In this document: piece after piece, positions 1 through 64,000 of the stretch
Layout of the letters: each line of letters starts with the position of its first letter
How positions within the stretch are numbered: the first letter of the stretch is position 1
Assembly (NCBI GenBank): GCA_041737175.1
Contig: JBGSSF010000012.1
Span: 19-64,018 of the forward strand
Direction: 5' to 3'
Length of the DNA: 64,000 bases
From: Bacteroidales bacterium
GTDB taxonomy: Bacteria > Bacteroidota > Bacteroidia > Bacteroidales > UBA10428
Translations under genes and position numbers: made by a program
The notes under the pieces: model-generated
Database searches by the model: none
Seen by the model: only the letters and a program-made list of their open reading frames with translations
Told to the model about the DNA's origin: nothing

Positions 1-328
<328 letters not shown>

Positions 329-402
329 GTTAACAGCTTAATATATAACTATTCCGGCATGTAATTTATAATCCCCCCGCCATCGGCGTGGGGAGAAATT
401 TT

Positions 403-510
<108 letters not shown>

Positions 511-514
511 TCAA

Positions 515-550
515 TCCCGGTTTCATGCAAGTGAGACCGGGATTTTTTTT
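515..550 (+). terminator. Intrinsic terminator closing the rRNA operon
   Basis: Stem TCCCGGT (515-521) pairs with ACCGGGA (536-542) and is followed by T8 (543-550). Confidence 0.7.
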
Positions 551-601
551 AAATCTGACAGGATTACGCTATCTTGCCTTAAATATCTCAAAACTACCAG
601 C

Positions 602-2590
602 ATGAAAAAAATGTTGCTGGCCATATTGTTTGTAATCATCCTCCCGGTATTCCTTTCAGCCCAAATCGATACCACAGTTGTTGTCTATTCCTGGAAACTG
701 GACGGATTTTATGCAAACCGCACCCGTGTCGAAGTGGATACCACACTTGCCAATTTCCAATGCTATAACCTTGCTTATAAGAAATTTACAGGCATTGCTA
801 CCCTTGGGAATTACGGACTCCCGGTGCAAAGTATCGTTTATTCCGAACGCCCACAATACCAGGAGTTTGTGCTCATCAATAGCTTTTTCCCCTTTATGAA
901 ACATTACGATAACACCGCCTATATCAATACCCGAAAACCTTTTACCAGGATTTCCTATTTCAAGGGCGGCTCCAGTCAAAACAAAGAAGAGATCCTGGAT
1001 GCCTTTCACTCCCAGAACCTTACCAAGAAACTCAACATCGGTTTGCATTACACCACAGTTGGTTCACTCGGACAGTACCAGTTTCAGAAAGTCAAGAACA
1101 ATTCCTTTAATTTCTTTTCCAGCTACTCAGGAACTGTTTATAATAATTACCTCAGCGTTAATTATAATAAGATCATAGCAGATGAAAACGGCGGAGTTCA
1201 GAATGACTCCCTGGTCACCGATACAACCTATGCTTTCACCAGGGATATCCCAACCCTGTTCAGCGGCACAGATAACGCATCCCGGCACAATCCCGACGTC
1301 TTTAATGAGATCCGGAATATAAACTTTCTGACTGTCCAGGAAATTGCTTTCCGGGGAAATCGGCAGGCTTCGGATTCTGTCGGCAAACCCGGGAAACTTC
1401 GGATCTTTTATCCCAAACTGGTTTATATTGTAAGCCTCGACCGAACATCGCGGCTTTTTACGGATCGTGATCCTATGGTTGGTCTCAACAATGGCCTCTA
1501 CCCGGCCTTGAACGTGAGTGATTCAGTTACCCTGGATTCATTACTGTATTGGAAACTGTTCAATTCGGCACGCCTTCAGTTCCAGGGACGACGAAACAAC
1601 CATTATTTTGTGGATTATTCCTATGAAATGCTGAATTACAGCATGGCCGTCAGCAACGGTAAAGCAACAGCCGACACCCTGGAACAGGTATGGTTTATTA
1701 CCGATAAAATTCAACTCCCCGGATTGGAATATAAGAGCCGTTTGTTCAATTCCTATGTCTCATCAGGATTCACCAGGGTTTTTGCCAGCCTGCTCGAGCT
1801 GAATCTCTATGGCCGGTATTACCTTTCGGGCCATCGTCAGAGTGATTTCCTGCTCACCGGAGATGCTAAACTCACCCTGGGCAAACCGGAACATCCTATG
1901 ACCTTTAAGGTGAAGATTGACAACGAACTGAGAACTCCTGATTTCCTTTATTCTCACTATGCGTCCAATAATTTCATATGGACCAAAAATTTTAACAAGA
2001 CCTCATTGAATCATTTGTCAACAAACCTGACCGTTTCATCAAAGAAGTTTGAAGTTGAGGGCGATTATTACTTACTTCGTAACGTAATTTATCTGGATAA
2101 CAACGCAGTTCCGAAACAATACCAAACTGCTTTGTCACTTTTGGTCCTGAGTGCATCCAAGCGATTTGATTTTTGGAAGATCACGAGTGTCAGCAAATTG
2201 GTATACCAGAAAAGTGAAAATGAAAATGTTCTCGATCTGCCCGAAATTGCTTTGTATAATTCAACGTATCTGACGCACCTGTTCAATTTCAGGGCGACAG
2301 GCGGTAAATTGATGACCATGTTAGGATTTGACCTCTTTTACAATTCAAAATATTATGCGGATGCCTATATGCCGGCTTTGACTTCGTTTTACCGGCAAAA
2401 TAGTAAGCAATTGGGCAATTATCCATATTTTGATGTTTTCCTCAATATTCAGCTGAAAAGATTAAGGTTCTTTCTCAAGTTAGAGCATATTAATTCAGGT
2501 TGGATAAACAAGAACTACTTCTCAGTGTTACACTATCCACGGAACGAGCGTGATTTGAAATTTGGGCTTTCCTGGACATTTTATGATTAG
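602..2590 (+). CDS. Outer-membrane beta-barrel protein (Bacteroidota putative-porin-like)
   Basis: N-terminal signal peptide MKKMLLAILFVIILPVFLSAQ. Asn/Tyr/Ser/Phe-rich composition compatible with beta strands, and an aromatic C-terminus (LKFGLSWTFYD). The family assignment is tentative. Confidence 0.55.
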   Translation: MKKMLLAILFVIILPVFLSAQIDTTVVVYSWKLDGFYANRTRVEVDTTLANFQCYNLAYKKFTGIATLGNYGLPVQSIVYSERPQYQEFVLINSFFPFMKHYDNTAYINTRKPFTRISYFKGGSSQNKEEILDAFHSQNLTKKLNIGLHYTTVGSLGQYQFQKVKNNSFNFFSSYSGTVYNNYLSVNYNKIIADENGGVQNDSLVTDTTYAFTRDIPTLFSGTDNASRHNPDVFNEIRNINFLTVQEIAFRGNRQASDSVGKPGKLRIFYPKLVYIVSLDRTSRLFTDRDPMVGLNNGLYPALNVSDSVTLDSLLYWKLFNSARLQFQGRRNNHYFVDYSYEMLNYSMAVSNGKATADTLEQVWFITDKIQLPGLEYKSRLFNSYVSSGFTRVFASLLELNLYGRYYLSGHRQSDFLLTGDAKLTLGKPEHPMTFKVKIDNELRTPDFLYSHYASNNFIWTKNFNKTSLNHLSTNLTVSSKKFEVEGDYYLLRNVIYLDNNAVPKQYQTALSLLVLSASKRFDFWKITSVSKLVYQKSENENVLDLPEIALYNSTYLTHLFNFRATGGKLMTMLGFDLFYNSKYYADAYMPALTSFYRQNSKQLGNYPYFDVFLNIQLKRLRFFLKLEHINSGWINKNYFSVLHYPRNERDLKFGLSWTFYD

Positions 2591-2667
2591 TTTGTTATTG
2601 CAGGGCTCATAAAAAGTGGTGTAGACCAGCAGCGGTACGTGTTTTTTTACTAAATTCAGAAATAGCT

Positions 2668-4077
2668 ATGTTAAAGAAAATAATCATATTTCCCCTTCTG
2701 TTGATCTTTGCAGCCTCCTGCAACTTCAGCAGCCACAGGACAGAAGAAGTCCGGTGGGAAAAGGACCTGGAGAATATCAAGGAAGAAGGAAAAATTACTG
2801 TTCTGACAGATTACAGTTCAACGGATTACTTCATTTATCGCGGACAGCCCATGGGATTTCAGTATGAAATGCTCCAGCAACTGGCCAACCACCTGTCGGT
2901 TCGACTTGAAGTTCGCGTTAGCCGCAGCCTGAATGAAAGTTTTGAATTGCTCCGAAACGGTGAAGCGGATCTTATTGCGCAGAACCTGGCTGTCACCAAG
3001 GACCGGCTTCAGTTTATCGATTTTACCATGCCCCTGGTTACTTCCAGACAGGTACTGGTGCAGCGTAAACCCGAAAACTGGCGGAAGATGAAAGCGATGG
3101 AAATCAGGGAGCACCTGATCACCAGCCCGCTCGAATTAAAAGGTGTGACTGTATATGTTATGCGCGGATCTGCCGCCAACATGCGGTTACGCAATCTCGG
3201 GGAAGAAATTGGAGGCGACATTGGCCTGATTGAAGTGGATGAGAGCCCGGAACAGCTTATCAACCTTGTTTCCGAGGGCGAAATACCCTTTACGGTGTGC
3301 GATGAAATTGCCGCCAGGGTGAACGCAAGCTATTATCCCGATGTGGATATTTCTACTCCCGTCAGCCTTGAGCAAAATATGGCATGGGCAGTTCGTAAAG
3401 GTTCCACAACCCTGGTGCAGGAACTGAATACCTGGCTTGCGGATTTTACCAAAACCCGCAAATACAAAGCCATTTATGCCAGGTATTTTGAAAGTCAGAA
3501 ATCCGCTACCATGGTTGAGAGCGATTTCTATGCCATCAACACCGGCAAGATTTCTCCCTATGACCGTTACATCAAGCAATACAGCTCATCCCTGGGGTGG
3601 GACTGGCGTCTTATGGCTTCACTGATCTACCAGGAATCAAGGTTCAAAAATAACCTTACCTCCTGGGCAGGCGCCTGGGGATTAATGCAATTGATGCCTG
3701 GCACGGCAAAGCGCTATGGCGTGGATACCATCTCCTCACCCCGTGAACAGATCCGGGCCGGCAGCGAGTTCATCATCTGGCTTAATAGGCAGTTCAGTGA
3801 CATCCCCGATGAAAATGAAAGGATCAAGTTCATACTTGCAGCTTATAATATAGGCCCCGGACATATCATCGATGCGCGTAACCTGGCCCGGAAAAACGGA
3901 GCCGATCCCGATATATGGGATAACAATGTCGCCCGTTTCCTGCTTTCAAAAGCAGATCCGAAATACTACAACGACCCCGTGGTCAAGTTTGGCTTCTGCC
4001 GAGGCACCGAGACCTTCAATTATGTAGCCGACGTGCTGGAACGGTACGAGCATTATAAGAATATAGTGGGGAAGTAG
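2668..4077 (+). CDS. mltF: MltF-like lytic murein transglycosylase (SBP_bac_3 domain + SLT domain), lipoprotein
   Basis: Lipobox FAASC. The N-terminal half resembles solute-binding protein family 3. The C-terminal SLT catalytic motif is YQESRF...GLMQLMPGTA...AYNIGPG. Confidence 0.8.
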   Translation: MLKKIIIFPLLLIFAASCNFSSHRTEEVRWEKDLENIKEEGKITVLTDYSSTDYFIYRGQPMGFQYEMLQQLANHLSVRLEVRVSRSLNESFELLRNGEADLIAQNLAVTKDRLQFIDFTMPLVTSRQVLVQRKPENWRKMKAMEIREHLITSPLELKGVTVYVMRGSAANMRLRNLGEEIGGDIGLIEVDESPEQLINLVSEGEIPFTVCDEIAARVNASYYPDVDISTPVSLEQNMAWAVRKGSTTLVQELNTWLADFTKTRKYKAIYARYFESQKSATMVESDFYAINTGKISPYDRYIKQYSSSLGWDWRLMASLIYQESRFKNNLTSWAGAWGLMQLMPGTAKRYGVDTISSPREQIRAGSEFIIWLNRQFSDIPDENERIKFILAAYNIGPGHIIDARNLARKNGADPDIWDNNVARFLLSKADPKYYNDPVVKFGFCRGTETFNYVADVLERYEHYKNIVGK

Positions 4078-4234
4078 GGAGAATGGAGTAAGGAGTAAGG
4101 AGTAAGGAGTAAGGAGTAAGGAGTAAGGAGTAAGGAGAGGATTATGTGATTGATAATCAGTGTTTTATCACATGCGCTAACTCTCATGCTTAAAACTCAC
4201 TCCATACTCCTTACTCCATTCTCCCTACTTTTTT
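4074..4234. terminator. 33-nt imperfect inverted repeat (4074-4106 / 4195-4228) followed by T6; probable terminator between convergent genes
   Basis: The reverse complement of 4195-4228 matches 4074-4106 over the first 24 nt perfectly, then has 2 mismatches. TTTTTT follows at 4229-4234. The right arm encodes the last codons of the Nudix gene. Confidence 0.45.
4085..4133. repeat. Perfect tandem heptamer (GGAGTAA)x7, read as TAAGGAG in another register
   Basis: Counted directly: seven identical units at 4085-4133 plus a degenerate eighth at 4134-4140. The array starts 8 nt after the mltF stop. Confidence 0.95.
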
Positions 4235-4834
4235 CACTATTTCCAAAAACTCGCTCAAAATCATCGCCGTAGCACCCCAGATGTGGTTGTTTTGGATGTC
4301 AAAGTAGGGAACTTCAATCACATTACCGGCAATTGACATGATTTCATGCTTTTGGTTCGCAGGGTCCAACAGCTCATCCATACCTGCTTCAATCAGGTAT
4401 TCCACTTCCGCGGGATTATGCTTAAAGACCGGACGATTGTAACTGATACCAACATAAGGAAACACATCTGCCTGGCTTACCGGGATATGCAAGGGCGTGA
4501 GCTGCCCGATGATTTTTATCTCGTCTACCGGTATTCCAGTTTCTTCCATGGTTTCACGCAATGCTGTGCAGGCCAGATTTAAATCGGTTTCTTCATATTT
4601 TCCGCCCGGAAAACTAACCTGGCCGCTGTGAACGCCTTCATATTCCGTGCGTTTTATAAATACAATACAGATGGAGACATGGCAGGGATATAATAACAAC
4701 AATACACCGCTTTTTTTAATGGGTTTACCTGAGGTTGAAATTCTTATTACCGAAGGTGACATCCTTAACTGAGCTTCCACTCCGGGCAGGGGTTTTTGCA
4801 ATTCTTCCGAAAGCTTTGATATCCAATTGTTCAT
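4211..4834 (-). CDS. NUDIX hydrolase, CoA pyrophosphatase-like
   Basis: Nudix box GGKYEETDLNLACTALRETMEETGI (Gx5Ex7REUxEExGU pattern). Confidence 0.8.
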   Translation of the reverse strand: MNNWISKLSEELQKPLPGVEAQLRMSPSVIRISTSGKPIKKSGVLLLLYPCHVSICIVFIKRTEYEGVHSGQVSFPGGKYEETDLNLACTALRETMEETGIPVDEIKIIGQLTPLHIPVSQADVFPYVGISYNRPVFKHNPAEVEYLIEAGMDELLDPANQKHEIMSIAGNVIEVPYFDIQNNHIWGATAMILSEFLEIVKKVGRME

Positions 4835-4839
4835 CTGAA

Positions 4840-6084
4840 TCAGTCAAATCGAATGGTACGTGAAGGGCTGATCCGGGCAATGACCATGGAGGGCAGGGTC
4901 AGTATAACCAGGGTTATCAGCAATGTACCTATATTCAACACAAGAAGCTGGGTAAGGTTTATATTGACAGGAACATATTCCAGAAAATAAGATTCGGGAT
5001 TCAGCTTTAACAGTTTAAAATAATACTGTAACATGCATATGCCTATGCCTACCAGGTTTCCGTAAAACAAGCCTTTGACCATCAGGTAAACCGACTGATA
5101 CAGAAATATATTGCGCACACCCCGGTTGTTCATTCCCAGCGCTTTCAGAATCCCGATCATGGTTGTCCGGTCGAGGATGATGATCAGCAGGCCTGAAATC
5201 ATATTGAAAACCGATACGATCAGCATCAGCCCAAGCAGTACCCAGACATTTTTGTCAATCAGTCCCAGCCAGTCAAATATCTGGGGATATCGTTCACGTA
5301 TGTTGATAACCCGTAGTTTGGACCCGTCGGGATTGAAACTCAATCCGGCTATGTTGAATACTTCTGCTGAAACCTGGTCGAGATCGGAATAATCGTCGAT
5401 CAGGACCTCAAAACCCGATACCTGCGTAGAATCCCAGTTATTTAAACTTTGCAGGTGGCCGATATCCGCCAGGATAAACTGCTTGTCGAATTCCATCAGG
5501 CTGGTACGGTATATGCCCGATACTGTAAAAGACCTGCCTCGAGGTTGATCATTGATGAAGTACATGGCAAAACGGTCCCCGGGTTTAAGCTTCAGCAAAT
5601 CAGAAAAATACTTTGATATCAGCACCTGGTCGGTTTTTGAACTGTCATTCACGGCGAACACTGAACCCTCCACCAGGTTACCGGAGAAAAAGCTCCAGTC
5701 GAAGTCACTTCCGACGCCCTTTACAATAGCACCCTGGATATCGCTTTTTGTTTTTATAATGCCGGGTTTTGTCGCAAATACCTGCACGTGCCTGACTCCC
5801 GGTGTGGAATTCAGCAAAGGAAGGAAAGCCTGATCCTTTAAAACAGGTTCCGTTTCAAAGGAATTGTTTGCATCGTAATTGATGATCTGAACGTGCGAAC
5901 CGAAGCCGATAATTTTACGCCGTATTTCATTTTTAAATCCCGTAACAGTGGCTACTGCAATAATCATCACAGCCAGGCTGAGTGCAATGCCGATGACCGA
6001 TATGCGGATAATGGGACCTGCAAAGGAGGATCGGTCTTCTTTATTGAAAGTTAACCGCTTAGCTATGAATAACCCGGTTTTCAA
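4840..6084 (-). CDS. LolC/LolE-type ABC transporter permease (MacB-like periplasmic domain + FtsX domain)
   Basis: One N-terminal TM, a large extracytoplasmic domain, then three C-terminal TMs. The start (FIAKRL...SFAGPIIRISVIGIALS) is typical of LolE-family permeases. Confidence 0.8.
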   Translation of the reverse strand: MKTGLFIAKRLTFNKEDRSSFAGPIIRISVIGIALSLAVMIIAVATVTGFKNEIRRKIIGFGSHVQIINYDANNSFETEPVLKDQAFLPLLNSTPGVRHVQVFATKPGIIKTKSDIQGAIVKGVGSDFDWSFFSGNLVEGSVFAVNDSSKTDQVLISKYFSDLLKLKPGDRFAMYFINDQPRGRSFTVSGIYRTSLMEFDKQFILADIGHLQSLNNWDSTQVSGFEVLIDDYSDLDQVSAEVFNIAGLSFNPDGSKLRVINIRERYPQIFDWLGLIDKNVWVLLGLMLIVSVFNMISGLLIIILDRTTMIGILKALGMNNRGVRNIFLYQSVYLMVKGLFYGNLVGIGICMLQYYFKLLKLNPESYFLEYVPVNINLTQLLVLNIGTLLITLVILTLPSMVIARISPSRTIRFD

Positions 6085-6269
6085 CAGTTACATATCTATA
6101 GGCTTCAAAGATATTAAATATTGTTGCTTAAACTGCATGGCCGGCATCATATCCTGTTGAACGGGCATGATATTGACAAAGCGGTACTTCGCCGATTTGA
6201 TTAATTTTAAAACAAATGAAATTATTGCGTTAATTTTAGGAGGTTATCTGATATGGCAAATTTTTACCC

Positions 6270-7469
6270 ATGAATTGGTATAGAACATTTACATGCATTT
6301 CTGTATTTCTCGGGCTTCAACTTTTTCAAGCCTGTGTTGCAAAATCCGATCCGCCCCGGCAGCCTGTTAAAACCGGCGCGGACCAGACTTCCCTTTACTT
6401 TCCCCTTTTGGAAGGGAAATCTGTGGGACTTGTCGCCAACCATACCTCGGTCACCGGAAAGGTTCACCTGGTAGATACAATGATTCATTCCGGGATTCAC
6501 CTGGTGAAAATATTCGCACCCGAACATGGTTTCAGAGGCCTAATTGATGCCGGTGAAAGCATCAGTAATGGTGTTGACAGCAAAACCGGAGTTCCCATCA
6601 TCAGCCTGTACGGTTCAAAATCCAAACCTGCAGCCATTGACCTGAAAGGCATTGATGTGATGGTATATGACATCCAGGATGTGGGGGTAAGATTTTATAC
6701 CTACATTTCAACACTCCATTATGTGATGGAGGCCTGTGCGGAAAATGATGTGCCCCTGCTGATACTGGACAGGCCCGATCCGCTTGGGCATTATATAGAT
6801 GGTCCCGTGCTTGACACCACCTTCAGATCATTTGTAGGCATGCATCCCATTCCGGTTGTTTATGGGATGACGGTCGGCGAACTGGCCCGGATGATCAACG
6901 GGGAAGGCTGGTTGGCCGGCGGTCTTGCCTGCGACCTGAAAATCACTCCCTGCAGCAGTTATGACCACAAAACATTTTACAATTTGCCTGTTGATCCTTC
7001 TCCCAACTTGAATTCCATGGAAGCTATCTATCTATACCCGTCGCTGTGTTTTTTCGAGGGCACCATCATGAGTCTGGGCAGGGGAACTCCATACCCTTTC
7101 AGGGTAGTGGGACATCCCGATTACCCGGTTAAAACCTTTTCATTCACTCCCCAAGCGACAGCAGCCAATAAAAATCCGGTTCACAAGGATAAAATTTGTT
7201 ACGGTACCGATTTCCGGTCGATGCCCATTGCCGATTTGCAGCAGATGCGGGGATTGAATCTCCAATGGCTCATCGGGACCTATAAGACCATGGGGAAAAG
7301 GGAGGATTTCTTTACCGATTATATCGATAAGCTGGCGGGAACAGGCAGTCTGCGGAAACAGATCGTGGAAGGGTTGACCGAGGAGCAAATCAGGCAAAGC
7401 TGGCAGCGGGAACTCAATAAATTCAAAGTTTTGAGAAAGAAGTATTTATTATATAACGATTTTGAATAG
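6270..7469 (+). CDS. DUF1343 family protein (NamZ-like exo-beta-N-acetylmuramidase), lipoprotein
   Basis: Lipobox LFQAC. Motifs GLVANHTS, FAPEHGFRG and DIQDVGVRFYTYISTL are characteristic of DUF1343/YzbB/NamZ proteins. Confidence 0.75.
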   Translation: MNWYRTFTCISVFLGLQLFQACVAKSDPPRQPVKTGADQTSLYFPLLEGKSVGLVANHTSVTGKVHLVDTMIHSGIHLVKIFAPEHGFRGLIDAGESISNGVDSKTGVPIISLYGSKSKPAAIDLKGIDVMVYDIQDVGVRFYTYISTLHYVMEACAENDVPLLILDRPDPLGHYIDGPVLDTTFRSFVGMHPIPVVYGMTVGELARMINGEGWLAGGLACDLKITPCSSYDHKTFYNLPVDPSPNLNSMEAIYLYPSLCFFEGTIMSLGRGTPYPFRVVGHPDYPVKTFSFTPQATAANKNPVHKDKICYGTDFRSMPIADLQQMRGLNLQWLIGTYKTMGKREDFFTDYIDKLAGTGSLRKQIVEGLTEEQIRQSWQRELNKFKVLRKKYLLYNDFE

Positions 7470-7501
7470 GCATTAAAAATTCAGCCTCTACAAGCATAAC
7501 C

Positions 7502-7736
7502 GTCAACTTAATGAATGATTGCGCGCCTTCAGGGCTTATATTCAATGGGTTGATGAATACCACAGGGCGATGCCCTGTGTTAGTGATAATGCCCTTTCAG
7601 GGCGATTTCTTGTACATTTGATTTAAGCCCTGAAAGGGCATTATCAATAGCCCGGGGCATAGCCCCGGGTTACAATAATTGTCGGAAATAAAAGCCCTGA
7701 AGGGGCGTAATCAAAAATAGTGGCTCTTAAGTTGAC
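7502..7736. repeat. Cluster of nested palindromes (REP-like), bounded by the 10-bp inverted repeat GTCAACTTAA / TTAAGTTGAC
   Basis: Hairpins: CACAGGGC-GAT-GCCCTGTG (7561-7579) and CCCGGGG-CATAG-CCCCGGG (7651-7669). A perfect 20-bp inverted repeat lies at 7584-7603 / 7627-7646. The outer 10-bp inverted repeat lies at 7502-7511 / 7727-7736. Confidence 0.85.
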
Positions 7737-7858
7737 CTATATTCAACAAGGTTGAATCGGTTTATTTTATATAATTCTTCTACAATAATTTATCCTCTAC
7801 GAGGATATGTTTATGCCATTTTTATCAACTTCGTAGAAGCAGATATCCGATATTTAAT

Positions 7859-8713
7859 ATGATCCAAAATCCAGAAAACCATACAATCACCAGCGGAAAT
7901 GCGAAGCTCGCGGTAAAAATTTATCCCCGCGCTGCCACGGGAACGGTTATTCTCCTTCATGGAGGTCCCGGTGTTCCGGACGAAATGACGGAAGTCCGGG
8001 AGTTCCTGACCGGACATCTTCAGGTGATCACCTTTGACCAGCGCGGAATCGGAATGACGGACAGTCAAAATTGCAGCTTCACTATGGCTGACTACATCAG
8101 TGATGTAAACCATATCGCGGCTCATTTTACCCTGGACGGATTTCACCTCTTCGGGCATTCCTGGGGAGGTTTGTATGCGCAGCTCTATGCCTATGAATTC
8201 CCGGAACGGGTGAAGAGTCTTTTTTTATGCAGTCCTGCATCGGGGACAGGCAGGCAGTGGTTGCTGACCGAAAGAGAAGTGTTCCGGTACAACCGCGAAC
8301 GTTCAACCCTTGGCGAATGGATCGGGATGGGCATTAACACAGCGTTGGGATTGATTGGAAGCAGCAGCGCATACCGCCGATTATTCAGACAAATCATCAT
8401 CAACTACCATAAAGGGTACAACGTGGAACCTCCTGATAATGAAAAGCTTACCCGCATAAATGCCAAAGCAGGCACCCAAACGCGTAATGCGATTAAGAAA
8501 CATTCACCACTCGGTGTATTCGGAAAAACACCTTACCCGGTGATGATTACATACGGTGAATTTGATGCCTATGGCAAAAGCAGGGAATTCGTCCTGGAGC
8601 GGTTCCCTTATGCCAGAACCGCGATAATACCGGGTTCCGGCCATACTCCCTGGAAGCACAACCTGAAGGAGTTCGGGAAGATCCTGAATGATTTTTATGT
8701 AAAGGAACACTGA
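7859..8713 (+). CDS. Alpha/beta hydrolase (proline iminopeptidase-like)
   Basis: HGGPG oxyanion region, nucleophile elbow GHSWGG and C-terminal GSGHTP histidine motif. Confidence 0.75.
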   Translation: MIQNPENHTITSGNAKLAVKIYPRAATGTVILLHGGPGVPDEMTEVREFLTGHLQVITFDQRGIGMTDSQNCSFTMADYISDVNHIAAHFTLDGFHLFGHSWGGLYAQLYAYEFPERVKSLFLCSPASGTGRQWLLTEREVFRYNRERSTLGEWIGMGINTALGLIGSSSAYRRLFRQIIINYHKGYNVEPPDNEKLTRINAKAGTQTRNAIKKHSPLGVFGKTPYPVMITYGEFDAYGKSREFVLERFPYARTAIIPGSGHTPWKHNLKEFGKILNDFYVKEH

Positions 8714-8738
8714 CAGGGTACCTCCACCCCGTTCGCAT

Positions 8739-9617
8739 CTATGCCTTTTTGGATTGCCTGAATTCCCTGACCATTTGTTCAAACAATTCCTTGTCGTCCA
8801 TGTCAACCAGTTCTTCAGGGACATCTTCCTGAGGTTCTTCCTTTCTCCGGGATTTATCACGAGGGTACCTGTATATTTCCCAGACGCCCTGGTTGTACTC
8901 CAGGGAGGTCAGGTTCTCTACCCAGTCACCCGAGTTAAGATATTGGATATGACCAACTTTTGGTACAACGATCTCTTTCATTTCAGGGTGATGGATGTGA
9001 CCGATTACGATGGCCTTGAATCCTTTATGAATCGCAAGCTTAGCAGCAGTATTCTCGAAGTCGCCGATGAATTTCACCGCTGATTTTACATTGTCTTTAA
9101 TTTTCTTGGAAAATGATACTTTCCCCCTTCCGAAGATCCGGCTCACGAAATTGAGGACAGCATTCACAATAATCAACGCGTCATATCCCATGGCGCCAAG
9201 CTTTGCCAGCCATTTATTATTATGCAGGACCATATCGAAAACATCACCATGGAAAAACCAGGTTTTTACACCGTTCAGTTCCAGTTCCAGTTTATTGAGG
9301 ATCTCAAAATTCCCGATCCGGAGACCTGCAAACTTGCGTAACGTTTCATCATGATTGCCTGTGATATAGTAAACCTGGCAGCCTTTGGCCGCCAGGTTCA
9401 GTATTGATTTGACCACCTTCATGTGTGTATTGGGCCAATAACGTTTGGAGAACTGCCAGAAATCGATGATGTCACCGTTCAGTATAAGCTTACCGGGTTT
9501 AATGCCCAGGAGATACTGGTTAAGATCGTAAGCCTGAGATCCGTAAGTCCCCAGGTGAACATCGGAAATTACAACCAGGTCAACCTTGCGCCTTTTTGGT
9601 TTAACAGCAGCACTCAT
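8739..9617 (-). CDS. lpxH: UDP-2,3-diacylglucosamine diphosphatase-like metallophosphoesterase
   Basis: Calcineurin-like motifs ISDVHLG, NGDIIDFW, GNHD and GHIH. Carries a charged ~40-aa C-terminal tail. Confidence 0.65.
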   Translation of the reverse strand: MSAAVKPKRRKVDLVVISDVHLGTYGSQAYDLNQYLLGIKPGKLILNGDIIDFWQFSKRYWPNTHMKVVKSILNLAAKGCQVYYITGNHDETLRKFAGLRIGNFEILNKLELELNGVKTWFFHGDVFDMVLHNNKWLAKLGAMGYDALIIVNAVLNFVSRIFGRGKVSFSKKIKDNVKSAVKFIGDFENTAAKLAIHKGFKAIVIGHIHHPEMKEIVVPKVGHIQYLNSGDWVENLTSLEYNQGVWEIYRYPRDKSRRKEEPQEDVPEELVDMDDKELFEQMVREFRQSKKA

Positions 9618-9766
9618 ATCATGGAAAAATTAAGAGTCCGGGAAAATTTATTTTCCGGAATCATATACAAGATTATTAAGAATTCCGGAAATATTTCCTC
9701 AATAGCGATTTATTTTCTAACCCCATCATGTCCGGAATATCATTCGCCGAATGCCGGGGTCCAAAC

Positions 9767-10735
9767 TCACCAGCCGGGTAATTCATCCCTTGTCAGAACC
9801 TGGGGCGCTTCGTATAAACTCCGGATCTCCTGCTCCGAGTTAGATTCGACAACCAGTTCTGCCCAGGGCATGAAGAAGACCCAGCGCGGCTGTTGCGTCA
9901 ACATTTCAGCCGAAGGCAGTTTGGCACACTCCCCGATGGCAATGGGTTTGTCTCCGGCAACGGATAAAACTTCGTTATACCATGACGGGTCATAGCCTTT
10001 ATCATATACATCAAAGGCAAAGACATCCCAATACTTGTCGCCGGGATTATATTCCGCAAAATCACGGCTCAGGTCCTGCATATCCCAAATCCAGATCAGG
10101 TTGCTCAGACCTTTTATGTTGGTGAAGTAATCATGGGTAATTCGGTACAGTTCAGCTGTGCCTTTCGGACCTTTTCTGCCGCCCCACCAGAAAGCGCCCT
10201 GGTTCATTTCGTGCAATGGCCTGAAAAGAACCTCAACGCCGCTATCCTCGAGATCCTGTAGATAAACGGCTATTTTATCCATTCGATTTTTCCAGCTTGT
10301 GTTCAAAGGAGTTCCGTCAGTGATCAGTTCAGCCCACTGTTCATCCGACAGGTGGCTCATTACTCCCACCGAATCCCAGGCGCAGGGTTCGTCAAATGCC
10401 GGATTGCATGCATGCCACATGAGGTTGATGACAGCTCCATTCTCCCATTGTTTTTTAGCTTCATTGATCATTACAGTGCGGTTATTGATATTCTCCTCCT
10501 GGAACAGAAAATCACCGCTCCATAATCCCGGAAATTTGCCGGTTATTCTGTTGATCTCACGGGCCCACTTGTCAGGTATGGCATTGGGTTCTTTGTTGTG
10601 CTGGCCCGCAATGGTTTTTTTACCTGATATTTCATACAGGTAATCCAGGGTTTTAAAAGGGGGTTTTTTTAGAGTAGCACAGCCTGAAATGAGGAGGATG
10701 CCACAGATGTAAATCAGGGGGAATGGACTTTTCAT
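9767..10735 (-). CDS. Glycoside hydrolase family 26 (beta-mannanase-like) lipoprotein
   Basis: GH26 signature FRPLHEMNQGAFWWGG and WHACNP. I place the start at the internal ATG at 10735, which gives the lipoprotein signal MKSPFPLIYICGILLISGC. The ORF itself extends to 10801. Confidence 0.75.
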   Translation of the reverse strand: MKSPFPLIYICGILLISGCATLKKPPFKTLDYLYEISGKKTIAGQHNKEPNAIPDKWAREINRITGKFPGLWSGDFLFQEENINNRTVMINEAKKQWENGAVINLMWHACNPAFDEPCAWDSVGVMSHLSDEQWAELITDGTPLNTSWKNRMDKIAVYLQDLEDSGVEVLFRPLHEMNQGAFWWGGRKGPKGTAELYRITHDYFTNIKGLSNLIWIWDMQDLSRDFAEYNPGDKYWDVFAFDVYDKGYDPSWYNEVLSVAGDKPIAIGECAKLPSAEMLTQQPRWVFFMPWAELVVESNSEQEIRSLYEAPQVLTRDELPGW

Positions 10736-10846
10736 AACAGGAATGTTGTCTTGGTTTGTAACATTGGACAAATATAACAAGTATAAGACCATAACCAGCA
10801 CAGGAAATACAATTCGCGGATATTCAACCTGACATTAATACATAAC

Positions 10847-12697
10847 ATGATTTTTCGCCTTCGGAACATATACCTTCTCTTTTGTTTTCTATCTATTACA
10901 ACATATGTTTTTCCTGCAGTTTTCAATAGCGAAGTAATACGTTATGCGACTTTTGTTGAGATCAGCAATGACAAGCTGAGCACCATAGATACCATTATCC
11001 TGCAAATCAACAACCGATCCGGTGAGATTTATTCAGAGATTGAACTGAACTACAGCAAAGATCGTCCCATTACTGATTTATCTGCATGGATCGAAGATCA
11101 AAACGGAAAAATAATCCGTTATCTGAAAAAACAGGAAATTACTGAATCCAGCGCAATTTCAAATGCCTCCTTCTATGAGGATAGTTATGTCAAGATTTTT
11201 GTATTGAAACACAATGAATATCCTTACAGAATCGGATATACATACAAGACTACCAGCAGGCAGTTCCTGCATATTGCGAATTGGTATCCCATTCTGGGAT
11301 TTGATGTACCAACAAAACTGGCGCAACTGACTTTTACATCACCTGAAAACTACCCGGTTCATATCAAGGAACATCAAATCAAACCGGCTGTAATAACCCA
11401 TGCTTCAGGGATAACCCGGAAAGTATGGAATGCCGGATATGATGGGAAATTCAGTTCTGAGGTCTATTGTCCGGATATATCCGGCATTCTTCCTTCAGTA
11501 AAAATTGTGCCGGCGGACTTTTTTTACGGAACAGCCGGCAGCACTGATAATTGGATATTATTCGGCAATTGGCAGTACAGTTTGATTCAGGGGCTGGATG
11601 ACCTGCCCCAAAATGAAAAGCTTACCCTTTCAAGAATGATTCAGGGTATTCAGGATAAAAAGGAAATTGTCAGGATTCTTTATCATTATATGCAGGATCA
11701 TACACGGTACATAAACGTGTCCATGGACATAGGGGGACTTAAACCATACCCCGCCTCTTATGTTTCTCAAAACAAGTATGGCGACTGCAAAGCGCTTACC
11801 AACTATATGAAGGCATTGCTAAATCATGCCGGTATCAGGTCATACTATACACTGGTTTATGCAGGTACTCAGCCCCGACGAATAATGGAGGATTTCCCTT
11901 CACAACAATTCAACCATGTAATCCTCACGGTTCCGCTTGAGCATGATACGATTTGGCTTGAAAATACCAATAATGCCAGTCCGGTAGGATATGTGGGGAC
12001 ATTCATTCAAAACAGAAGTGCATTACTTATTGATGATCACGAAAGTAAAATAATCAGATTGCCTTCCTTGCAGGTTCAGGAAGCACTGGAAGGCAAGCAT
12101 ATTGACTTTGTGCTTCAGAAAGACATGAATTCCGAGATTAAAATGCGGATTACTTACCGGGGCCTGGGGTTTGATCGCTTAAACGCTCTTCATAGCCAAT
12201 ATAATCTGGGGGATCAGGATCAGATTCTGAGAAAAATCCTGCCTTTCCAAAATTATGACTTGAAGGAGTGGAAACTCGTTCAAAGGGATCGCGATAGCAG
12301 CGCCATTACTTTTGTGTCCGATCTTTCATTAAAAAACATCCTGCAAAAGGCCGTTGACGAATACTATTTTACCCTTGTCCAGCCCGAGATCCCTGATTTC
12401 ACAACACCCAAGCTGCGAAAATTGCCGGTTAACATTCCTTTCCCGATAGGTTCATCCGATACACTGGTTTATCATTTGCCCCTTGGTACCACCAGAGTTT
12501 CTATTCCCGAGAGGGTAGACCTGTCCAACCGGTATGGACGATACAAAATGTCCTGCGTGAGAGAGAATAACACGTTGACTGTGTTCAGGGTATTCTGCCT
12601 GAATCGGGGATATTATAGCCTGGAGGAATATCCACAATTGTATGAATTTGTATCAGCTGTAAAAACTTATGACAAACAAAAAATTATAATCCAATAA
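10847..12697 (+). CDS. DUF3857-like N-terminal domain + transglutaminase-like cysteine protease domain protein
   Basis: Transglutaminase-core motif KYGDCKALTNYMKALL (Cys) followed by QQFNHVILTV (His). Signal peptide present. Confidence 0.65.
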   Translation: MIFRLRNIYLLFCFLSITTYVFPAVFNSEVIRYATFVEISNDKLSTIDTIILQINNRSGEIYSEIELNYSKDRPITDLSAWIEDQNGKIIRYLKKQEITESSAISNASFYEDSYVKIFVLKHNEYPYRIGYTYKTTSRQFLHIANWYPILGFDVPTKLAQLTFTSPENYPVHIKEHQIKPAVITHASGITRKVWNAGYDGKFSSEVYCPDISGILPSVKIVPADFFYGTAGSTDNWILFGNWQYSLIQGLDDLPQNEKLTLSRMIQGIQDKKEIVRILYHYMQDHTRYINVSMDIGGLKPYPASYVSQNKYGDCKALTNYMKALLNHAGIRSYYTLVYAGTQPRRIMEDFPSQQFNHVILTVPLEHDTIWLENTNNASPVGYVGTFIQNRSALLIDDHESKIIRLPSLQVQEALEGKHIDFVLQKDMNSEIKMRITYRGLGFDRLNALHSQYNLGDQDQILRKILPFQNYDLKEWKLVQRDRDSSAITFVSDLSLKNILQKAVDEYYFTLVQPEIPDFTTPKLRKLPVNIPFPIGSSDTLVYHLPLGTTRVSIPERVDLSNRYGRYKMSCVRENNTLTVFRVFCLNRGYYSLEEYPQLYEFVSAVKTYDKQKIIIQ

Positions 12698-12699
12698 TC

Positions 12700-14661
12700 A
12701 TGAAAAGATCATTGTTGTTTCCCTTACTGGCATTTTTCTTCATCCTGCCCACACATGCGCAAAACTATTTTGACGATTTCGGGAAAATAAACCTGAATGA
12801 ACTCCAAATGACAACCTATAATCGGGATAACCTTGCGGAAGCAGTGGTTTTATACGATATAGGGAAGACCCTTTTCACCACCGGTGATTTAGGAGTGCGT
12901 TTTTTATTTGAAAGAATAACCAGGATTAAGATTCTGAGCAAAGCAGGTTTAAAGTATGCGGAGATCGAAATACCTTATTACATTGACAAGGATGGAATTG
13001 AGAAAATATCAGATATACAAGGAATTACATATAATCTGGAAGGCAATACAGCCAAAACTTCGAGACTGGATCCCAACCAGGTTTATGATGAAAAGATCAA
13101 TGAGAACTGGAGTCAGAAGAAATTTGCCCTGCCCGATGTGAAAGAAGGTTCCGTGATCGAGTACAGGTACAGTATTGAATCACCTTTTCTTTTTAACCTG
13201 CGTGACTGGAAATTTCAAAGCACGATCCCGGTTGTATACAGTGAGTACACCGCCAGGATGATCCCCTTTTATGAGTACACCTATATTCTTCAGGGGGCAT
13301 CCAAATTTGATGTATACAAAAATGTTCCGGGTAATTTTAAAAATCATTATGCAACAGTGGATTATTATGATAATATCTACACTTTTGGCATGAAGAATCT
13401 GCCGGCATTCAGGGATGAGGATTTTATTACCTCAATCAACGACTATATTGTGAAAATGGACTTTCAGTTATCTATGATCCGCTATCCAGGAGGGTCAACG
13501 CGTGAAATCATAACCACGTGGCCTCTACTGATTCAAAGCTTGCTAAAACTAAACGAATTTGGCCTCTATATGAAGGCAGTTACGAAATCTTCTGATGAGT
13601 TACTTGGTACTTTGGCCCTTGATTCAAAATCCAATGAAGATAAAACCAAGATGATAGTGAGTTATGTTAAATCCAACTTTAATTGGGACGGTTATTCAAG
13701 CAAGTATGCCAACAAATCAACCAAGGAGTTTCTCAAAACAAAGACCGGCAACAGCGCCAATATTAACCTCTTTCTGGCTTCCATGCTGAGTGAGGCAGGC
13801 ATCGAGTCCTACCCGGTATTGTTAAGTACCAGGGATCATGGAAAAATTCCGGTGGATTATCCGTTCGAACAATTCCTCAACTATGTTATAGTCCTTGCTA
13901 AGATTGACAATAAGCAAATCCTGCTCGATGCCACTGAACCACTCAGTCCCTTTGGAATGCTTCCTGCCAGGTGCATCAATGAAAAAGGGCTCATTGTTCA
14001 TAGGGAAAAAACCGAATGGATTCAACTTGCAGACAATGGCATTTCTGAAGAGGCAGATTCAGTTTTTATCACTTTTAATGAAACCCTCGATAGCGCTTTT
14101 GCAGATATTCATGTTCAATCATTGGGACATAAAGCTTTGGAGCTTAGAAGATCTTATCACAATGATGCGGACAATTTAAAGGAATATTGCATTAAGGATG
14201 AAATTGAATTACGGAGCGACATTGCAGTAAAGAATGAAAAGTCCATTGAAAACCCTTTCATATTTGATTATAAGGTGAAAACGGGAGTGGAGATGGTCGG
14301 AGATAAATTGCTGGTTACAGCTTTCCCCGGGTTGACTCCTTCGCAGAATCCACTGAGAGTAGGATTCAGATCCTACCCGGTAGATATGGTTTATCCAAAT
14401 ACAAATAGCTTTACAGCTGTCATTGATATTCCGAAGGGATACCGGTACGCTGAAAACAAAAAAGATGTTTCCATCGACAACCCGTTGATGAATATCCGAT
14501 ACCATATTGATAATACAACGGACAAACTAAAAATAACCGGGAACTACACTTTTAAAAAGCCGGTTTATCTGCCACATGAATACTATGACCTGAAAAGTTA
14601 TTATACTACCATCATAGAGACATTCAATAATAAAATAGTGCTTGTAAAAGCTTCCACCTAG
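12700..14661 (+). CDS. Paralogous DUF3857/transglutaminase-like protein with degenerate catalytic residues
   Basis: Same architecture as the upstream gene, but the equivalent motifs read TGNSANINLFLASML (Cys to Ser) and FLNYVIVLA (His to Tyr). Starts 3 nt after the upstream stop. Confidence 0.6.
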   Translation: MKRSLLFPLLAFFFILPTHAQNYFDDFGKINLNELQMTTYNRDNLAEAVVLYDIGKTLFTTGDLGVRFLFERITRIKILSKAGLKYAEIEIPYYIDKDGIEKISDIQGITYNLEGNTAKTSRLDPNQVYDEKINENWSQKKFALPDVKEGSVIEYRYSIESPFLFNLRDWKFQSTIPVVYSEYTARMIPFYEYTYILQGASKFDVYKNVPGNFKNHYATVDYYDNIYTFGMKNLPAFRDEDFITSINDYIVKMDFQLSMIRYPGGSTREIITTWPLLIQSLLKLNEFGLYMKAVTKSSDELLGTLALDSKSNEDKTKMIVSYVKSNFNWDGYSSKYANKSTKEFLKTKTGNSANINLFLASMLSEAGIESYPVLLSTRDHGKIPVDYPFEQFLNYVIVLAKIDNKQILLDATEPLSPFGMLPARCINEKGLIVHREKTEWIQLADNGISEEADSVFITFNETLDSAFADIHVQSLGHKALELRRSYHNDADNLKEYCIKDEIELRSDIAVKNEKSIENPFIFDYKVKTGVEMVGDKLLVTAFPGLTPSQNPLRVGFRSYPVDMVYPNTNSFTAVIDIPKGYRYAENKKDVSIDNPLMNIRYHIDNTTDKLKITGNYTFKKPVYLPHEYYDLKSYYTTIIETFNNKIVLVKAST

Positions 14662-14754
14662 GTATTCGTTCTCGGGATATTATAAATTGAAAGAAAAGGG
14701 TGTTTTCTTGAATTAATATCGCAATTTTGCTTCCCAGCGATATTTTATGTTAGT

Positions 14755-15552
14755 ATGATCACCCTATGTGCTATAGCTTCGGGAAGCAACGGGAATTGCT
14801 ATTACATTGGCAATGAAAGGGATGCTGTTCTGGTGGATGTGGGTATCTCCGCGCGCCAGACCATCGCCAGGATGCGTCAGCGGAATTTAATGCCGGAAAA
14901 AGTCAAGGCCATACTGATTTCTCATGAACATGCTGATCATACCAGAGGAGCGCGTGTTATGAGTAAAAAGCTGATGGTGCCGGTATACATGACCTCAAGA
15001 ACTTACATGGCCTTATATCCCCATCACCGGCCCATGGCGCCAAGGTTTTTTGAACCCGGTCCTGAAATCAGCATCGGGTCCTTTCGCATATTTCCTTTTC
15101 TGAAAAGCCATGATGCTGCCGAACCCTGTTCTTTCAGAATTGAGCACAACGGATTGCATATTGGTGTTTTCACCGATATTGGCACACCCTGCGAGAATGT
15201 AAGGAATCACCTGGGCCAGTGTCACGCGCTTTTCCTTGAAACCAATTACGACGAAAAAATGTTATGGGAAGGAAGCTATCCCTGGCCGCTGAAGAGAAGA
15301 ATTGGTTCCGATCACGGTCACCTGTCCAATGACCAGGCATTTGAACTGCTAAGGGATTATTCGGGGCAGTTCTTAAAAATGGTTTTTCTAAGCCATCTTT
15401 CTGCTGAAAATAACACCCGGGAAATTGCGATGAACCGTTTTGCAGAGTTGAAGGATAAAATGCAAATTCATTTGACTTCTCGGTATGAAGCAGGGGAAGT
15501 AATCCATGTTGGAAATAACACCGAACAAGGAACACTGAATTTCGAATATTGA
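14755..15552 (+). CDS. MBL-fold metallo-hydrolase
   Basis: Metallo-beta-lactamase motif ISHEHADH, with downstream His/Asp ligands including HLS. Confidence 0.85.
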   Translation: MITLCAIASGSNGNCYYIGNERDAVLVDVGISARQTIARMRQRNLMPEKVKAILISHEHADHTRGARVMSKKLMVPVYMTSRTYMALYPHHRPMAPRFFEPGPEISIGSFRIFPFLKSHDAAEPCSFRIEHNGLHIGVFTDIGTPCENVRNHLGQCHALFLETNYDEKMLWEGSYPWPLKRRIGSDHGHLSNDQAFELLRDYSGQFLKMVFLSHLSAENNTREIAMNRFAELKDKMQIHLTSRYEAGEVIHVGNNTEQGTLNFEY

Positions 15553-15605
15553 TCTTTATAGACTTCTTAAATCGTCATTCCTTGTTCGATATTCGTTGTT
15601 CAATC

Positions 15606-16805
15606 CTATAAGTTTCTCCCCGGGTACTCCTCCAATCCCTTCTTCAAACATTCCATGGCTTTTTTGAGATCATCGATTTTAAGCACATATGCAATCCTCA
15701 CTTCCTGTTTTCCCAGTCCGGGTGTTTTATAAAATCCCGAACCCGGAGCCAGCATAACGGTTTCCCTGTTGTATTCAAATTCCTGCAACAACCACATGGC
15801 AAATTTCTCAGCATCGTCAACGGGCAGCCTTACCATGGTATAAAAGGCTCCTTTGGGCGTGGGGCAAACTATACCCGGTATGTCATTCAGGGCTTTTACC
15901 AGGTAATTTCTTCGTTCGAGAAATTCATTGAAAATATAATCATTGTATTCAGGAGGCGAATCCAGGGCAGCCTCAGCGGCAAGCTGTCCGATGTTAGGCG
16001 GACAAAGGCGTGCCTGGCCGAACTTAAGCGCAGTCGCTATCAGCTCGCGGTTACGGGAGGCTATGACGCCAACACGCAGGCCTGTTGCACTGTATCTTTT
16101 GGATACTGAATCCAGCAGTATCAGGTGCTCATCAACTCCTTCCAGCAGCATGGATGACCTGACGGATTTGCTGTCGTAGGAAAGTTCCCGGTATACTTCA
16201 TCACAAAGGAAGAACAGGTTATGCTTTATGGCCAGGTCCCTGATCTGTTCCAATTCATTCCAGGAATAGAGGTAACCTGTAGGATTATTCGGGTTGCAGA
16301 TGAGCACGGCCCGTGTACGGGGAGTGATCTTCTTTTCGAATTCAGTGACCGGTGGCAGGGCAAAACCATTTTCAATGACTGAAGTAACTGGTATAACGGT
16401 CACGTCAGCTGCAATGGCAAAACTTAAATAGTTGGCATAGAAAGGTTCGGGTACAATAATTTCATCCCCGGAATTCAGGCAGGCAAGCAGGGCGAAAGTA
16501 ATGGCTTCAGAACCACCGGTAGTGACCAGAATATCCTGGTAATCAAGATTTACTCCAATTTTTTTATAAAAGTCGGCAAATTTGCGCCGCAGTGATTCAT
16601 TACCAGCGCTGTGCCCGTATTCAATAATGTTGGTGCCGATATTCCGGATGGCTTCAAGAGCATTGGGTGAGGTAAGAAGATCAGGTTGGCCTATATTCAG
16701 GCGAAAAACATGGCATCCTCTTCTGGCAGAACTCTCGGCCAGTGGCACCAACTTTCGGATGGGCGAGCTGGGCATCAGCTGACCGCGTTTGGATATCTCG
16801 GGCAT
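15606..16805 (-). CDS. Class I/II pyridoxal-phosphate-dependent aminotransferase (aspartate aminotransferase-like)
   Basis: Motifs NPNNPTG and SVSKRYSATGLRVG (PLP lysine). Length is 399 aa. Confidence 0.85.
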   Translation of the reverse strand: MPEISKRGQLMPSSPIRKLVPLAESSARRGCHVFRLNIGQPDLLTSPNALEAIRNIGTNIIEYGHSAGNESLRRKFADFYKKIGVNLDYQDILVTTGGSEAITFALLACLNSGDEIIVPEPFYANYLSFAIAADVTVIPVTSVIENGFALPPVTEFEKKITPRTRAVLICNPNNPTGYLYSWNELEQIRDLAIKHNLFFLCDEVYRELSYDSKSVRSSMLLEGVDEHLILLDSVSKRYSATGLRVGVIASRNRELIATALKFGQARLCPPNIGQLAAEAALDSPPEYNDYIFNEFLERRNYLVKALNDIPGIVCPTPKGAFYTMVRLPVDDAEKFAMWLLQEFEYNRETVMLAPGSGFYKTPGLGKQEVRIAYVLKIDDLKKAMECLKKGLEEYPGRNL

Positions 16806-16848
16806 GGAAATGATGTGTTTATTTAATCATTATGTGATAATGCAGCGC

Positions 16849-17262
16849 TTATTTTTTTTCTGGCTCTTCTACTTTCCCTTTGATGACGAGGACATAAGGC
16901 TTATTGCCGGCATTGCAATAAACGGAGATTGATTTTGAGAAAGTACCTGTAATGCGTGTGTTGTAGCTTACTTTTATTCTGCCTTCCTCACCTTTATCAA
17001 TGGGTTTTTTAGGCCATTCGGGTACTGTACAGCCACAGGACGACCGGACGTTGTTCAATACAAGCGGAATCTTCCCGGTATTTCTGAAAACAAATTCATA
17101 GGTGCCGTCTCCCCCCTGTGGCAGGGTGCCGTAATCATGTTCCGTGGTCTCAAACTCGATGGCTGCGCCTTTGGTTTGACTTTCAGCAGGTTGTGCTGAT
17201 TGTGAACAACTCATGGTGAAAAAGAAGGCTGCCAGAACATTAATCAAAAGAAATTTTCTCAT
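16849..17262 (-). CDS. DUF1573 domain protein (secreted)
   Basis: Signal/lipobox region and the family-typical SSCGCT motif in a ~100-aa beta-sandwich-sized domain. Confidence 0.65.
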   Translation of the reverse strand: MRKFLLINVLAAFFFTMSCSQSAQPAESQTKGAAIEFETTEHDYGTLPQGGDGTYEFVFRNTGKIPLVLNNVRSSCGCTVPEWPKKPIDKGEEGRIKVSYNTRITGTFSKSISVYCNAGNKPYVLVIKGKVEEPEKK

Positions 17263-17405
17263 GGTCCGATAGTATAAATGCGAGTTCCTGCAAAATTAAT
17301 GGATTTCAACAAATTCCATTCAGGAACCATTAAAATATTGAGCAGGGTATCCGATTGCTCCTACCTGAAATCCATATTATCTGCAGGTTAATCAGCGAAA
17401 AATCC

Positions 17406-17413
17406 TATTTTTG
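17406..17413 (+). promoter_or_regulatory. Bacteroidota -7 promoter box (TAnnTTTG) for valS
   Basis: TATTTTTG lies 41 nt upstream of the ATG at 17454. It is only 11 nt from the ATG at 17424, which argues for the 17454 start. Confidence 0.45.
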
Positions 17414-17453
17414 TCAGGTTTTAATGAGCAGTTCAACAGAAAAACAGGCAGAG

Positions 17454-20084
17454 ATGGAAATTCCCAGCAGGTACAACCCAAGGCATGTAGAGGATAAGTG
17501 GTATAATTACTGGATGGAGCGGAAATTTTTCAAATCGGTTCCTGATGGCAGGGAGCCCTATACCATTGTAATACCTCCGCCTAATGTGACCGGTGTGCTG
17601 CATATGGGCCATATGCTGAACAACACCATCCAGGATATTCTGGTACGGCGGGCCCGCATGCAGGGTAAGAATGCCTGCTGGGTTCCGGGCACTGACCATG
17701 CTTCCATAGCTACAGAAGCAAGAGTTGTGGCCAAACTGAAAAGTGAGGGGATCGATAAGAAGAGTCTCACCAGGGAGGAGTTCCTAGAGCATGCCTGGGA
17801 ATGGAGACGTAAACACGGTGATATTATTCTGGAACAGCTCAAGAAACTTGGTGCATCGTGTGACTGGGATCGTACCAGGTTTACCATGGACGATGCCATG
17901 TCGGAAAGCGTCATCCGGGTATTTGTCGATTTGTTCAACAAAGGGCTTATATACAGGGGAGTGCGAATGGTGAACTGGGATCCGCAGGCCTTGACAGCGG
18001 TATCAGATGAAGAGGTGATTTACCGCGAGGTCAAATCGAAATTATATTACATCCAATACAGGATAAACGGAGAAAAGGATTACGTTACCATAGCAACCAC
18101 CCGTCCGGAAACCATACTGGGTGATACAGCGGTTTGTGTAAATCCAGCGGATACCCGATACAGAAAACTGGTAGGAAAAAAGGTCTTTGTACCCCTGGTT
18201 AACCGGTTGGTGCCCATTATAGAAGATGAATATGTGGATATGGAATTCGGCACGGGTTGTCTTAAGATAACGCCCGCGCATGATATCAACGATTATGAAA
18301 TAGGCATCAAGCACAATCTTCAGAGCATCGATATTTTTAATGAGAATGGCACACTGAGCGAGAAGGCTGTCCTTTTCACGGGGATTGACCGTTTTAAGGC
18401 CAGGGAACTTGTTGTGAGGCAGCTTGAGAAAGAGGGTCTGCTGGCAAGGACGGAGGAATATGTGAATAAGATCGGATACTCCGAGCGCACGGATGCGGTC
18501 ATAGAACCCCGGCTTTCATTGCAATGGTTTCTTCGGATGCAGCAATTGGCAGGTCCTGCGCTGGATAATGTCATGAACGACACCATCACGCTGTATCCGG
18601 CAAAATTCAAAAATTCATACCGGAACTGGATGGAGAATGTCAGGGACTGGTGCATTTCGCGGCAGTTATGGTGGGGACAAAGAATTCCCGCTTTTTATTA
18701 TGGGGAAGGACAGGATTATGTTGTGGCTGAAAGTCCCGATAAGGCCCTGGAACTTGTAAGAAAATTACCGGGGATGGAAAATACACAGTTTGCTGACCTC
18801 AGGCAGGACGAAGACGTGCTTGATACCTGGTTTTCCTCCTGGTTATGGCCCATCTCGGTATTTGACGGAATTCGTAATCCCGAAAATCCCGATATTAAAT
18901 ACTATTATCCGACAAATGATCTGATTACAGCGCCGGAAATTATTTTCTTCTGGGTTGCCCGTATGATCATGGCCGGTTACGAGTACCGGAACGAAAAACC
19001 TTTCAGAAATGTATACTTCACGGGGATCGTAAGGGATACAAAGCGGCGCAAGATGTCAAAGTCGCTGGGCAATTCGCCCGATCCGCTGCAACTGATCGAG
19101 AAGTACAGCGCTGATGGTGTTCGCATCGGTATGCTGTTGTGTTCTCCGGCCGGCAATGATCTATTGTTTGATGAGAGCTTGCCTGAACAGGGGCGCAACT
19201 TTGCCAATAAAATTTGGAATGCTTTCAGACTGGTTAAATCCTGGCAGGTGGATCCGGAGGCAAAAGCGACCCAGGCTTCCGAGATGGCCATTATCTGGTG
19301 TTACGAAAGGCTGAAGCAGGGTGTTCGTGAAATTGAGGAAGCCTTCAACCAGTACCGCATATCGGAAGCACTTATGACTGCGTATAAACTATTCTGGGAC
19401 GAATTCTCTTCGTGGTACCTTGAAATCATCAAACCCGAATACCAGAAACCTTTGGACAAACGCACATACCAGGCGACCATTGAGATATTCGAGGCCATGC
19501 TGAGGATCCTCCATCCTTTTATCCCTTTCATCACCGAAGAAATATGGCATCTTCTCAAGGAAAGGCCGCTGGGATTCAGTCTTATGTATGAAAAGACTCC
19601 ATCGATAAAACCGGTTGATAAGGAGAAAATAAAATTGTTCGAACAGGTTAAAGAGGTGGTCACCTTTATCAGGAATACCCGGGTTGAAAAGCAGATCAGC
19701 AATAAGGAAAAACTTACCCTCTGCGTTAAGTCAATCGATTATAATGACGATTTTGACCCGGTTATTGTAAAACTGGGAAATCTGGATGAAATCAGAATGA
19801 TCTCGGAAAAAGTGGAAGGAGCCGTAAGCTTTATAACAGCCTATGCGGAGTTTTATATTCCGGTTGGCGAATTGCATGATCAGGAAGGGGAACTTCAAAA
19901 GCTCAGGGATGAACTCGACTATACCCGTGGTTTTCTGGAATCAGTAATGCAAAAACTCAGTAATGATAAGTTTGTAAGCCATGCCCCGGCCAAAGTGATT
20001 GAACTGGAAAACAAGAAAAAGGCTGATGCGGAAACGAAGATCAGGGCGATTGAGGAGAGGATTTTGTCGATGAAAAAATTATAG
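17454..20084 (+). CDS. valS: Valine--tRNA ligase
   Basis: Class I motifs HMGH (VLHMGHMLN) and KMSKS (RKMSKSLGN), plus a C-terminal coiled coil. The start was chosen to give MEIPSRYNP, a typical ValS N-terminus. The ORF extends upstream to a TTG at 17355. Confidence 0.93.
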
Positions 20085-20112
20085 GTAGGGACATGCCATG
20101 GCATGTCCCTAC
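20085..20112. terminator. Perfect 28-nt palindrome between convergent valS and pdxH (bidirectional terminator candidate)
   Basis: GTAGGGACATGCC-AT-GGCATGTCCCTAC. It starts 1 nt after the valS stop and ends 5 nt before the pdxH stop. Confidence 0.6.
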
Positions 20113-20116
20113 GGCA

Positions 20117-20755
20117 TCACGGTGCCAGCCGGTAAACTTCCCACATATTGTCATTTCTTGTGTACTCGAACCTGTCGTGCAGGCGGTTTTCACGGCCTTG
20201 CCAGAATTCAACCAATTGCGGTATAAGTTTATAACCTCCCCAGTTCTCTGGTCTTCCTAGAGTTCTGGTCCTGAACATTTCCAGGTAATCTTTATGCAGG
20301 TTTTCCAGATATTCACGGCTTGGAATTCTCTGGCTCTGAGGGGACGACCAGGCACCGATTTTGCTGCCTTCGGGTCTTGCTTCAAAGTAAGTATCCGATT
20401 CCTGCCGGAGCGTCTTAAAGATCTTCCCTTCAATCCTGACCTGTCTTTCAAGCCGCGGCCAGAAAAAAAGCAGGGAACCAAAAGCATTGGAAGTGAGCTG
20501 CACTCCCTTTTTACTTTCGTAATTGGTGAAGAAGGTAAATCCGTCATCATCCAGGCTTTTTAGCAGGACCACGCGGGAAGAAGGTTTACCATCGGGTGTA
20601 GATGTGGAAAGCACCATGGCATTGGGTTCGTCTGCACCGGCGTGTAATGCTTCATTCAGCCAGAACCTGAATTGCACAATCGGATTGGCATCCAGACTGT
20701 CGATCTCAAGCCGGGCAAATTTGTATTCCCTGCGTATGTCGTGTAATTCGCTCAT
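20117..20755 (-). CDS. pdxH: Pyridoxamine 5'-phosphate oxidase
   Basis: 212 aa with the family-typical RIEG and WGGY motifs and the C-terminal ...YRLAP. Confidence 0.9.
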   Translation of the reverse strand: MSELHDIRREYKFARLEIDSLDANPIVQFRFWLNEALHAGADEPNAMVLSTSTPDGKPSSRVVLLKSLDDDGFTFFTNYESKKGVQLTSNAFGSLLFFWPRLERQVRIEGKIFKTLRQESDTYFEARPEGSKIGAWSSPQSQRIPSREYLENLHKDYLEMFRTRTLGRPENWGGYKLIPQLVEFWQGRENRLHDRFEYTRNDNMWEVYRLAP

Positions 20756-20772
20756 ATAAAGTTATCTGATTT

Positions 20773-20814
20773 CTACAATCTACAATCTGCAATCTGCAAT
20801 CTGCAATCTGCAAT
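20773..20814. repeat. Tandem heptamer CT(A/G)CAAT x6
   Basis: Counted directly: 2x CTACAAT then 4x CTGCAAT. It lies between the YihY-family gene stop (20827) and the pdxH start (20755). Confidence 0.95.
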
Positions 20815-20826
20815 CGGAATAACACT

Positions 20827-21771
20827 TCAGATGACCGTTGGTTCAAGTTTTTTATTTCTGGCGTTCCGGATACTGGCGTTCAGTTCGAAACCTGCGAGCA
20901 GGGCCATGGCATTGAAATTCATCCACAGCATGATGGCAATGAGGGTTCCGATTGATCCGTAAAAGCGGTTGAAAGGGGCGAAATGGTTCACGAAATAGGA
21001 GAAAGCCAGGGAAGTTATTATCGAAAGAAAGGTGGCCAGCGTGGATCCGGGTGTAAACAGGCGCCATTTCGTCTTCCTGGCCGGGGCCCAATAATACAGG
21101 AAAGAAATTGCCAGAAAAGTCAGTGCAAGAATGATGATCCATTTGCCGGTCATTAAAAGGACATAGGTGGTGTAAGCCTTGATGATTCCCTCCGAATAGA
21201 GGTACCTGACTCCCATGTTGGAAAATGATAGCAACAATATAGCAATGGTCAGGATTATAAAGAGAATGATAAATAATACCACCGATATCAGGCGGCTTTC
21301 ATACCAGCGTGGTGATATGATGGTGTGATATGTTGCATTGAAAGCCTCAATGATTCCGTTAAGCCCCTTCAGAATAAAAAACAGGGTGAGCAGAAATCCA
21401 AAAATCTGCAACCCGTGATGCTTTTGAAAAATTTCTCCAAGCACTGATTCTAAGACGAGATAGGAATTTTCGGGAATGATGTCCACCAAAATATCGAGCA
21501 GGTCGGACTGGAAATTACGAATCGGCATATAGGGAATAAGACCCAGCAGAAATATAACAGCCGGACCCAAAGCGAGCAGAAAATTGAATGCAATGGAGGT
21601 AGCTCTAATGTTCAATGATCCTTTCATGAGCCCCTGGAAATACAGGGTTACCACCTCATGAAAGCTTAATCCCCTTGATCCCGGGAATCTGATTCTTTTA
21701 CAGCGATCACCGAGTTTATGGATCTCCTTGTTTAATATTTTATAGGTATATGTGTGCTGGTCCGGACTCAT
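20827..21771 (-). CDS. YihY/BrkB family inner-membrane protein
   Basis: About six TM segments and the N-terminal motif AFNFLLALGPAVIFL typical of the family. Confidence 0.7.
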   Translation of the reverse strand: MSPDQHTYTYKILNKEIHKLGDRCKRIRFPGSRGLSFHEVVTLYFQGLMKGSLNIRATSIAFNFLLALGPAVIFLLGLIPYMPIRNFQSDLLDILVDIIPENSYLVLESVLGEIFQKHHGLQIFGFLLTLFFILKGLNGIIEAFNATYHTIISPRWYESRLISVVLFIILFIILTIAILLLSFSNMGVRYLYSEGIIKAYTTYVLLMTGKWIIILALTFLAISFLYYWAPARKTKWRLFTPGSTLATFLSIITSLAFSYFVNHFAPFNRFYGSIGTLIAIMLWMNFNAMALLAGFELNASIRNARNKKLEPTVI

Positions 21772-22636
21772 CAGGCTTATAATTTAAGGCCTTGAGACTC
21801 AGGTCAAGGCTTTTTATATGATGGGTGAGTGCCCCTACGGATACAAAATCAACACCACATACTGCATAATCCCTGATATTTTCCAGGGTGATTCCGCCTG
21901 ATGACTCGGTTTCGTAACGTCCGGCAATGATTTCCACGGCCTTTTGAGTATTTTCAACGGTGAAATTGTCCAGCATGATCCGGTCGATCCCGCCCATATC
22001 AAGAATAATCCGTACATCATCGAGATTGCGGGCCTCAATCTCAATGGCAAGGTTCCTGCCGGTTTTTTTCAGATATTCTTTTGTACGCTGAATGGCATGA
22101 GGTATGCCACCAGCAAAATCAATATGATTATCCTTGATCAGGATCATATCAAATAATCCAAACCTGTGATTGAGACCTCCTCCGATCTTTACCGCCTCTT
22201 TTTCAAGCATGCGCATACCTGGAGTTGTTTTTCGTGTATCCAGTACCCTGGTTTTCAGACCGTTGAGCCGGTCAACATATTGCCTGGTAGTGGTGGCAAT
22301 GCCACTCATTCGCTGCATGATATTGAGCACAAGTCTTTCGGCCTTCAGGAGAACGTGTATTCTGCTTTCTGCCATGAATGCAACATCAGGCGGAGCTACA
22401 TGGTCCCCGTCGTGTTTGAAGATTTCCAGTCTGACGTCCGGATCAAGCCGGGTAAAAATTCTGACAGCCATATTTACCCCGGCCAGGATACCTTCCTCCT
22501 TGATCAACAATTGGGCTTTACCGACAGCCTGATCAGGGATACAGGCCAGTGAAGTATGATCACCATCACCTAAATCTTCATTTAAGGCATTTTCAATGAA
22601 TTGGTCGATATAGTTAATCGGCATTTTCCTCTTCAA
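21740..22636 (-). CDS. nadC: Nicotinate-nucleotide diphosphorylase (carboxylating)
   Basis: QPRTase motifs DTRKTTPG, IKDNH and MLDNF. The 3' end overlaps the downstream gene start by 32 nt. The start could instead be the ATG at 22624. Confidence 0.9.
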   Translation of the reverse strand: MKRKMPINYIDQFIENALNEDLGDGDHTSLACIPDQAVGKAQLLIKEEGILAGVNMAVRIFTRLDPDVRLEIFKHDGDHVAPPDVAFMAESRIHVLLKAERLVLNIMQRMSGIATTTRQYVDRLNGLKTRVLDTRKTTPGMRMLEKEAVKIGGGLNHRFGLFDMILIKDNHIDFAGGIPHAIQRTKEYLKKTGRNLAIEIEARNLDDVRIILDMGGIDRIMLDNFTVENTQKAVEIIAGRYETESSGGITLENIRDYAVCGVDFVSVGALTHHIKSLDLSLKALNYKPDESGPAHIYL

Positions 22637-23090
22637 AACGAAGTTGATGAATATAGGGTTTACTTTCCCTTTGTTTGATCAACAGAGTCACCCTGAAATT
22701 CCCGGTGGAAGTAATGAGGTTTCCAATGGCATATTGTGAACCCTCTTTTCCGCCCTTATGCAGGATAACGAAATTGGATGGCACATGTTTTGCAAAGAAA
22801 TTTTTAACAATCAGTTCTGCCTGCTGACTGCTGTATATATCTGTCTGACCTGGAATGGCAAGTTCTATGCTGGTATTGAAAAATTTGGATAGCTCAACGG
22901 AATTGCCTGACTTCAAAGCATCAACCATGCCCTGCGGAATATCTCCCGGGGCTGAGGCGCTGACTCTCACAGCAATGGAAAAGATCAGGGGTATCAAGGC
23001 CAGCACTCTTTTGAAACGGTTGATTTTCAACATGGTGTTTATCGCGCTCATGTCAAAATAAAAAGTATTTTTGAATAATGATAAAACCAT
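22614..23090 (-). CDS. DUF4783-like small secreted protein
   Basis: Signal peptide if started at the ATG at 23033 (MLKINRFKRVLALIPLIFSIA). The core SQQAELIVKNFF...FVILHKGG resembles DUF4783, which is often found next to nadC in this phylum. This rests on recollection only. Confidence 0.5.
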   Translation of the reverse strand: MVLSLFKNTFYFDMSAINTMLKINRFKRVLALIPLIFSIAVRVSASAPGDIPQGMVDALKSGNSVELSKFFNTSIELAIPGQTDIYSSQQAELIVKNFFAKHVPSNFVILHKGGKEGSQYAIGNLITSTGNFRVTLLIKQRESKPYIHQLRFEEENAD

Positions 23091-23172
23091 TAGTTCACAA
23101 ATTTAATTATTTAATTCAATTATGATGATGGATCAAAATCCGGGCCAACTATTCTCTTAAATTTTTTTTTTC

Positions 23173-23646
23173 ATGAAGATCAGCATCATTACTCTGGGAG
23201 CTACTCAGGAATCTTATTTGAAGGAAGGGATTGCTTTGTATGAGAAAAGGATCAGGCATTATGTACCCTTTGAATTGATTTACCTGAATGAGCCACGTAA
23301 TATGAAAAGCCAGCCTGAGAGTGTGCTCAAGGAACATGAAGGGAAAATACTGCTGTCGGCTCTTGAAAAAACAGATCAATCTGTATTGCTCGATGTGGAA
23401 GGTAAACAGATGGATTCTGTTGCCTTTTCGGCTTTCATACAAAGAGCCATGAATATGGGAACACGGAACCTGGGATTTATCATTGGCGGGGCTTTTGGTT
23501 TTTCAAAGGAAGTTTATCAGGAAGTACCCGAGAGATTGTCTTTATCGTGCATGACTTTCTCCCATCAGCTTGTCAGGCTTGTATTTCTTGAACAGCTTTA
23601 CCGGGCTTTTACCATAATCCGGGGAGAACCTTATCATCATACCTGA
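23173..23646 (+). CDS. rlmH: 23S rRNA (pseudouridine1915-N3)-methyltransferase
   Basis: 157-aa SPOUT protein with the typical IGGAFG...H motifs and a C-terminal GEPYHH. Confidence 0.9.
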   Translation: MKISIITLGATQESYLKEGIALYEKRIRHYVPFELIYLNEPRNMKSQPESVLKEHEGKILLSALEKTDQSVLLDVEGKQMDSVAFSAFIQRAMNMGTRNLGFIIGGAFGFSKEVYQEVPERLSLSCMTFSHQLVRLVFLEQLYRAFTIIRGEPYHHT

Positions 23647-23680
23647 TTGTGTTTGATAACTAAATTCGAAGGATGTCTCT

Positions 23681-26600
23681 ATGAATACCAGTAAATACAT
23701 TGCGATATTTCTGACATTACTGATGATCACAATGGGGATCAATGTCATATTGGACAACTGGCATTTCAAAGAAAGCGATCACAGAAGACTGCAAAAAGAA
23801 ATCGATAAAAAATTCCTTCAAACGGATCGCATATTTAAGAAATTGCAGGATAACAACTGGCAATTAAATGCACAGGTGCCTGACGACAAAGGCATTACCA
23901 TGGTGGTTTACCACAACGACAGCCTGATTTACTGGTCGGATAATACCATGAGCTTTAAACCTTTTGAGCAGTTTGAACTGACCGGAAAGCGTTTTGATTC
24001 TATTTCTAATGGGTGGTATGTAATCAAGACCTATCGAATGGATTCCATAAAGGCTTACGGGTTGATACTGGTAAAATCGCAATATCCCTATGAGAATGAA
24101 TTCATGATCAGTGGCTTTCACCCCGACCTGAAGCTGCCGACTTCAACGAAACTTCTTACCGTTGCCCAGCCGGGGTCCTTTGCAATTCATGACTGGGAGG
24201 GTATTTATTTGTTCTCAATCAAATTCAGCATCAGTGAACTCAGGTATTCGCGGCTGGAAAAATTACTGATCCCTGTTCTGATATTTTTGTTGATCATTGC
24301 GTTCCTGCTGCTTATTCACAACATCCTGGGCAGGATCAAAAAACCGGGACTGAAAAACGCTCTTTTATGGATGATGATCGCATTCTTTGCATTGCTGAGG
24401 TGGATTCAGTACAGGTACCATGTTCCTTCCGATCTCTATAACCTTGAATTATTCGGTCCCGTACCCTTCGCAAAATCTACCATTTTGCCTTCTCTGGGAG
24501 ACGTCTTCACAAATACAATACTGGTTCTTTATATTGTGTTGGAATTCACCCTGGGATTCAGGTTTCCGAAGTTTCTGAATAAAGAAAAAAAGTCGGGTCC
24601 TAATACAGCCATTGTGCTGATGATGATCGTTCTGACCGGTTTCTTCCTCTATACCCATTTCATTCTGTCGAACCTGATCCTGCATTCAACGATCAATTTT
24701 GAATTTTACAAAGCTGCCAGCGTCAGTGTTTATACATTTATCGGACTGCTTATAACGGCCATGCATTTCGGCGCATTGCTTTTGCTCAACAATTATTTAC
24801 TTTCACTATGCAAGGATAGCTGTGATTTGAGCAAACTGATCCTTACCTTTATTCTCGTAAGTTCCTTGGTGCTTATTCCGGCATACCTGCTGAATTTCGG
24901 ATTTGACTACGTTTCACACCTGGCCTTTATGGTGATGTTTGCGGCCCTGGCTGTCCTTCATTACCGCAGGATACCGGTGGGTAATTTCACCACCATGGCT
25001 TTTGTTGTTATCTTTTTCTCCTCCTACTCGGTTTACCTGTTTAATCATTATGCGAAACAGAAACTGATGAATAACATGAAGGTCATGGCAGAAAATCTGG
25101 GAGCACAACATGATCCTGTTGCAGAATACTTGCTTGAGGGTATCAGTGACAGGCTTAGCCAGGATAAGACGCTCAGTAATTTTATGTTTAACTGGTCGAT
25201 CAGCGATGAACAGATCCATGACTATCTTCAAAGCAAATACTTTAATGGCTTTTGGGGAAAGTACAAGCTGCTTTTTGAAGACTGTTATCCCAGTAAGGAA
25301 CTTTACGACGGCGATACGCTGAAGAACTGCTATGATTTTTATAACAGGCGGCTGGAAGAGGGTAAAAGCATGCAACTGCCCCGGTCCAGGTTTTATTTTC
25401 TCGACCTCCAGAACGGAAGAATCAATTACCTGGGCTGGATAACTTATAAACACCCCACCAGGAATATCGAGGTTTCCTTGTTCCTCGAACTGGAATCGAG
25501 GTTGGTTGCCGAGGAACTGGGTTTCCCGGAGTTGCTGCTTGATAAGAAATACAAGGAGAACCGGTTACTGACAGAGTATTCTTATGCCAAATATTATAAA
25601 AATCAACTGCTGGCCCAATCCGGAACCTTCCAGTACAGTCTCGATCTGAATACCTATAAAGGAAAACCTGTCAAATTCGAAGGCTATGACCACATCATAT
25701 ATTATCTTACCAAAGACAATGTGGTAATGGTGAGCAAACCGGCCACCACATTCTTTAATCGGCTGATATCATTTTCCTACATCTTTTTATTCAATTATAT
25801 AATTGTATTAATCATCATTGGCATCCGGAATTTTTCGAAACTGGGCGGTGACATAAAATTCAACTTTAAGAATAAGATCCAGCTTTCCATCATTGCCATA
25901 TTATTCCTGTCACTCATCCTGGTTGGCGGAGGCACAATTTATTTCAGCATTCAGCAATACCAGAAAAAGCAACTCGACCTGCTCAGCGAAAAAATCCAGT
26001 CGGTATATATTGAACTGGATCGCATGCTTGCTTACCTGCCCAACAAGATCAGCCCTTACCAGAAAGGTGATGGTTTTGACAACCTGGAACAACTGCTGAT
26101 CAAGTTTTCAGATATTTTTTATTCCGACATCAATTTGTATGATCCCGATGGAAATCTGCTGGCTACCTCCCGGTCTGAAATATTCAGCAAGGGAATACTG
26201 GGCGAGAAGATGGATCCTTTGGCGTACAGTAAAATGGTGAAAGAAAGACAGGCTGAATTCATCCATCGTGAAACAATAGGAAAACTGAGCTTTTTATCGG
26301 TATATGTTCCTTTCGTGAATGTCGAGAATAAACTGCTTGCCTATCTTAATCTGCCTTATTTTACCAAGCAGAATGTTTTAAGAAATGATGTTACAACGCT
26401 CGTGGTGGCCATTGTAAATATTTATGTGTTGCTGATTTTGCTCACCATTGCCATGGCCGTCCTTATATCCAACCAGATAACCCGGCCTTTACGGATGATC
26501 CAGCAAAAGTTCAGCCAGATAAAGATCGGCAGGAAGAATGAAGAAATCATTTACAAAGGGCATGATGAAATTGCAGGATTGGTTTACGAGTACAACCGGA

Positions 26601-27319
26601 TGGTGAAAGAACTTGTGAAAAGCGTGGAGATGTTATCACGGTCAGAACGTGAAAGCGCATGGCGTGAAATGGCCAAACAAATCGCCCACGAGATCAAGAA
26701 TCCGCTCACGCCCATGAAACTGAGTGTGCAGCATTTACTCCGTTCATGGAAAGACAACAAGGAGAATTTCGATGAGAATCTTGAAAAAGTTACACACACG
26801 CTGATCGAACAGATCGATAACCTTTCCTTTATCGCTTCGGAGTTCAGCAATTTTGCGAAAATGCCCAAGGCATTCAATGAAGGGATCAATATCGTGGATA
26901 AGATCAGGAACTCCCTCAATCTTTTTGCCAACACCGAAAATGTTGACTTTGTTTTTGAACATGAGAGTGAAGATATATTAGTATTTGCTGATAAGGAGCA
27001 GTTGTCTAGGGTGTTTATCAATTTGTTGAAGAATGCCATCCAATCTATCCCGGAAAACCGGCATGGCAAGGTGGGAATCAGCCTGGTACTGAACGGTAAA
27101 ATGGTGCGTGTAAGCATTACCGACAATGGAAAGGGTATACCCGAAGATCTTCAGGGTAAGCTGTTTACGCCAAGTTTTACGACCAAATCCAGTGGAATGG
27201 GATTGGGTTTGTCGATCGTAAAGAATATTATTGAATCTTTTGGAGGGAGTATTACGTTTAACACAAAAGTCAACCACGGCACGACTTTCATTTTTGAACT
27301 GCCGGTTCATCATTTGTAA
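23681..27319 (+). CDS. Large multi-TM sensor histidine kinase (HAMP + HisKA + HATPase_c), NtrY-like core
   Basis: H-box HEIKNPLTPM (His ~1003), N-box NLLKNAIQS, and G-boxes DNGKGIP and GMGLGLSIV. About 900 aa of N-terminal sensor region contain a polytopic TM block and two extracytoplasmic segments. No adjacent response regulator. Confidence 0.85.
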   Translation: MNTSKYIAIFLTLLMITMGINVILDNWHFKESDHRRLQKEIDKKFLQTDRIFKKLQDNNWQLNAQVPDDKGITMVVYHNDSLIYWSDNTMSFKPFEQFELTGKRFDSISNGWYVIKTYRMDSIKAYGLILVKSQYPYENEFMISGFHPDLKLPTSTKLLTVAQPGSFAIHDWEGIYLFSIKFSISELRYSRLEKLLIPVLIFLLIIAFLLLIHNILGRIKKPGLKNALLWMMIAFFALLRWIQYRYHVPSDLYNLELFGPVPFAKSTILPSLGDVFTNTILVLYIVLEFTLGFRFPKFLNKEKKSGPNTAIVLMMIVLTGFFLYTHFILSNLILHSTINFEFYKAASVSVYTFIGLLITAMHFGALLLLNNYLLSLCKDSCDLSKLILTFILVSSLVLIPAYLLNFGFDYVSHLAFMVMFAALAVLHYRRIPVGNFTTMAFVVIFFSSYSVYLFNHYAKQKLMNNMKVMAENLGAQHDPVAEYLLEGISDRLSQDKTLSNFMFNWSISDEQIHDYLQSKYFNGFWGKYKLLFEDCYPSKELYDGDTLKNCYDFYNRRLEEGKSMQLPRSRFYFLDLQNGRINYLGWITYKHPTRNIEVSLFLELESRLVAEELGFPELLLDKKYKENRLLTEYSYAKYYKNQLLAQSGTFQYSLDLNTYKGKPVKFEGYDHIIYYLTKDNVVMVSKPATTFFNRLISFSYIFLFNYIIVLIIIGIRNFSKLGGDIKFNFKNKIQLSIIAILFLSLILVGGGTIYFSIQQYQKKQLDLLSEKIQSVYIELDRMLAYLPNKISPYQKGDGFDNLEQLLIKFSDIFYSDINLYDPDGNLLATSRSEIFSKGILGEKMDPLAYSKMVKERQAEFIHRETIGKLSFLSVYVPFVNVENKLLAYLNLPYFTKQNVLRNDVTTLVVAIVNIYVLLILLTIAMAVLISNQITRPLRMIQQKFSQIKIGRKNEEIIYKGHDEIAGLVYEYNRMVKELVKSVEMLSRSERESAWREMAKQIAHEIKNPLTPMKLSVQHLLRSWKDNKENFDENLEKVTHTLIEQIDNLSFIASEFSNFAKMPKAFNEGINIVDKIRNSLNLFANTENVDFVFEHESEDILVFADKEQLSRVFINLLKNAIQSIPENRHGKVGISLVLNGKMVRVSITDNGKGIPEDLQGKLFTPSFTTKSSGMGLGLSIVKNIIESFGGSITFNTKVNHGTTFIFELPVHHL

Positions 27320-27372
27320 AGCACTGCGGATGGTTGTTGATATCTGATGAAATATATTGCATGATAATTTTA

Positions 27373-27380
27373 TATATTTG
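27373..27380 (+). promoter_or_regulatory. Bacteroidota -7 promoter box (TATATTTG) upstream of the T9SS cargo gene
   Basis: Exact TAnnTTTG match 32 nt upstream of the TTG start at 27412. Confidence 0.4.
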
Positions 27381-27411
27381 AAACACAACAATCAAACCGA
27401 CTAACCCAACT

Positions 27412-30400
27412 TTGGCTTTGAAGAGGATTATTGGCATAATATCGGGCTTATGGATTTGTTCCTTCTTAAGCTTTTCGCAAAACATCCAGATTTCAGGAGT
27501 CCCCAATTATTACCTGCGTGTTGATGAAGTGCAGACTGACCGTGTTCGGGTAACCGACGTTTTGGGAGGTCAGATCAGCCACTTTCAATCGGAAAGCAAA
27601 GTTTTACTGATCCAGATGACCGGGGCCGTCCCATACTCCGGAGCTGATTTCAGAACACTGGAAGCACGTACAAAAGACAATATGGCTGATGTGGGCAGCT
27701 ACGAGATATTTCAGGTTGATGAAGTAGTTCCTATCAGTGGCACGGAAGCCTGGGTGATTTTTACCGATGATAGATCCCGTACCTATAATGCAGGTGAAAA
27801 AATTCAGCTTGTAAAATTCGTGGAAGGCGAAACGGTTTCAACCACGGGTGCTGTAAGTGCACTGGATTGGAACGGCACAGTGGGGGGCATTGTCGCCATT
27901 ATAGGTACTGACTCGGTAAAACTAAACCACAATATTGACGTCAGTGCCCGGGGTTTTCGCGGAGGTGCCATTCCTTCCGAGAATTATACGGGAGGTTGCC
28001 GGTATGGCTTGAGTTTAGTCATTAAAGACACTTTATTTTTCCTCCCGACACAAATGAACCGGTCGGGAAACAAAGGCGAGGGCATTGTTACCACTGCATT
28101 TCCATATACCAAGGGTACGGGATTCGCCATTAACGGCGGAGGCGCCGGAAACGGGCTTTACTCCGGTGGCGGTGGCGGCAGCAATTACGCCGTAGGCGGT
28201 GACGGAGGCCGGCAATCTCCCGTATGTTCCGGTTTATATCCGGCATTGGGCGGCTGGGGCGCTTATGGATGTTTTGAACTTTATACAGCCGGAAACCGGA
28301 AGATTATCATGGGCGGTGGTGGCGGCAGCGGAACAAAATTATCAACGTCAACTCCTTCCAAGGGAGGTGACGGAGGGGGTATCGCCATCATCATTACCGG
28401 GGTGCTGGCGGGCAATGGCAAATCAATTTTGGCGAACGGGGAGAATGCTACAGCCACAACCGGAAGCGGGGGCGGCGGCGGCGCAGGCGGAACGGTGATC
28501 ATTGATGCAACCAGTCTTTATGGACCATTGACGGTTAATGTCAAAGGAGGAAGAGGCGGAAATACGACTGATGACGGCAATTGCACGGGATCAGGCGGCG
28601 GCGGAGGCGGTGGAGTCATTTGGCACAACGGCGCTTCCCTGGCTGCAACCGTTGACTATACATATGGTATTGCTGGCGCTGTTGGCAGTTCCTGCTCGCT
28701 GGTACTGGGTATTCCCGGCACGCCGGGTTCAACGGGTGCAAAAATCACCAACCTGATATCACCGCTGACCGGATTCCTTTTCAATTCCTTGCATGGAAAG
28801 GATACCATTTGTGCCGGGCAGACTCCCAATCTTCTGACCGCCAGCCAACCCAAGGGCGGTGACGGCACGTATATCTTCATATGGGAGAAAAGCACTGATA
28901 ATACGAACTGGACGGATGCATCCGGAACACAGATGAGAACCTTCCAGCCACCGGCATTGAATCAGACAACCTGGTACAGGAGAATTGTCACTTCAAACGG
29001 TGTATTTGACACAAGCCGGGTAATTCAGGTTTATGTATATCCTGTCATCAGCAACAATACAATTTACGGCATTGATACCATTTGTTACAGCAATCCTGCC
29101 AAATTGATTACAGCAGCGCAACCTGCCGGCGGAAACAACTCATCCTACATTTACCAGTGGCAGTCACGCGACAGTGAAAGCATATGGAGCAACATGGGCG
29201 CCCCCCGGACCTCAAATACGTCGCTTGATCCGGGAGTACTGATGAAAACGATGTATTACCGTCGCCTGGTGAGCTCAACCGCATATTGCGCAGATACCAG
29301 CAATACTGATAAGATTACGGTTTTGCCTTCAATCTCAAACAACAGCTTTGCCACCAGTGATACATCCATATGCATGAATCAGAGCCCGGGACAGCTCAAT
29401 GCCTTAACTCCCGGCGGCGGTGATGGCACCTATTCTTTTTCCTGGCAATATAAGCCGGCAACCGATAACTGGACAAGTTTGGCTTCAAGCAATGTGCTCC
29501 GTTACAGCGCAGGTGCGCTGAACAATGAAACTCTCTTCCGCAGGATTGTATATTCAGGGAATGACAAGGCTTGCATTGACACCGGAACCGTCAAAACGGT
29601 GCATACCATGCCCCTGATAACCAACAACAGCATCCTGGGCAGCGCCGTTCAATATACATGCTTCAATACACCTATTTCATTGCCGGGTTCTTCACCGCTG
29701 AACGGATTCAACACCTACGCATACCAGTGGGAACAAAGCAATGACAACAGCACATGGAATCCGGTCACGGGTACGAACCGCGATTATGTGTCAGCAAACC
29801 TCACCAGCAGGAAATATTTCAGAAGGATTGTATATTCCTCGCCTGCTTACCACGAATGCACCGACATCAGTGACGCGGTGGAAGTGAGGATCAATCCGCT
29901 GCCTATTGGGGATGTAAGTGTGGATCGGGATACAATATGCGCTGGTGAAACCCTGTATGTAAAATTCAACCTGGCAGGTAACGGACCTTTTAATGTTGCT
30001 GTCGCCGGTGAAAGTATTCCCGGTGCATCCAAAACAGGCATTACCGTGCTAACTGATTCTGTAGCCTTTACTCCCGCTACCTCACAACAGTTCACGATGT
30101 ATTCGGTGGAGGACGACAGCGGTTGCTTTGCCGATATTACGGGTTTTGCCAACGTTTCGCACGGGATAGTATATGCAGTTCCAGTCGCCAATGCCGGGGC
30201 CAGCCAAGAGACATGCGGTCTGAATTATACATTGCAGGCTGTTAAAAATATAAGTGGTTCTTCGGGTTTGTGGACAGGAACCGGTGTGACATTCAGCGAT
30301 TCATCCAATGCCGCCAGCCAGGTTACTTCGGGAAGTTATGATACCAAATTACTTACATGGACTGAAACCAACTGGCATTGTTCTGATGAGGACGATGTTG

Positions 30401-30945
30401 AAATTACTTTCCAGGAGCAACCGCCAGCGCCTGAAGCCGGTCCCGACCAGAGTCTTGATTTTAGTTTCATGACACAGATGCAAGCGGTTGAACCAATAGT
30501 TGGAACAGGAAAATGGACCATTGAAACGGGTTCAGGAGAATTTGACAATGACATACTGCCCGACGCCGTCATCAGCGAGCTGAACAGTGCCACCACACTC
30601 AAATGGACCGTTACCAACGGAAGCTGTCCTGAGGTTTCCGACATCATGGAAATCCTGGTCAATCCGCTGGTCATTAAAAAAGGCTTTACGCCCAACGGTG
30701 ACAGCAAAAACGATGTATTCGACATTGGCGCCACCCATGCCGAGTTTATCAGGATTAAGGTTTTTAACAGCGCAGGAGTGCTTGTATTTGAATCGGATAA
30801 TTACCAGGAAGGGGATCTCTGGGATGGATACAATATGGATGGAGTTGAATTACCCGAAGGCACCTACTTTTATCTGATCGATATGAAAATTACGGGCAGG
30901 CAGGAGGAAGTGCAATTCAGGTCATTTGTTGAAATACTTAGATAA
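27412..30945 (+). CDS. Giant T9SS type-B (gliding-motility-associated C-terminal domain) cargo protein with a Gly-rich N-terminal domain and tandem ~95-aa modules
   Basis: The C-terminal FTPNGDSKNDVF...EGTYFY motif is typical of the type-B CTD (TIGR04131-like). N-terminal signal peptide. Apparent TTG start, with no in-frame ATG nearby. Confidence 0.8.
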   Translation: MALKRIIGIISGLWICSFLSFSQNIQISGVPNYYLRVDEVQTDRVRVTDVLGGQISHFQSESKVLLIQMTGAVPYSGADFRTLEARTKDNMADVGSYEIFQVDEVVPISGTEAWVIFTDDRSRTYNAGEKIQLVKFVEGETVSTTGAVSALDWNGTVGGIVAIIGTDSVKLNHNIDVSARGFRGGAIPSENYTGGCRYGLSLVIKDTLFFLPTQMNRSGNKGEGIVTTAFPYTKGTGFAINGGGAGNGLYSGGGGGSNYAVGGDGGRQSPVCSGLYPALGGWGAYGCFELYTAGNRKIIMGGGGGSGTKLSTSTPSKGGDGGGIAIIITGVLAGNGKSILANGENATATTGSGGGGGAGGTVIIDATSLYGPLTVNVKGGRGGNTTDDGNCTGSGGGGGGGVIWHNGASLAATVDYTYGIAGAVGSSCSLVLGIPGTPGSTGAKITNLISPLTGFLFNSLHGKDTICAGQTPNLLTASQPKGGDGTYIFIWEKSTDNTNWTDASGTQMRTFQPPALNQTTWYRRIVTSNGVFDTSRVIQVYVYPVISNNTIYGIDTICYSNPAKLITAAQPAGGNNSSYIYQWQSRDSESIWSNMGAPRTSNTSLDPGVLMKTMYYRRLVSSTAYCADTSNTDKITVLPSISNNSFATSDTSICMNQSPGQLNALTPGGGDGTYSFSWQYKPATDNWTSLASSNVLRYSAGALNNETLFRRIVYSGNDKACIDTGTVKTVHTMPLITNNSILGSAVQYTCFNTPISLPGSSPLNGFNTYAYQWEQSNDNSTWNPVTGTNRDYVSANLTSRKYFRRIVYSSPAYHECTDISDAVEVRINPLPIGDVSVDRDTICAGETLYVKFNLAGNGPFNVAVAGESIPGASKTGITVLTDSVAFTPATSQQFTMYSVEDDSGCFADITGFANVSHGIVYAVPVANAGASQETCGLNYTLQAVKNISGSSGLWTGTGVTFSDSSNAASQVTSGSYDTKLLTWTETNWHCSDEDDVEITFQEQPPAPEAGPDQSLDFSFMTQMQAVEPIVGTGKWTIETGSGEFDNDILPDAVISELNSATTLKWTVTNGSCPEVSDIMEILVNPLVIKKGFTPNGDSKNDVFDIGATHAEFIRIKVFNSAGVLVFESDNYQEGDLWDGYNMDGVELPEGTYFYLIDMKITGRQEEVQFRSFVEILR

Positions 30946-31854
30946 ATGCGAAGAACAACTATCATATTGTTTTGCCTTTTGCTGTCTGTCATCCTTGATG
31001 CCCAGGAGAAAGCCCTCCTCTACAGCCATTACAGCTTTAACGGGCTGGCTATTAACCCGGCATATGCCGGTAGCAGGGAGATGCTCAGCATCAGCCTTTC
31101 TCACCGAAGCCAATGGATGGGCTTTGAGGGTGCTCCTTCTTATAATATCGCCGGCCTTCACACTCCCTTTAAAAACACAAAGATGGGACTGGGATTGCTG
31201 GTAATGAATGAAAGCATCGGGCTGCGCAAGTATACGGGCATTTATGTAAATTATGCGCACCGGTTGACGCTGGGGAACGGAAAGCTTTCCCTGGGACTGA
31301 AAGGCGGCATTTCCACCGGAAAATTTGAGCTGATCGATCTGGGTGGAGATGATGTCGTTTTCAGTGAGAAGTCGAGCAGTTACCTGCTGCCGAATTTTGG
31401 CATGGGGATGTATTATTACACCCGAAAGTTCTATGCAGGCCTGTCAGTGCCGCTAATCCTGGGTTATGAAACCAATGAGACGGGCGATGTCACAGCCTAT
31501 CACGATTTCAATAAATATGCGTATTACCTTACGGCAGGAATTACATTTGACCTTGCTGATAACTGGCAGTTGCAGCCTTCGGGCCTGGTGGAATATGATA
31601 AGGCAGGCGGGGTCATTGCCGACGGCGGTTTAAGCTTGTTATACAAGGATGCCCTTCGTGTTGGCGCATCCTACCGCAGCAAACAGGCAATAGTAATGTT
31701 GCTTGACTACAAAATAAACTATCAGCTGCGGGTGGGCATTGCCTATGATTACGGATTGAACGACCTGAATGCCTATAACCGGAGCTCCTTTGAGATTGCC
31801 CTGGAGTATAATTTCGGATATCAGATCAGAGCAGCAAACCCGACGATATTTTAA
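30946..31854 (+). CDS. PorP/SprF family type IX secretion system membrane protein
   Basis: The N-terminal YSHYSFNGLAINPAYAG motif and ~300-aa beta-barrel-like sequence ending in F match the family. The start directly abuts the cargo gene stop (TAAATG). Confidence 0.85.
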   Translation: MRRTTIILFCLLLSVILDAQEKALLYSHYSFNGLAINPAYAGSREMLSISLSHRSQWMGFEGAPSYNIAGLHTPFKNTKMGLGLLVMNESIGLRKYTGIYVNYAHRLTLGNGKLSLGLKGGISTGKFELIDLGGDDVVFSEKSSSYLLPNFGMGMYYYTRKFYAGLSVPLILGYETNETGDVTAYHDFNKYAYYLTAGITFDLADNWQLQPSGLVEYDKAGGVIADGGLSLLYKDALRVGASYRSKQAIVMLLDYKINYQLRVGIAYDYGLNDLNAYNRSSFEIALEYNFGYQIRAANPTIF

Positions 31855-31860
31855 ACAACG

Positions 31861-33294
31861 ATGTGTTCCAATAAAAAAATATTTTTATCCGTATTCCTGA
31901 TTCTTTATGCCTGCCCCGGGCTTTTTTCCCAGGATCACTTTGAGGTGAAACGCCTGCCATTAAACACATCGGCCAGGGAGATGGCACCGGCATTTTACCG
32001 GAACGGAATCGTGTTTTGCTCCGACAGGAAAAATGAAGTGCTTACCAGTTATATCGACCTGAACTATAATATGTTCACCAACCTTTATGTGGCGGAACAG
32101 AAGAAACCCGGCAAGTTTGATCATCCCAGGCTGATGTCCAGGGAGCTCACCACTTTTTTATATGAAGGTCCGTGTACATTCAGTAAAGACGGGAAAACCA
32201 TTTATTTCACCCGTTCAATCAATGTATCGATGAGTTCCAGGAACAAGAACCGGGCAGATACAACCTTCGGGATATTCAGTGCCACCTGGTCGGGTGGTGA
32301 TTGGGTAAATCTTACCCAGTTCAGGTTCAACAGACCCGAATACAATACGGGTTACCCCTGCCTTTCTGATGACGGCACCCTGCTGTTCTTTTGCTCGGAT
32401 GCCCCGGGCGGTTTTGGAGGAATGGACATTTATGTTTCGAGTCTGGAAAACGGGCGGTGGGCAGCACCCGAAAATCTGGGACCGGCCATCAATACTTCTA
32501 AAAACGAGGTCTTTCCTTTTCTGCATTCCAGCGGAAGACTATATTTTTCATCCAGGGGTTTGACACAGAAAGGTGACCTGGATATATTCTATACCGTAAA
32601 AATTGACGGTGTATGGCAAAAACCCGTGTCTATGTCAGAACCATTCAATTCAAACCACGACGATTATGGGCTGATTCTTAATGCAGCCGCAGATACAGGC
32701 TATTTTGTTTCGGACCGCTCAGGTTCAGCGGATATTCTTTCAGCCTATTCAACAGTTCCCACTTTCACACATTGTCCCGATCAGCAGGAAAATGATTATT
32801 GTTTCGTATTTTATGAGCCCAACAACAACGAGGTGGATACAACAACCTTTGCCTATGAATGGGACCTGGGTGACGGAACTATAATCAGAGCGCTTGAAGC
32901 AGAGCATTGTTTTGCCAGGCCCGACACCTATCAGGTAAAGCTAAATATCATTGACAAGCTTACCAGGGAATTAATGGCCAACCAGGCAGATTATACCTTT
33001 GTAGTGTCAAAAATCGAGCAGGCTTATATCCAGAGCCCGGAGACAGTGGCACAGGGACAGGAGATAACCGTGAACGGACACGAGACCTATCTGAAGGATT
33101 TTACCATTGATCAATACTATTGGGATTTTGGTGACGGATTCCGGGCCTCCGGATCCGATGCGAAGCACCTTTATGTTTTCCCCGGTACTTATCATCTCAC
33201 ACTGGGGGTAACCGATAAAAAGGATGACAAAAATGAACCTGAACGCGCAAGCTGCATAACCCGCAAAATTATTGTGGTTAACCCGCAAAAGTAA
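31861..33294 (+). CDS. Secreted PD40 (TolB-like beta-propeller repeat) + 2x PKD domain protein
   Basis: Propeller-repeat-like segments (FCSDR, YFTRS, FFCSD, YFSSRG, YFVSDRSG). Two PKD signatures, WDLGDGT and WDFGDGF...GTYHLTLGVTD. Confidence 0.6.
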   Translation: MCSNKKIFLSVFLILYACPGLFSQDHFEVKRLPLNTSAREMAPAFYRNGIVFCSDRKNEVLTSYIDLNYNMFTNLYVAEQKKPGKFDHPRLMSRELTTFLYEGPCTFSKDGKTIYFTRSINVSMSSRNKNRADTTFGIFSATWSGGDWVNLTQFRFNRPEYNTGYPCLSDDGTLLFFCSDAPGGFGGMDIYVSSLENGRWAAPENLGPAINTSKNEVFPFLHSSGRLYFSSRGLTQKGDLDIFYTVKIDGVWQKPVSMSEPFNSNHDDYGLILNAAADTGYFVSDRSGSADILSAYSTVPTFTHCPDQQENDYCFVFYEPNNNEVDTTTFAYEWDLGDGTIIRALEAEHCFARPDTYQVKLNIIDKLTRELMANQADYTFVVSKIEQAYIQSPETVAQGQEITVNGHETYLKDFTIDQYYWDFGDGFRASGSDAKHLYVFPGTYHLTLGVTDKKDDKNEPERASCITRKIIVVNPQK

Positions 33295-33386
33295 TTGCCC
33301 TTTGAGGATTCATGTATAAAATGAATCTATTCCCGTTTTTTATCGTATAGCAAGTAAACAACAACCGAACGTCTGAATTATATCCT

Positions 33387-34358
33387 ATGAAGTACTTCTC
33401 ATTTCTAATATCAGTCCTGTTCATTACTGCCGGTTTACAAGCCCAGCCTGTACCAGCAGGAGATGAAAATATTCCTTATCTCATGACTTTTGGCCCGAAA
33501 GCAGGAACATCCTGGGGCGATGATGATTTCTCGCAGACTTTCTTTTTTCTTGTACCCAAAGGTTTTTCACAATCGGTTTATATAAGGGTGTATGATCCTG
33601 ATATCAGCGGCGCAACGGATGAGCTGAACGGAGTCTTTGATACAAAGATGACGTATTCGGTATATGGGGGCAAAGAAAGTTATTCGCACAAAGACGCAAT
33701 GGAAACATCACCCAAAGGCAACTACAAGAGCGGGAACCTGCTTGCCTCGAAAACATTCGGAAACCAGATCGATTTTGATAACAAGTGGTATACTTTCGGA
33801 CCTTTCAATCCATCAGAAGGTGAATTTGTACAAAGATTCGACGGCTATGTATTTAAAGTGATCTGTGACGGCGCGGCTGGAGATGATGGCAACCTATACA
33901 GGTATTTCCTTTCGACCAAGATGGATGAGAACAAAGCCATAGAGGGAGCCAATGCCTTTGCATATGAATATTCGTTTCGTATGCATGACAATGCTGCAGA
34001 AGTATCGCACATCTACCCGCTGGTTGACGACAGGACCATCTCGGTGAAACTCTCCAATTTTGACTGGGATTCTGACGGAATGATACGCTGTGTATCTGTT
34101 GCCCGCAAGGGCCAGCTCTGCCCGGTATCCGGAGAAGATGTATGGACCGAGAAAGAATTCACCATCTTTGATGAAGAAAAAAACACTTCCCTCGATATTC
34201 AGTTTATCAAGCGAAAAACACCACCTGTCAAAAACAACAACGTGGTTGTTAATGTCCGCAACCAGTATGGAGAGTTATTGCCCTTCTACGTTATTCCAAT
34301 CGGCGGTGTTCCCAAGTATAAGGCTGGCATTGATGTCAGACCCATGACGAAGAAATAA
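33387..34358 (+). CDS. Secreted hypothetical protein (323 aa), no family recognised
   Basis: Signal peptide ending LQAQ. Long ORF co-directional with the flanking genes. No motif I can name. Confidence 0.5.
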   Translation: MKYFSFLISVLFITAGLQAQPVPAGDENIPYLMTFGPKAGTSWGDDDFSQTFFFLVPKGFSQSVYIRVYDPDISGATDELNGVFDTKMTYSVYGGKESYSHKDAMETSPKGNYKSGNLLASKTFGNQIDFDNKWYTFGPFNPSEGEFVQRFDGYVFKVICDGAAGDDGNLYRYFLSTKMDENKAIEGANAFAYEYSFRMHDNAAEVSHIYPLVDDRTISVKLSNFDWDSDGMIRCVSVARKGQLCPVSGEDVWTEKEFTIFDEEKNTSLDIQFIKRKTPPVKNNNVVVNVRNQYGELLPFYVIPIGGVPKYKAGIDVRPMTKK

Positions 34359-34367
34359 TTTTTACCT

Positions 34368-37300
34368 ATGCGCAAGGTTTTTTGTTCAGTTCTAGCGGCT
34401 ATAGCCCTTTTCTTTTCCCTGCCAGGCACATCCCAGGAATACAGGATAAGCCATTTCGGATTAACCGAAGGCATCTCGCATCAATACGTATATACAGTCA
34501 GCCAGGATAACCACGGGTATATCTGGATAGGAACCGGACAGGGATTATGCCGTTTCAACGGAACTGCATTTGACACGGATATCTTACAGGACTCGCTGGG
34601 TACCGAGGTGGCCCAGTCAAGCATCAAAGACAGCCGGGGAGTCCTCTGGTTTGGCTACCAGAGCGGGGATATCGCCAAATATGACGGATCTTCATTCTCC
34701 ACCGTAAAGCCAGGAGTAGAAATTACAAGCGCTGTTACCGGTTTTGCAGCAATGGAAGATGGAGACCTTATTGTATCCACACAGAACAACGGACTCTTCA
34801 GTTTGAATACACAAACAGGAGCAGCGAAACCCGTTTCCGGCATTGACAAGGGTTTGTTTACAGCTTTGTCCGTAAAAGGCAAAATGCTTTTGCTGGGTTC
34901 CATGGAAGGATTAACCGTTTACTCGATCGACGGGACAGGCACCAGTGCTAAGGTTCTTTTGAAGATTTCAGAGCTTGATTTTATCAAAATACAGGATATT
35001 CAGCCTTCTTATGCTGAGAATACATTCTGGATAGCAACCGAGGAAGACGGGATCTTCCGGCTAACATGGCATGGAGATACCTATGATCTCACCAAAACAG
35101 CCACTGAATCCAGGTTAGGTTCGGCAAAAGTGCAGTCAGTGCTTGAGGATTCTGATAAGCATTTATGGATCAGTACATTATTAGGTGGATTATACCGGTT
35201 GGGCTTGCCTGACAAGAACGGGAATTTTACTTCGGTAACTTTATATAATAAGCAGAACGGACTTTCTGAAAATGCGGTAAAGAAGGTGTTTGAAGATATC
35301 GAAGGTAATATCTGGATTGCTACCTATGGAGGCGGTTTGAATTTATTTACCGGACAGGCATTTTCTTTTTTGCAGCAGGATGTGAATGGGCTGGACAATG
35401 ACATCCAGTCCGTTGTTATCACCGATGAAGGCATAATGTACCTGGGAGGACCCGGTGGATTATTCCGCGGTAAAAAGGGTGCTGACAGATCCGTTACCAG
35501 AATTGCCGGCGTTCCGGCAGACAGGATTATTGTATTGCATATCGAAGGGAACAAGCTTTACATAGGCACTGAGAAAAACGGTTTATTTCTGATGGATGTC
35601 AGGAGTGGTGCTGTCCGCAAAATTGCCTATGAAGCCGGATCCCTCGGCAATCAGGTAAGCGCTATCGCCACCAGTGACCGGTATGTTTACCTGGGCACCA
35701 GGGACGGGATCTACAAATTCGGTAAGGATCTGCGTGAAGCTATACATTTTACCACCACCAGCGGATTGCCGCATAACAGTATTGAACAGATCTATTTTGA
35801 CAGCAAAGGCAGACTTTTGATAGCAACCCGCGCCAATGGCATTTTCCAGCTGACAGAGGATGACAGCATCAAAAATCTTTACCCGTCGGGAAATACCGAA
35901 ATTGAGTTTAAATCTGTAATTGAAGATGATCAGGGAGGCATATGGGCTGCAACCTATGGTGACGGAATTGTTTATTTCAAGGATGATTCTGTATACCAGT
36001 TCACTGTTTCCTCGGGTTTGAAAGCAAATTATTGTTACAGCCTGGCAAAAGGATCTGATCAGAGCATCTGGATCGGGCACAGGCTCGGATTGAGCAGGAT
36101 CAACACAACGACCATGAAAATCAGCGTTTTTGATAAGAACATGGATATTACCGGTGACTGCAATCCGAATGCTTCGTTTGTTGATAAAACAGGGGTCCTG
36201 TATTTTGGTACCACCGAAGGTCTTGTTACCTATGATCCTTCCCTGGAAAATGCGAAAAAGCAGCCACCATTCACCAACATTGTGAACCTTCTGATTTCTG
36301 ACAAGCCTTATGATTTCACGAAAGAAATAGTCCTTCCATACCGTCCCTATAAACTGAGAATTGACTTCATCGGTCTGAATTATAGTGATCCGCAGTCGGT
36401 TCGCTACCAGTACAAGCTCGAAGGGAACGATCTGGAATGGTCCGATGTCACAGCCCAAACCTATGTTACCTATCCGAGGATCGAGGATGGGGAATATATT
36501 TTCTACCTGAGGTCTTTTAATAACGAAGGTCTCAGCCAGGAAACACCGGTAATCGTTAAAATCAGGATAAAACCGCCATTCTGGAAAACCTGGTGGTTCA
36601 TGGCTTTATCAATTCTTGCCCTTGTGTCAGCTGTATACCTGATCATCAAAATACGGGAACGCAAGCAAAAACAATTGCAGGAATACCTGGAACGGGAACT
36701 TACCCTGCGAACCAAGGAGGTCGTGGAGCAGAAGGAGGTCATCGAAATAAAAAACCGGGATATTACCGACAGTATTAATTATGCAAAACGCATACAAACC
36801 AGTATGCTGCCACCCATCAGGAGGCTCCAGCAACACTTTTCAGGATGTTTTGTTTTCTACAGCCCCAGGGACATTGTGAGTGGTGACTTTTACTGGTTCG
36901 ACCAGGTAAACAACAGTAAGTTCACCATTGTTTGTGCGGATTCAACAGGACACGGGGTACCGGGAGCCTTTATGTCAATGATCGGTTCAACACTGATCAA
37001 GGATATTTGCACACGTGAAGCCGGTAATTCTCCTTCACAGGTTTTACAGGTTCTGGATAATGAATTGAGAAATACACTCAATCAGAATCTCGAAGATGGT
37101 ACCAAGCCGGGTGACGGAATGGATATCATTGTTTGTGAAATTGATCTCAAAACACATTATGTCAGATATGCCTCAGCCATGCGACCCATGATTATTTACC
37201 GCAACGGTGAGGAATACTTTGTGAAGGGAAGCCGGAATTCAGTGGGGGGACATTATGACCGGGAAGAGAACCTTTTTGAAGATGAAGGTCTTCAATTAAG

Positions 37301-37520
37301 CAAAGGCGACATCATCTATATGTTCTCCGACGGTTATTCAGATCAGTTCGGAGGCCCCATGGGTAAAAAATTTAAAATGGTGAGACTGAAGAACCTCCTC
37401 CAGGATATTCACCTGAAACCCATGGAAGAACAGTACACGCACGTGAAAAACACCTTCAACCTGTGGAAAGAGAACTATGACCAGGTAGATGACGTGCTGT
37501 TCATGGGAATTAAGATCTGA
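34368..37520 (+). CDS. Two-component-regulator propeller / Y_Y_Y sensor fused through one TM to a PP2C/SpoIIE-type phosphatase
   Basis: Repeated ...W(I/F)(G/A)T..GL... propeller blades and a Y_Y_Y region (YQYKLEGNDLEWSD...EYIFYLRS). A TM segment (WWFMALSILALVSAVYLII) and a coiled coil follow, then SpoIIE motifs SGDFYWF, DSTGHGVPGAFMS and SDGYSDQ. Confidence 0.8.
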   Translation: MRKVFCSVLAAIALFFSLPGTSQEYRISHFGLTEGISHQYVYTVSQDNHGYIWIGTGQGLCRFNGTAFDTDILQDSLGTEVAQSSIKDSRGVLWFGYQSGDIAKYDGSSFSTVKPGVEITSAVTGFAAMEDGDLIVSTQNNGLFSLNTQTGAAKPVSGIDKGLFTALSVKGKMLLLGSMEGLTVYSIDGTGTSAKVLLKISELDFIKIQDIQPSYAENTFWIATEEDGIFRLTWHGDTYDLTKTATESRLGSAKVQSVLEDSDKHLWISTLLGGLYRLGLPDKNGNFTSVTLYNKQNGLSENAVKKVFEDIEGNIWIATYGGGLNLFTGQAFSFLQQDVNGLDNDIQSVVITDEGIMYLGGPGGLFRGKKGADRSVTRIAGVPADRIIVLHIEGNKLYIGTEKNGLFLMDVRSGAVRKIAYEAGSLGNQVSAIATSDRYVYLGTRDGIYKFGKDLREAIHFTTTSGLPHNSIEQIYFDSKGRLLIATRANGIFQLTEDDSIKNLYPSGNTEIEFKSVIEDDQGGIWAATYGDGIVYFKDDSVYQFTVSSGLKANYCYSLAKGSDQSIWIGHRLGLSRINTTTMKISVFDKNMDITGDCNPNASFVDKTGVLYFGTTEGLVTYDPSLENAKKQPPFTNIVNLLISDKPYDFTKEIVLPYRPYKLRIDFIGLNYSDPQSVRYQYKLEGNDLEWSDVTAQTYVTYPRIEDGEYIFYLRSFNNEGLSQETPVIVKIRIKPPFWKTWWFMALSILALVSAVYLIIKIRERKQKQLQEYLERELTLRTKEVVEQKEVIEIKNRDITDSINYAKRIQTSMLPPIRRLQQHFSGCFVFYSPRDIVSGDFYWFDQVNNSKFTIVCADSTGHGVPGAFMSMIGSTLIKDICTREAGNSPSQVLQVLDNELRNTLNQNLEDGTKPGDGMDIIVCEIDLKTHYVRYASAMRPMIIYRNGEEYFVKGSRNSVGGHYDREENLFEDEGLQLSKGDIIYMFSDGYSDQFGGPMGKKFKMVRLKNLLQDIHLKPMEEQYTHVKNTFNLWKENYDQVDDVLFMGIKI

Positions 37521-38387
37521 TTATTTAAAGGCATTCATTTTCAGCATGGCGATTTCTTTCTCCGAAAGAAACCGCCATTCTCCCCGGCGAAGGTTTTTCT
37601 TGGTTAATCCTGCAAAATAAACCCTGTCGAGTTTGGCAATTTCATACCCCAGGTTTTCAAAGATCCTGCGTACAATATGATTCCGTCCTGAATGGATCTC
37701 AATGCCAACCTGTTTTTTATCTACCGGATCAGCATAGCTGATGGAATCAGCTTTAATAAAACCATCCTCCAGGGTAATGCCGGATGCTACCCTATCCATG
37801 TCTCCCTGTTTCAGATTTCTATTCAGGTATACATGATAGATTTTTAACTTTTCAAATCTCGGATGCGTCAGTCTTTTGGTAATTTCACCGTCATTTGTAA
37901 GCAGCAAAACACCCGTGGTATTGCGGTCAAGCCGTCCCACCGGATAGACCCTTTCTTTGCAGGCGCCTCTCACAAGCTCAAGAACGGTTTTTTTTGCATG
38001 CGGATCTTCAACGGTAGTAACATAATCTTTAGGCTTGTTCATCAGAATGTAAACCTTTTTTTCTTCGCGCAATGTTTCCCCGTTGTATTTCACCTGGTCC
38101 GTTGAACTGACCTTAACACCCAGCTCAGTGACCAGTTTTCCATTCACGGTGATAAGCCCGGCCTGAATAAATTCATCGGCTTCACGCCTGGAGCAGATAC
38201 CTGTGCTGGCAATGTATTTGTTCAAACGGATGAACTCACTTTCATGACCCGTTTTGGGCATTTCTTTGAACTGTCTTTTCGTTCGGGGCACTTTCCGTTC
38301 TGTTTTTATCGGTGCTTTTCCTTTCGCAGGAGCGCTTCTTTTTTGGGATGCAGCTCCCGATTTTCTGGAACCTCTGGCTATGACCAT
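37521..38387 (-). CDS. rluB: rRNA pseudouridine synthase (RsuA/RluB family) with a basic N-terminal extension
   Basis: S4 domain (RLNKYIASTGICSRREADEFI) and catalytic motif GRLDRNTTGVLLLTNDG. The stop codon directly abuts the stop of the convergent upstream gene. Confidence 0.85.
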   Translation of the reverse strand: MVIARGSRKSGAASQKRSAPAKGKAPIKTERKVPRTKRQFKEMPKTGHESEFIRLNKYIASTGICSRREADEFIQAGLITVNGKLVTELGVKVSSTDQVKYNGETLREEKKVYILMNKPKDYVTTVEDPHAKKTVLELVRGACKERVYPVGRLDRNTTGVLLLTNDGEITKRLTHPRFEKLKIYHVYLNRNLKQGDMDRVASGITLEDGFIKADSISYADPVDKKQVGIEIHSGRNHIVRRIFENLGYEIAKLDRVYFAGLTKKNLRRGEWRFLSEKEIAMLKMNAFK

Positions 38388-38410
38388 AGTTGAAGTACAA
38401 TTTAAATACG

Positions 38411-38418
38411 TAATTTTG
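38411..38418 (+). promoter_or_regulatory. Bacteroidota -7 promoter box (TAATTTTG) for glmM
   Basis: Exact TAnnTTTG match 62 nt upstream of the glmM ATG. Confidence 0.45.
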
Positions 38419-38479
38419 CAGTTCTAAAAGTACTAAAATCGAACTGCTTTATATAGTTAAAATTCCTAAAAAACCACTT

Positions 38480-39868
38480 ATGACATTAATTAAATCGATA
38501 TCCGGGATTCGCGGAACCATTGGAGGCCTGCCCGGAGAATCACTTACCCCGCTTGACATTGTGCGGTTTACTTCTGCCTACGGCACCCAAATCAAACAGA
38601 AGCGTGAAAAGGCAGCTTACAGGGTTGTTATTGGTCGGGATGCAAGGATATCAGGAGAGATGGTTTCCATGCTGGTTGCCGGAACTTTAATGGGAATGGG
38701 TATCCACGTAATTGACCTGGGATTTGCCACAACGCCTACCGTTGAAATAGGTGTCACCTACCACAAGGCGGATGGAGGTATCATTCTTACGGCAAGTCAT
38801 AATCCGGGCCAATGGAACGCGCTGAAACTACTGGGTGAAAGTGGTGAATTTATTTCTGCGTCAGAGGGAGCCGAGTTGCTGGCCATTGCTGCCAGGGACA
38901 ATACAGAATACGCCCAGGCGACTGAACTCGGAAAACTTAGTCGTTTTGACAAGATGGATGCCCTGCACGTTGAAAAGGTAGCTGAAATGAAATATGTAGA
39001 TGTCGCAGCTATCGGAAAGGCCGGATTTAAAGTGGTCATTGATTGTGTCAACTCCGTTGGGGGAATTATTCTACCGACCTTGCTCAAAAAGCTCGGCGTG
39101 CATGAGATTGTCGAGTTGTATTGCACTCCTTCCGGAATCTTTCCCCATAATCCCGAGCCTCTTCCGCAATATCTTGGCGATATTTCAGGTGAAGTGGTTA
39201 AACACAAGGCAGATCTCGGCTTTGTGGTCGATCCCGATGTGGATCGGCTTGTGGTTGTGAATGAGGACGGTTCCATGTTTGGTGAGGAATACACATTGGT
39301 GGCCGTAGCGGATTATATTCTCAGTCAGCATGCCGGTAATACGGTATCCAATCTGTCATCCACCATGGCGCTCCGTGACATTACCCAAAAATACGGCGGT
39401 TCATATACAGCAGCTCCCGTAGGAGAAGTCAATGTCGTTACTGAAATGAAGAAAACCAATGCAGTCATTGGCGGAGAAGGTAACGGAGGCATTATTTACC
39501 CGGGTTTGCATTATGGCCGGGATGCCCTGGTCGGCATTGCTCTTTTCCTGACCCACCTGGCCAAATCGGGGAAGAAATGTTCCGAATTGCGGAAAACCTA
39601 TCCGGATTATTTCAACTCCAAAAATAAGATCGAGCTCCGGCCCGACGTTGATGTTGATCGGCTGATTCTCACAGTGCGTGAGAATTACAGGAATTACCCG
39701 GTGAATGATCGCGACGGTATCAGGATTGATTTTGACAGGGAATGGGTGCATTTGCGCAAATCCAATACCGAACCTATCATCAGGATTATCAGTGAAAGCA
39801 CATCGCCTGAAAAGGCGGAAGCTCTCGCATCAAAAATGATCCGCGAAATTCATGAAATAGTTGGATAA
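38480..39868 (+). CDS. glmM: Phosphoglucosamine mutase
   Basis: Phosphohexomutase active-site loop TASHNPGQWNALK and metal loop DPDVDR. Length is 462 aa. Confidence 0.88.
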   Translation: MTLIKSISGIRGTIGGLPGESLTPLDIVRFTSAYGTQIKQKREKAAYRVVIGRDARISGEMVSMLVAGTLMGMGIHVIDLGFATTPTVEIGVTYHKADGGIILTASHNPGQWNALKLLGESGEFISASEGAELLAIAARDNTEYAQATELGKLSRFDKMDALHVEKVAEMKYVDVAAIGKAGFKVVIDCVNSVGGIILPTLLKKLGVHEIVELYCTPSGIFPHNPEPLPQYLGDISGEVVKHKADLGFVVDPDVDRLVVVNEDGSMFGEEYTLVAVADYILSQHAGNTVSNLSSTMALRDITQKYGGSYTAAPVGEVNVVTEMKKTNAVIGGEGNGGIIYPGLHYGRDALVGIALFLTHLAKSGKKCSELRKTYPDYFNSKNKIELRPDVDVDRLILTVRENYRNYPVNDRDGIRIDFDREWVHLRKSNTEPIIRIISESTSPEKAEALASKMIREIHEIVG

Positions 39869-39872
39869 ATTT

Positions 39873-42362
39873 ATGATCCGGCGACTGCTTCTGCTGATTG
39901 TGGTTCTTGTGCCATGCGGGTGGCTCTGGTCGCAGGATGACTATGTTACGGGCAGGGTGACCGATAGCATAAGTCACGAACCGCTGGCTTTCGTCAGCAT
40001 TGTATATAATGCATCGGGACAGGGAGTTGTGACCAATCTCGAAGGGATATTCCGTATTCCGCGGTCAAAAAATGTGCAGTTTCTGAAACTGAGATACCTG
40101 GGTTACCGGCAGATCACTATCTCATACCAGACAGTCAGATCCGGTAATAACCTGATTATCCGCATGGTTCCTGAGCCTTACGATATTGCTGAGGTCGTTG
40201 TATATCCCGGGGAGAACCCGGCACATCGCATTATTAAACTGGCATCCGAAAACCGGAATAAAAATAATCCCGAGAAAGCCGGTCCGTTTTCCTACATTGC
40301 TTATGAAAAAATGGTATTTGACATTGATCCCGATACTTCCCGGGTATCGGCGCCAAATGATTCAACAGTCCGGGGAAAGTTCACCCTGCCTGACAGCATT
40401 CCCATTGGCATGGACCAGAAGGGCAGGATTGACCTGCAACGGTTCCTGGATAAACAGCATTTATTGATCATTGAATCGGTAAGCAGCCGTAAGTTTTTTT
40501 CTCCGGAAAAGAACAGGGAAGAGGTCATCGCATCCAGGGTGTCCGGCATCTCACAACCCTCCTTCATGGTGCTGGCCAGGCAGTTTCAGTCATTTTCGTT
40601 CTATGATGATTTCGTGAACATTGCCAACAGGAAGTTCATTAATCCTATCAGTCCGGGCAGCACCGACAAGTATTTCTTTATTATTCAGGATACTGTATAT
40701 ACAGAGCGCCAGGATACGGTTTTCATTATTTCGTTCAGACCCTGGAAAGGACGTAATTTTGAGGGTTTGAAAGGACTACTCTACATCAATTCAAACGGGT
40801 ATGCCGTGCAAAATGTGCTGGCCGAAGCCAGTGAGGAGGATGCCATGTTCAGGGCTTCCATTCAGCAGCAATATGATTTTATGGAGTCCTCCCGGTGGTT
40901 TCCGACTATGCTGAACACCAGCGTAACTTTCAATACGGCACAGTTCGGCGGAGGCAAAATGCCTGTGAATATAGTTGGCAACGGAAAGTCCTATATTGTG
41001 AATGTCAAATTCAACCCGGCTTATGATAAGGATGAGTTCGACAAGGTTGAACTTGAGGTCAGCCCTGCAGCACACAAACAGCCCGAGGAGGTCTGGAACG
41101 CTTACCGCGTTGATTCACTCAGCATCAGGGAACTAGAAACTTACCGGGTAATTGACAGCCTTGGTAAAGCTGAACATCTTGACCGGACCATCAACTCTTT
41201 TGAAACCCTTTTCACAGGTTATTTGCCGGGACGATACTGGAGTTTTAATCTGCGGAGGTTTGTGGACTATAATCCATATGAGGGTTTCAGATTCGGGGCC
41301 GGAGGAAAAACCACCAGCCAGCTCTCCAGGAAATTCACACTGGGGGGATATCTTGCTTACGGCCTGCATGACAAGGCTTTTAAATACAGCGGCAGCTTAA
41401 CCTTTCATCTCTGGCCGGTTCATGAACTTGGATTTACTTTGCTTTACCGGAATGATGTGAATGAATCGGGAGGTGTCAGGTTCAATGAATCCTGGAATAT
41501 ATCGGGTTCAGCATTCATCAGGGATTATATGATTGAGGTAATGGACCAGACCAGGGAGGTTGAAGCGTCTGCAGCATTCCGAGCCCTGAAATATTTGACA
41601 GCGCAGACATATCTGATCCACAGTACGATTATCCCAACCAACGGATACGGTTACAGCCTCAACGAAGGCAATCCCCAGGTTCTTCTGACACGATTTTACC
41701 TCACTGAAACGGGTATCCGGTTGAAGTATGCCTTCAAGGAAACCTTCATGAAAACGCCCAGGGGCAATGAATTCTCTATGGGAACCGTTTATCCGGTGAT
41801 TTATTATAACCTGGCCCTCGGGGTGACCGGACTAAGAGGGGATTTTAATTACCGGCGCAGCGAATTGAAAATCACGAAAGTTTTTACAACAAGGACTTTC
41901 GGAGATACCCGTCTTGCTTTGGTTGCAGGTATGGTTACCGGGGATGTACCTTATAGTAAACTATACGTGGGGATGGGCAGTTACAAATCATTTACCCTGG
42001 AAGCAGAACACTCCTTCGGCACCATGCGTTTCAATGAATTCCTGTCCGACAGGTTCCTGGCCCTTTTTTTGAAGCAGGATTTCGGGAAACTTCTGTTCAA
42101 ACCACGCGGAAAATTTCAGCCGGAAATCGCCTTTGTTCAGAACATGGGCTTTGGTGAGCTCAGGAATGCCGGGCACCACGAGAATATATCTTTTAAAACC
42201 ATGGGCAAAGGATATTTTGAAAGCGGTTTGCTGATTAATAATATCTTCCGGATCCAGATATTGCGCTATGGTTTTGGTGTTATGTACCGGTATGGTTCCT
42301 ATGCATTTCCTGAAACTATGGATAACTTTGCATTTAAATTGACATTGCAGTTGAATATGTGA
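39873..42362 (+). CDS. CarboxypepD_reg-like domain + DUF5686-like outer-membrane protein
   Basis: Signal peptide, then VTGRVTDSISHEPLAFVSIVY (carboxypeptidase-regulatory-like fold) and a long beta-rich C-terminal region. The ATG at 39873 is preferred over the TTG at 39861, which overlaps the glmM stop. Confidence 0.6.
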   Translation: MIRRLLLLIVVLVPCGWLWSQDDYVTGRVTDSISHEPLAFVSIVYNASGQGVVTNLEGIFRIPRSKNVQFLKLRYLGYRQITISYQTVRSGNNLIIRMVPEPYDIAEVVVYPGENPAHRIIKLASENRNKNNPEKAGPFSYIAYEKMVFDIDPDTSRVSAPNDSTVRGKFTLPDSIPIGMDQKGRIDLQRFLDKQHLLIIESVSSRKFFSPEKNREEVIASRVSGISQPSFMVLARQFQSFSFYDDFVNIANRKFINPISPGSTDKYFFIIQDTVYTERQDTVFIISFRPWKGRNFEGLKGLLYINSNGYAVQNVLAEASEEDAMFRASIQQQYDFMESSRWFPTMLNTSVTFNTAQFGGGKMPVNIVGNGKSYIVNVKFNPAYDKDEFDKVELEVSPAAHKQPEEVWNAYRVDSLSIRELETYRVIDSLGKAEHLDRTINSFETLFTGYLPGRYWSFNLRRFVDYNPYEGFRFGAGGKTTSQLSRKFTLGGYLAYGLHDKAFKYSGSLTFHLWPVHELGFTLLYRNDVNESGGVRFNESWNISGSAFIRDYMIEVMDQTREVEASAAFRALKYLTAQTYLIHSTIIPTNGYGYSLNEGNPQVLLTRFYLTETGIRLKYAFKETFMKTPRGNEFSMGTVYPVIYYNLALGVTGLRGDFNYRRSELKITKVFTTRTFGDTRLALVAGMVTGDVPYSKLYVGMGSYKSFTLEAEHSFGTMRFNEFLSDRFLALFLKQDFGKLLFKPRGKFQPEIAFVQNMGFGELRNAGHHENISFKTMGKGYFESGLLINNIFRIQILRYGFGVMYRYGSYAFPETMDNFAFKLTLQLNM

Positions 42363-42406
42363 TGACTGAAGCCCAGGGTAATTGAATAGGCGAATGTCAT
42401 CAAAAG

Positions 42407-42462
42407 CCCCAGGCTTCACCCTGGGGTCAATGAATGCAGAAGACAAACAGGGCTTTAGCCCT
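42407..42462. repeat. REP-like palindromes in the DUF5686-era spacer
   Basis: CCCCAGG-CTTCAC-CCTGGGG (42407-42426) and AGGGCTTTAGCCCT (42449-42462). The AATGAATG spacer also occurs in the 7.5-kb cluster. Confidence 0.7.
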
Positions 42463-42481
42463 TTATTTATAAATATAAAAG

Positions 42482-43354
42482 ATGTTTAAATCAGGCTTTG
42501 TAAATATAATCGGCAATCCCAATGTTGGGAAATCTACCCTCATGAATGAGATGGTGGGCGAACGTCTTTCAATAATTACAGCAAAAGCGCAGACTACCCG
42601 TCACCGGATCCTGGGTATTGTTAACGGTGAAAATTTCCAGATTGTTTTTTCAGATACGCCCGGAATTGTAAAACCCGTTTATAAACTGCACGAAAACATG
42701 TTGCGGTTTGTAAGGACAGCCCTCTCAGATGCCGATGTTATCCTCTATGTAACCGATGTGGTGGAGACACCCGACAAAAATTTAAATTTTGTAGAAAAAA
42801 TCAGAAAATCTTCCGCCCCGGTCATTGTAGCTATTAACAAAACAGATCTGGCAACGCCTGAGTCACTTGAGATTCTTTCTGCGCAATGGAAGGAAATGCT
42901 TCCCGACGCATCGCTTATTCAGATATCCGCACTGCTTAAACACAATCTGAACGATCTGTTTGCTTTGATCCTGGAAAGACTTCCCGAGGGTCCTGTTTAT
43001 TATCCCGAAGAATCGCTTACCGACAGGCCCGAACGCTTCTTTGTGTCGGAAATCATCCGCGAAAAAATATTTCTGAACTATAAAAAGGAGATCCCTTATT
43101 CCTGTGAAGTGGTGATCGATTCATTCCGGGAATCCGAAGATATGGTTCGTATCAATGCAATCATTCACGTGATGCGTGATACACAAAAAGGCATCATTAT
43201 CGGGCATAAGGGTGGAGCGCTGAAAAAAACGGGCATTGATGCCCGCCTCGATATTGAAAAATTCCTGGGTACCAAAGTCTATTTGGGATTGCAGGTTAAG
43301 GTAGCGCAAGATTGGCGCAATAAGGACAAAATCCTGAAAAAGTTCGGATATTGA
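42482..43354 (+). CDS. era: GTPase Era
   Basis: G1 GNPNVGKST, G3 DTPG, G4 NKTD and a C-terminal KH domain. Length is 290 aa. Confidence 0.95.
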   Translation: MFKSGFVNIIGNPNVGKSTLMNEMVGERLSIITAKAQTTRHRILGIVNGENFQIVFSDTPGIVKPVYKLHENMLRFVRTALSDADVILYVTDVVETPDKNLNFVEKIRKSSAPVIVAINKTDLATPESLEILSAQWKEMLPDASLIQISALLKHNLNDLFALILERLPEGPVYYPEESLTDRPERFFVSEIIREKIFLNYKKEIPYSCEVVIDSFRESEDMVRINAIIHVMRDTQKGIIIGHKGGALKKTGIDARLDIEKFLGTKVYLGLQVKVAQDWRNKDKILKKFGY

Positions 43355-43355
43355 C

Positions 43356-43363
43356 TACCTTTG
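43356..43363 (+). promoter_or_regulatory. Bacteroidota -7 promoter box (TACCTTTG) for der
   Basis: Exact TAnnTTTG match 36 nt upstream of the der ATG. Confidence 0.4.
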
Positions 43364-43398
43364 CACAAATTGGGTAAAATGATAAAGCATATCAAGGA

Positions 43399-44703
43399 AT
43401 GAGTAATATTGTTGCCATAGTGGGTCGGCCGAATGTTGGGAAATCCACGTTGTTTAACCGGCTTACCGAAAGTCGCGAAGCCATTGTACATGAGACAAGC
43501 GGCGTAACCCGCGACCGGCATTATGGCAAATCGGTATGGAACGGAGTGGAATTTTCTGTAATTGATACCGGTGGATATGTGGAAGGTTCGGATGATATCT
43601 TCGAGGAAGAAATACGAAAGCAGGTTTTGCTGGCCATTGAGGAAGCCGACGTCCTGATATTCCTGGTGGATGTCCGGGAAGGCATTACGGATATGGACAA
43701 TACCATTGCCGGGCTTTTGCGCAAAGGCACCAAAAAAACCTTTGTGGTTGTGAATAAGGTTGATCATACCATGCAGCAATATGAAGGGGACATCTTCTAT
43801 AAACTGGGACTGGGAGAGCTGTATAAGATTTCTTCCATAAGCGGAAGCGGCACCGGTGATCTGCTGGATGACGTGGTGAAAGCATTTGCCGGAGCTGTGG
43901 AGGAGGAACTTCCTGAATTGCCTCGCATTGCAGTGGTCGGACGACCCAATGTGGGTAAATCTACGCTGATCAATGCGCTTCTCGGTGAAGATCGGCATAT
44001 CGTCACACCGATTGCCGGCACCACGCGCGATTCGATTTTCACCAGGTACAACAAATACAATCACGACTTTTTTCTGGTTGATACAGCTGGAATCAGAAAG
44101 AAGGGAAAGGTTACGGAAAACATAGAATTCTATTCCGTTATGCGTTCAATCCGCACCATTGAGTATTCGGATGTTTGCCTGCTCATGATTGATGCCGCCC
44201 AGGGGCTTGAATCCCAGGATTTATCCATACTTAGCATCATCCACAAGAACAACAAGGGATTGGTGATCCTGGTAAATAAATGGGACCTGCTTGAAAAATC
44301 AACGAACACGGCCAGGGATTATGAAAAGGAAATTCTAGAGAAAGTTGCACCTTTCCGGAATGTTCCGGTACTATTTATCTCTGCCCTGAACAAGGTGCGC
44401 ATACACAAGGTGATCGAAAAGGCCATGGAGGTCTGCAACAACAGGAGACGCAAGATACCGACTTCCGTGCTGAACGAGGTTATGCTCAAAGTCATCGAGC
44501 AATACCAGCCTCCGGCCCTCAAAGGCAAGTACGTGAAGATTAAATTTGTCACCCAGTTGCCCACCTATGCTCCGGCTTTTGCTTTTTTCTGCAATTTCCC
44601 GCAATATGTGAAGGATCCTTACAAGCGTTACCTGGAGAATCAAATCCGACAAAATTTTGATTTTACCGGGGTCCCTATACAAATATTCATGCGAAAAAAA
44701 TAA
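43399..44703 (+). CDS. der: Ribosome biogenesis GTPase Der (EngA)
   Basis: Two tandem GTPase domains (GRPNVGKST twice, DTGG/DTAG, NKVD/NKWD) and a KH-like C-terminus. Confidence 0.95.
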
Positions 44704-44752
44704 ATTTGGCTTATAATTTGAGGCATTCTGTTCAAAACCAGGCAATATAGTT

Positions 44753-45247
44753 ATGAAAACAATGCGCTTCATTATACCGGCACTCCTGTTTCCGGTAATC
44801 CTTTTTTTATCCTGTGAGCCTTTTGAAAAAGTCAGCGATGTGCCGGAGATCCACTTTAAAAGTTATTCACGGTATCTGGTGGATACCCTGGATTTAACCA
44901 TTGAATCAGGCGAGCTGGTTTTTTCATTCCGGGATGGTGATGCTGATTTTGGCGTGGATACGATTGAATATCCCGAGGATACTATTAACCTGTACATAAT
45001 CCCTTTTCAAAAGGTCGATCAGACCTACGATTCTATTGATATGGATATTTACGGACGTAAATATGCCATACATTCCAATGAACGGCTTGACCGCACTGGT
45101 CAGAACAAAACCATCCAGGGTGAAATCAAAGTTCGGATCTATTATTTTCTGATCCCGCCTTACGACACCATCCGGTATGATTTTTACATCATGGATAGGG
45201 CAGGGAATAAGAGTAATGTAGAGTCTACTTCTGATATAGGATTTTAA
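44753..45247 (+). CDS. Hypothetical lipoprotein (164 aa)
   Basis: Lipobox ILFLSC. No recognisable domain. Confidence 0.5.
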   Translation: MKTMRFIIPALLFPVILFLSCEPFEKVSDVPEIHFKSYSRYLVDTLDLTIESGELVFSFRDGDADFGVDTIEYPEDTINLYIIPFQKVDQTYDSIDMDIYGRKYAIHSNERLDRTGQNKTIQGEIKVRIYYFLIPPYDTIRYDFYIMDRAGNKSNVESTSDIGF

Positions 45248-45250
45248 TTA

Positions 45251-45338
45251 GTTATGCAGTTATGCAGTTATGCAGTTATGCAGTCTTGCAGTCTTGCAGT
45301 TATGCAGTCATGCAGTCATGCAGTCATGCAGACTTGCA
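45251..45338. repeat. Tandem octamer G(T/A)(T/C)(A/T)TGCA x11
   Basis: Counted directly: GTTATGCA x4, GTCTTGCA x2, GTTATGCA x1, GTCATGCA x3, GACTTGCA x1. The array begins 4 nt after the stop of the 164-aa gene. Confidence 0.95.
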
Positions 45339-45364
45339 GACGTTCTGCTATTAAAGACACATAT

Positions 45365-45403
45365 CGACTGCACGACTAAACGACTGCACGACTAAATGAC
45401 TGC
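45365..45403. repeat. 16-nt direct repeat CGACTGCACGACTAAA x2 plus a partial copy; inverted relative of the octamer array
   Basis: The reverse complement, TTTAGTCGTGCAGTCG, contains GTCGTGCA, the same octamer family. The repeat ends 4 nt before the OmpA-family gene stop. Confidence 0.9.
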
Positions 45404-45406
45404 TAA

Positions 45407-47404
45407 TTACTTCGCAGAATAATCTGTTCTAAGTACTTTAAACTCCGTCCGCCTGTTGAGGAAATGCGCCATTTCCTGCCGGTCTTCATCACTCAGGCCA
45501 TTGATAAAATTCTCGGAAAGAACCGTGCCTAATGGGAGGAAAGAATAGGCCGCGTTGTCCTGTTTGTCGACAGTTTTGGGCTGTGATTCACCATATCCCT
45601 TGGGAACCAGACGTTCTCGGGATATGCCTTTTTCAATCAGATAATTTACAACCGACTGGGCTCTGCGGCGTGACAGGTCCATATTGTAAGCATCAGATGC
45701 CCGAGAATCGGTATGTGAGCCCAGCTCAATGACAATATTCGGGTTATCATTAAGGGTTTCTACAAGTTTATCCAGAGAAACCATAGATTCCGGCCTCAGG
45801 TCGGCCTTGTCGAGATCGAAAAAGATGTTCTCCACCTCGATGGGGGTTTCGATGGAAGCCAGGAAGATCTCGGTTTTGAATTCAGTGCTTTGTGAGATCC
45901 CTTTGGTGGATTCCCGTTCCTTACCCTTTAAAAAGCCAGGTTTTTCGGCAATAAATACATAATCCGTACCGGGTTTCAAGGTAAACCTGAAAATACCGTC
46001 CCGTCCGGTTTTTGTGTCAAGGGTTATACCGTCGCTGCCAATGGATTTAATGATGGCTTCGGGGATGATCTCTTCGGTCTTTTCATTTTTCACAACTCCA
46101 ACAATGCTGAATTTGAGAGGGGGCAACAGGAAGGAGTAAATATCATCACCTGTCTTGCCTTTTCGGGAGGACGAAAAATAGCCACTTTCACGTTCCTTTT
46201 CAAAGATGATCCCGAAATCATCAGCAGCAGAATTGACCGGATATTTCATGTTATCAACCTGCCATTGTCCGCTTTCGCTTTTGACTGCTTTGTAAATGTC
46301 AAGTCCGCCCATGCCGATATGTCCGTTTGATGAAAAATACAAGGTTCCGTCGGCATGCACATAGGGGAATAATTCATCTCCCGGCGAATTGACGGGACTC
46401 CCCAGGTTGACCGGGCTGCCCCATTTTGCATTTGCGCTGGCGCGGGTTGCCATCCAGATATCTTTGCTGTTAATACCTTCGGAAGATTTTATGCTCCCTG
46501 CCATGTCAGAAACAAAATAGAGCGTCAGTTCGTCGGGTGAAACAGCCGGGTGGGCGATTACCGTACTGTCGTCGGCCAGGCCCAGCGACTGAACATCAAC
46601 CCATTTATCACCGTCACGGGTGGCGGTGAAAATCTCACATCCCAGGGCTTTACGCTTGCTTACGTTGCACCGTGTAAAGTACATGGTATTATAATCCGTG
46701 GAGAATACAGGTGTGCCTTCTTCTGCTTCGGTGTTAACTGTTTCGGGCAGGGGCAGGGGTGTACTCCATTTGCCTTTTTTGTCCATGGAAGAAAAGAAAA
46801 CATCCGCGAACTGCTGACCGGTGCCGCCATGTTCGGCATTGCCTGTTGTTTCATCCCTTGAAGAGGTGAAATACAACTCCTGGTAGTCGGAACGGGAATA
46901 AAAGGGACTGTAATCGTTGTTCTTTGAATTGATGAACTTCATTTCTTCTACCTGGTAACCTGTGGGCTGGTCAATCCATTGCAGGGCAAAATCACAGGAA
47001 AGAATGCCATCGGATCCGCGGGGATCATCGGGAACCAGTTCTTTATACCGCTGGTACTGGGCTTTGGCTTCTTCATAATTCTGGTTCTTTCGGAGCGCAT
47101 CGGCATAATACAATACAGAAAGCGGATTTTCATAATCTTTGGCAATCACCTTGCCATACCAAAGAGCGGCCTGGGGAGCGTTATCCATTTTGCGGTAGCA
47201 TTCGGCGATGTAAAAAGCCATGTGCAACTTTTCCTTTTTGTCAGTAGTCCTCTGATAGGCTTCCTTAAACTGATCAACGGCGATATAATACTCTCCTGCA
47301 TCGAAAGTAGTATAAGCTTTTGATGCTCTTTTATTTTGGGCGTCCACCGGCAGGAGCAGAAAGACGGGCAGGAAAGCGAACAGGAGATATTTCACTTGTT
47401 TCAT
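45407..47404 (-). CDS. OmpA family protein (TPR + PD40 repeats + CarboxypepD_reg-like + OmpA_C peptidoglycan-binding domain)
   Basis: C-terminal OmpA motifs (IELGSHTDSRASDAYNMDLSRRRAQSV, NRRTEFKV), N-terminal TPR-like helices, and PD40-like YFTSSRD/YFVSD/YFSSN repeats. Confidence 0.85.
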   Translation of the reverse strand: MKQVKYLLFAFLPVFLLLPVDAQNKRASKAYTTFDAGEYYIAVDQFKEAYQRTTDKKEKLHMAFYIAECYRKMDNAPQAALWYGKVIAKDYENPLSVLYYADALRKNQNYEEAKAQYQRYKELVPDDPRGSDGILSCDFALQWIDQPTGYQVEEMKFINSKNNDYSPFYSRSDYQELYFTSSRDETTGNAEHGGTGQQFADVFFSSMDKKGKWSTPLPLPETVNTEAEEGTPVFSTDYNTMYFTRCNVSKRKALGCEIFTATRDGDKWVDVQSLGLADDSTVIAHPAVSPDELTLYFVSDMAGSIKSSEGINSKDIWMATRASANAKWGSPVNLGSPVNSPGDELFPYVHADGTLYFSSNGHIGMGGLDIYKAVKSESGQWQVDNMKYPVNSAADDFGIIFEKERESGYFSSSRKGKTGDDIYSFLLPPLKFSIVGVVKNEKTEEIIPEAIIKSIGSDGITLDTKTGRDGIFRFTLKPGTDYVFIAEKPGFLKGKERESTKGISQSTEFKTEIFLASIETPIEVENIFFDLDKADLRPESMVSLDKLVETLNDNPNIVIELGSHTDSRASDAYNMDLSRRRAQSVVNYLIEKGISRERLVPKGYGESQPKTVDKQDNAAYSFLPLGTVLSENFINGLSDEDRQEMAHFLNRRTEFKVLRTDYSAK

Positions 47405-47530
47405 TTTCTTTCAATGTTTTTACAGTGATAAACGGATGATCATCAGACTTCGTATACAAAAATAGTATAATGAACAAATATAGTAAAAAGAAGATATACA
47501 CAGGATGGAAAGCTTTTGTGAGCCGGGAAC

Positions 47531-47568
47531 AAAAAAAGCCCCCGCCCCGCCGGTGCGGGAGGAGGGCT
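47531..47568 (-). terminator. GC-rich intrinsic terminator downstream of the GSIII gene
   Basis: On the minus strand, AGCCCTCCTCCCGCACCGGCGGGGCGGGGGCT is followed by T7. A second hairpin, CCCGTCC...GGACGGG, lies at 47570-47594. Confidence 0.6.
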
Positions 47569-47614
47569 GCCCCGTCCAGCCGGGGCGGGACGGGATTAAC
47601 CTAACAGAAGTATC

Positions 47615-49804
47615 TTAGCGGATGAACAGCAGTTCGCGGTATTTGGGCAACGGCCAGTATTCATCATCCACGATCAGCTCCAGCTTGTCAACATGATAAC
47701 GGATATCATCGAGGAAACAAAAAATCTTGGTTGAATATTCCATGGCTTTCTCTCTTTCATCTTCAATTTTATTGACCACTTTGCGGGCCTCGATCATTTC
47801 ATTGGTTTTGGCTTTGATATAACTGATGTGCTGCGAAATCATACGGATCAGTTCAAGCCGGGCGCCTGCCATCTCCTTGTACTCCTTCTCGTTGAATAGT
47901 TCCTTCAGGCCTTTTACATTTTCAATAAGCTCGGACTGGTAACGAATAGCTACCGGAACAATGTGGTTCATAACCAGGTCACCCATTACGCGTGCCTCAA
48001 TCTGAACGCGTTTGGTATAAATGTCCCAGCGTACGTGAGCGCGGGCTTCATTTTCACGTTCCGTTAATACATCGAGGGACGTGAAAAGCTTTTTGGATTT
48101 TGGAGACAGATAGGCATCCAGGGCTTCCACAGGATTGGTTAAATTGGAAAGTCCGCGTTTGGCAGCTTCTTTCTTCCATTCATCACTGTAATTGTTGCCT
48201 TCAAAACGGATGGGTTTGGAATCGGTAATATACTGCCGCAAAACCTGGAATATGGCTTCATCCTTTTTGATATCCTTGGCAATCAGCTTATCAACATCTT
48301 TCTTGAATTCAATAAGCTGCTCTGTTACTGCCGAATTCAGCACGGTCATAGCTACAGCCGTATTGGCCGAAGAACCAACCGCTCTGAATTCAAATTTATT
48401 CCCGGTGAATGCAAAGGGGGATGTCCGGTTCCTGTCGGTATTGTCAAGTAAAATGGGAGGGACCTTGATGATATTAAGCTTCAGTTCTGTTTTTTCGTCC
48501 GGCGTCATTTTATCATTGGAGACTTTTTTCTCAATTTTATTAAGCATGTCAGTCAACTGCTTGCCTATAAAAGCAGAAATGATGGCCGGAGGGGCTTCAT
48601 TGGCTCCCAGTCGATGCGCATTTCCAGTGGTTGCAACGCTGGCCCTGAGAAGGTCCGCATGTTTATATACGGCTTTCAGGGTGTTAACCAGGAAAGTAAG
48701 GAACTGCAAATTGCTTTTTGGATTTTTGCCCGGTGATAACAGGTTAATGCCTGTATTGGTAGCAAGTGACCAGTTGCAATGTTTGCCTGATCCGTTAACA
48801 TGGTTGAAGGGCTTTTCATGATGCAAAACAGCAAAATGATGATGCCGGGCAACCTTTCTCATCAAATCCATCAATAGTATATTGTGATCGACGGCCAGGT
48901 TGCATTCTTCGAAAATCGGGGCGCATTCAAACTGGTTGGGTGCAACTTCGTTATGCCTTGTTTTTACCGGGATACCCAGCTTATAAGACTCTGTTTCGAA
49001 TTCGTTCATAAAGGAAGATACTCTTTCGGGTATCGATCCGAAATACTGATCTTCCAGCTGCTGATCCTTGGAGGAAGCATGACCCATAAGTGTCCGTCCG
49101 GTAAGTACAAGATCGGGACGGGCATTGTACAGGGCCTCATCAACAAGAAAATATTCCTGTTCCCATCCCAGGGTTGATATGACCTTGTTTACATCCTTGT
49201 CGAAATACTGGCATACATCCACGGCAGCCATGTCGATGGCATGAAGGGCTTTGAGAAGCGGGGTTTTGTTGTCCAGGGCCTCACCGGTATAGGAAACAAA
49301 TATGGTGGGTATACTGAGGGTCTTGCCAACAATGAAGGCCGGGGATGAAGGATCCCATGCCGTGTATCCGCGTGCTTCAAAAGTATTTCGAATGCCCCCG
49401 CTTGGAAAACTGGAAGCATCCGGTTCCTGCTGGGCGAGCAATGATCCCGAGAATTTTTCGATTACCGTGCCGTCGTCTGCAAAATCAACAAATGTATCGT
49501 GTTTTTCCGCAGTTCCTTCTGTCAGAGGCTGAAACCAGTGCGTGTAGTGAGTAGCACCCATCTCAATTGCCCAGGCTTTCATACCTGAGGCAACCTGATC
49601 GGCTATTTTCCGATCGATCCTGGTGCCTTGTTCAATAGCATCCATAACATGGTTATAGGCCTCTTTCGAAAGATATTTAACCATCTTTCTTTTATCAAAT
49701 ACATTAATGCCAAAGTAATCCGAGATAAGTCCTTTGGGTGTTTCATAAGGAACTGCCTGCCTTCCAAATGCTTCTGAAAGTGCGCTAAAACGAATTTCTG
49801 CCAT
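47615..49804 (-). CDS. glnN: Type III glutamine synthetase (GSIII)
   Basis: The 729-aa length and N-terminus (FGINVFDKRKM...) are characteristic of Bacteroides-type GlnN. The central catalytic region is HHEKPFNHVNGSGKHCNWS. Confidence 0.9.
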   Translation of the reverse strand: MAEIRFSALSEAFGRQAVPYETPKGLISDYFGINVFDKRKMVKYLSKEAYNHVMDAIEQGTRIDRKIADQVASGMKAWAIEMGATHYTHWFQPLTEGTAEKHDTFVDFADDGTVIEKFSGSLLAQQEPDASSFPSGGIRNTFEARGYTAWDPSSPAFIVGKTLSIPTIFVSYTGEALDNKTPLLKALHAIDMAAVDVCQYFDKDVNKVISTLGWEQEYFLVDEALYNARPDLVLTGRTLMGHASSKDQQLEDQYFGSIPERVSSFMNEFETESYKLGIPVKTRHNEVAPNQFECAPIFEECNLAVDHNILLMDLMRKVARHHHFAVLHHEKPFNHVNGSGKHCNWSLATNTGINLLSPGKNPKSNLQFLTFLVNTLKAVYKHADLLRASVATTGNAHRLGANEAPPAIISAFIGKQLTDMLNKIEKKVSNDKMTPDEKTELKLNIIKVPPILLDNTDRNRTSPFAFTGNKFEFRAVGSSANTAVAMTVLNSAVTEQLIEFKKDVDKLIAKDIKKDEAIFQVLRQYITDSKPIRFEGNNYSDEWKKEAAKRGLSNLTNPVEALDAYLSPKSKKLFTSLDVLTERENEARAHVRWDIYTKRVQIEARVMGDLVMNHIVPVAIRYQSELIENVKGLKELFNEKEYKEMAGARLELIRMISQHISYIKAKTNEMIEARKVVNKIEDEREKAMEYSTKIFCFLDDIRYHVDKLELIVDDEYWPLPKYRELLFIR

Positions 49805-49828
49805 ATTGTTTTATTTAAATATTTGTGA

Positions 49829-49836
49829 CAAAAATA
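49829..49836 (-). promoter_or_regulatory. Bacteroidota -7 promoter box (TATTTTTG on the minus strand) for the GSIII gene
   Basis: The plus strand reads CAAAAATA, 25 nt upstream of the ATG at 49804. Confidence 0.45.
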
Positions 49837-50061
49837 ATAAAAAAATGAATACACCCCAAAAAAAACACTTAAAAAATAAGAAAAAATAAAAAAATATTTA
49901 GAAATAAATAAAAAAATAGGGGTTAATTCAAAAAAAATAGAAAATATTTTTGAATTAAACTTTTTCACGATATTCTCAGACTGTTTAATATTTTGTACAG
50001 CAAAGTGAGGATTCCGAATATTTGTCTAATTTCATATCCGGAAAACCTTAAAATCGCCGGT

Positions 50062-50793
50062 ATGAAAACAATAAGTCTGGTTTTAGCATGGGTAACCTTG
50101 TCATTGCAGTTGTCATTGCAGGGTTGCACCCCCGTTTCATCTCCTGAGGTCCTGGTTTTTGCCAAAACACAGGGATTCTATCACACAAGTATTCCCAAAG
50201 GCTTGGCAACCATCATGCATATTTGCAGCGAGAATGGTATTGCGGTCGACACATCCCGCAATGCAGATGTATTCACTTTTGAGAACCTCAGACAGTATAA
50301 AGTCATTGTCTTTTTGAACACGACTGGCGATATCCTCAATGAAGCACAACAGGCTGCTTTTGAAAAGTATATTCAATCAGGCGGAGGATTTGTCGGCATT
50401 CATGCCGCTACAGACACCGAATATGACTGGCCTTGGTACAACAGGCTTGTAGGGGCCTATTTCCTTTCCCATCCCGCCCAGCAGCAAGCCACGATCCGGG
50501 TTACTGACAGGTTGCATCCTTCCGTCGGTTTCCTGCCGGAACAATGGACACGGACTGACGAGTGGTACAATTTTAAAAACATCAGTCCCGACATTCAGGT
50601 ATTGGCTTACCTTGATGAAACAAGTTACCAGGGTGGCGAAAACGGTGAAAAGCATCCCTTCATTTGGTGCCATGAGTTTGACGGGGGACGTGCTTTGTAC
50701 ACAGGCGTGGGTCATCGGGATGACAATTATGATGAACCGTTACTGCAAAAGCACCTGCTGGAGGCCATCCTGTGGGCCGGGAAGATTAAGTAA
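50062..50793 (+). CDS. ThuA domain-containing lipoprotein
   Basis: ThuA-like motifs GGGFVGIHAA, HP...W and GRALYTGVGH. The start is set at the ATG at 50062, giving the lipobox SLQGC. The ORF extends to 49993. Confidence 0.7.
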   Translation: MKTISLVLAWVTLSLQLSLQGCTPVSSPEVLVFAKTQGFYHTSIPKGLATIMHICSENGIAVDTSRNADVFTFENLRQYKVIVFLNTTGDILNEAQQAAFEKYIQSGGGFVGIHAATDTEYDWPWYNRLVGAYFLSHPAQQQATIRVTDRLHPSVGFLPEQWTRTDEWYNFKNISPDIQVLAYLDETSYQGGENGEKHPFIWCHEFDGGRALYTGVGHRDDNYDEPLLQKHLLEAILWAGKIK

Positions 50794-50808
50794 TGCAGGT
50801 ATCGCCGT

Positions 50809-51396
50809 TTACAGCGAGTCAGAATTCCTTGTGATCTCAAGGTTTCTGGCGGCTGTTTCCAGCAGGCTGAACCATGGTGAGCCGTAATGTTGGGACAGTG
50901 CGTTTTTGCAAAAAAGGTAAACCGGCATTTGCTGTTCTTCTCCCAACCGGATTGCAGGTTGGCAGATTTCCCAACGGTCATAGTTAACCGCATCAAACTG
51001 CCGGTATTTCTTGATCCTTACGGGGTAAAGGTAACAGGAAACCGGTTTCCGGAAATTAATAACACCTGCCATAAAGGCTTTTTCAATGGCGCAACGTGCA
51101 ATTCCGTTTTCAAACAGCGTATATGCACATTCCTTCCCTTCAATTAACGGGGTTACGGTATCACTTTCAATATCAATGACCGATGTTCCATGTTCCTGGA
51201 TGCTTCTAACAGCCTCATCACGGAGAAAGGGTTTCAGGGTCGGATAGATTTCTTCCAGTTTCTTTACTTCATCTGCTTCCAACGGGGCGCCTGAATCCCC
51301 TGTGACACAACAGGCGCCTTTGCAAGCATTCAGGTCACAGGTGAAATGGGATGTGATCACGTCAAGACTGACCAGGGTTTTGTCGATTTCCAGCAT
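50809..51396 (-). CDS. DUF3109 family Cys-rich protein
   Basis: The N-terminus IDKTLVSLDVITSHFTCDLNACKGACCVTGDSGAPL matches my memory of DUF3109. Confidence 0.6.
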   Translation of the reverse strand: MLEIDKTLVSLDVITSHFTCDLNACKGACCVTGDSGAPLEADEVKKLEEIYPTLKPFLRDEAVRSIQEHGTSVIDIESDTVTPLIEGKECAYTLFENGIARCAIEKAFMAGVINFRKPVSCYLYPVRIKKYRQFDAVNYDRWEICQPAIRLGEEQQMPVYLFCKNALSQHYGSPWFSLLETAARNLEITRNSDSL

Positions 51397-51429
51397 GGAA
51401 TGAATATTTGGGGCGAAAGTAAGGAATAA

Positions 51430-51465
51430 GTTGTAAAAGTTGTAAAAGTTGTAAAGGTTGTAAAA
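51430..51465. repeat. Tandem nonamer GTTGTAAA(A/G) x4
   Basis: Counted directly. It lies in the divergent promoter region between the DUF3109 gene and secDF. Confidence 0.95.
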
Positions 51466-51491
51466 TCCGTTTCGTCATGCCGAAAATTTTA

Positions 51492-51499
51492 TATATTTG
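51492..51499 (+). promoter_or_regulatory. Bacteroidota -7 promoter box (TATATTTG) for secDF
   Basis: Exact TAnnTTTG match 46 nt upstream of the secDF ATG. Confidence 0.45.
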
Positions 51500-51544
51500 C
51501 GCCACTGTAAAAAATCAGATTTATAAACTAATATCAATATAGCA

Positions 51545-54500
51545 ATGCGTAACAAAGGAGCCATCTGGACATTGGCTATCGCGCTCGTGCTGGTCTGCCT
51601 ATATCAGCTTTCATTCACCGTGGTTACAAATAAGGTAAGGAAAGACTCAAAGAAATATGCACGGGATGCACAGAACGTGGTTGACCTGAAAAAGGCTGAT
51701 TACTACCTTGATTCCATAGCCGGTGAGCCAGTATATAATTTCCTGTGGCTGAAAAAATATACTTACCGGGAATGCCAGGAAAGGGAAATAAACCTCGGTC
51801 TGGACCTGCAGGGTGGTATGAACGTGATCCTCGAGGTTTCTGTGGTGGATGTCATCCGGTCCATGGCCAATTATTCCAAGGATTCTACCTTTAACAAGGC
51901 CCTTGCGCTTGCCAAAAGGAACCAGGTGGGTTCCAATGAGAATTTTGTAACCCTTTTCGGACGGGCGTTTGCAGAGGTCGATCCGAATGCAAGACTTTCC
52001 GCCGTTTTTACCGCACCGGAACTCCGAGACCTCATCTCTTACAACACATCCAACGCTGACGTACTGAAAGTGATACAGGATGAAGCAGATAAAGCCATTT
52101 CCAACTCATTCAACATCATCACCACCCGTATTGACCACTTCGGTGTTACTTCACCCACAGTACAGCGACTGCAAAACGGTGACCGGATCCTGGTTGAATT
52201 GCCCGGTGTGGAAGAAAAAGACAGGGTCAGGAAACTTTTGCAGGGAGCAGCTCGTCTTGAATTCTGGGAAACTTACAGCAATACCGACGCTGAGATCCGT
52301 AACGGCTTACTGGCATTAAACAACCTGGTTAAAGAAATCAATAAATCGCAAAAATCGGCGACTCCGGCTGTTCAAACCTCCGCAGCTCAGAATGTTGTTG
52401 ACAACCAGGCTGCAGTTACCCAGCAGACACCCGATGAAGATACTCCTGCTTTGTTGCAGCAGTTATCCCAGGATAGTACAAAAACTGCACAGGACACAGC
52501 TTCATCCTCCACAGATGCTTTATTACAGGAGAATCCGTTGTTCAGCGTGCTGGTTCCTTACGTCAGTCAGAATGGCGAACTGCTCCCGGGATCGGTTTTC
52601 GGCCAGGTTCATTATAAAGATACGGCCCGGGTGAACCAGTATCTCAGACTGGCCATGCAGCGCAATCTTTTCCCGCGCAATTTCAAATATTTCTGGTCGG
52701 CAGAGCCCATCATAAATCAGACTACCCAAAAACCGACTGATTATTATGAAGTGCATGCCATTAAGGTTACGAGCCGCGATGGTCTTCCGCCCCTTACAGG
52801 GGATGTGATTACCCGGGCCACGAACCAGTATAATGAAAACAGCGGCGAGGCTTATGTTTCCATGGATATGAATGCTCAGGGCACACAGATCTGGGCGCGA
52901 CTTACCCGTGAAAATGTCGGGAATATAATTGCCGTGGTAATGGACAATTATGTGTATTCCTATCCCCGGGTCAATGAGGAAATACCTACCGGCAGTTCAC
53001 AAATCTCTGGCTCTTTCGATGCCAAAGAAGCTGAAGATCTTGCCAATCTCCTGAAGTCCGGCACCATGCCTGCCCCCTGTAAGATTATTCAGGAAGAGGT
53101 TATAGGACCCTCCCTGGGTAAGGAATCCATCCGGACGGGTTTGAATTCTCTGCTGATTTCCTTCGTGCTGATATTCTCCTTCATGATCTTCTATTATACC
53201 CGAAGGGCAGGTTTGGTCGCTGACGTTGTCCTCTTCCTGAACATGTTCTTCCTGATCGGAGTTCTGGCTTCACTGGGCCTTGCCCTTACGCTGCCGGGTA
53301 TTGCCGGTATCGTGCTCAACATCGGTATGTCGGTGGATGCAAACGTCCTTATCAATGAACGTATCCGGGAGGAACTGATGGCCGGCAAAGGCGTTAAGAT
53401 GGCCGTCGCCGACGGATACAAGAATGCCTTATCCGCCATCATCGACGGAAACATCACAACCCTGATCACCGGTATCATTTTGTACCTGCAGGGTGTCGGT
53501 CCGGTGAAAGGTTTCGCCACCACTCTGGTTATCGGGATCATCACCACCTTGTTCTCCACGCTGTTTATCAGCAGGCTGATCTTTGAAATCTGGCTCGAAA
53601 AGAATCCAAATGCGCTCACTTTCAGCACAAGACTGTCTGCCGGTGCTTTTAAAAATATTAATCTCGATTACATCGGGAACCGGAAAAAGTTTTACATACT
53701 GTCCGGTGTAATTATACTTGTAGGAATTGGCTCACTCGTAATTCGGGGACTTGACCAGGGTGTCGACTTTACCGGTGGACGCAATTATATTGTGCAGTTT
53801 GAGAAGCCGGTCAGCACCGTCGAAATTGCCGGGCTGCTTGAGACTGAACTTGGCATGCGTCCGACGGTCATTACCTACGGCACTGAAGACAAAGTGCGTA
53901 TCACCACCAAATATGGCGTTGATTCGGAAGATCCCGAAGTGGATAATCAGATAGAAGCGTTAATCTACAAGGGTGTCAGGCCTATTATCGGTGAAAATGT
54001 AACCTATGACCAGTTTAAAGACGATTATGTTCAGGGATTGCAGCGGGTTGGCCCTACCATCGCAGCTGACATCAAACGAAAATCCTTCATTGCCATTTTC
54101 CTGTCCCTGATTTTCATGTTTCTTTATGTTGGGTTCAGGTTCCGGAACTGGAGCTTCGGACTGGGTGCCATAGCCTCACTGGCCCACGACGCCTTTCTTG
54201 TAATAGCCGGGTTCTCATTGCTATACGGATTGATGCCTTTCTCCCTGGAGGTGGACCAGACTTTCATTGCGGCTGTCCTGACCATTGTCGGGTACTCGGT
54301 GAATGATACCGTGGTAATCTTTGACAGGGTGAGGGAGTATCGGGCTTTGCATCCCAAAATGGATTATAAGACATTAATCAACAAGGCAGTCAATGATACT
54401 TTCAGCCGGACCATCATCACCTCGCTTACTGTGCTGATTACCGTGGCCATTATCTTTTTCGTCACCGGCCAGAGCGTCAGAGGATTTGCCTTTGCCCTGC

Positions 54501-54601
54501 TGATTGGTTTGATCTCCGGTATTTATTCCACCGTATTTATTGCATCTGCCCTGGTATATGATACCAGCATCAGGAGAGACAAGAAAAAACTTGCGCAATA
54601 A
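51545..54601 (+). CDS. secDF: Protein translocase subunit SecDF (fused)
   Basis: 1018 aa. An N-terminal TM and a large periplasmic P1 domain are followed by two six-TM RND-like blocks (GIAGIVLNIGMSVDANVLINERIREE, then VGYSVNDTVVIFDRVRE). Confidence 0.93.
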   Translation: MRNKGAIWTLAIALVLVCLYQLSFTVVTNKVRKDSKKYARDAQNVVDLKKADYYLDSIAGEPVYNFLWLKKYTYRECQEREINLGLDLQGGMNVILEVSVVDVIRSMANYSKDSTFNKALALAKRNQVGSNENFVTLFGRAFAEVDPNARLSAVFTAPELRDLISYNTSNADVLKVIQDEADKAISNSFNIITTRIDHFGVTSPTVQRLQNGDRILVELPGVEEKDRVRKLLQGAARLEFWETYSNTDAEIRNGLLALNNLVKEINKSQKSATPAVQTSAAQNVVDNQAAVTQQTPDEDTPALLQQLSQDSTKTAQDTASSSTDALLQENPLFSVLVPYVSQNGELLPGSVFGQVHYKDTARVNQYLRLAMQRNLFPRNFKYFWSAEPIINQTTQKPTDYYEVHAIKVTSRDGLPPLTGDVITRATNQYNENSGEAYVSMDMNAQGTQIWARLTRENVGNIIAVVMDNYVYSYPRVNEEIPTGSSQISGSFDAKEAEDLANLLKSGTMPAPCKIIQEEVIGPSLGKESIRTGLNSLLISFVLIFSFMIFYYTRRAGLVADVVLFLNMFFLIGVLASLGLALTLPGIAGIVLNIGMSVDANVLINERIREELMAGKGVKMAVADGYKNALSAIIDGNITTLITGIILYLQGVGPVKGFATTLVIGIITTLFSTLFISRLIFEIWLEKNPNALTFSTRLSAGAFKNINLDYIGNRKKFYILSGVIILVGIGSLVIRGLDQGVDFTGGRNYIVQFEKPVSTVEIAGLLETELGMRPTVITYGTEDKVRITTKYGVDSEDPEVDNQIEALIYKGVRPIIGENVTYDQFKDDYVQGLQRVGPTIAADIKRKSFIAIFLSLIFMFLYVGFRFRNWSFGLGAIASLAHDAFLVIAGFSLLYGLMPFSLEVDQTFIAAVLTIVGYSVNDTVVIFDRVREYRALHPKMDYKTLINKAVNDTFSRTIITSLTVLITVAIIFFVTGQSVRGFAFALLIGLISGIYSTVFIASALVYDTSIRRDKKKLAQ

Positions 54602-54620
54602 AGCGCTCATTGATTCTTAA

Positions 54621-54649
54621 AACCCGGATTGCTGATCCGGGTTTTTTTA
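54621..54649 (+). terminator. Intrinsic terminator after secDF
   Basis: AACCCGGAT-TGCTG-ATCCGGGTT followed by a T-run. Confidence 0.75.
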
Positions 54650-54660
54650 GCATCTTTTAC

Positions 54661-54668
54661 TATATTTG
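54661..54668 (+). promoter_or_regulatory. Bacteroidota -7 promoter box (TATATTTG) for tatA
   Basis: Exact TAnnTTTG match 19 nt upstream of the tatA ATG. Confidence 0.4.
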
Positions 54669-54686
54669 TAGGCTTAAATAAAATCT

Positions 54687-55109
54687 ATGCAGCATATTTT
54701 TGTTTTTCTCAGCGGGGGTGAGTTGCTGGTTGTTTTTCTGGTTTTCCTGCTGCTTTTCGGATCAAGTAAAATTCCCGAGCTGGCAAAGGGACTTGGAAAG
54801 GGTTTACGCGAATTTAAAAAGGCCACCGACGATATTAAAAAAGAAATCAACAACAGTACCGGAGATATTACCAGAGATATTAATGACAGTATTGGGGGAA
54901 TCCAGAAAAATATAACGGATATTACCTCGGATATCTCAAAAGATATGAACGAGAATGCCGGTTATGTGAGCCAAAGCTTTAACGAAACTTCAACAACTGT
55001 AAACCAGAATATTGCGGAAACTGCTTCGGATGCGACAAAAGATTTGAATAAGGGTGGAGAAGACATCCATGAGCAGATCAACGAGATCACGGATAATATC
55101 AGCTCCTGA
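54687..55109 (+). CDS. tatA: Twin-arginine translocase TatA/TatE family subunit with a long acidic C-terminal tail
   Basis: TM + hinge + amphipathic helix: [34 protein letters not shown]. Confidence 0.8.
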
Positions 55110-55115
55110 ATTGCC

Positions 55116-55775
55116 ATGGCAATAATCGAGGCAACAAACATCAGCAAGTCTTTTGGTTCATTGCAGGTTTTAAAAGGAATCAGCGTAAATATACAGCCGG
55201 GCGAAATAGTCACCATTGTTGGTGCAAGCGGTGCAGGTAAAACAACCTTTCTTCAGATCGCCGGCACGCTCCTCAAACCATCGGAAGGTCTGATCAGGAT
55301 CAACGGAACGGAGGTCAGCCAGCTGAAGGACAAAGATTTAGCCAGGTTCAGGAATAAGCACATCGGATTTGTATTTCAGTTCCATCACCTGCTGCCCGAA
55401 TTCACAGCCCTGGAAAATGTATGTATACCCGCCTTTATTGCCGGAGTGAACCGAAATGAAGCCCTGCACCGTGCCGGCGACATCCTTGAATTTCTCATGC
55501 TCAGTCACCGGCTGAACCATAAACCGGCTGAATTGTCCGGCGGCGAGCAACAACGCGTGGCTGTTGCCAGGGCGCTCATCAATAATCCTGATGTGGTGCT
55601 GGCCGATGAACCCTCCGGCAACCTCGATTCACATAATAAAAAGGAACTTCACGAGCTGTTTTTTTCCCTACGGAACAAGTATAACCAGACTTTTGTAATC
55701 GTCACCCACGATACGGAACTGGCCGGCATGAGCGACAGGACGATCACCATGCATGACGGGTTACTGGTGAGTTAA
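55116..55775 (+). CDS. lolD: ABC transporter ATP-binding protein, LolD-like
   Basis: Walker [10 protein letters not shown], signature LSGGEQQRV and Walker [13 protein letters not shown]. Confidence 0.75.
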
Positions 55776-55804
55776 TGTGCAAATGTGCAAATGTGCAAAT
55801 GTGC
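55775..55804. repeat. Tandem octamer ATGTGCAA x3.75
   Basis: Counted directly. The first unit overlaps the last base of the lolD stop codon. Confidence 0.95.
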
Positions 55805-55837
55805 TTCGCCCGCCGAAGCCTTGGCGAAGGAGGGGAA

Positions 55838-56599
55838 ATGGAAGAAATAAAAGCATTCCTGGACGCGAAGGTTGAATTGTATAACCGGCGGGAGTTTATT
55901 GCATCCGATCCCATACAGGTACCTCACCTTTTTTCGGATCCCGGGGACATCGAAATAGCCGGTTTTCTTACCGCCACCCTGGCCTGGGGACAACGGAAAA
56001 CCATCATCAGCAAATCCAAAGAACTGCTTGGATTAATGGATAACAGGCCGTTTGATTTTATTACCACGGCCAAAGAAAAGGATTTCCAGAGATTCGAAGC
56101 CTTTTGTCACAGGACTTTCAATACGACTGACGCCCTTTACTTCCTGCTATCACTGAAAAATATCTATACTCGACATGACGGGCTCAGACACGTGTTTGAA
56201 CAAGGATTTCAAAAGAACAGGGAAGCCGGAACGGCCATTTCGCATTTCAGACAGGTGTTTTTTGAAGGAGAATACCCTGTCAGAACCTGCAAGCATGTAC
56301 CTGACATCACGAAGGGTTCAGCCGCCAAGCGCATCAACATGTTTTTACGGTGGATGGTAAGATCGGACGGGCATGGGGTGGATTTTGGCCTGTGGAATAC
56401 CATCAATCCGGCCTGGCTCTCTATCCCGCTCGATCTGCATACCGGTTCAACTGCCCGGAAGCTGGGATTGCTGACCCGAAAACAAAACGACTGGAAAGCT
56501 GTTCGTGAGCTGACTCACCGGCTCCGGGAATTTGATCCTGCAGACCCGGTAAGATATGATTTCGCCCTTTTCGGAATAGGTGCCTTCGAAAAAAGGTGA
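55838..56599 (+). CDS. TIGR02757/DUF2400-like family protein
   Basis: DPIQVPH...IEIAGFLTATLAWGQRKTII resembles the family. The start is set at the ATG at 55838, downstream of the repeat and hairpin. The ORF is formally open from 55775. Confidence 0.5.
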   Translation: MEEIKAFLDAKVELYNRREFIASDPIQVPHLFSDPGDIEIAGFLTATLAWGQRKTIISKSKELLGLMDNRPFDFITTAKEKDFQRFEAFCHRTFNTTDALYFLLSLKNIYTRHDGLRHVFEQGFQKNREAGTAISHFRQVFFEGEYPVRTCKHVPDITKGSAAKRINMFLRWMVRSDGHGVDFGLWNTINPAWLSIPLDLHTGSTARKLGLLTRKQNDWKAVRELTHRLREFDPADPVRYDFALFGIGAFEKR

Positions 56600-56601
56600 A
56601 G

Positions 56602-57312
56602 ATGTCAAATTCCTGGTTTACATTTAAGCAATTTACGATTCAGCAGGATCGGTGCGCCATGAAGGTGGGAACCGACGGTGTTCTGCTGGGGGCATGGGTC
56701 AATGTGGAAGGCGCCGGGAGGATCCTCGACGCGGGTTCAGGTACCGGGCTTATTGCCATTATGCTGGCGCAGCGTTCCGAAGCATTGATCGATGCAGTTG
56801 AGATTGATGAAACAGCTTTTGCGCAGGCCAGAGAAAACATTGCTGCATGTCCATGGAAAGAAAGGATCAGAATTCATTGTGATTCGTTGCAGCATTTTAT
56901 GGCTGGATCACCCGGACCGTTTGATATTGTAGTATCCAATCCGCCTTATTTTCGCAACTCACTTAAATCACCCTCAGAAATCCGATCCCTGGCAAGGCAC
57001 GATGAAAGGCTTGGTTATGAAAGCCTTCTCTTTTGTTCAGCTCAGCTGCTTTCTGCAAGGGGACAGCTTACTGTCATCATTCCGGCGGCTGAATCCGACC
57101 GGTTTAAGGAATTGGCTTATTTCCACGGGTTGTTTCCTTCATGGCTTGTCATGGTAAGACCTTCACCCGATAAAAATCCTGTACGTTGCCTTGTGGAATT
57201 TACTAAGGACAGAAACAGACGTTGCGAGGAAGGCAGTTTGATTATCAGAAATAAAGAATCAGACGCATACACAGAAGATTACAAAAAGCTGACTGAAAAG
57301 TTTTATTTGTAG
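56602..57312 (+). CDS. trmN6: tRNA1(Val) (adenine(37)-N6)-methyltransferase (YfiC/TrmN6-like)
   Basis: N-terminus FTFKQFTIQQDRCAMKVGTDGVLLGAW, SAM motif LDAGSGTG and catalytic NPPYF. The ATG at 56602 is preferred over the GTG at 56596. Confidence 0.75.
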   Translation: MSNSWFTFKQFTIQQDRCAMKVGTDGVLLGAWVNVEGAGRILDAGSGTGLIAIMLAQRSEALIDAVEIDETAFAQARENIAACPWKERIRIHCDSLQHFMAGSPGPFDIVVSNPPYFRNSLKSPSEIRSLARHDERLGYESLLFCSAQLLSARGQLTVIIPAAESDRFKELAYFHGLFPSWLVMVRPSPDKNPVRCLVEFTKDRNRRCEEGSLIIRNKESDAYTEDYKKLTEKFYL

Positions 57313-57315
57313 AAA

Positions 57316-57350
57316 CACCCTTCAAGGGTGTGCAACCCCTTGAAGGGTGT
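57316..57350. repeat. Two adjacent CCCTT-N-AAGGG palindromes directly after the trmN6 stop
   Basis: The sequences are CACCCTTCAAGGGTG and CCCCTTGAAGGGTG. Confidence 0.8.
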
Positions 57351-57378
57351 GATTTCAATATGTCAGAGCAATTAAAGT

Positions 57379-57469
57379 CTTCAATCTTCAATCTTCAATC
57401 TTTAGTCTTCAATCTTCAATCTTCAATCTTCAATCTTTGATCTTTGATCTTCAATCTTCAATCTTCAAA
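57379..57469. repeat. Tandem heptamer CTTCAAT x13 (variants CTTTAGT, CTTTGAT)
   Basis: Counted directly. The last unit overlaps the stop codon (57465-57467) of the minus-strand transporter gene. Confidence 0.95.
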
Positions 57470-58352
57470 CTTTCATCATTCTTCTCAACGGTATCAACAT
57501 TACCACCCAGGCCAGTTGGGATACTATAAAAAAGACATTCATGTTGCCCGGAAAGAAGAGAGCGGTAATTGTCACACCCAGTCCGATGTTATTGGCACCT
57601 GAGCTGATGGAGAACGTTTTTCTGACATCTTTGGTTTGTGAGGGGAACATAAAATAGCCGGCCAGATACATCAAAAAATAAAGGGCCAGGGCTTCGACGG
57701 CATATAAACCCACCATTCCGGGATTGGCGAGTATGGTGGGTTTGTTTCTGGCGGTGACCACTATGAATATTGCACTTAGGCCCAAAAGGGTGAACATAGG
57801 ATTGTAACGCCCGATAAAGTCCTTCAAGACCCTGAATTTCCTTACCAGAAGATGCACAATGAAAGGCAAAACTATCGTATAAACAAGTGTAAGAAGCATT
57901 TTTCCGGCCGATACATCAATAGTTGAACCCAGCAGCAGACTCAACAGGAAGGGGATGGTGAGCACGGACAGAAAACTACTGTAGATCAAAATTTTAAGTG
58001 ATAATTCAGGTTTTCCACCGAAAATCAACGTGAATGAAGGAGAGGATACCGCTGCCGGCAAAAGGAAAGAGAGTAGCAATGCCGGGGCATAAAAGTCACT
58101 GATCCATTTAAATGCAAAAAAAATGGCAAGGGGAAGGAGGACATAGCGCAAGAACCAGAACCGGAATGAGATTCTGAAATCGGTTTTCAGCGACTCGGAC
58201 GAGAAATTGATCTGAAAGAAAGAACAAAAGATGATAAAAGCCAGTGCAAGAATAACGATGAGCGGAGTAGCTTCACCAACAGAAGGAACAACCATGCCAA
58301 CCAGGCAGGAGACCAGTAAGAGTGTACCAAAATAGCGCTGAATAAAGCTCAT
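57465..58352 (-). CDS. SBF-like (bile acid:sodium symporter superfamily) membrane transporter
   Basis: About 9-10 TM segments with two family-like signature segments, LLPAAVSSPSFT and SISSGANNIGLGVT. Confidence 0.5.
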   Translation of the reverse strand: MSFIQRYFGTLLLVSCLVGMVVPSVGEATPLIVILALAFIIFCSFFQINFSSESLKTDFRISFRFWFLRYVLLPLAIFFAFKWISDFYAPALLLSFLLPAAVSSPSFTLIFGGKPELSLKILIYSSFLSVLTIPFLLSLLLGSTIDVSAGKMLLTLVYTIVLPFIVHLLVRKFRVLKDFIGRYNPMFTLLGLSAIFIVVTARNKPTILANPGMVGLYAVEALALYFLMYLAGYFMFPSQTKDVRKTFSISSGANNIGLGVTITALFFPGNMNVFFIVSQLAWVVMLIPLRRMMKV

Positions 58353-58355
58353 AGG

Positions 58356-59120
58356 CTAAATAGCCCTGAAAAACTCATAATTAATGCTTTCCAGTTCAGA
58401 CATGTTAGGATACCGATAGAAAAGCAGGTTATCTTTATCACCCACATAGAAACCAGTCTGGATGGTCCTGAATAATAATGATCCATGATAAAAACGCTGA
58501 ACGGTTTTCATGCACTTTACTTCATCGGTCTTGAGTATTTCAAGGCAGTCTCTCAAATGGCCCACAGACGGATAAGGCAAATGTTCAGCTGAACCGGCCA
58601 TTGGATTTGTTGCCAATTCACCCAGTTTCAGGTCAACGAACAATAATTTGGGGAGGTATATGGGTTTGGTGCTGTCGGTAAGTTCCCTTAAAAACTGCGA
58701 AGGGGTTAACTTACTGGCAATCTGTGGCGTTACGGGGCATAATTCCTGGTACAGATGAAGGGCTTTTGGCGTTTCTTTGTTTTTATCGTAGGCGGTTTGT
58801 TTCAGTTCAAGCACGATTCCATTGTCAGTGCTGACATACAAGCTTTTAAATGCTTTAAGTGGAATGGTTTCCAGTACTTTATACACGGATAAGTAAACCG
58901 AATGTTTCGGACTGCCATCGGGCTGTCTGACACAACGTTTATTGATATAGTCCATGTTAATCAAATGCTTGATCTGGTCCAGGTCGATCTCGAAAAAGAT
59001 AGACTGTCCTCTGTTGCGTTTCTTGGTACCGGTAGCCATGTAAGCCCCGAATTCCATCGGGGGGATCATGGAAGCAATCAGTGCTTCAGGTGTAATTGAG
59101 AGGTAAATATACTTTTCCAT
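58356..59120 (-). CDS. Hypothetical cytoplasmic protein (254 aa), no family recognised
   Basis: Clean ORF ending 3 nt upstream of the transporter gene start, so a probable operon. No motif I can name. Confidence 0.5.
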   Translation of the reverse strand: MEKYIYLSITPEALIASMIPPMEFGAYMATGTKKRNRGQSIFFEIDLDQIKHLINMDYINKRCVRQPDGSPKHSVYLSVYKVLETIPLKAFKSLYVSTDNGIVLELKQTAYDKNKETPKALHLYQELCPVTPQIASKLTPSQFLRELTDSTKPIYLPKLLFVDLKLGELATNPMAGSAEHLPYPSVGHLRDCLEILKTDEVKCMKTVQRFYHGSLLFRTIQTGFYVGDKDNLLFYRYPNMSELESINYEFFRAI

Positions 59121-59237
59121 ACGTTCTTGTATAATTGATGAGTAAATAAAACCTCATCTTAAATTTAGCTAGAAATTTGCTCACTTAAAAGAAATAAGTG
59201 CTTTTATTTCATAGAAAATAGGTAAAGTCAGACTATC

Positions 59238-59274
59238 AAAAAGCCCTCATTCAAGAAATCAATGAGGGCTTTTT
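59238..59274. terminator. Bidirectional intrinsic terminator downstream of the heme-copper oxidoreductase operon
   Basis: AAAAGCCCTCATT-(9 nt)-AATGAGGGCTTTT, with A/T runs on both sides. Confidence 0.75.
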
Positions 59275-59316
59275 AAGTAAATGACCGGTGAAAACCAAGA
59301 ACAGTTGGTATAAAGA

Positions 59317-60936
59317 TTATGGTGCAGGCACCAGATCAGTGGTTTTAATCTTAGCTGGTGTGAAAATGCCCAAAACACCTTTCAGGCCAACACTCATAAC
59401 AATGTTATAAAAGAATACAACAAATCCGATGAAGATCAGGGTACCTGAAAGTGCAGCCAGGATCATCAGGAGGTTAAACTCACCATTCACATACAATGCT
59501 CTGCGCAACATGCCATGAAGTCCGGCCATGCCCATAAATGCGCCCATCCCGATTCCACCGGTAAGATGGCACCAGAAATGGATATCCACGAGTTTCTGAC
59601 TGTAAACTTTTGCACCGTTGGTAAGAATCGGGAAAAGAAAATAAACAGCTGCATAAAGAGTCATGGTAAGGCCAACAAGGACTGCAACGTGAACATGAGG
59701 CCCGACAATCCACTGGGTATTATGAAGAATCCTGTTCAGTCCAACGTCAGCCTGCATTATTCCAGCTGGCACGGCAAGCGCGAAACCGAGTAAACCTCCC
59801 AAAAGGAATTTCAGGGGGCCTGTCATTTTGAGAGGACGTGCACTCCAAAGGGTTGCCAACGTGATGAAAAATGCCAATCCCTGGGTTATAAGTTCAAAGG
59901 CAGTTACCATTTCACCTGAGATCACCTTGAGCGCTCCCGGCTGTGCTTGGTCCGACAGAAGGTGATGCGACCATACGGTCCATGATACGATCAGTTCCAA
60001 AAGCAAAGCTGCCCTGGCAATATTCTGCATGAAGAGCGGTTTGTTTGTTATCATCATGGCAAGCAGGTACCAGGTGCCTGCGACAAAGATCAGTACCAGT
60101 CCGTCCGCTATCAGATCAAGGCCCCACCAGAACCAGTTTTTGTACAGCAGCGCATCAATGGCGGTTTCCTTAAGATCGTACCCGAGTATTGAACCAACCA
60201 TATAGACGAGAATGAGAACGCCGGTAAAAAGAATTGTGATGGTGTTCAATGCCATATCAACGCTTCCTCTTGCTACGGCTGCCACAGGAAGTGGTACCAG
60301 ATGCTCTTTCTTGTTTTTTCTGAAAAGATTTTTAAACCCGGTGACACCCAGGGCGGATGCCATTAGAGCGCCTGACGGTTGTTTCTCCCAGCCTTTCGGA
60401 GTATATGCAATGGTCTTGAAAACATTAAGGATAAAAAAAGCAGTTCCTACCATTACCAGGGCAATCCCGACAATGAAGAATGTTCCTCCCCAAACGCTGA
60501 ATTGAGAGAAGTCAGCAGGTAAAGGCCAGTAGAGAGTATATAGGGGAGCATAATGACTGATAAAACCTGAAAACCAGAAAATAAATGTTCCAACTGTAAT
60601 CAGGATAAATGTCCAGTTGCCAAGTTTTATGCTCCAGAGGGGTTTTTTCATCAGGAAGGGAACCAGGAATAGAAATGCTCCGCAAACAATGGAATAGGTA
60701 GATCCGAATATTCCAACAAGCGGGTGAGCAGTGAGAATGGCAAAGAACTGAGATTCAGTAATAAAAGGGAGGGGCTTAACCTCATAAAGTCTCATCAGCA
60801 TACCTTCAATGACTACGAAGCCGAAATAAATCAGACCTACAACGACAAACCGCAATGTCAGCTTTTGCATGGGAGTAAGGGTTTCCGGTTTAAAAATACC
60901 TTCCTCACCGTTTATTAATGTCTTATAAAAATTCAT
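59317..60936 (-). CDS. Heme-copper oxidoreductase superfamily subunit I homologue with a non-canonical active site
   Basis: About 12-13 TM segments. Present: LTAH71PLVGIFG (helix II heme His), WSH324H325LL (helix VII) and GPH414VH416V (helix X). The helix VI segment reads WFWWGLDLIADG, with no His. Confidence 0.8.
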   Translation of the reverse strand: MNFYKTLINGEEGIFKPETLTPMQKLTLRFVVVGLIYFGFVVIEGMLMRLYEVKPLPFITESQFFAILTAHPLVGIFGSTYSIVCGAFLFLVPFLMKKPLWSIKLGNWTFILITVGTFIFWFSGFISHYAPLYTLYWPLPADFSQFSVWGGTFFIVGIALVMVGTAFFILNVFKTIAYTPKGWEKQPSGALMASALGVTGFKNLFRKNKKEHLVPLPVAAVARGSVDMALNTITILFTGVLILVYMVGSILGYDLKETAIDALLYKNWFWWGLDLIADGLVLIFVAGTWYLLAMMITNKPLFMQNIARAALLLELIVSWTVWSHHLLSDQAQPGALKVISGEMVTAFELITQGLAFFITLATLWSARPLKMTGPLKFLLGGLLGFALAVPAGIMQADVGLNRILHNTQWIVGPHVHVAVLVGLTMTLYAAVYFLFPILTNGAKVYSQKLVDIHFWCHLTGGIGMGAFMGMAGLHGMLRRALYVNGEFNLLMILAALSGTLIFIGFVVFFYNIVMSVGLKGVLGIFTPAKIKTTDLVPAP

Positions 60937-60954
60937 AGGAGTAGGAGTTTAAGG

Positions 60955-61533
60955 TTACTGATTATTGTTTTGGTTTGCAGGGTTCTCTGACACCACTTCA
61001 ACCGCATCCTTCACGATCATGAATACCCCCTTTGGTCCGGAATACTCTGTGGAACGTATTGTATATAAGCCCGGTTGATCAAACCTCCAGAGAATATCAT
61101 TGCGGTGGCCCGGTACAACCTGCATCTGAAAAAGCATACTGTTATCCTGCCGGAAAAGGCCAAAACCATAAGTCAGATCTTCCGATTTTACATCGAAAAG
61201 AACCAAGTCATTGAGATGAATAACCATTTTTTCCGAAGGAAGAATGAATTCATGGTTTCTAACGGTAATGTTAAATGTTTTATCAGGCGCATAATCAGAC
61301 CTGTTTAAGTCCACTTTTGTCCAGGGTATGGTGTTGTACGTTATGATGTGCAACGATACGCCCAGGACTGTCAGAAAACCTACAAAAGTGTAAAACAATG
61401 CCGGTTTAACACTTTTTTGCTTGCCATTACCCGTGACCCTCCAGGCAAACCAGGCAATCAGCAGAATAATTACAATACAGTAAAATGTATATGCAATTGT
61501 CTGACCCGCTAATACCATCTGTGAATCAACCAT
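60955..61533 (-). CDS. Subunit II-like membrane cupredoxin lacking CuA ligands
   Basis: Two N-terminal TM helices and a cupredoxin-sized domain. The CuA loop position reads STEYSGPKGVFM instead of CxxxCGxxHxxM, and the upstream His position reads DLTYGF. Confidence 0.65.
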   Translation of the reverse strand: MVDSQMVLAGQTIAYTFYCIVIILLIAWFAWRVTGNGKQKSVKPALFYTFVGFLTVLGVSLHIITYNTIPWTKVDLNRSDYAPDKTFNITVRNHEFILPSEKMVIHLNDLVLFDVKSEDLTYGFGLFRQDNSMLFQMQVVPGHRNDILWRFDQPGLYTIRSTEYSGPKGVFMIVKDAVEVVSENPANQNNNQ

Positions 61534-61574
61534 AGGACCTCCTTTTTTAGTTGTTTATTACTGTTTTTTTCAGG

Positions 61575-61892
61575 TTATTCGATTTTGATTAAAAGATCGG
61601 CCAATGAAGTTTTTTTCAGAATGCCCAGAATTTCTTCCTTCATCCTCATCCATACAGGATGTAAATAGCACTGCTGTTTGAAAGGACATTCACTGAATCC
61701 CATCAGGCATTTATTCAAACTGTCAAGCCCTTCGGTAGCTTCGATGATATCAGCCATGAATATTTCGGTTTTGTCCTTTCCCAATCTGAAACCGCCGTTT
61801 CTGCCTTTGATACTGTCAACCAAATGGCTTCTGGTAAGGTTTCCCATTATTGTGCGAAGATAGGAATTGCCAACGTATCTGTTCATCTTCAA
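61575..61892 (-). CDS. Rrf2 family regulator fragment (N-terminal ~33 aa of the wHTH missing; possible pseudogene), Fe-S Cys triad retained
   Basis: SYLRTIMGNLTRSHLVDSIKGRNGGFRLGKD aligns with IscR/NsrR residues ~40-70. Cys triad C-x7-C-x5-C (NKCLMGFSECPFKQQC). Upstream, the frame hits a stop after 23 unrelated codons, inside the preceding gene. Confidence 0.6.
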   Translation of the reverse strand: MKMNRYVGNSYLRTIMGNLTRSHLVDSIKGRNGGFRLGKDKTEIFMADIIEATEGLDSLNKCLMGFSECPFKQQCYLHPVWMRMKEEILGILKKTSLADLLIKIE

Positions 61893-61900
61893 CCAACTTG

Positions 61901-63409
61901 CTAAAGGGGTTCCCAGGTCATATCCCTGTCGAGCGGATAACTGGGACGATGAACATTTTTATAGGGCAAATTCGGAATATCGAGATTACAAAATCCCGAG
62001 GTCAGAGCCATTAAATGCACCGGCGCTATATCGCGAAGTTCAGGAAACAAATAGCCCAATTTGACAACCACTATTTTGAAGTCCAAAGGATTGAGCCCAA
62101 CCTCCTTAAAATCCCTGATCTCCACAAAAGAGCGACAGGATTTTAAAATGACGGTCGTCACACCCTCCGTTTCAACAACGGCTGCCCCCCTGCTTGTATT
62201 CATCACCGAATCAGGAGATATGAATACTACTTTTGCGCTTATTGGAAGCGGCTTCCCAAAAACTGTATCAACTTTGCCCCCCAGCGTGAGATCTACTTTT
62301 TGCCCAATCCCGGCTTCCATATATGTTGTCAAAGCTTCAGGATCAACAATGCCTGCCATCAGGGCATTCTTACATTTATGATGTAGCAAAGCACCCAGTA
62401 CCTGTGTGTTATCACCAGGTGCGCCTGCAGTCGTGTTATCTCCTGAATCGGAAATAAAGACAGTAGTATCCGCATATTCCTGTGATTTGAGTATCATCTC
62501 ATCCATGGATCCGGAGGGCACATCCAGTTCAAGTTTTTTTCTGTTGTCCCAGATCTGCCGGGCCAGGCGAACGGCTTCATTTTTGGCTGTTGCACTGTAT
62601 TTTTTATCTTTGGCCACTACAAAAACCCTCATTGCGGAACGAGGAAGGTCCGCCCAGCAATAACCTGCAAAAATGGAAGCATCGACCAGGCCTTCCATTT
62701 TACTGATGCCAGGGATTTGTTCATAGATGGGGCGCAAGGGCTCCACTTCCGTAATGCTTTTTTCACCCGGCACCAGTATGGGTATTACTACACTCTCGAT
62801 CTGAGGTTTCCATCCGGATTTCAGGGCATCCACAAGCATTTGTGCAGCCCTGGCCCTTGTTTCGGCTCCATCTCTGTGTGGCGCAGTGCGATAAGCGGTT
62901 AACATATCTATATTTTCCACAAACTCGGGGGAAGGATTTCCGTGAAGGTCGAAACTTCCAGAAATGAGAATGTCTTTTCCCACCAGGTCCCTTATTCCCT
63001 TGATGAGGTCAACCTGGGCGTCTTCGTAACCTTCAACATGCAATGCGCCATGCATATCCATATAAATGCCATCAATTTTTCCTGCATTTTTGATATCATT
63101 CAGTATCTCGTTCCTGAAGTTTTCATAGGCTGACCGTTCGACTATCCCTCCCGGCCAGGCATCTGCATGCAGGGTTGGAATAATTTCCATGCCCGCGTTT
63201 TTCAACACATCGGCCCACAGTTGATCCTTCAGAACTTCAGTTCCGCGCAGCACATGAAAGTCGGTTTCTTTTGTAAGGAAGGTTGAAAACGTGTTGGACT
63301 CATGACTGATCCCTAAAGTCAATATCCTTTTCCGGGCTGGTTCCTGCTTACATGTAAAAGCTGAAAACAGGAATAATCCTGACAAAACATATTCTATAAG
63401 GTTTTTCAT
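61901..63409 (-). CDS. M81 family metallopeptidase (MlrC-like)
   Basis: N-terminal motif LGISHESNTFS and overall ~500-aa MlrC N+C domain organisation, with a signal/lipobox-like start. Confidence 0.65.
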   Translation of the reverse strand: MKNLIEYVLSGLFLFSAFTCKQEPARKRILTLGISHESNTFSTFLTKETDFHVLRGTEVLKDQLWADVLKNAGMEIIPTLHADAWPGGIVERSAYENFRNEILNDIKNAGKIDGIYMDMHGALHVEGYEDAQVDLIKGIRDLVGKDILISGSFDLHGNPSPEFVENIDMLTAYRTAPHRDGAETRARAAQMLVDALKSGWKPQIESVVIPILVPGEKSITEVEPLRPIYEQIPGISKMEGLVDASIFAGYCWADLPRSAMRVFVVAKDKKYSATAKNEAVRLARQIWDNRKKLELDVPSGSMDEMILKSQEYADTTVFISDSGDNTTAGAPGDNTQVLGALLHHKCKNALMAGIVDPEALTTYMEAGIGQKVDLTLGGKVDTVFGKPLPISAKVVFISPDSVMNTSRGAAVVETEGVTTVILKSCRSFVEIRDFKEVGLNPLDFKIVVVKLGYLFPELRDIAPVHLMALTSGFCNLDIPNLPYKNVHRPSYPLDRDMTWEPL

Positions 63410-63490
63410 GACTGTTATTTGAGGTTTTATTCAGTACGTATGTGCAATTTAGGAAATTAAGATAAATAATAGTTAATAAATACTATTGTA

Positions 63491-63498
63491 TATCTTTG
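63491..63498 (+). promoter_or_regulatory. Bacteroidota -7 promoter box (TATCTTTG) for the tRNA gene
   Basis: Exact TAnnTTTG match ending 8 nt before tRNA position 1. Confidence 0.5.
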
Positions 63499-63506
63499 TT
63501 TATCAA

Positions 63507-63584
63507 GGGACGTTAGCTCAGTCGGTTCAGAGCGTCCCGACTGACAAGTCGGGAATTTCACTGGTTCGAGTTCAGTACGTTCCA
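63507..63584 (+). tRNA. tRNA gene (78 nt, no encoded CCA) with a 20-nt anticodon arm; GAC (Val) if read as the 7-nt loop CTGACAA; acceptor stem carries G3:U70 and A73
   Basis: Acceptor GGGACGT/ACGTTCC, T8, D-arm GCTC-AGTCGGTTCA-GAGC (A14, G18G19, A21), T-arm ACTGG-TTCGAGT-TCAGT. The anticodon arm TCCCGACTGACAAGTCGGGA is 3 nt longer than canonical. Confidence 0.6.
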
Positions 63585-63652
63585 CTTAATTACACCAGGA
63601 TCTGCCTTGCATAACCCGCTACGAATTCTAAATAAACACAAATGCGTATTCC

Positions 63653-64000
63653 ATGAAGCAATTCTTCAAAATCCTGCTATACACTATCGGCTCACTTTTG
63701 GGTCTGCTGATTCTGCTGGTTCTGATAGGCTGGCTTTACATGGGTATTTCCTCACGGTCATCCGTCAAAAAATGCAAAGCACTTCAGTCCGGCGAAGTCA
63801 AAACGCTAACTATTGACGATTTTACATTCAGAGACCTGAACAAGAACGGTAAACTGGATATCTATGAGGATTCCAGGAAACCGGTCGATGAGCGGGTGAA
63901 CGACCTCATTTCAAAGATGACAATAGAAGAGAAAGCCGGAACGATGTTCTTCATGATGATCTCCATGAAGAAAGACGGTTCCATATCCGAAAAACCAGCC
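63653..64000 (+). CDS. Glycoside hydrolase family 3 (beta-glucosidase-like), N-terminal 116 codons; runs off the window
   Basis: My own translation from the ATG at 63653 gives a TM/signal anchor followed by FRDLNKNGKLDIYEDSRKPVDERVNDLISKMTIEEKAGTMF, a typical GH3 N-terminus. It is open to the window end and absent from the ORF track because it has no stop. Confidence 0.7.
   Translation, partial: MKQFFKILLYTIGSLLGLLILLVLIGWLYMGISSRSSVKKCKALQSGEVKTLTIDDFTFRDLNKNGKLDIYEDSRKPVDERVNDLISKMTIEEKAGTMFFMMISMKKDGSISEKPA

Follow-up and report, generated by a model that had tools for sequence, protein, structure and literature searches.

A Predicted gNOR-Type Nitric Oxide Reductase with a Paired Aspartate Substitution in Helix VI from a Bacteroidales Genome

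Introduction

The question raised by the locus described here is which reaction can be catalyzed by a heme-copper oxidoreductase in which both the metal-binding histidine and the cross-linked tyrosine of helix VI are replaced by aspartate and which is paired with a cupredoxin subunit devoid of the CuA ligands. The two genes are located in a 64,000-nucleotide stretch of a Bacteroidales contig, JBGSSF010000012.1, which was analyzed as a whole and is referred to as the window. A first-pass annotation had proposed that the enzyme is a non-canonical NO reductase without CuA, probably fed by quinol, whose metal site is of the His2-carboxylate type. It had also pointed to a family, gNOR, defined by a His-to-Asp ligand change, and had added that the biochemistry of such enzymes is scarce.

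gNOR (norGH) was reportedly described by Sievert et al. 2008 and Hemp & Gennis 2008. The definition given in the annotation is correct, since gNOR is the only heme-copper family in which an active-site His is replaced by Asp; its cupredoxin subunit II lacks the CuA ligands, and a quinol donor was proposed (Murali et al., PNAS 2024, PMC11214002). In Table A4 of PMC8756737 the family is listed with D as the active-site residue and with Sulfurimonas, Sulfurovum, and Persephonella as hosts, and it has been reported mainly from sulfidic habitats. Its active site is the most unusual in the superfamily, and gNOR, together with three other predicted NO reductase families, is thought to contribute substantially to the natural production of N2O. 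The biochemistry is indeed scarce: no gNOR was ever purified or assayed and no activity is published for any member (PMC11214002), while a bioinorganic mimic of a gNOR-type site reduces NO (cited in PMC11214002). For the gNOR family as a whole, the reaction with NO, the metal bound, and the use of quinol as donor are therefore predictions.

The Catalytic Subunit

The reading frames of both subunits are present in the window on the same strand, together with that of a regulator (Table 1).

Table 1. Position and main features of the three genes of the module in the window.
Feature	Coordinates	Strand	Description
gNOR catalytic subunit I	59317..60936	(-)	539 aa, 12 predicted TM helices; Pfam COX1 2e-54
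gNOR subunit II	60955..61533	(-)	192 aa; two N-terminal hydrophobic segments, then a cupredoxin domain without CuA ligands
5'-truncated Rrf2-family regulator gene	61575..61901	(-)	Pfam Rrf2 from profile position 37/132

Subunit I contains histidines at positions 71, 128, 212, 324, 325, 405, 414, 416, 453, 457, and 474, and a script check of the full sequence found none between residues 212 and 324. The motifs located in the same way are LTAH71P, F269-W-W-G-L-D274-L-I-A-D278, W-S-H324-H325, and G-P-H414-V-H416; the three heme ligands (H71, H414, and H416) are kept, and so is the HH pair of helix VII (H324/H325), as the first-pass annotation had read them. H71 and H416 are the ligands of the low-spin heme and H414 is that of the high-spin heme, while H324, H325, and D274 are predicted to bind the non-heme metal. 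The heme c motif CxxCH, already reported as missing, was found by script in neither subunit.

The AF2 model of subunit I (pLDDT 83.9, pTM 0.87) displays the full 12-helix fold, with Foldseek TM-scores of 0.74–0.79 against the subunits I of A-family oxidase and bo3, and carries both D274 and D278 on helix VI (residues 262–297). Along this helix W270, D274, and D278 follow each other at i, i+4, and i+8, as do W, H, and Y in oxidases; a convergence of D274, H324, and H325 over the heme is suggested by the helix register alone.

Three alignments agree in placing D274 on the metal-binding His of helix VI and D278 on the position of the cross-link Tyr (or Asn), namely an ungapped profile alignment of the family to caa3 (2yev_A), an hhalign comparison with HxxxN-type relatives, in which WWGLD lies over WWGLH, and a MAFFT L-INS-i alignment with B-type GHPxVY sequences. 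Comparison with the PDB needed the family profile in place of single-sequence phmmer, by which subunit I gave only weak cbb3 matches (~1e-5) with the motif off by one residue. A further hhalign run against six B-type representatives produced a gapped alternative around the motif, also without His, and was not trusted. Thus, Asp occupies both positions, as had been proposed, and none of the alignments contains an overlooked helix VI His.

Neither Asp varies among 49 family members with 39–89% identity to the query, and this invariance extends across bacteria and archaea; in all 49 aligned members the Tyr of the cofactor and the third active-site His are absent. H71 and H414 are likewise invariant and H416 nearly so, which gives no support in the family to the His-to-Glu heme-ligand change ascribed to gNOR in a passage of the FIND preprint. 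The dN/dS of subunit I is ~0.02–0.03, with synonymous sites near saturation. Because of the invariance in 49 members and of this ratio, the helix VI Asp pair is a selected state, due neither to chance nor to decay, in a family that is under very strong constraint.

The Cupredoxin Subunit

Subunit II has no Pfam match and is recognized by a weak match to TIGR02866 (CoxB, 5e-7) and by weak matches to ba3 CuA-domain chains in the PDB. In the alignment to the ba3 CuA domains, Y122, S161, S165, and G169 take the place of His, Cys, Cys, and His, so that the query retains only one of the five CuA ligands, the Met (M172); the ba3 counterparts of the five residues are H114, C149, C153, H157, and M160 (ba3 numbering). 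All five positions are invariant in 75 relatives, as is the loop R160-S-T-E-Y-S-G166, and a STEYSGPKG loop is common to the subunits II of Persephonella and Nitrosophilus. The CuA-less character, with both Cys changed to Ser, the His to Gly, and the upstream His to Tyr, had been deduced from this one protein and holds in its relatives. The gene adjoins that of subunit I in 78 of the 80 related loci.

Assignment to the gNOR Family

Judged from its sequence, the query matches the published gNOR definition feature by feature: a subunit I of the superfamily with both heme sites, Asp for one active-site His, Asp at the Tyr position, a CuA-less cupredoxin as subunit II, and a grouping with proteins of the gNOR host genus Persephonella beside the B family. 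Proteins of Persephonella sp., P. atlantica, and Nitrosophilus alvini, reached by a homologue search seeded with the intermediate member P0392, are 62–65% identical to the query (62–63% for Persephonella alone) and have identical motifs. In neighbour-joining trees, in which gNOR is anchored by a host genus named in the literature and not by a published accession number, the clade of the query, Persephonella, and Nitrosophilus is recovered in 100/100 bootstraps; the whole family is also monophyletic at 100/100, beside B-type (HxxxY) and HxxxN relatives. The query is therefore placed with proteins of a gNOR host and not inside the ordinary B family.

On these grounds the two genes are read as gNOR (norGH-type), a heme-copper oxidoreductase derived from the B family that would act as an NO reductase, with a probability of roughly 0.6. 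The type of enzyme is already known, with a literature since 2008, and the window adds no new kind of enzyme. In the defining features nothing is different from gNOR, and the likeness includes the absence of heme c, the presence in both Bacteria and Archaea, and the link with sulfidic habitats. The local traits of the query are the Bacteroidales host and the upstream Rrf2 gene (truncated here); a third ORF of 196 aa, which follows subunit I in Persephonella and Nitrosophilus, is absent from the query locus.

Searching a library of 1.84 billion representatives gave, among the matches listed, two close full-length 50% clusters and no more; the other full-length matches listed are at most 29% identical and keep the His. 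The 185,579 species genomes scanned contain at least 535 relatives, a number comparable in magnitude to the 156 genomes with gNOR published from a smaller GTDB release (PMC11214002). The carriers are mostly from anoxic, sulfidic sites, and uncultured Bacteroidales living in sediments, fens, and sulfidic sites very commonly carry the family.

Comparison with Other Heme-Copper Enzymes

In the cytochrome ba3 of T. thermophilus, a B-family enzyme, as in the query, subunit I has 12 helices, the same heme ligands, the HH pair of helix VII, a WW before the ligand of helix VI, and an Arg pair following helix XI, and subunit II is a cupredoxin. Helix VIII of the query has polar residues at i, i+3, and i+6, the positions of K-path residues in ba3. 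In contrast, GHPxVY of ba3 is changed to GLDxxAD in the query, which consequently has no His-Tyr cofactor, the CuA ligands are absent, and subunit II has two N-terminal hydrophobic segments instead of one. The identity to B-type representatives is only 24–29%, and with GLD274LIAD278 and substitutions at four of the five CuA positions the query does not have the make-up of a B-family O2 reductase.

qNOR and cNOR have in common with the query the same predicted reaction, a carboxylate at the non-heme metal site, and the lack of a Tyr cofactor, and qNOR also the same predicted quinol donor. However, both keep all three His plus a Glu and descend from the C family, and cNOR has a heme c subunit and qNOR a fused N-terminal domain; the query has two His and an Asp, no CxxCH, and matches to C-family PDB chains of only ~1e-5. 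sNOR and bNOR are characterized by three His, Asn at the Tyr position, and CuA, whereas in the query both positions are Asp and CuA is lacking; the HxxxN relatives P0215 and P0249 are 27–28% identical to the query and fall outside its family clade. The bo3 quinol oxidase of E. coli resembles the query in having a cupredoxin subunit II without CuA and receives electrons from quinol, as is predicted for the query, and the invariant E44 of the query falls on the quinol-site Asp of bo3 in a profile alignment; nevertheless, bo3 is a proton-pumping O2 reductase of the A family with a complete CuB site and a Tyr cofactor.

Proposed Reaction and Physiological Role

In the proposed mechanism, H324, H325, and D274 would together make up a site of the 2-His-1-carboxylate type over the high-spin heme, and this site would hold a non-heme iron (FeB) and not copper, with D278 acting as a second-shell or bridging carboxylate. 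Four-electron reduction of O2 would not be possible because the His-Tyr cofactor is missing, and the enzyme would instead carry out the two-electron reaction 2 NO + 2 e- + 2 H+ -> N2O + H2O. The electrons would pass from a membrane quinol (menaquinol in Bacteroidales) to the low-spin heme, and the quinol site may be near the invariant E44 and R49 of helix I. The initial proposal of a quinol-fed NO reductase is thus supported as a prediction that matches the literature. In sulfidic, anoxic habitats the Bacteroidales are likely to use the enzyme for the detoxification of NO or for a partial denitrification; nir, nos, and other denitrification genes were found neither in the window nor in the 80 related loci examined.

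The Rrf2 Gene and the Gene Neighborhood

The longest ORF of the Rrf2 gene encodes 105 aa from a TTG start at 61892 and keeps the Cys-x6-Cys-x5-Cys cluster motif, but in this genome the winged-helix domain has lost ~26 N-terminal residues: in tblastn, a full-length 134-aa Rrf2 from sister loci aligns from residue 27, and the match starts immediately behind the stop codon of the M81 peptidase gene upstream. A full-length Rrf2 of the cluster type is found directly upstream of the module in 45/80 related loci. The gene had been regarded as a hint of NO sensing, being of an Rrf2/NsrR type; however, the scores against the NCBIfam NsrR equivalog are 42.4 bits for the window copy and 40.8 for the full-length sister copy, versus a cut-off of 182 bits, and the Rrf2 superfamily model is the only one passed by either. 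Since the match is only at the superfamily level and the N-terminal codons are lost, the Rrf2 gene, which cannot be assigned to NsrR, is weak evidence for NO sensing here. A Fe-S Rrf2 repressor probably controls the genes elsewhere, while with the truncated repressor of this locus expression may lack regulation or depend on upstream signals. A scan for sigma-70 promoters and terminators, with a model ill-suited to Bacteroidota, gave results at the level of shuffled sequences.

In 15–19 of the 80 loci, the module is flanked by split YeeE/YedE genes for sulfur transport and by two or three genes for rhodaneses; such genes occur neither in the window nor beside the modules of Persephonella and Nitrosophilus. 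Genes for hemerythrin, DUF438-PAS, and DUF1858-DUF2249 proteins are near the module in 4–8 loci. As operon members, orf254 and SBF downstream and the M81 peptidase upstream were discarded, none of them recurring in the 80 related loci. In this lineage the cassette is a compact Rrf2-subunit II-subunit I arrangement, often beside sulfur-handling genes. With the Bacteroidales, the first biochemical work on a His2-Asp heme/non-heme site could start from a mesophilic clade and make use of a regulatory handle.

Alternative Readings

The enzyme could be a terminal oxidase or peroxidase of anaerobes devoted to the quinol-driven scavenging of trace O2 or H2O2 and not of NO, which is considered unlikely. 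Its relatives are annotated merely as 'cytochrome c oxidase subunit I' or 'cbb3-type', the M. oxyfera homologue is said to have been first named a bo-type quinol oxidase, and the hemerythrin-type genes near some copies are O2/NO-binding; moreover, cross-reactivity between NO and O2 is known for NORs and for oxidases of the A, B, and C families (PMC11214002). Nevertheless, the His-Tyr cofactor, regarded as necessary for O2 reduction in the superfamily (PMC11214002), is missing in 49/49 members, one of the three metal-binding His is lost with it, and the anoxic, sulfidic origin of most carriers is at odds with such a function.

Slightly less probable is another, sulfur-linked substrate, such as N2O, a nitrosothiol/HSNO-type species, or a sulfur oxyanion, in which case the NO label would be wrong at least for the Bacteroidales clade. 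The YeeE/YedE and rhodanese genes beside the module, the enrichment of gNOR in sulfidic environments, and the lack of nir and nos genes nearby, in the window and the 80 loci, are consistent with it; however, the sulfur genes are not a conserved core, because they are missing from the window, Persephonella, and Nitrosophilus, their adjacency may reflect only a shared habitat, and we know of no such chemistry in the superfamily. A related and equally doubtful idea is that the gNOR of Bacteroidales and Ignavibacteria is a sulfide-adapted module with an adjacent YeeE-type importer and rhodaneses, and not a denitrification enzyme; it might, for example, remove NO or the adducts of NO and sulfur (HSNO, nitrosopersulfide) that arise on contact of nitrite with sulfide, and the carboxylate-rich site might keep its activity where sulfide poisons a His3 copper/iron site.

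Finally, an ordinary B-family oxygen reductase with a misaligned His, or a decaying copy, as the gaps at the motif in one profile-profile alignment to B-type representatives could suggest, is refuted by the absence of His in residues 212–324, the agreement of the three other alignments on D274/D278, the invariance of the Asp pair across bacteria and archaea, a dN/dS of ~0.03, and the separate clade.

Gene Organization and Active Site

Subunit II and subunit I of the heme-copper oxidoreductase form a compact gene pair on the minus strand. Subunit I scores far under the cut-off of each of the NCBIfam oxidase equivalogs, while subunit II matches the CoxB model TIGR02866 (5e-7) and, weakly, ba3 CuA-domain chains of the PDB.

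Coordinates of the gene pair, its neighbours and an ORF of related loci (positions in the window, except for loci L083-L085)
Feature	Position	Strand	Remarks
Subunit II	60955-61533	-	192 aa; no Pfam match
Subunit I	59317-60936	-	539 aa; Pfam COX1 2e-54; starts 18 nt downstream of subunit II
Rrf2-family ORF	61575-61892	-	upstream of subunit II, with 41 nt between the two
M81/MlrC-like peptidase	61901-63409		upstream of Rrf2 gene
254-aa ORF	58356-59120	-	no Pfam/NCBIfam match; after subunit I
SBF/PanS-like transporter (SBF family)	57465-58352	-	after subunit I
196-197-aa ORF (Persephonella, Nitrosophilus alvini)	L083/L084 11665-12255; L085 11705-12298		directly 3' of subunit I

The residue numbers of the first-pass annotation were all borne out by a script check of both proteins: LTAHP contains H71, helix VI carries F269-W-W-G-L-D274-L-I-A-D278, H324-H325 is the helix VII pair and GPHVHV supplies the helix X ligands H414 and H416. 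In subunit I no His occurs between residues 212 and 324, and neither subunit has the CxxCH motif of heme c, which is thus absent. The proposed placement of D274 in the helix VI His column and of D278 in the Tyr column is agreed by three alignments: the family profile against the caa3 oxidase 2yev_A (ungapped, Asp on His and Asp on Tyr), hhalign against HxxxN-type relatives (WWGLD on WWGLH, D278 on Asn) and MAFFT L-INS-i with six B-type sequences (WWGLDLIAD over W(W/F)FGHPxVY). A further hhalign alignment, to B-type representatives, is gapped at the motif and still places no His there. W270, D274 and D278, spaced i, i+4 and i+8, would match the register of the oxidase Trp, His and Tyr. In the AlphaFold2 model of subunit I (pLDDT 83.9, pTM 0.87, twelve long helices) D274 and D278 lie within helix VI (262-297) and H324/H325 just past helix VII, and Foldseek matched the entire oxidase subunit I fold with TM-scores of 0.74-0.79.

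In the alignments to ba3 CuA domains, both Cys columns hold Ser in subunit II (S161 and S165); Y122 occupies the column of the upstream His and G169 that of the second His, and M172 falls on the Met.

Assignment to the gNOR Family

The gNOR family, whose genes are named norGH (PMC8906906), is the first heme-copper family described with an active-site His replaced, by Asp, and it lacks the Tyr; its subunit II is a cupredoxin without CuA ligands, as in bo3, and its electron donor is probably quinol (Murali et al. 2024, PMC11214002). The same survey places it near the B family, with hosts in Bacteria and Archaea and sources mostly in sulfidic habitats, and agrees with the first-pass annotation on a gNOR family defined by a His-to-Asp change. 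A table adapted from Hemp & Gennis likewise gives D as the active-site residue and Sulfurimonas, Sulfurovum and Persephonella as hosts (PMC8756737).

An exhaustive search of 1.84 billion representatives gave two full-length 50% clusters, P0121 (74% identity) and P0123 (46%), as the only close ones among the matches listed; the remaining full-length matches listed are at most 29% identical to the query, and their His is retained in a GHPxVY or HxxxN motif. When an intermediate member served as the seed, the search led to proteins of Persephonella sp., Persephonella atlantica and the campylobacterotal Nitrosophilus alvini, one of the Persephonella proteins being carried by a 1,930,284-bp contig. 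Their subunit I is 62-65% identical to the query and identical to it in YKNxFWWGLDLIADG, WSHHLLSDQ and HNTQW, and the STEYSGPKG loop is common to the subunit II proteins. In a neighbour-joining tree the family is monophyletic (100/100 bootstraps), with B-type and HxxxN sequences as neighbours, and the query, P0121, Nitrosophilus and Persephonella form a 100/100 clade. With the proteins of the literature-named host genus Persephonella as reference, the query is very probably a gNOR, and the description and enzyme class first put forward for it fit this published, predicted type. The type is not new: its publication dates back to 2008 and a survey of it to 2024, which makes the query a further example of a known enzyme. 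The remaining interest lies in a family that has never been characterised, is common in Bacteroidales and is linked to Rrf2 and sulfur-handling genes.

Distribution and Gene Neighbourhood

A scan of 185,579 species genomes confirmed at least 535 relatives. The top 80 of these, at 76-92% identity, derive mainly from Bacteroidales MAGs, some carrying the labels Ignavibacteria, Gemmatimonadota or Acidobacteriota, and more distant members occur in Thermoprotei, Methanomethylicia, Chloroflexota, Actinobacteria, Nitrospirota and Nitrospinota. Copies 78-82% identical to the Bacteroidales protein in MAGs labelled Gemmatimonadota, Acidobacteriota or Eubacteriales (L048, L056, L059, L065, L067, L077) suggest that the cassette was transferred horizontally or that binning errors occurred. 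Some Bacteroidales/Rikenellaceae MAGs hold two diverged gNOR pairs (L017 and L037; L021 and L041; L039 and L063), about 85-89% identical to the query, which could reflect paralogy or mixed bins.

Subunit II adjoins subunit I in 78 of the 80 loci, and an Rrf2 gene stands directly upstream of the module in 45, where a cluster-binding Rrf2 repressor fits NO, iron or redox control. The gene first labelled 'Rrf2/NsrR-type' in the window belongs to the Rrf2 superfamily and retains Cys-x6-Cys-x5-Cys. As a cue the label is weak here, because even a full-length sister reaches only the superfamily model (40.8 bits vs the NsrR cut-off of 182). In this genome the gene, at 61575-61903, is truncated at its 5' end, since its Pfam match begins at profile position 37 and the sister aligns only from residue 27, directly after the M81 stop codon; this suggests a rearrangement in which the DNA-binding domain lost its first helices.

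The peptidase, the 254-aa ORF and the transporter are module neighbours in none of the 80 related loci; the latter two co-occur on two contigs with identical subunit I (L081, L082). A cupin, a DUF438-hemerythrin-PAS (PAS_10) protein, a DUF1858-DUF2249 protein and a stand-alone hemerythrin adjoin the module in 4-8 of the 80 loci (downstream in L001, L003, L004, L007, L008, L017, L027 and L041) and could be gas- or redox-sensing partners. The Persephonella and Nitrosophilus loci lack the Rrf2 gene. Neither the window nor the Bacteroidales loci have the conserved 196-197-aa ORF of these two genera, whose product is hydrophobic in its C-terminal half, reaches no Pfam threshold and could be a lineage-specific third subunit.

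Proposed Function and Alternatives

From what is known of the superfamily, H324, H325 and D274 are predicted to form a 2-His-1-carboxylate site for non-heme iron, with D278 close by, and quinol electrons would enter via the low-spin heme. When the family profile is aligned with a bo3 chain, the invariant E44 falls on the quinol-site Asp (E. coli numbering). On helix VIII the polar residues S340, T345, E348 and T351 form an invariant stripe that, together with Y290 of helix VI, would sit at the position of the B-family K path; some conserved gNOR residues are reported not to map onto the B-type channel (bioRxiv version of Murali et al.). The two-electron reduction of NO to N2O would be feasible at such a site, and the preferred reading, a gNOR that functions as a quinol:NO reductase, is given a probability of about 0.6, the function being predicted. 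Neither the window nor the 80 related loci showed a nir, nos or nrf gene.

A scavenger of O2 or peroxide is an unlikely alternative, and four-electron O2 reduction is not expected because the His-Tyr cofactor is absent. Another substrate, tied to sulfur chemistry, is rather improbable. Split YeeE/YedE sulfur-transport genes and rhodaneses lie near the module in 15-19 of the 80 loci. This conserved block, made up of two half-size YeeE/YedE genes, two or three genes with a rhodanese domain and a 155-aa ORF that has no Pfam match, is located no more than about 3 kb from the module (e.g., L004, L007, L008, L011, L014, L016, L023, L024), and its position beside gNOR genes fits the reported sulfidic-habitat link. 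The reading as an ordinary oxidase with a misaligned motif, or as a copy in decay, is refuted and retains almost no weight.

The altered active site reflects more than chance, because D274, D278, H71, H324, H325, H414 and the Arg pair R478/R479 do not vary among 49 family members (39-89% identical to the query), the loop R-S-T-E-Y-S-G is wholly invariant in 75 subunit II sequences, and dN/dS of subunit I against close relatives is about 0.02-0.03 (pN 0.05-0.10, synonymous sites near saturation). At the low-spin heme ligand H416, the Bacteroidales MAG protein P0082 has GPHVQV for GPHVHV, the sole exception among the close relatives aligned, which may be a sequencing error.

Follow-up and report, generated by a model that had tools for sequence, protein, structure and literature searches.

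Does the aberrant tRNA-like gene close to the end of the 64,000-nucleotide stretch of Bacteroidales DNA analyzed here (hereafter the window) specify a tRNA with unconventional decoding properties, or does it owe its shape to some other process? The gene lies at 63507-63585 on the forward strand and is the sole tRNA detected in the window by ARAGORN, a check proposed in an earlier interpretation made from the letters of the window (the sequence-only reading); the program labels it "tRNA-???" and assigns it the four-base anticodon "gaca". When the region was scanned alone, the Rfam tRNA model RF00005 matched it end to end (63507-63584) with 46.3 bits (E 4.9e-9), a score above the gathering threshold of 29 bits but below the range of 63.4-76.4 bits obtained for the tRNAs of the same genome. 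This match was absent from the gathering scan of the whole window and was found when 301 nt were scanned alone; the speed filters of Rfam can conceal atypical tRNAs. At its other end the window holds the 3' end of a 23S rRNA gene (1-331) and a 5S rRNA gene (401-509), recovered by Rfam with 335 and 90.5 bits respectively.

The cloverleaf features and the promoter listed in the sequence-only reading were borne out on inspection. The 5' part of the gene (63507-63534, forward strand) comprises the acceptor 5' strand GGGACGT, U8 and A9, a D arm and G26, whereas the 3' part (63555-63584, forward strand) comprises the variable loop ATTTC, a T arm with the T loop TTCGAGT and the pair G53:U61, the acceptor 3' strand ACGTTCC and A73. 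The core bases U8 (T8 in the DNA), A14, G18G19 and A21 are in place, and the 7-bp acceptor stem is fully paired, with a G3:U70 wobble pair; as read from the sequence, G2:C71, G3:U70 and A73 together constitute the identity set of tRNA-Ala. A promoter motif of the Bacteroidota -7 type, TAtcTTTG (63491-63498, forward strand), ends 8 nt upstream of the gene and is the only one of its kind within the intergenic region 63410-63652; the same TAnnTTTG motif precedes many genuine tRNA genes of this genome at a distance of 6-60 nt. A sigma-70 scan returned nothing on the strand of the tRNA-like gene.

Between these two parts lies the peculiarity of the gene, a palindromic arm of 20 nt, TCCCGACTGACAAGTCGGGA (TCCCGAC-TGACAA-GTCGGGA; 63535-63554, forward strand), which occupies the anticodon-arm positions 27-43 that normally span 17 nt. 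The window contains a single copy of this arm, and 100 shuffled versions of the window yielded no match to it even with three mismatches allowed. Among several possible folds the sequence-only reading had considered one with an 8-nt loop, the hallmark of a frameshift suppressor, here for the quadruplet GACA. However, the predicted RNA fold has an 8-bp stem closed by a GACA tetraloop (-33.6 kcal/mol, z -4.75), with the acceptor stem, T arm and D arm still able to form, and DNA fold prediction likewise gave 8 bp and a tetraloop. Among the variants of the palindrome described below the seventh stem pair appears as C:G, A:T, T:A or G:C, and because it changes in this compensating fashion the stem must comprise at least 7 bp; beyond it the prediction places a U-A pair that narrows the loop further. 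The 8-nt loop consequently fails as a description of the arm: the C and G at the ends of the would-be loop are paired to each other, so that there is no open 8-nt loop on a normal stem, and neither does the arm present the canonical 5-bp stem and 7-nt loop with U33 and a purine at position 37. The +1 frameshift suppressors of the sufD/sufJ type have a normal 5-bp stem and one extra loop base, which gives an 8-nt loop. The present gene is like them in the extra length of its anticodon arm and in the four-base "anticodon" reported by the gene finder, but unlike them in its stem of 7-8 bp, its loop of 4-6 nt and the provenance of the arm, which is a transplanted palindrome. A bacterial tRNA intron was also considered and rejected, given that the net gain is just 3 nt without any intron-sized insert, as was an assembly artefact, given that the identical 20-mer is present in many independent genomes.

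The first lead to this provenance came from a BLAST search, which recovered a second "tRNA-???" from another family (locus L013) with the arm TCCCGAA-TCACAA-TTCGGGA. A pattern of this form, TCCCGANTNACAANTCGGGA, matched 5 of 401 genomes of the order and none when reversed as a control, and a scan of one genome per species yielded 98 matching stretches, mostly from Bacteroidota. The arm under study is identical in 20 of 20 positions to a hairpin found beside GIY-YIG ORFs in the genomes G017, G305 and many others, and it matches cassettes of other families too. Alignment of such copies with their intact neighbors showed that in over 30 Bacteroidota loci the palindrome occupies precisely the place of the 17-nt anticodon arm in a tRNA copy, with homology to the partner tRNA restarting at the immediately adjacent base on either side. 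The tRNAs plugged in this manner include Val-TAC, Arg-ACG, Arg-TCT, Ala-TGC, Pro-TGG and Thr-CGT, and in these >30 loci the palindrome-bearing copies adjoin a gene for a GIY-YIG nuclease of ~90 aa. Read from these alignments, the exchange of a 17-nt arm for a 20-nt plug accounts fully for the three surplus nucleotides of our gene.

The loci can be sorted into three classes by their layout. In class A an intact tRNA is followed by a terminator, the ~90-aa GIY-YIG ORF, the palindrome, a duplicated 3' part of the tRNA and another terminator. In class B the intact tRNA is preceded by tandem units, each made up of the 5' half of a tRNA, the palindrome and half a T stem. Class C has the arrangements of classes A and B, but the loop runs the other way. 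The most instructive case is that of G017, the closest species genome and a member of the same genus, where three 76-nt class-B units, an intact tRNA-Val(TAC) and five tandem 349-bp class-A units follow one another (locus L036; G017:C10:341500-346500, minus strand). Each of the 76-nt units consists of a 5' half and the hairpin, each of the 349-bp units of the ORF, the hairpin and a 3' half, and all of them carry the exact 20-mer or a version of it with a single-base change in the loop. Almost all other plugged copies are truncated, unlike our gene with its complete cloverleaf; among the scanned loci ARAGORN identified only one other full-length plugged copy, which stands in tandem behind an intact tRNA-Val(TAC) (L091). 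At a Chitinophagaceae MAG locus (L079) we observed nine 75-nt units combining the 5' half of tRNA-Arg(TCT) with the palindrome, and in two Cloacimonadota MAGs (L046 and L107) copies of tRNA-Asp(GTC) have a related palindrome, TCCCGATT..AATCGGGA, in place of their T arm. The 20-nt palindrome, unchanged or almost so, was also encountered away from tRNA copies (L033 in G113, L054, L082, L074, L085, L105 and L113), where it forms terminator-like hairpins between runs of A and T, in L033 directly after a 5S rRNA gene. Hence, the palindrome may additionally be a free-standing REP-like element.

The relationship between nuclease gene and palindrome also sheds light on the apparent anticodon. A phmmer comparison of ORFs ending near palindromes identified 26 GIY-YIG ORFs that abut the hairpin, three representatives of which match the Pfam GIY-YIG family PF01541; for the ORFs of the relatives there is also a UPF0213 match in the PDB. 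Translation of the D-arm remnant and of the palindrome's 5' arm supplies the final residues, ...GSEHPD, after which 21 of the 26 ORFs terminate at a TGA or TAA that opens the loop (hairpin offset +7). Given this position of the stop codon, the "GAC" of our gene is to be regarded as the tail of the stop codon (the loop TGA at 63542-63544, forward strand, from which the apparent "GAC(A)" anticodon derives) rather than as an inherited Val(GAC) anticodon. The proposal that the embedded CTGACAA is a Val(GAC) anticodon loop is accordingly abandoned.

To which tRNA, then, does the body of the gene belong? Of the tRNAs of its own genome it most resembles those for valine. Comparison within the genus showed that 27 of the 28 bases of its 5' part are identical to tRNA-Val(CAC) (loci L005-L007), that G26 and A44 agree with the same tRNA, and that the 3' acceptor strand differs from that of the genus Val(CAC) solely in a T for C at position 70. 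The acceptor stem and positions 26 and 44 fit Val(CAC) and not the Val(GAC) of its own genome, and on these characters the body is assigned to the tRNA-Val(CAC) type rather than to Val(GAC). To gauge its condition, a reference set of 41 distinct Bacteroidota tRNA-Val was used. In the 5' part no conserved position holds a rare base; all four departures are confined to the 3' part and are C-to-T or G-to-T changes. Position 46 (63557) is T in place of the G of 41/41 reference tRNAs; position 61 (63572) is T in place of a C that is likewise invariant in all 41, giving G53:U61; position 45 (63556) is T, whereas the reference has G in 38, A in three and T in none; and position 70 (63581) is T, giving G3:U70, whereas 38 of the reference tRNAs have C and the three with T each pair it with an A at position 3. 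Invariant tertiary and T-arm bases of tRNA-Val, namely G46 and the pair G53:C61, are thus lost. Together with an Rfam score some 20-30 bits lower than those of the genuine tRNAs of this genome, this loss is a sign of decay. The sequence-only reading had taken G53:U61 as favoring decay and had noted that both wobble pairs could stem from C-to-T changes, and these suggestions agree with the comparison. The arm itself carries no mutation against the four changes of the 3' part, a difference that is not statistically significant as only ~1.4 changes are expected. Overall, then, the idea of a decaying copy of a valine tRNA stands, while its supposed Val(GAC) parent gives way to the Val(CAC) type, and a random gain of three nucleotides gives way to the replacement of an arm.

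As had been recommended, we also looked for the canonical genes in the assembly. In its 36 contigs ARAGORN identified 35 tRNAs, inclusive of canonical Val(TAC), Val(GAC) and Ala(GGC) genes, and no Val(CAC) gene; the assembly is incomplete for tRNAs, lacking some of the tRNA and rRNA-operon genes. Since tRNAs for Asp, Cys, Pro and Ile are also missing, the lack of Val(CAC) proves little. Ala(TGC) is a further tRNA that ARAGORN did not find in the 36 contigs.

We then considered the genomic neighborhood, which according to the ORF list is formed by two protein-coding genes that, from their translations, we take to encode an MlrC-like peptidase and a GH3-like glycosidase. The former (61901-63409, reverse strand) is the divergently oriented left neighbor, while the latter, of 660 aa, starts 69 nt downstream of the tRNA-like gene (63653-64000 in the window, forward strand), with no terminator-like site in between. 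The MlrC-like gene has an orthologue in G017 with 75% identity, and this is the only gene common to the orthologous site of that genome: homology stops near 63457, and no tRNA follows the MlrC-like gene in G017. On the other side, homology to the GH3 gene of a relative with 91% identity (L149) starts at 63623. The promoter motif and the tRNA-like gene therefore sit on a lineage-specific island of ~165 nt (63458-63622) at which synteny breaks on both sides. No tRNA was found upstream of the GH3 gene in metagenome relatives of 69-91% identity, which have different neighbors there, and a contig of the same species (L140, 99% identical) begins inside the GH3 gene and is uninformative on the upstream region. 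Likewise, there is no synteny with the genus Val(CAC) loci L005-L007, these species being too divergent, with flanking genes only ~45% identical.

Around the tRNA-like gene itself, neither the ORF list nor a search of its genome for GIY-YIG proteins revealed a nuclease ORF or a remnant of one, and ARAGORN found no intact partner tRNA, nor any other tRNA in the window. Furthermore, no GIY-YIG gene of the tRNA-cassette type exists anywhere in this genome, so that the link to the cassettes rests on sequence identity and on the relatives. Traces of a cassette can nevertheless be recognized elsewhere in the genome. Behind the terminator of its tRNA-Val(TAC) (contig C11:4633-4700, locus L160) there is a stub of ~35 nt, TTGCAATATTTCGTTTATACAGCG, that corresponds to the opening codons of the GIY-YIG ORF located after the orthologous tRNA-Val(TAC) in G017. 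From this match a cassette seems to have been deleted at this locus, and we take one to have been present earlier in the lineage. The genome also holds a second plugged copy, of tRNA-Arg(ACG), on the minus strand of contig C13 (~97740-97630, locus L163), with no ORF nearby and 60 nt upstream of an intact tRNA-Arg(ACG) (Rfam scores 31.4 vs 63.4 bits); this copy is of full length, its variable loop contains a double hairpin of ~40 nt, and its 3' acceptor strand is broken. Because no ORF adjoins our gene and the only stub, of ~35 nt, is at another tRNA-Val locus, we file it as an orphan remnant and not as an intact cassette.

Taken together, the above observations make it likely that the tRNA-like gene is an orphan, non-decoding, hairpin-plugged relic of tRNA-Val(CAC) left behind by a GIY-YIG/palindrome cassette. 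The intact element consists of a working tRNA followed by a terminator, the ~90-aa GIY-YIG gene, the palindrome and a duplicated 3' part of the tRNA; the reading frame of the nuclease gene continues across what remains of the D arm and across the first arm of the palindrome, and closes at the TGA or TAA of the loop. Other units, consisting of a tRNA 5' half and the palindrome, lie upstream of the working tRNA. The nuclease itself may act on the hairpin. The present arrangement could plausibly have arisen if a class-B unit recombined with a class-A unit through the palindrome that they have in common: the intact tRNA and the ORF would be lost, and the promoter, a 5' half, the plug and a 3' half would remain. 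The relic would afterwards have acquired changes at invariant tRNA positions, one of which by chance created G3:U70. An 8-bp stem closed by a tetraloop cannot present an anticodon, and for this reason the relic is not expected to decode. It may still be transcribed and processed, given its complete cloverleaf with a paired 7-bp acceptor stem, its clean 5' half and its well-spaced promoter motif.

The last point leads to the possibility that the relic, while not decoding, is still of use, either as a processed 5' leader of a GH3 transcript that would begin at the old tRNA promoter, run through the tRNA-like structure and have it excised by RNase P and RNase Z, or as a hairpin kept because a GIY-YIG nuclease specific for it recognizes the site or is countered by it in immunity. 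The leader version finds some encouragement in the lone TAnnTTTG motif preceding the relic, in the absence of a terminator before the GH3 start 69 nt downstream, and in the acceptor stem, T arm and D arm that can still form; the nuclease-site version draws on the unmutated hairpin and on the presence in this genome of one GIY-YIG nuclease gene flanked by hairpin repeats. No other gene of the genome is clearly of the GIY-YIG type, and this one (104 aa, Pfam PF01541, contig C1:52500-53200) is bordered on both sides by tandem inverted-repeat units of ~45 nt, gcttcgactccgctcagcatgacacgccaggtcaccctgagcggagtcgaagggcac. However, its product shares just 34% identity with the cassette type and the repeats around it are not those of the cassettes, the GH3 genes of relatives do without a tRNA-like leader, and the relic offers no conservation by which constraint could be assessed. 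We hence regard a residual role of either kind as rather unlikely.

Very improbable is a more specific version, in which the relic would be transcribed, trimmed by RNase P and RNase Z, CCA-tailed and alanylated by virtue of G3:U70 and A73, yielding a non-decoding Ala-tRNA-like molecule. If this were true, the alanylated relic could be the donor in a non-ribosomal reaction, or could regulate GH3 as a processed leader, and would represent a relic of a selfish element recruited to a new role.

The sequence-only reading had gone further and envisaged a functional tRNA that would owe its alanine charge to G3:U70 and A73 and would read a valine codon or, by means of an enlarged loop, GUC(N). The alanine identity set on an intact 7-bp acceptor stem, the four-base anticodon from ARAGORN and an Rfam score in excess of the gathering threshold would all be in keeping with such a tRNA. 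Yet the same 20-nt arm is found in dozens of truncated copies that are not tRNAs, its "GAC" is a piece of a relic stop codon, its stem comprises at least 7 bp by covariation and a predicted 8 bp with a tetraloop, and G46 and C61 are lost. Moreover, G3:U70 is missing from the plugged copies of G017 and from all 41 reference tRNA-Val, and the relatives have no tRNA at this site. This lack of conservation, alongside the intact Val(GAC) elsewhere in the genome, argues against the proposal, which on the above evidence is hardly tenable. Random decay of a duplicated tRNA-Val(GAC), with a chance gain of 3 nt and no link to any cassette, is effectively refuted: a canonical Val(GAC) gene does exist, with a T arm resembling that of the relic, but the Val(CAC) character of the acceptor stem and of positions 26 and 44, and a 20/20 palindrome match beyond chance (5/401 genomes vs 0 for the reversed control, with a shuffle expectation of 0), leave no place for it.

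A search of the literature found no description of arm-replacing palindromes or GIY-YIG cassettes at tRNA genes, and returned SegB, Ssn and unrelated papers on mitochondria. The nearest published system is that of Ssn and its SRM repeats, although the resemblance is one of design and not of membership. The Ssn family comprises single-domain GIY-YIG endonucleases of ~94 aa from CDD family cd10448, which cleave single-stranded DNA adjacent to a hairpin and are flanked by SRM/NTS hairpin repeats (Chenal et al. 2025, PMC11893778). Similarly, the relatives of our genome have a stand-alone GIY-YIG protein of ~90 aa tightly linked to a palindrome of ~20 nt beside its gene, and this palindrome, too, stands alone elsewhere in their genomes, for instance as a terminator-like hairpin. 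In contrast to Ssn, the palindrome exactly replaces arms of tRNA copies, and the word "tRNA" occurs 0 times in PMC11893778; the nucleases of the relatives are identified by sequence (PF01541, UPF0213), and the window contains no nuclease gene. When the degenerate SRM motif, HGTCWYN(0-2)YYVSBRHN(0-5)WNVSBRGN(0-2)RNCYNB (PMC11893778), was searched as a regular expression on both strands of the relic and of a G017 cassette unit there was no match, whereas the NTS positive control matched. The 104-aa GIY-YIG gene with its flanking repeats recalls the Ssn/SRM layout as well, but it has neither a link to a tRNA nor a match to the SRM motif.

A second point of comparison is SegB, a GIY-YIG homing endonuclease which, according to the title and abstract of PMC2330249, is encoded by a free-standing gene within the cluster of tRNA genes of phages T4 and T6, and for which those of a 2026 paper (PMC13096335) describe segmental amplification. 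Going by these titles and abstracts, the likeness lies in a GIY-YIG gene situated among tRNA genes, and the arrays of the relatives (five 349-bp and nine 75-bp units) recall the amplification driven by SegB; the same sources portray SegB as larger and phage-borne, cutting the double-stranded DNA of tRNA genes, and the titles and abstracts of both papers mention no arm-replacing palindrome or plugged pseudo-tRNA. The tRNA pseudogenes left by integrative elements are like our relic in being non-functional sequence derived from a tRNA, located at a synteny breakpoint and decaying at invariant positions. However, such integration scars are plain partial duplicates of tRNA 3' ends, whereas the relic is a complete cloverleaf in which one arm has been exchanged for a palindrome.

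Reading the gene as a relic of a GIY-YIG/palindrome cassette has consequences beyond this locus. For hairpin-plugged tRNA copies gene finders return a "tRNA-???" with a four-base anticodon, and in Bacteroidota such a call should not be taken for a natural quadruplet decoder or an identity-switched tRNA; the present example would be neither. More widely, a ~90-aa GIY-YIG nuclease is accompanied by a 20-nt palindrome that takes the place of exactly one arm in a tRNA gene copy, and the pair is found with many tRNAs and in many families. The locus would illustrate an end state of such cassettes, namely a full-length, orphan plugged tRNA, possibly formed at the expense of the Val(CAC) gene, and thereby bears on the erosion of host tRNA gene sets.

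Finally, the tRNA genes of this genome show another unusual association. In at least seven of them repeats of the CACACCCA type occupy the 30-70 nt immediately in front of the gene and finish with CTAGTC at the 5' end of the tRNA (for example C1:62853, C1:258081, C2:89611, C4:49083, C18:50933, C29:278400 and C35:244657), and some of these genes are followed by GT/GA-rich repeats that are apparently complementary to the former, giving them an unusual common leader and trailer.
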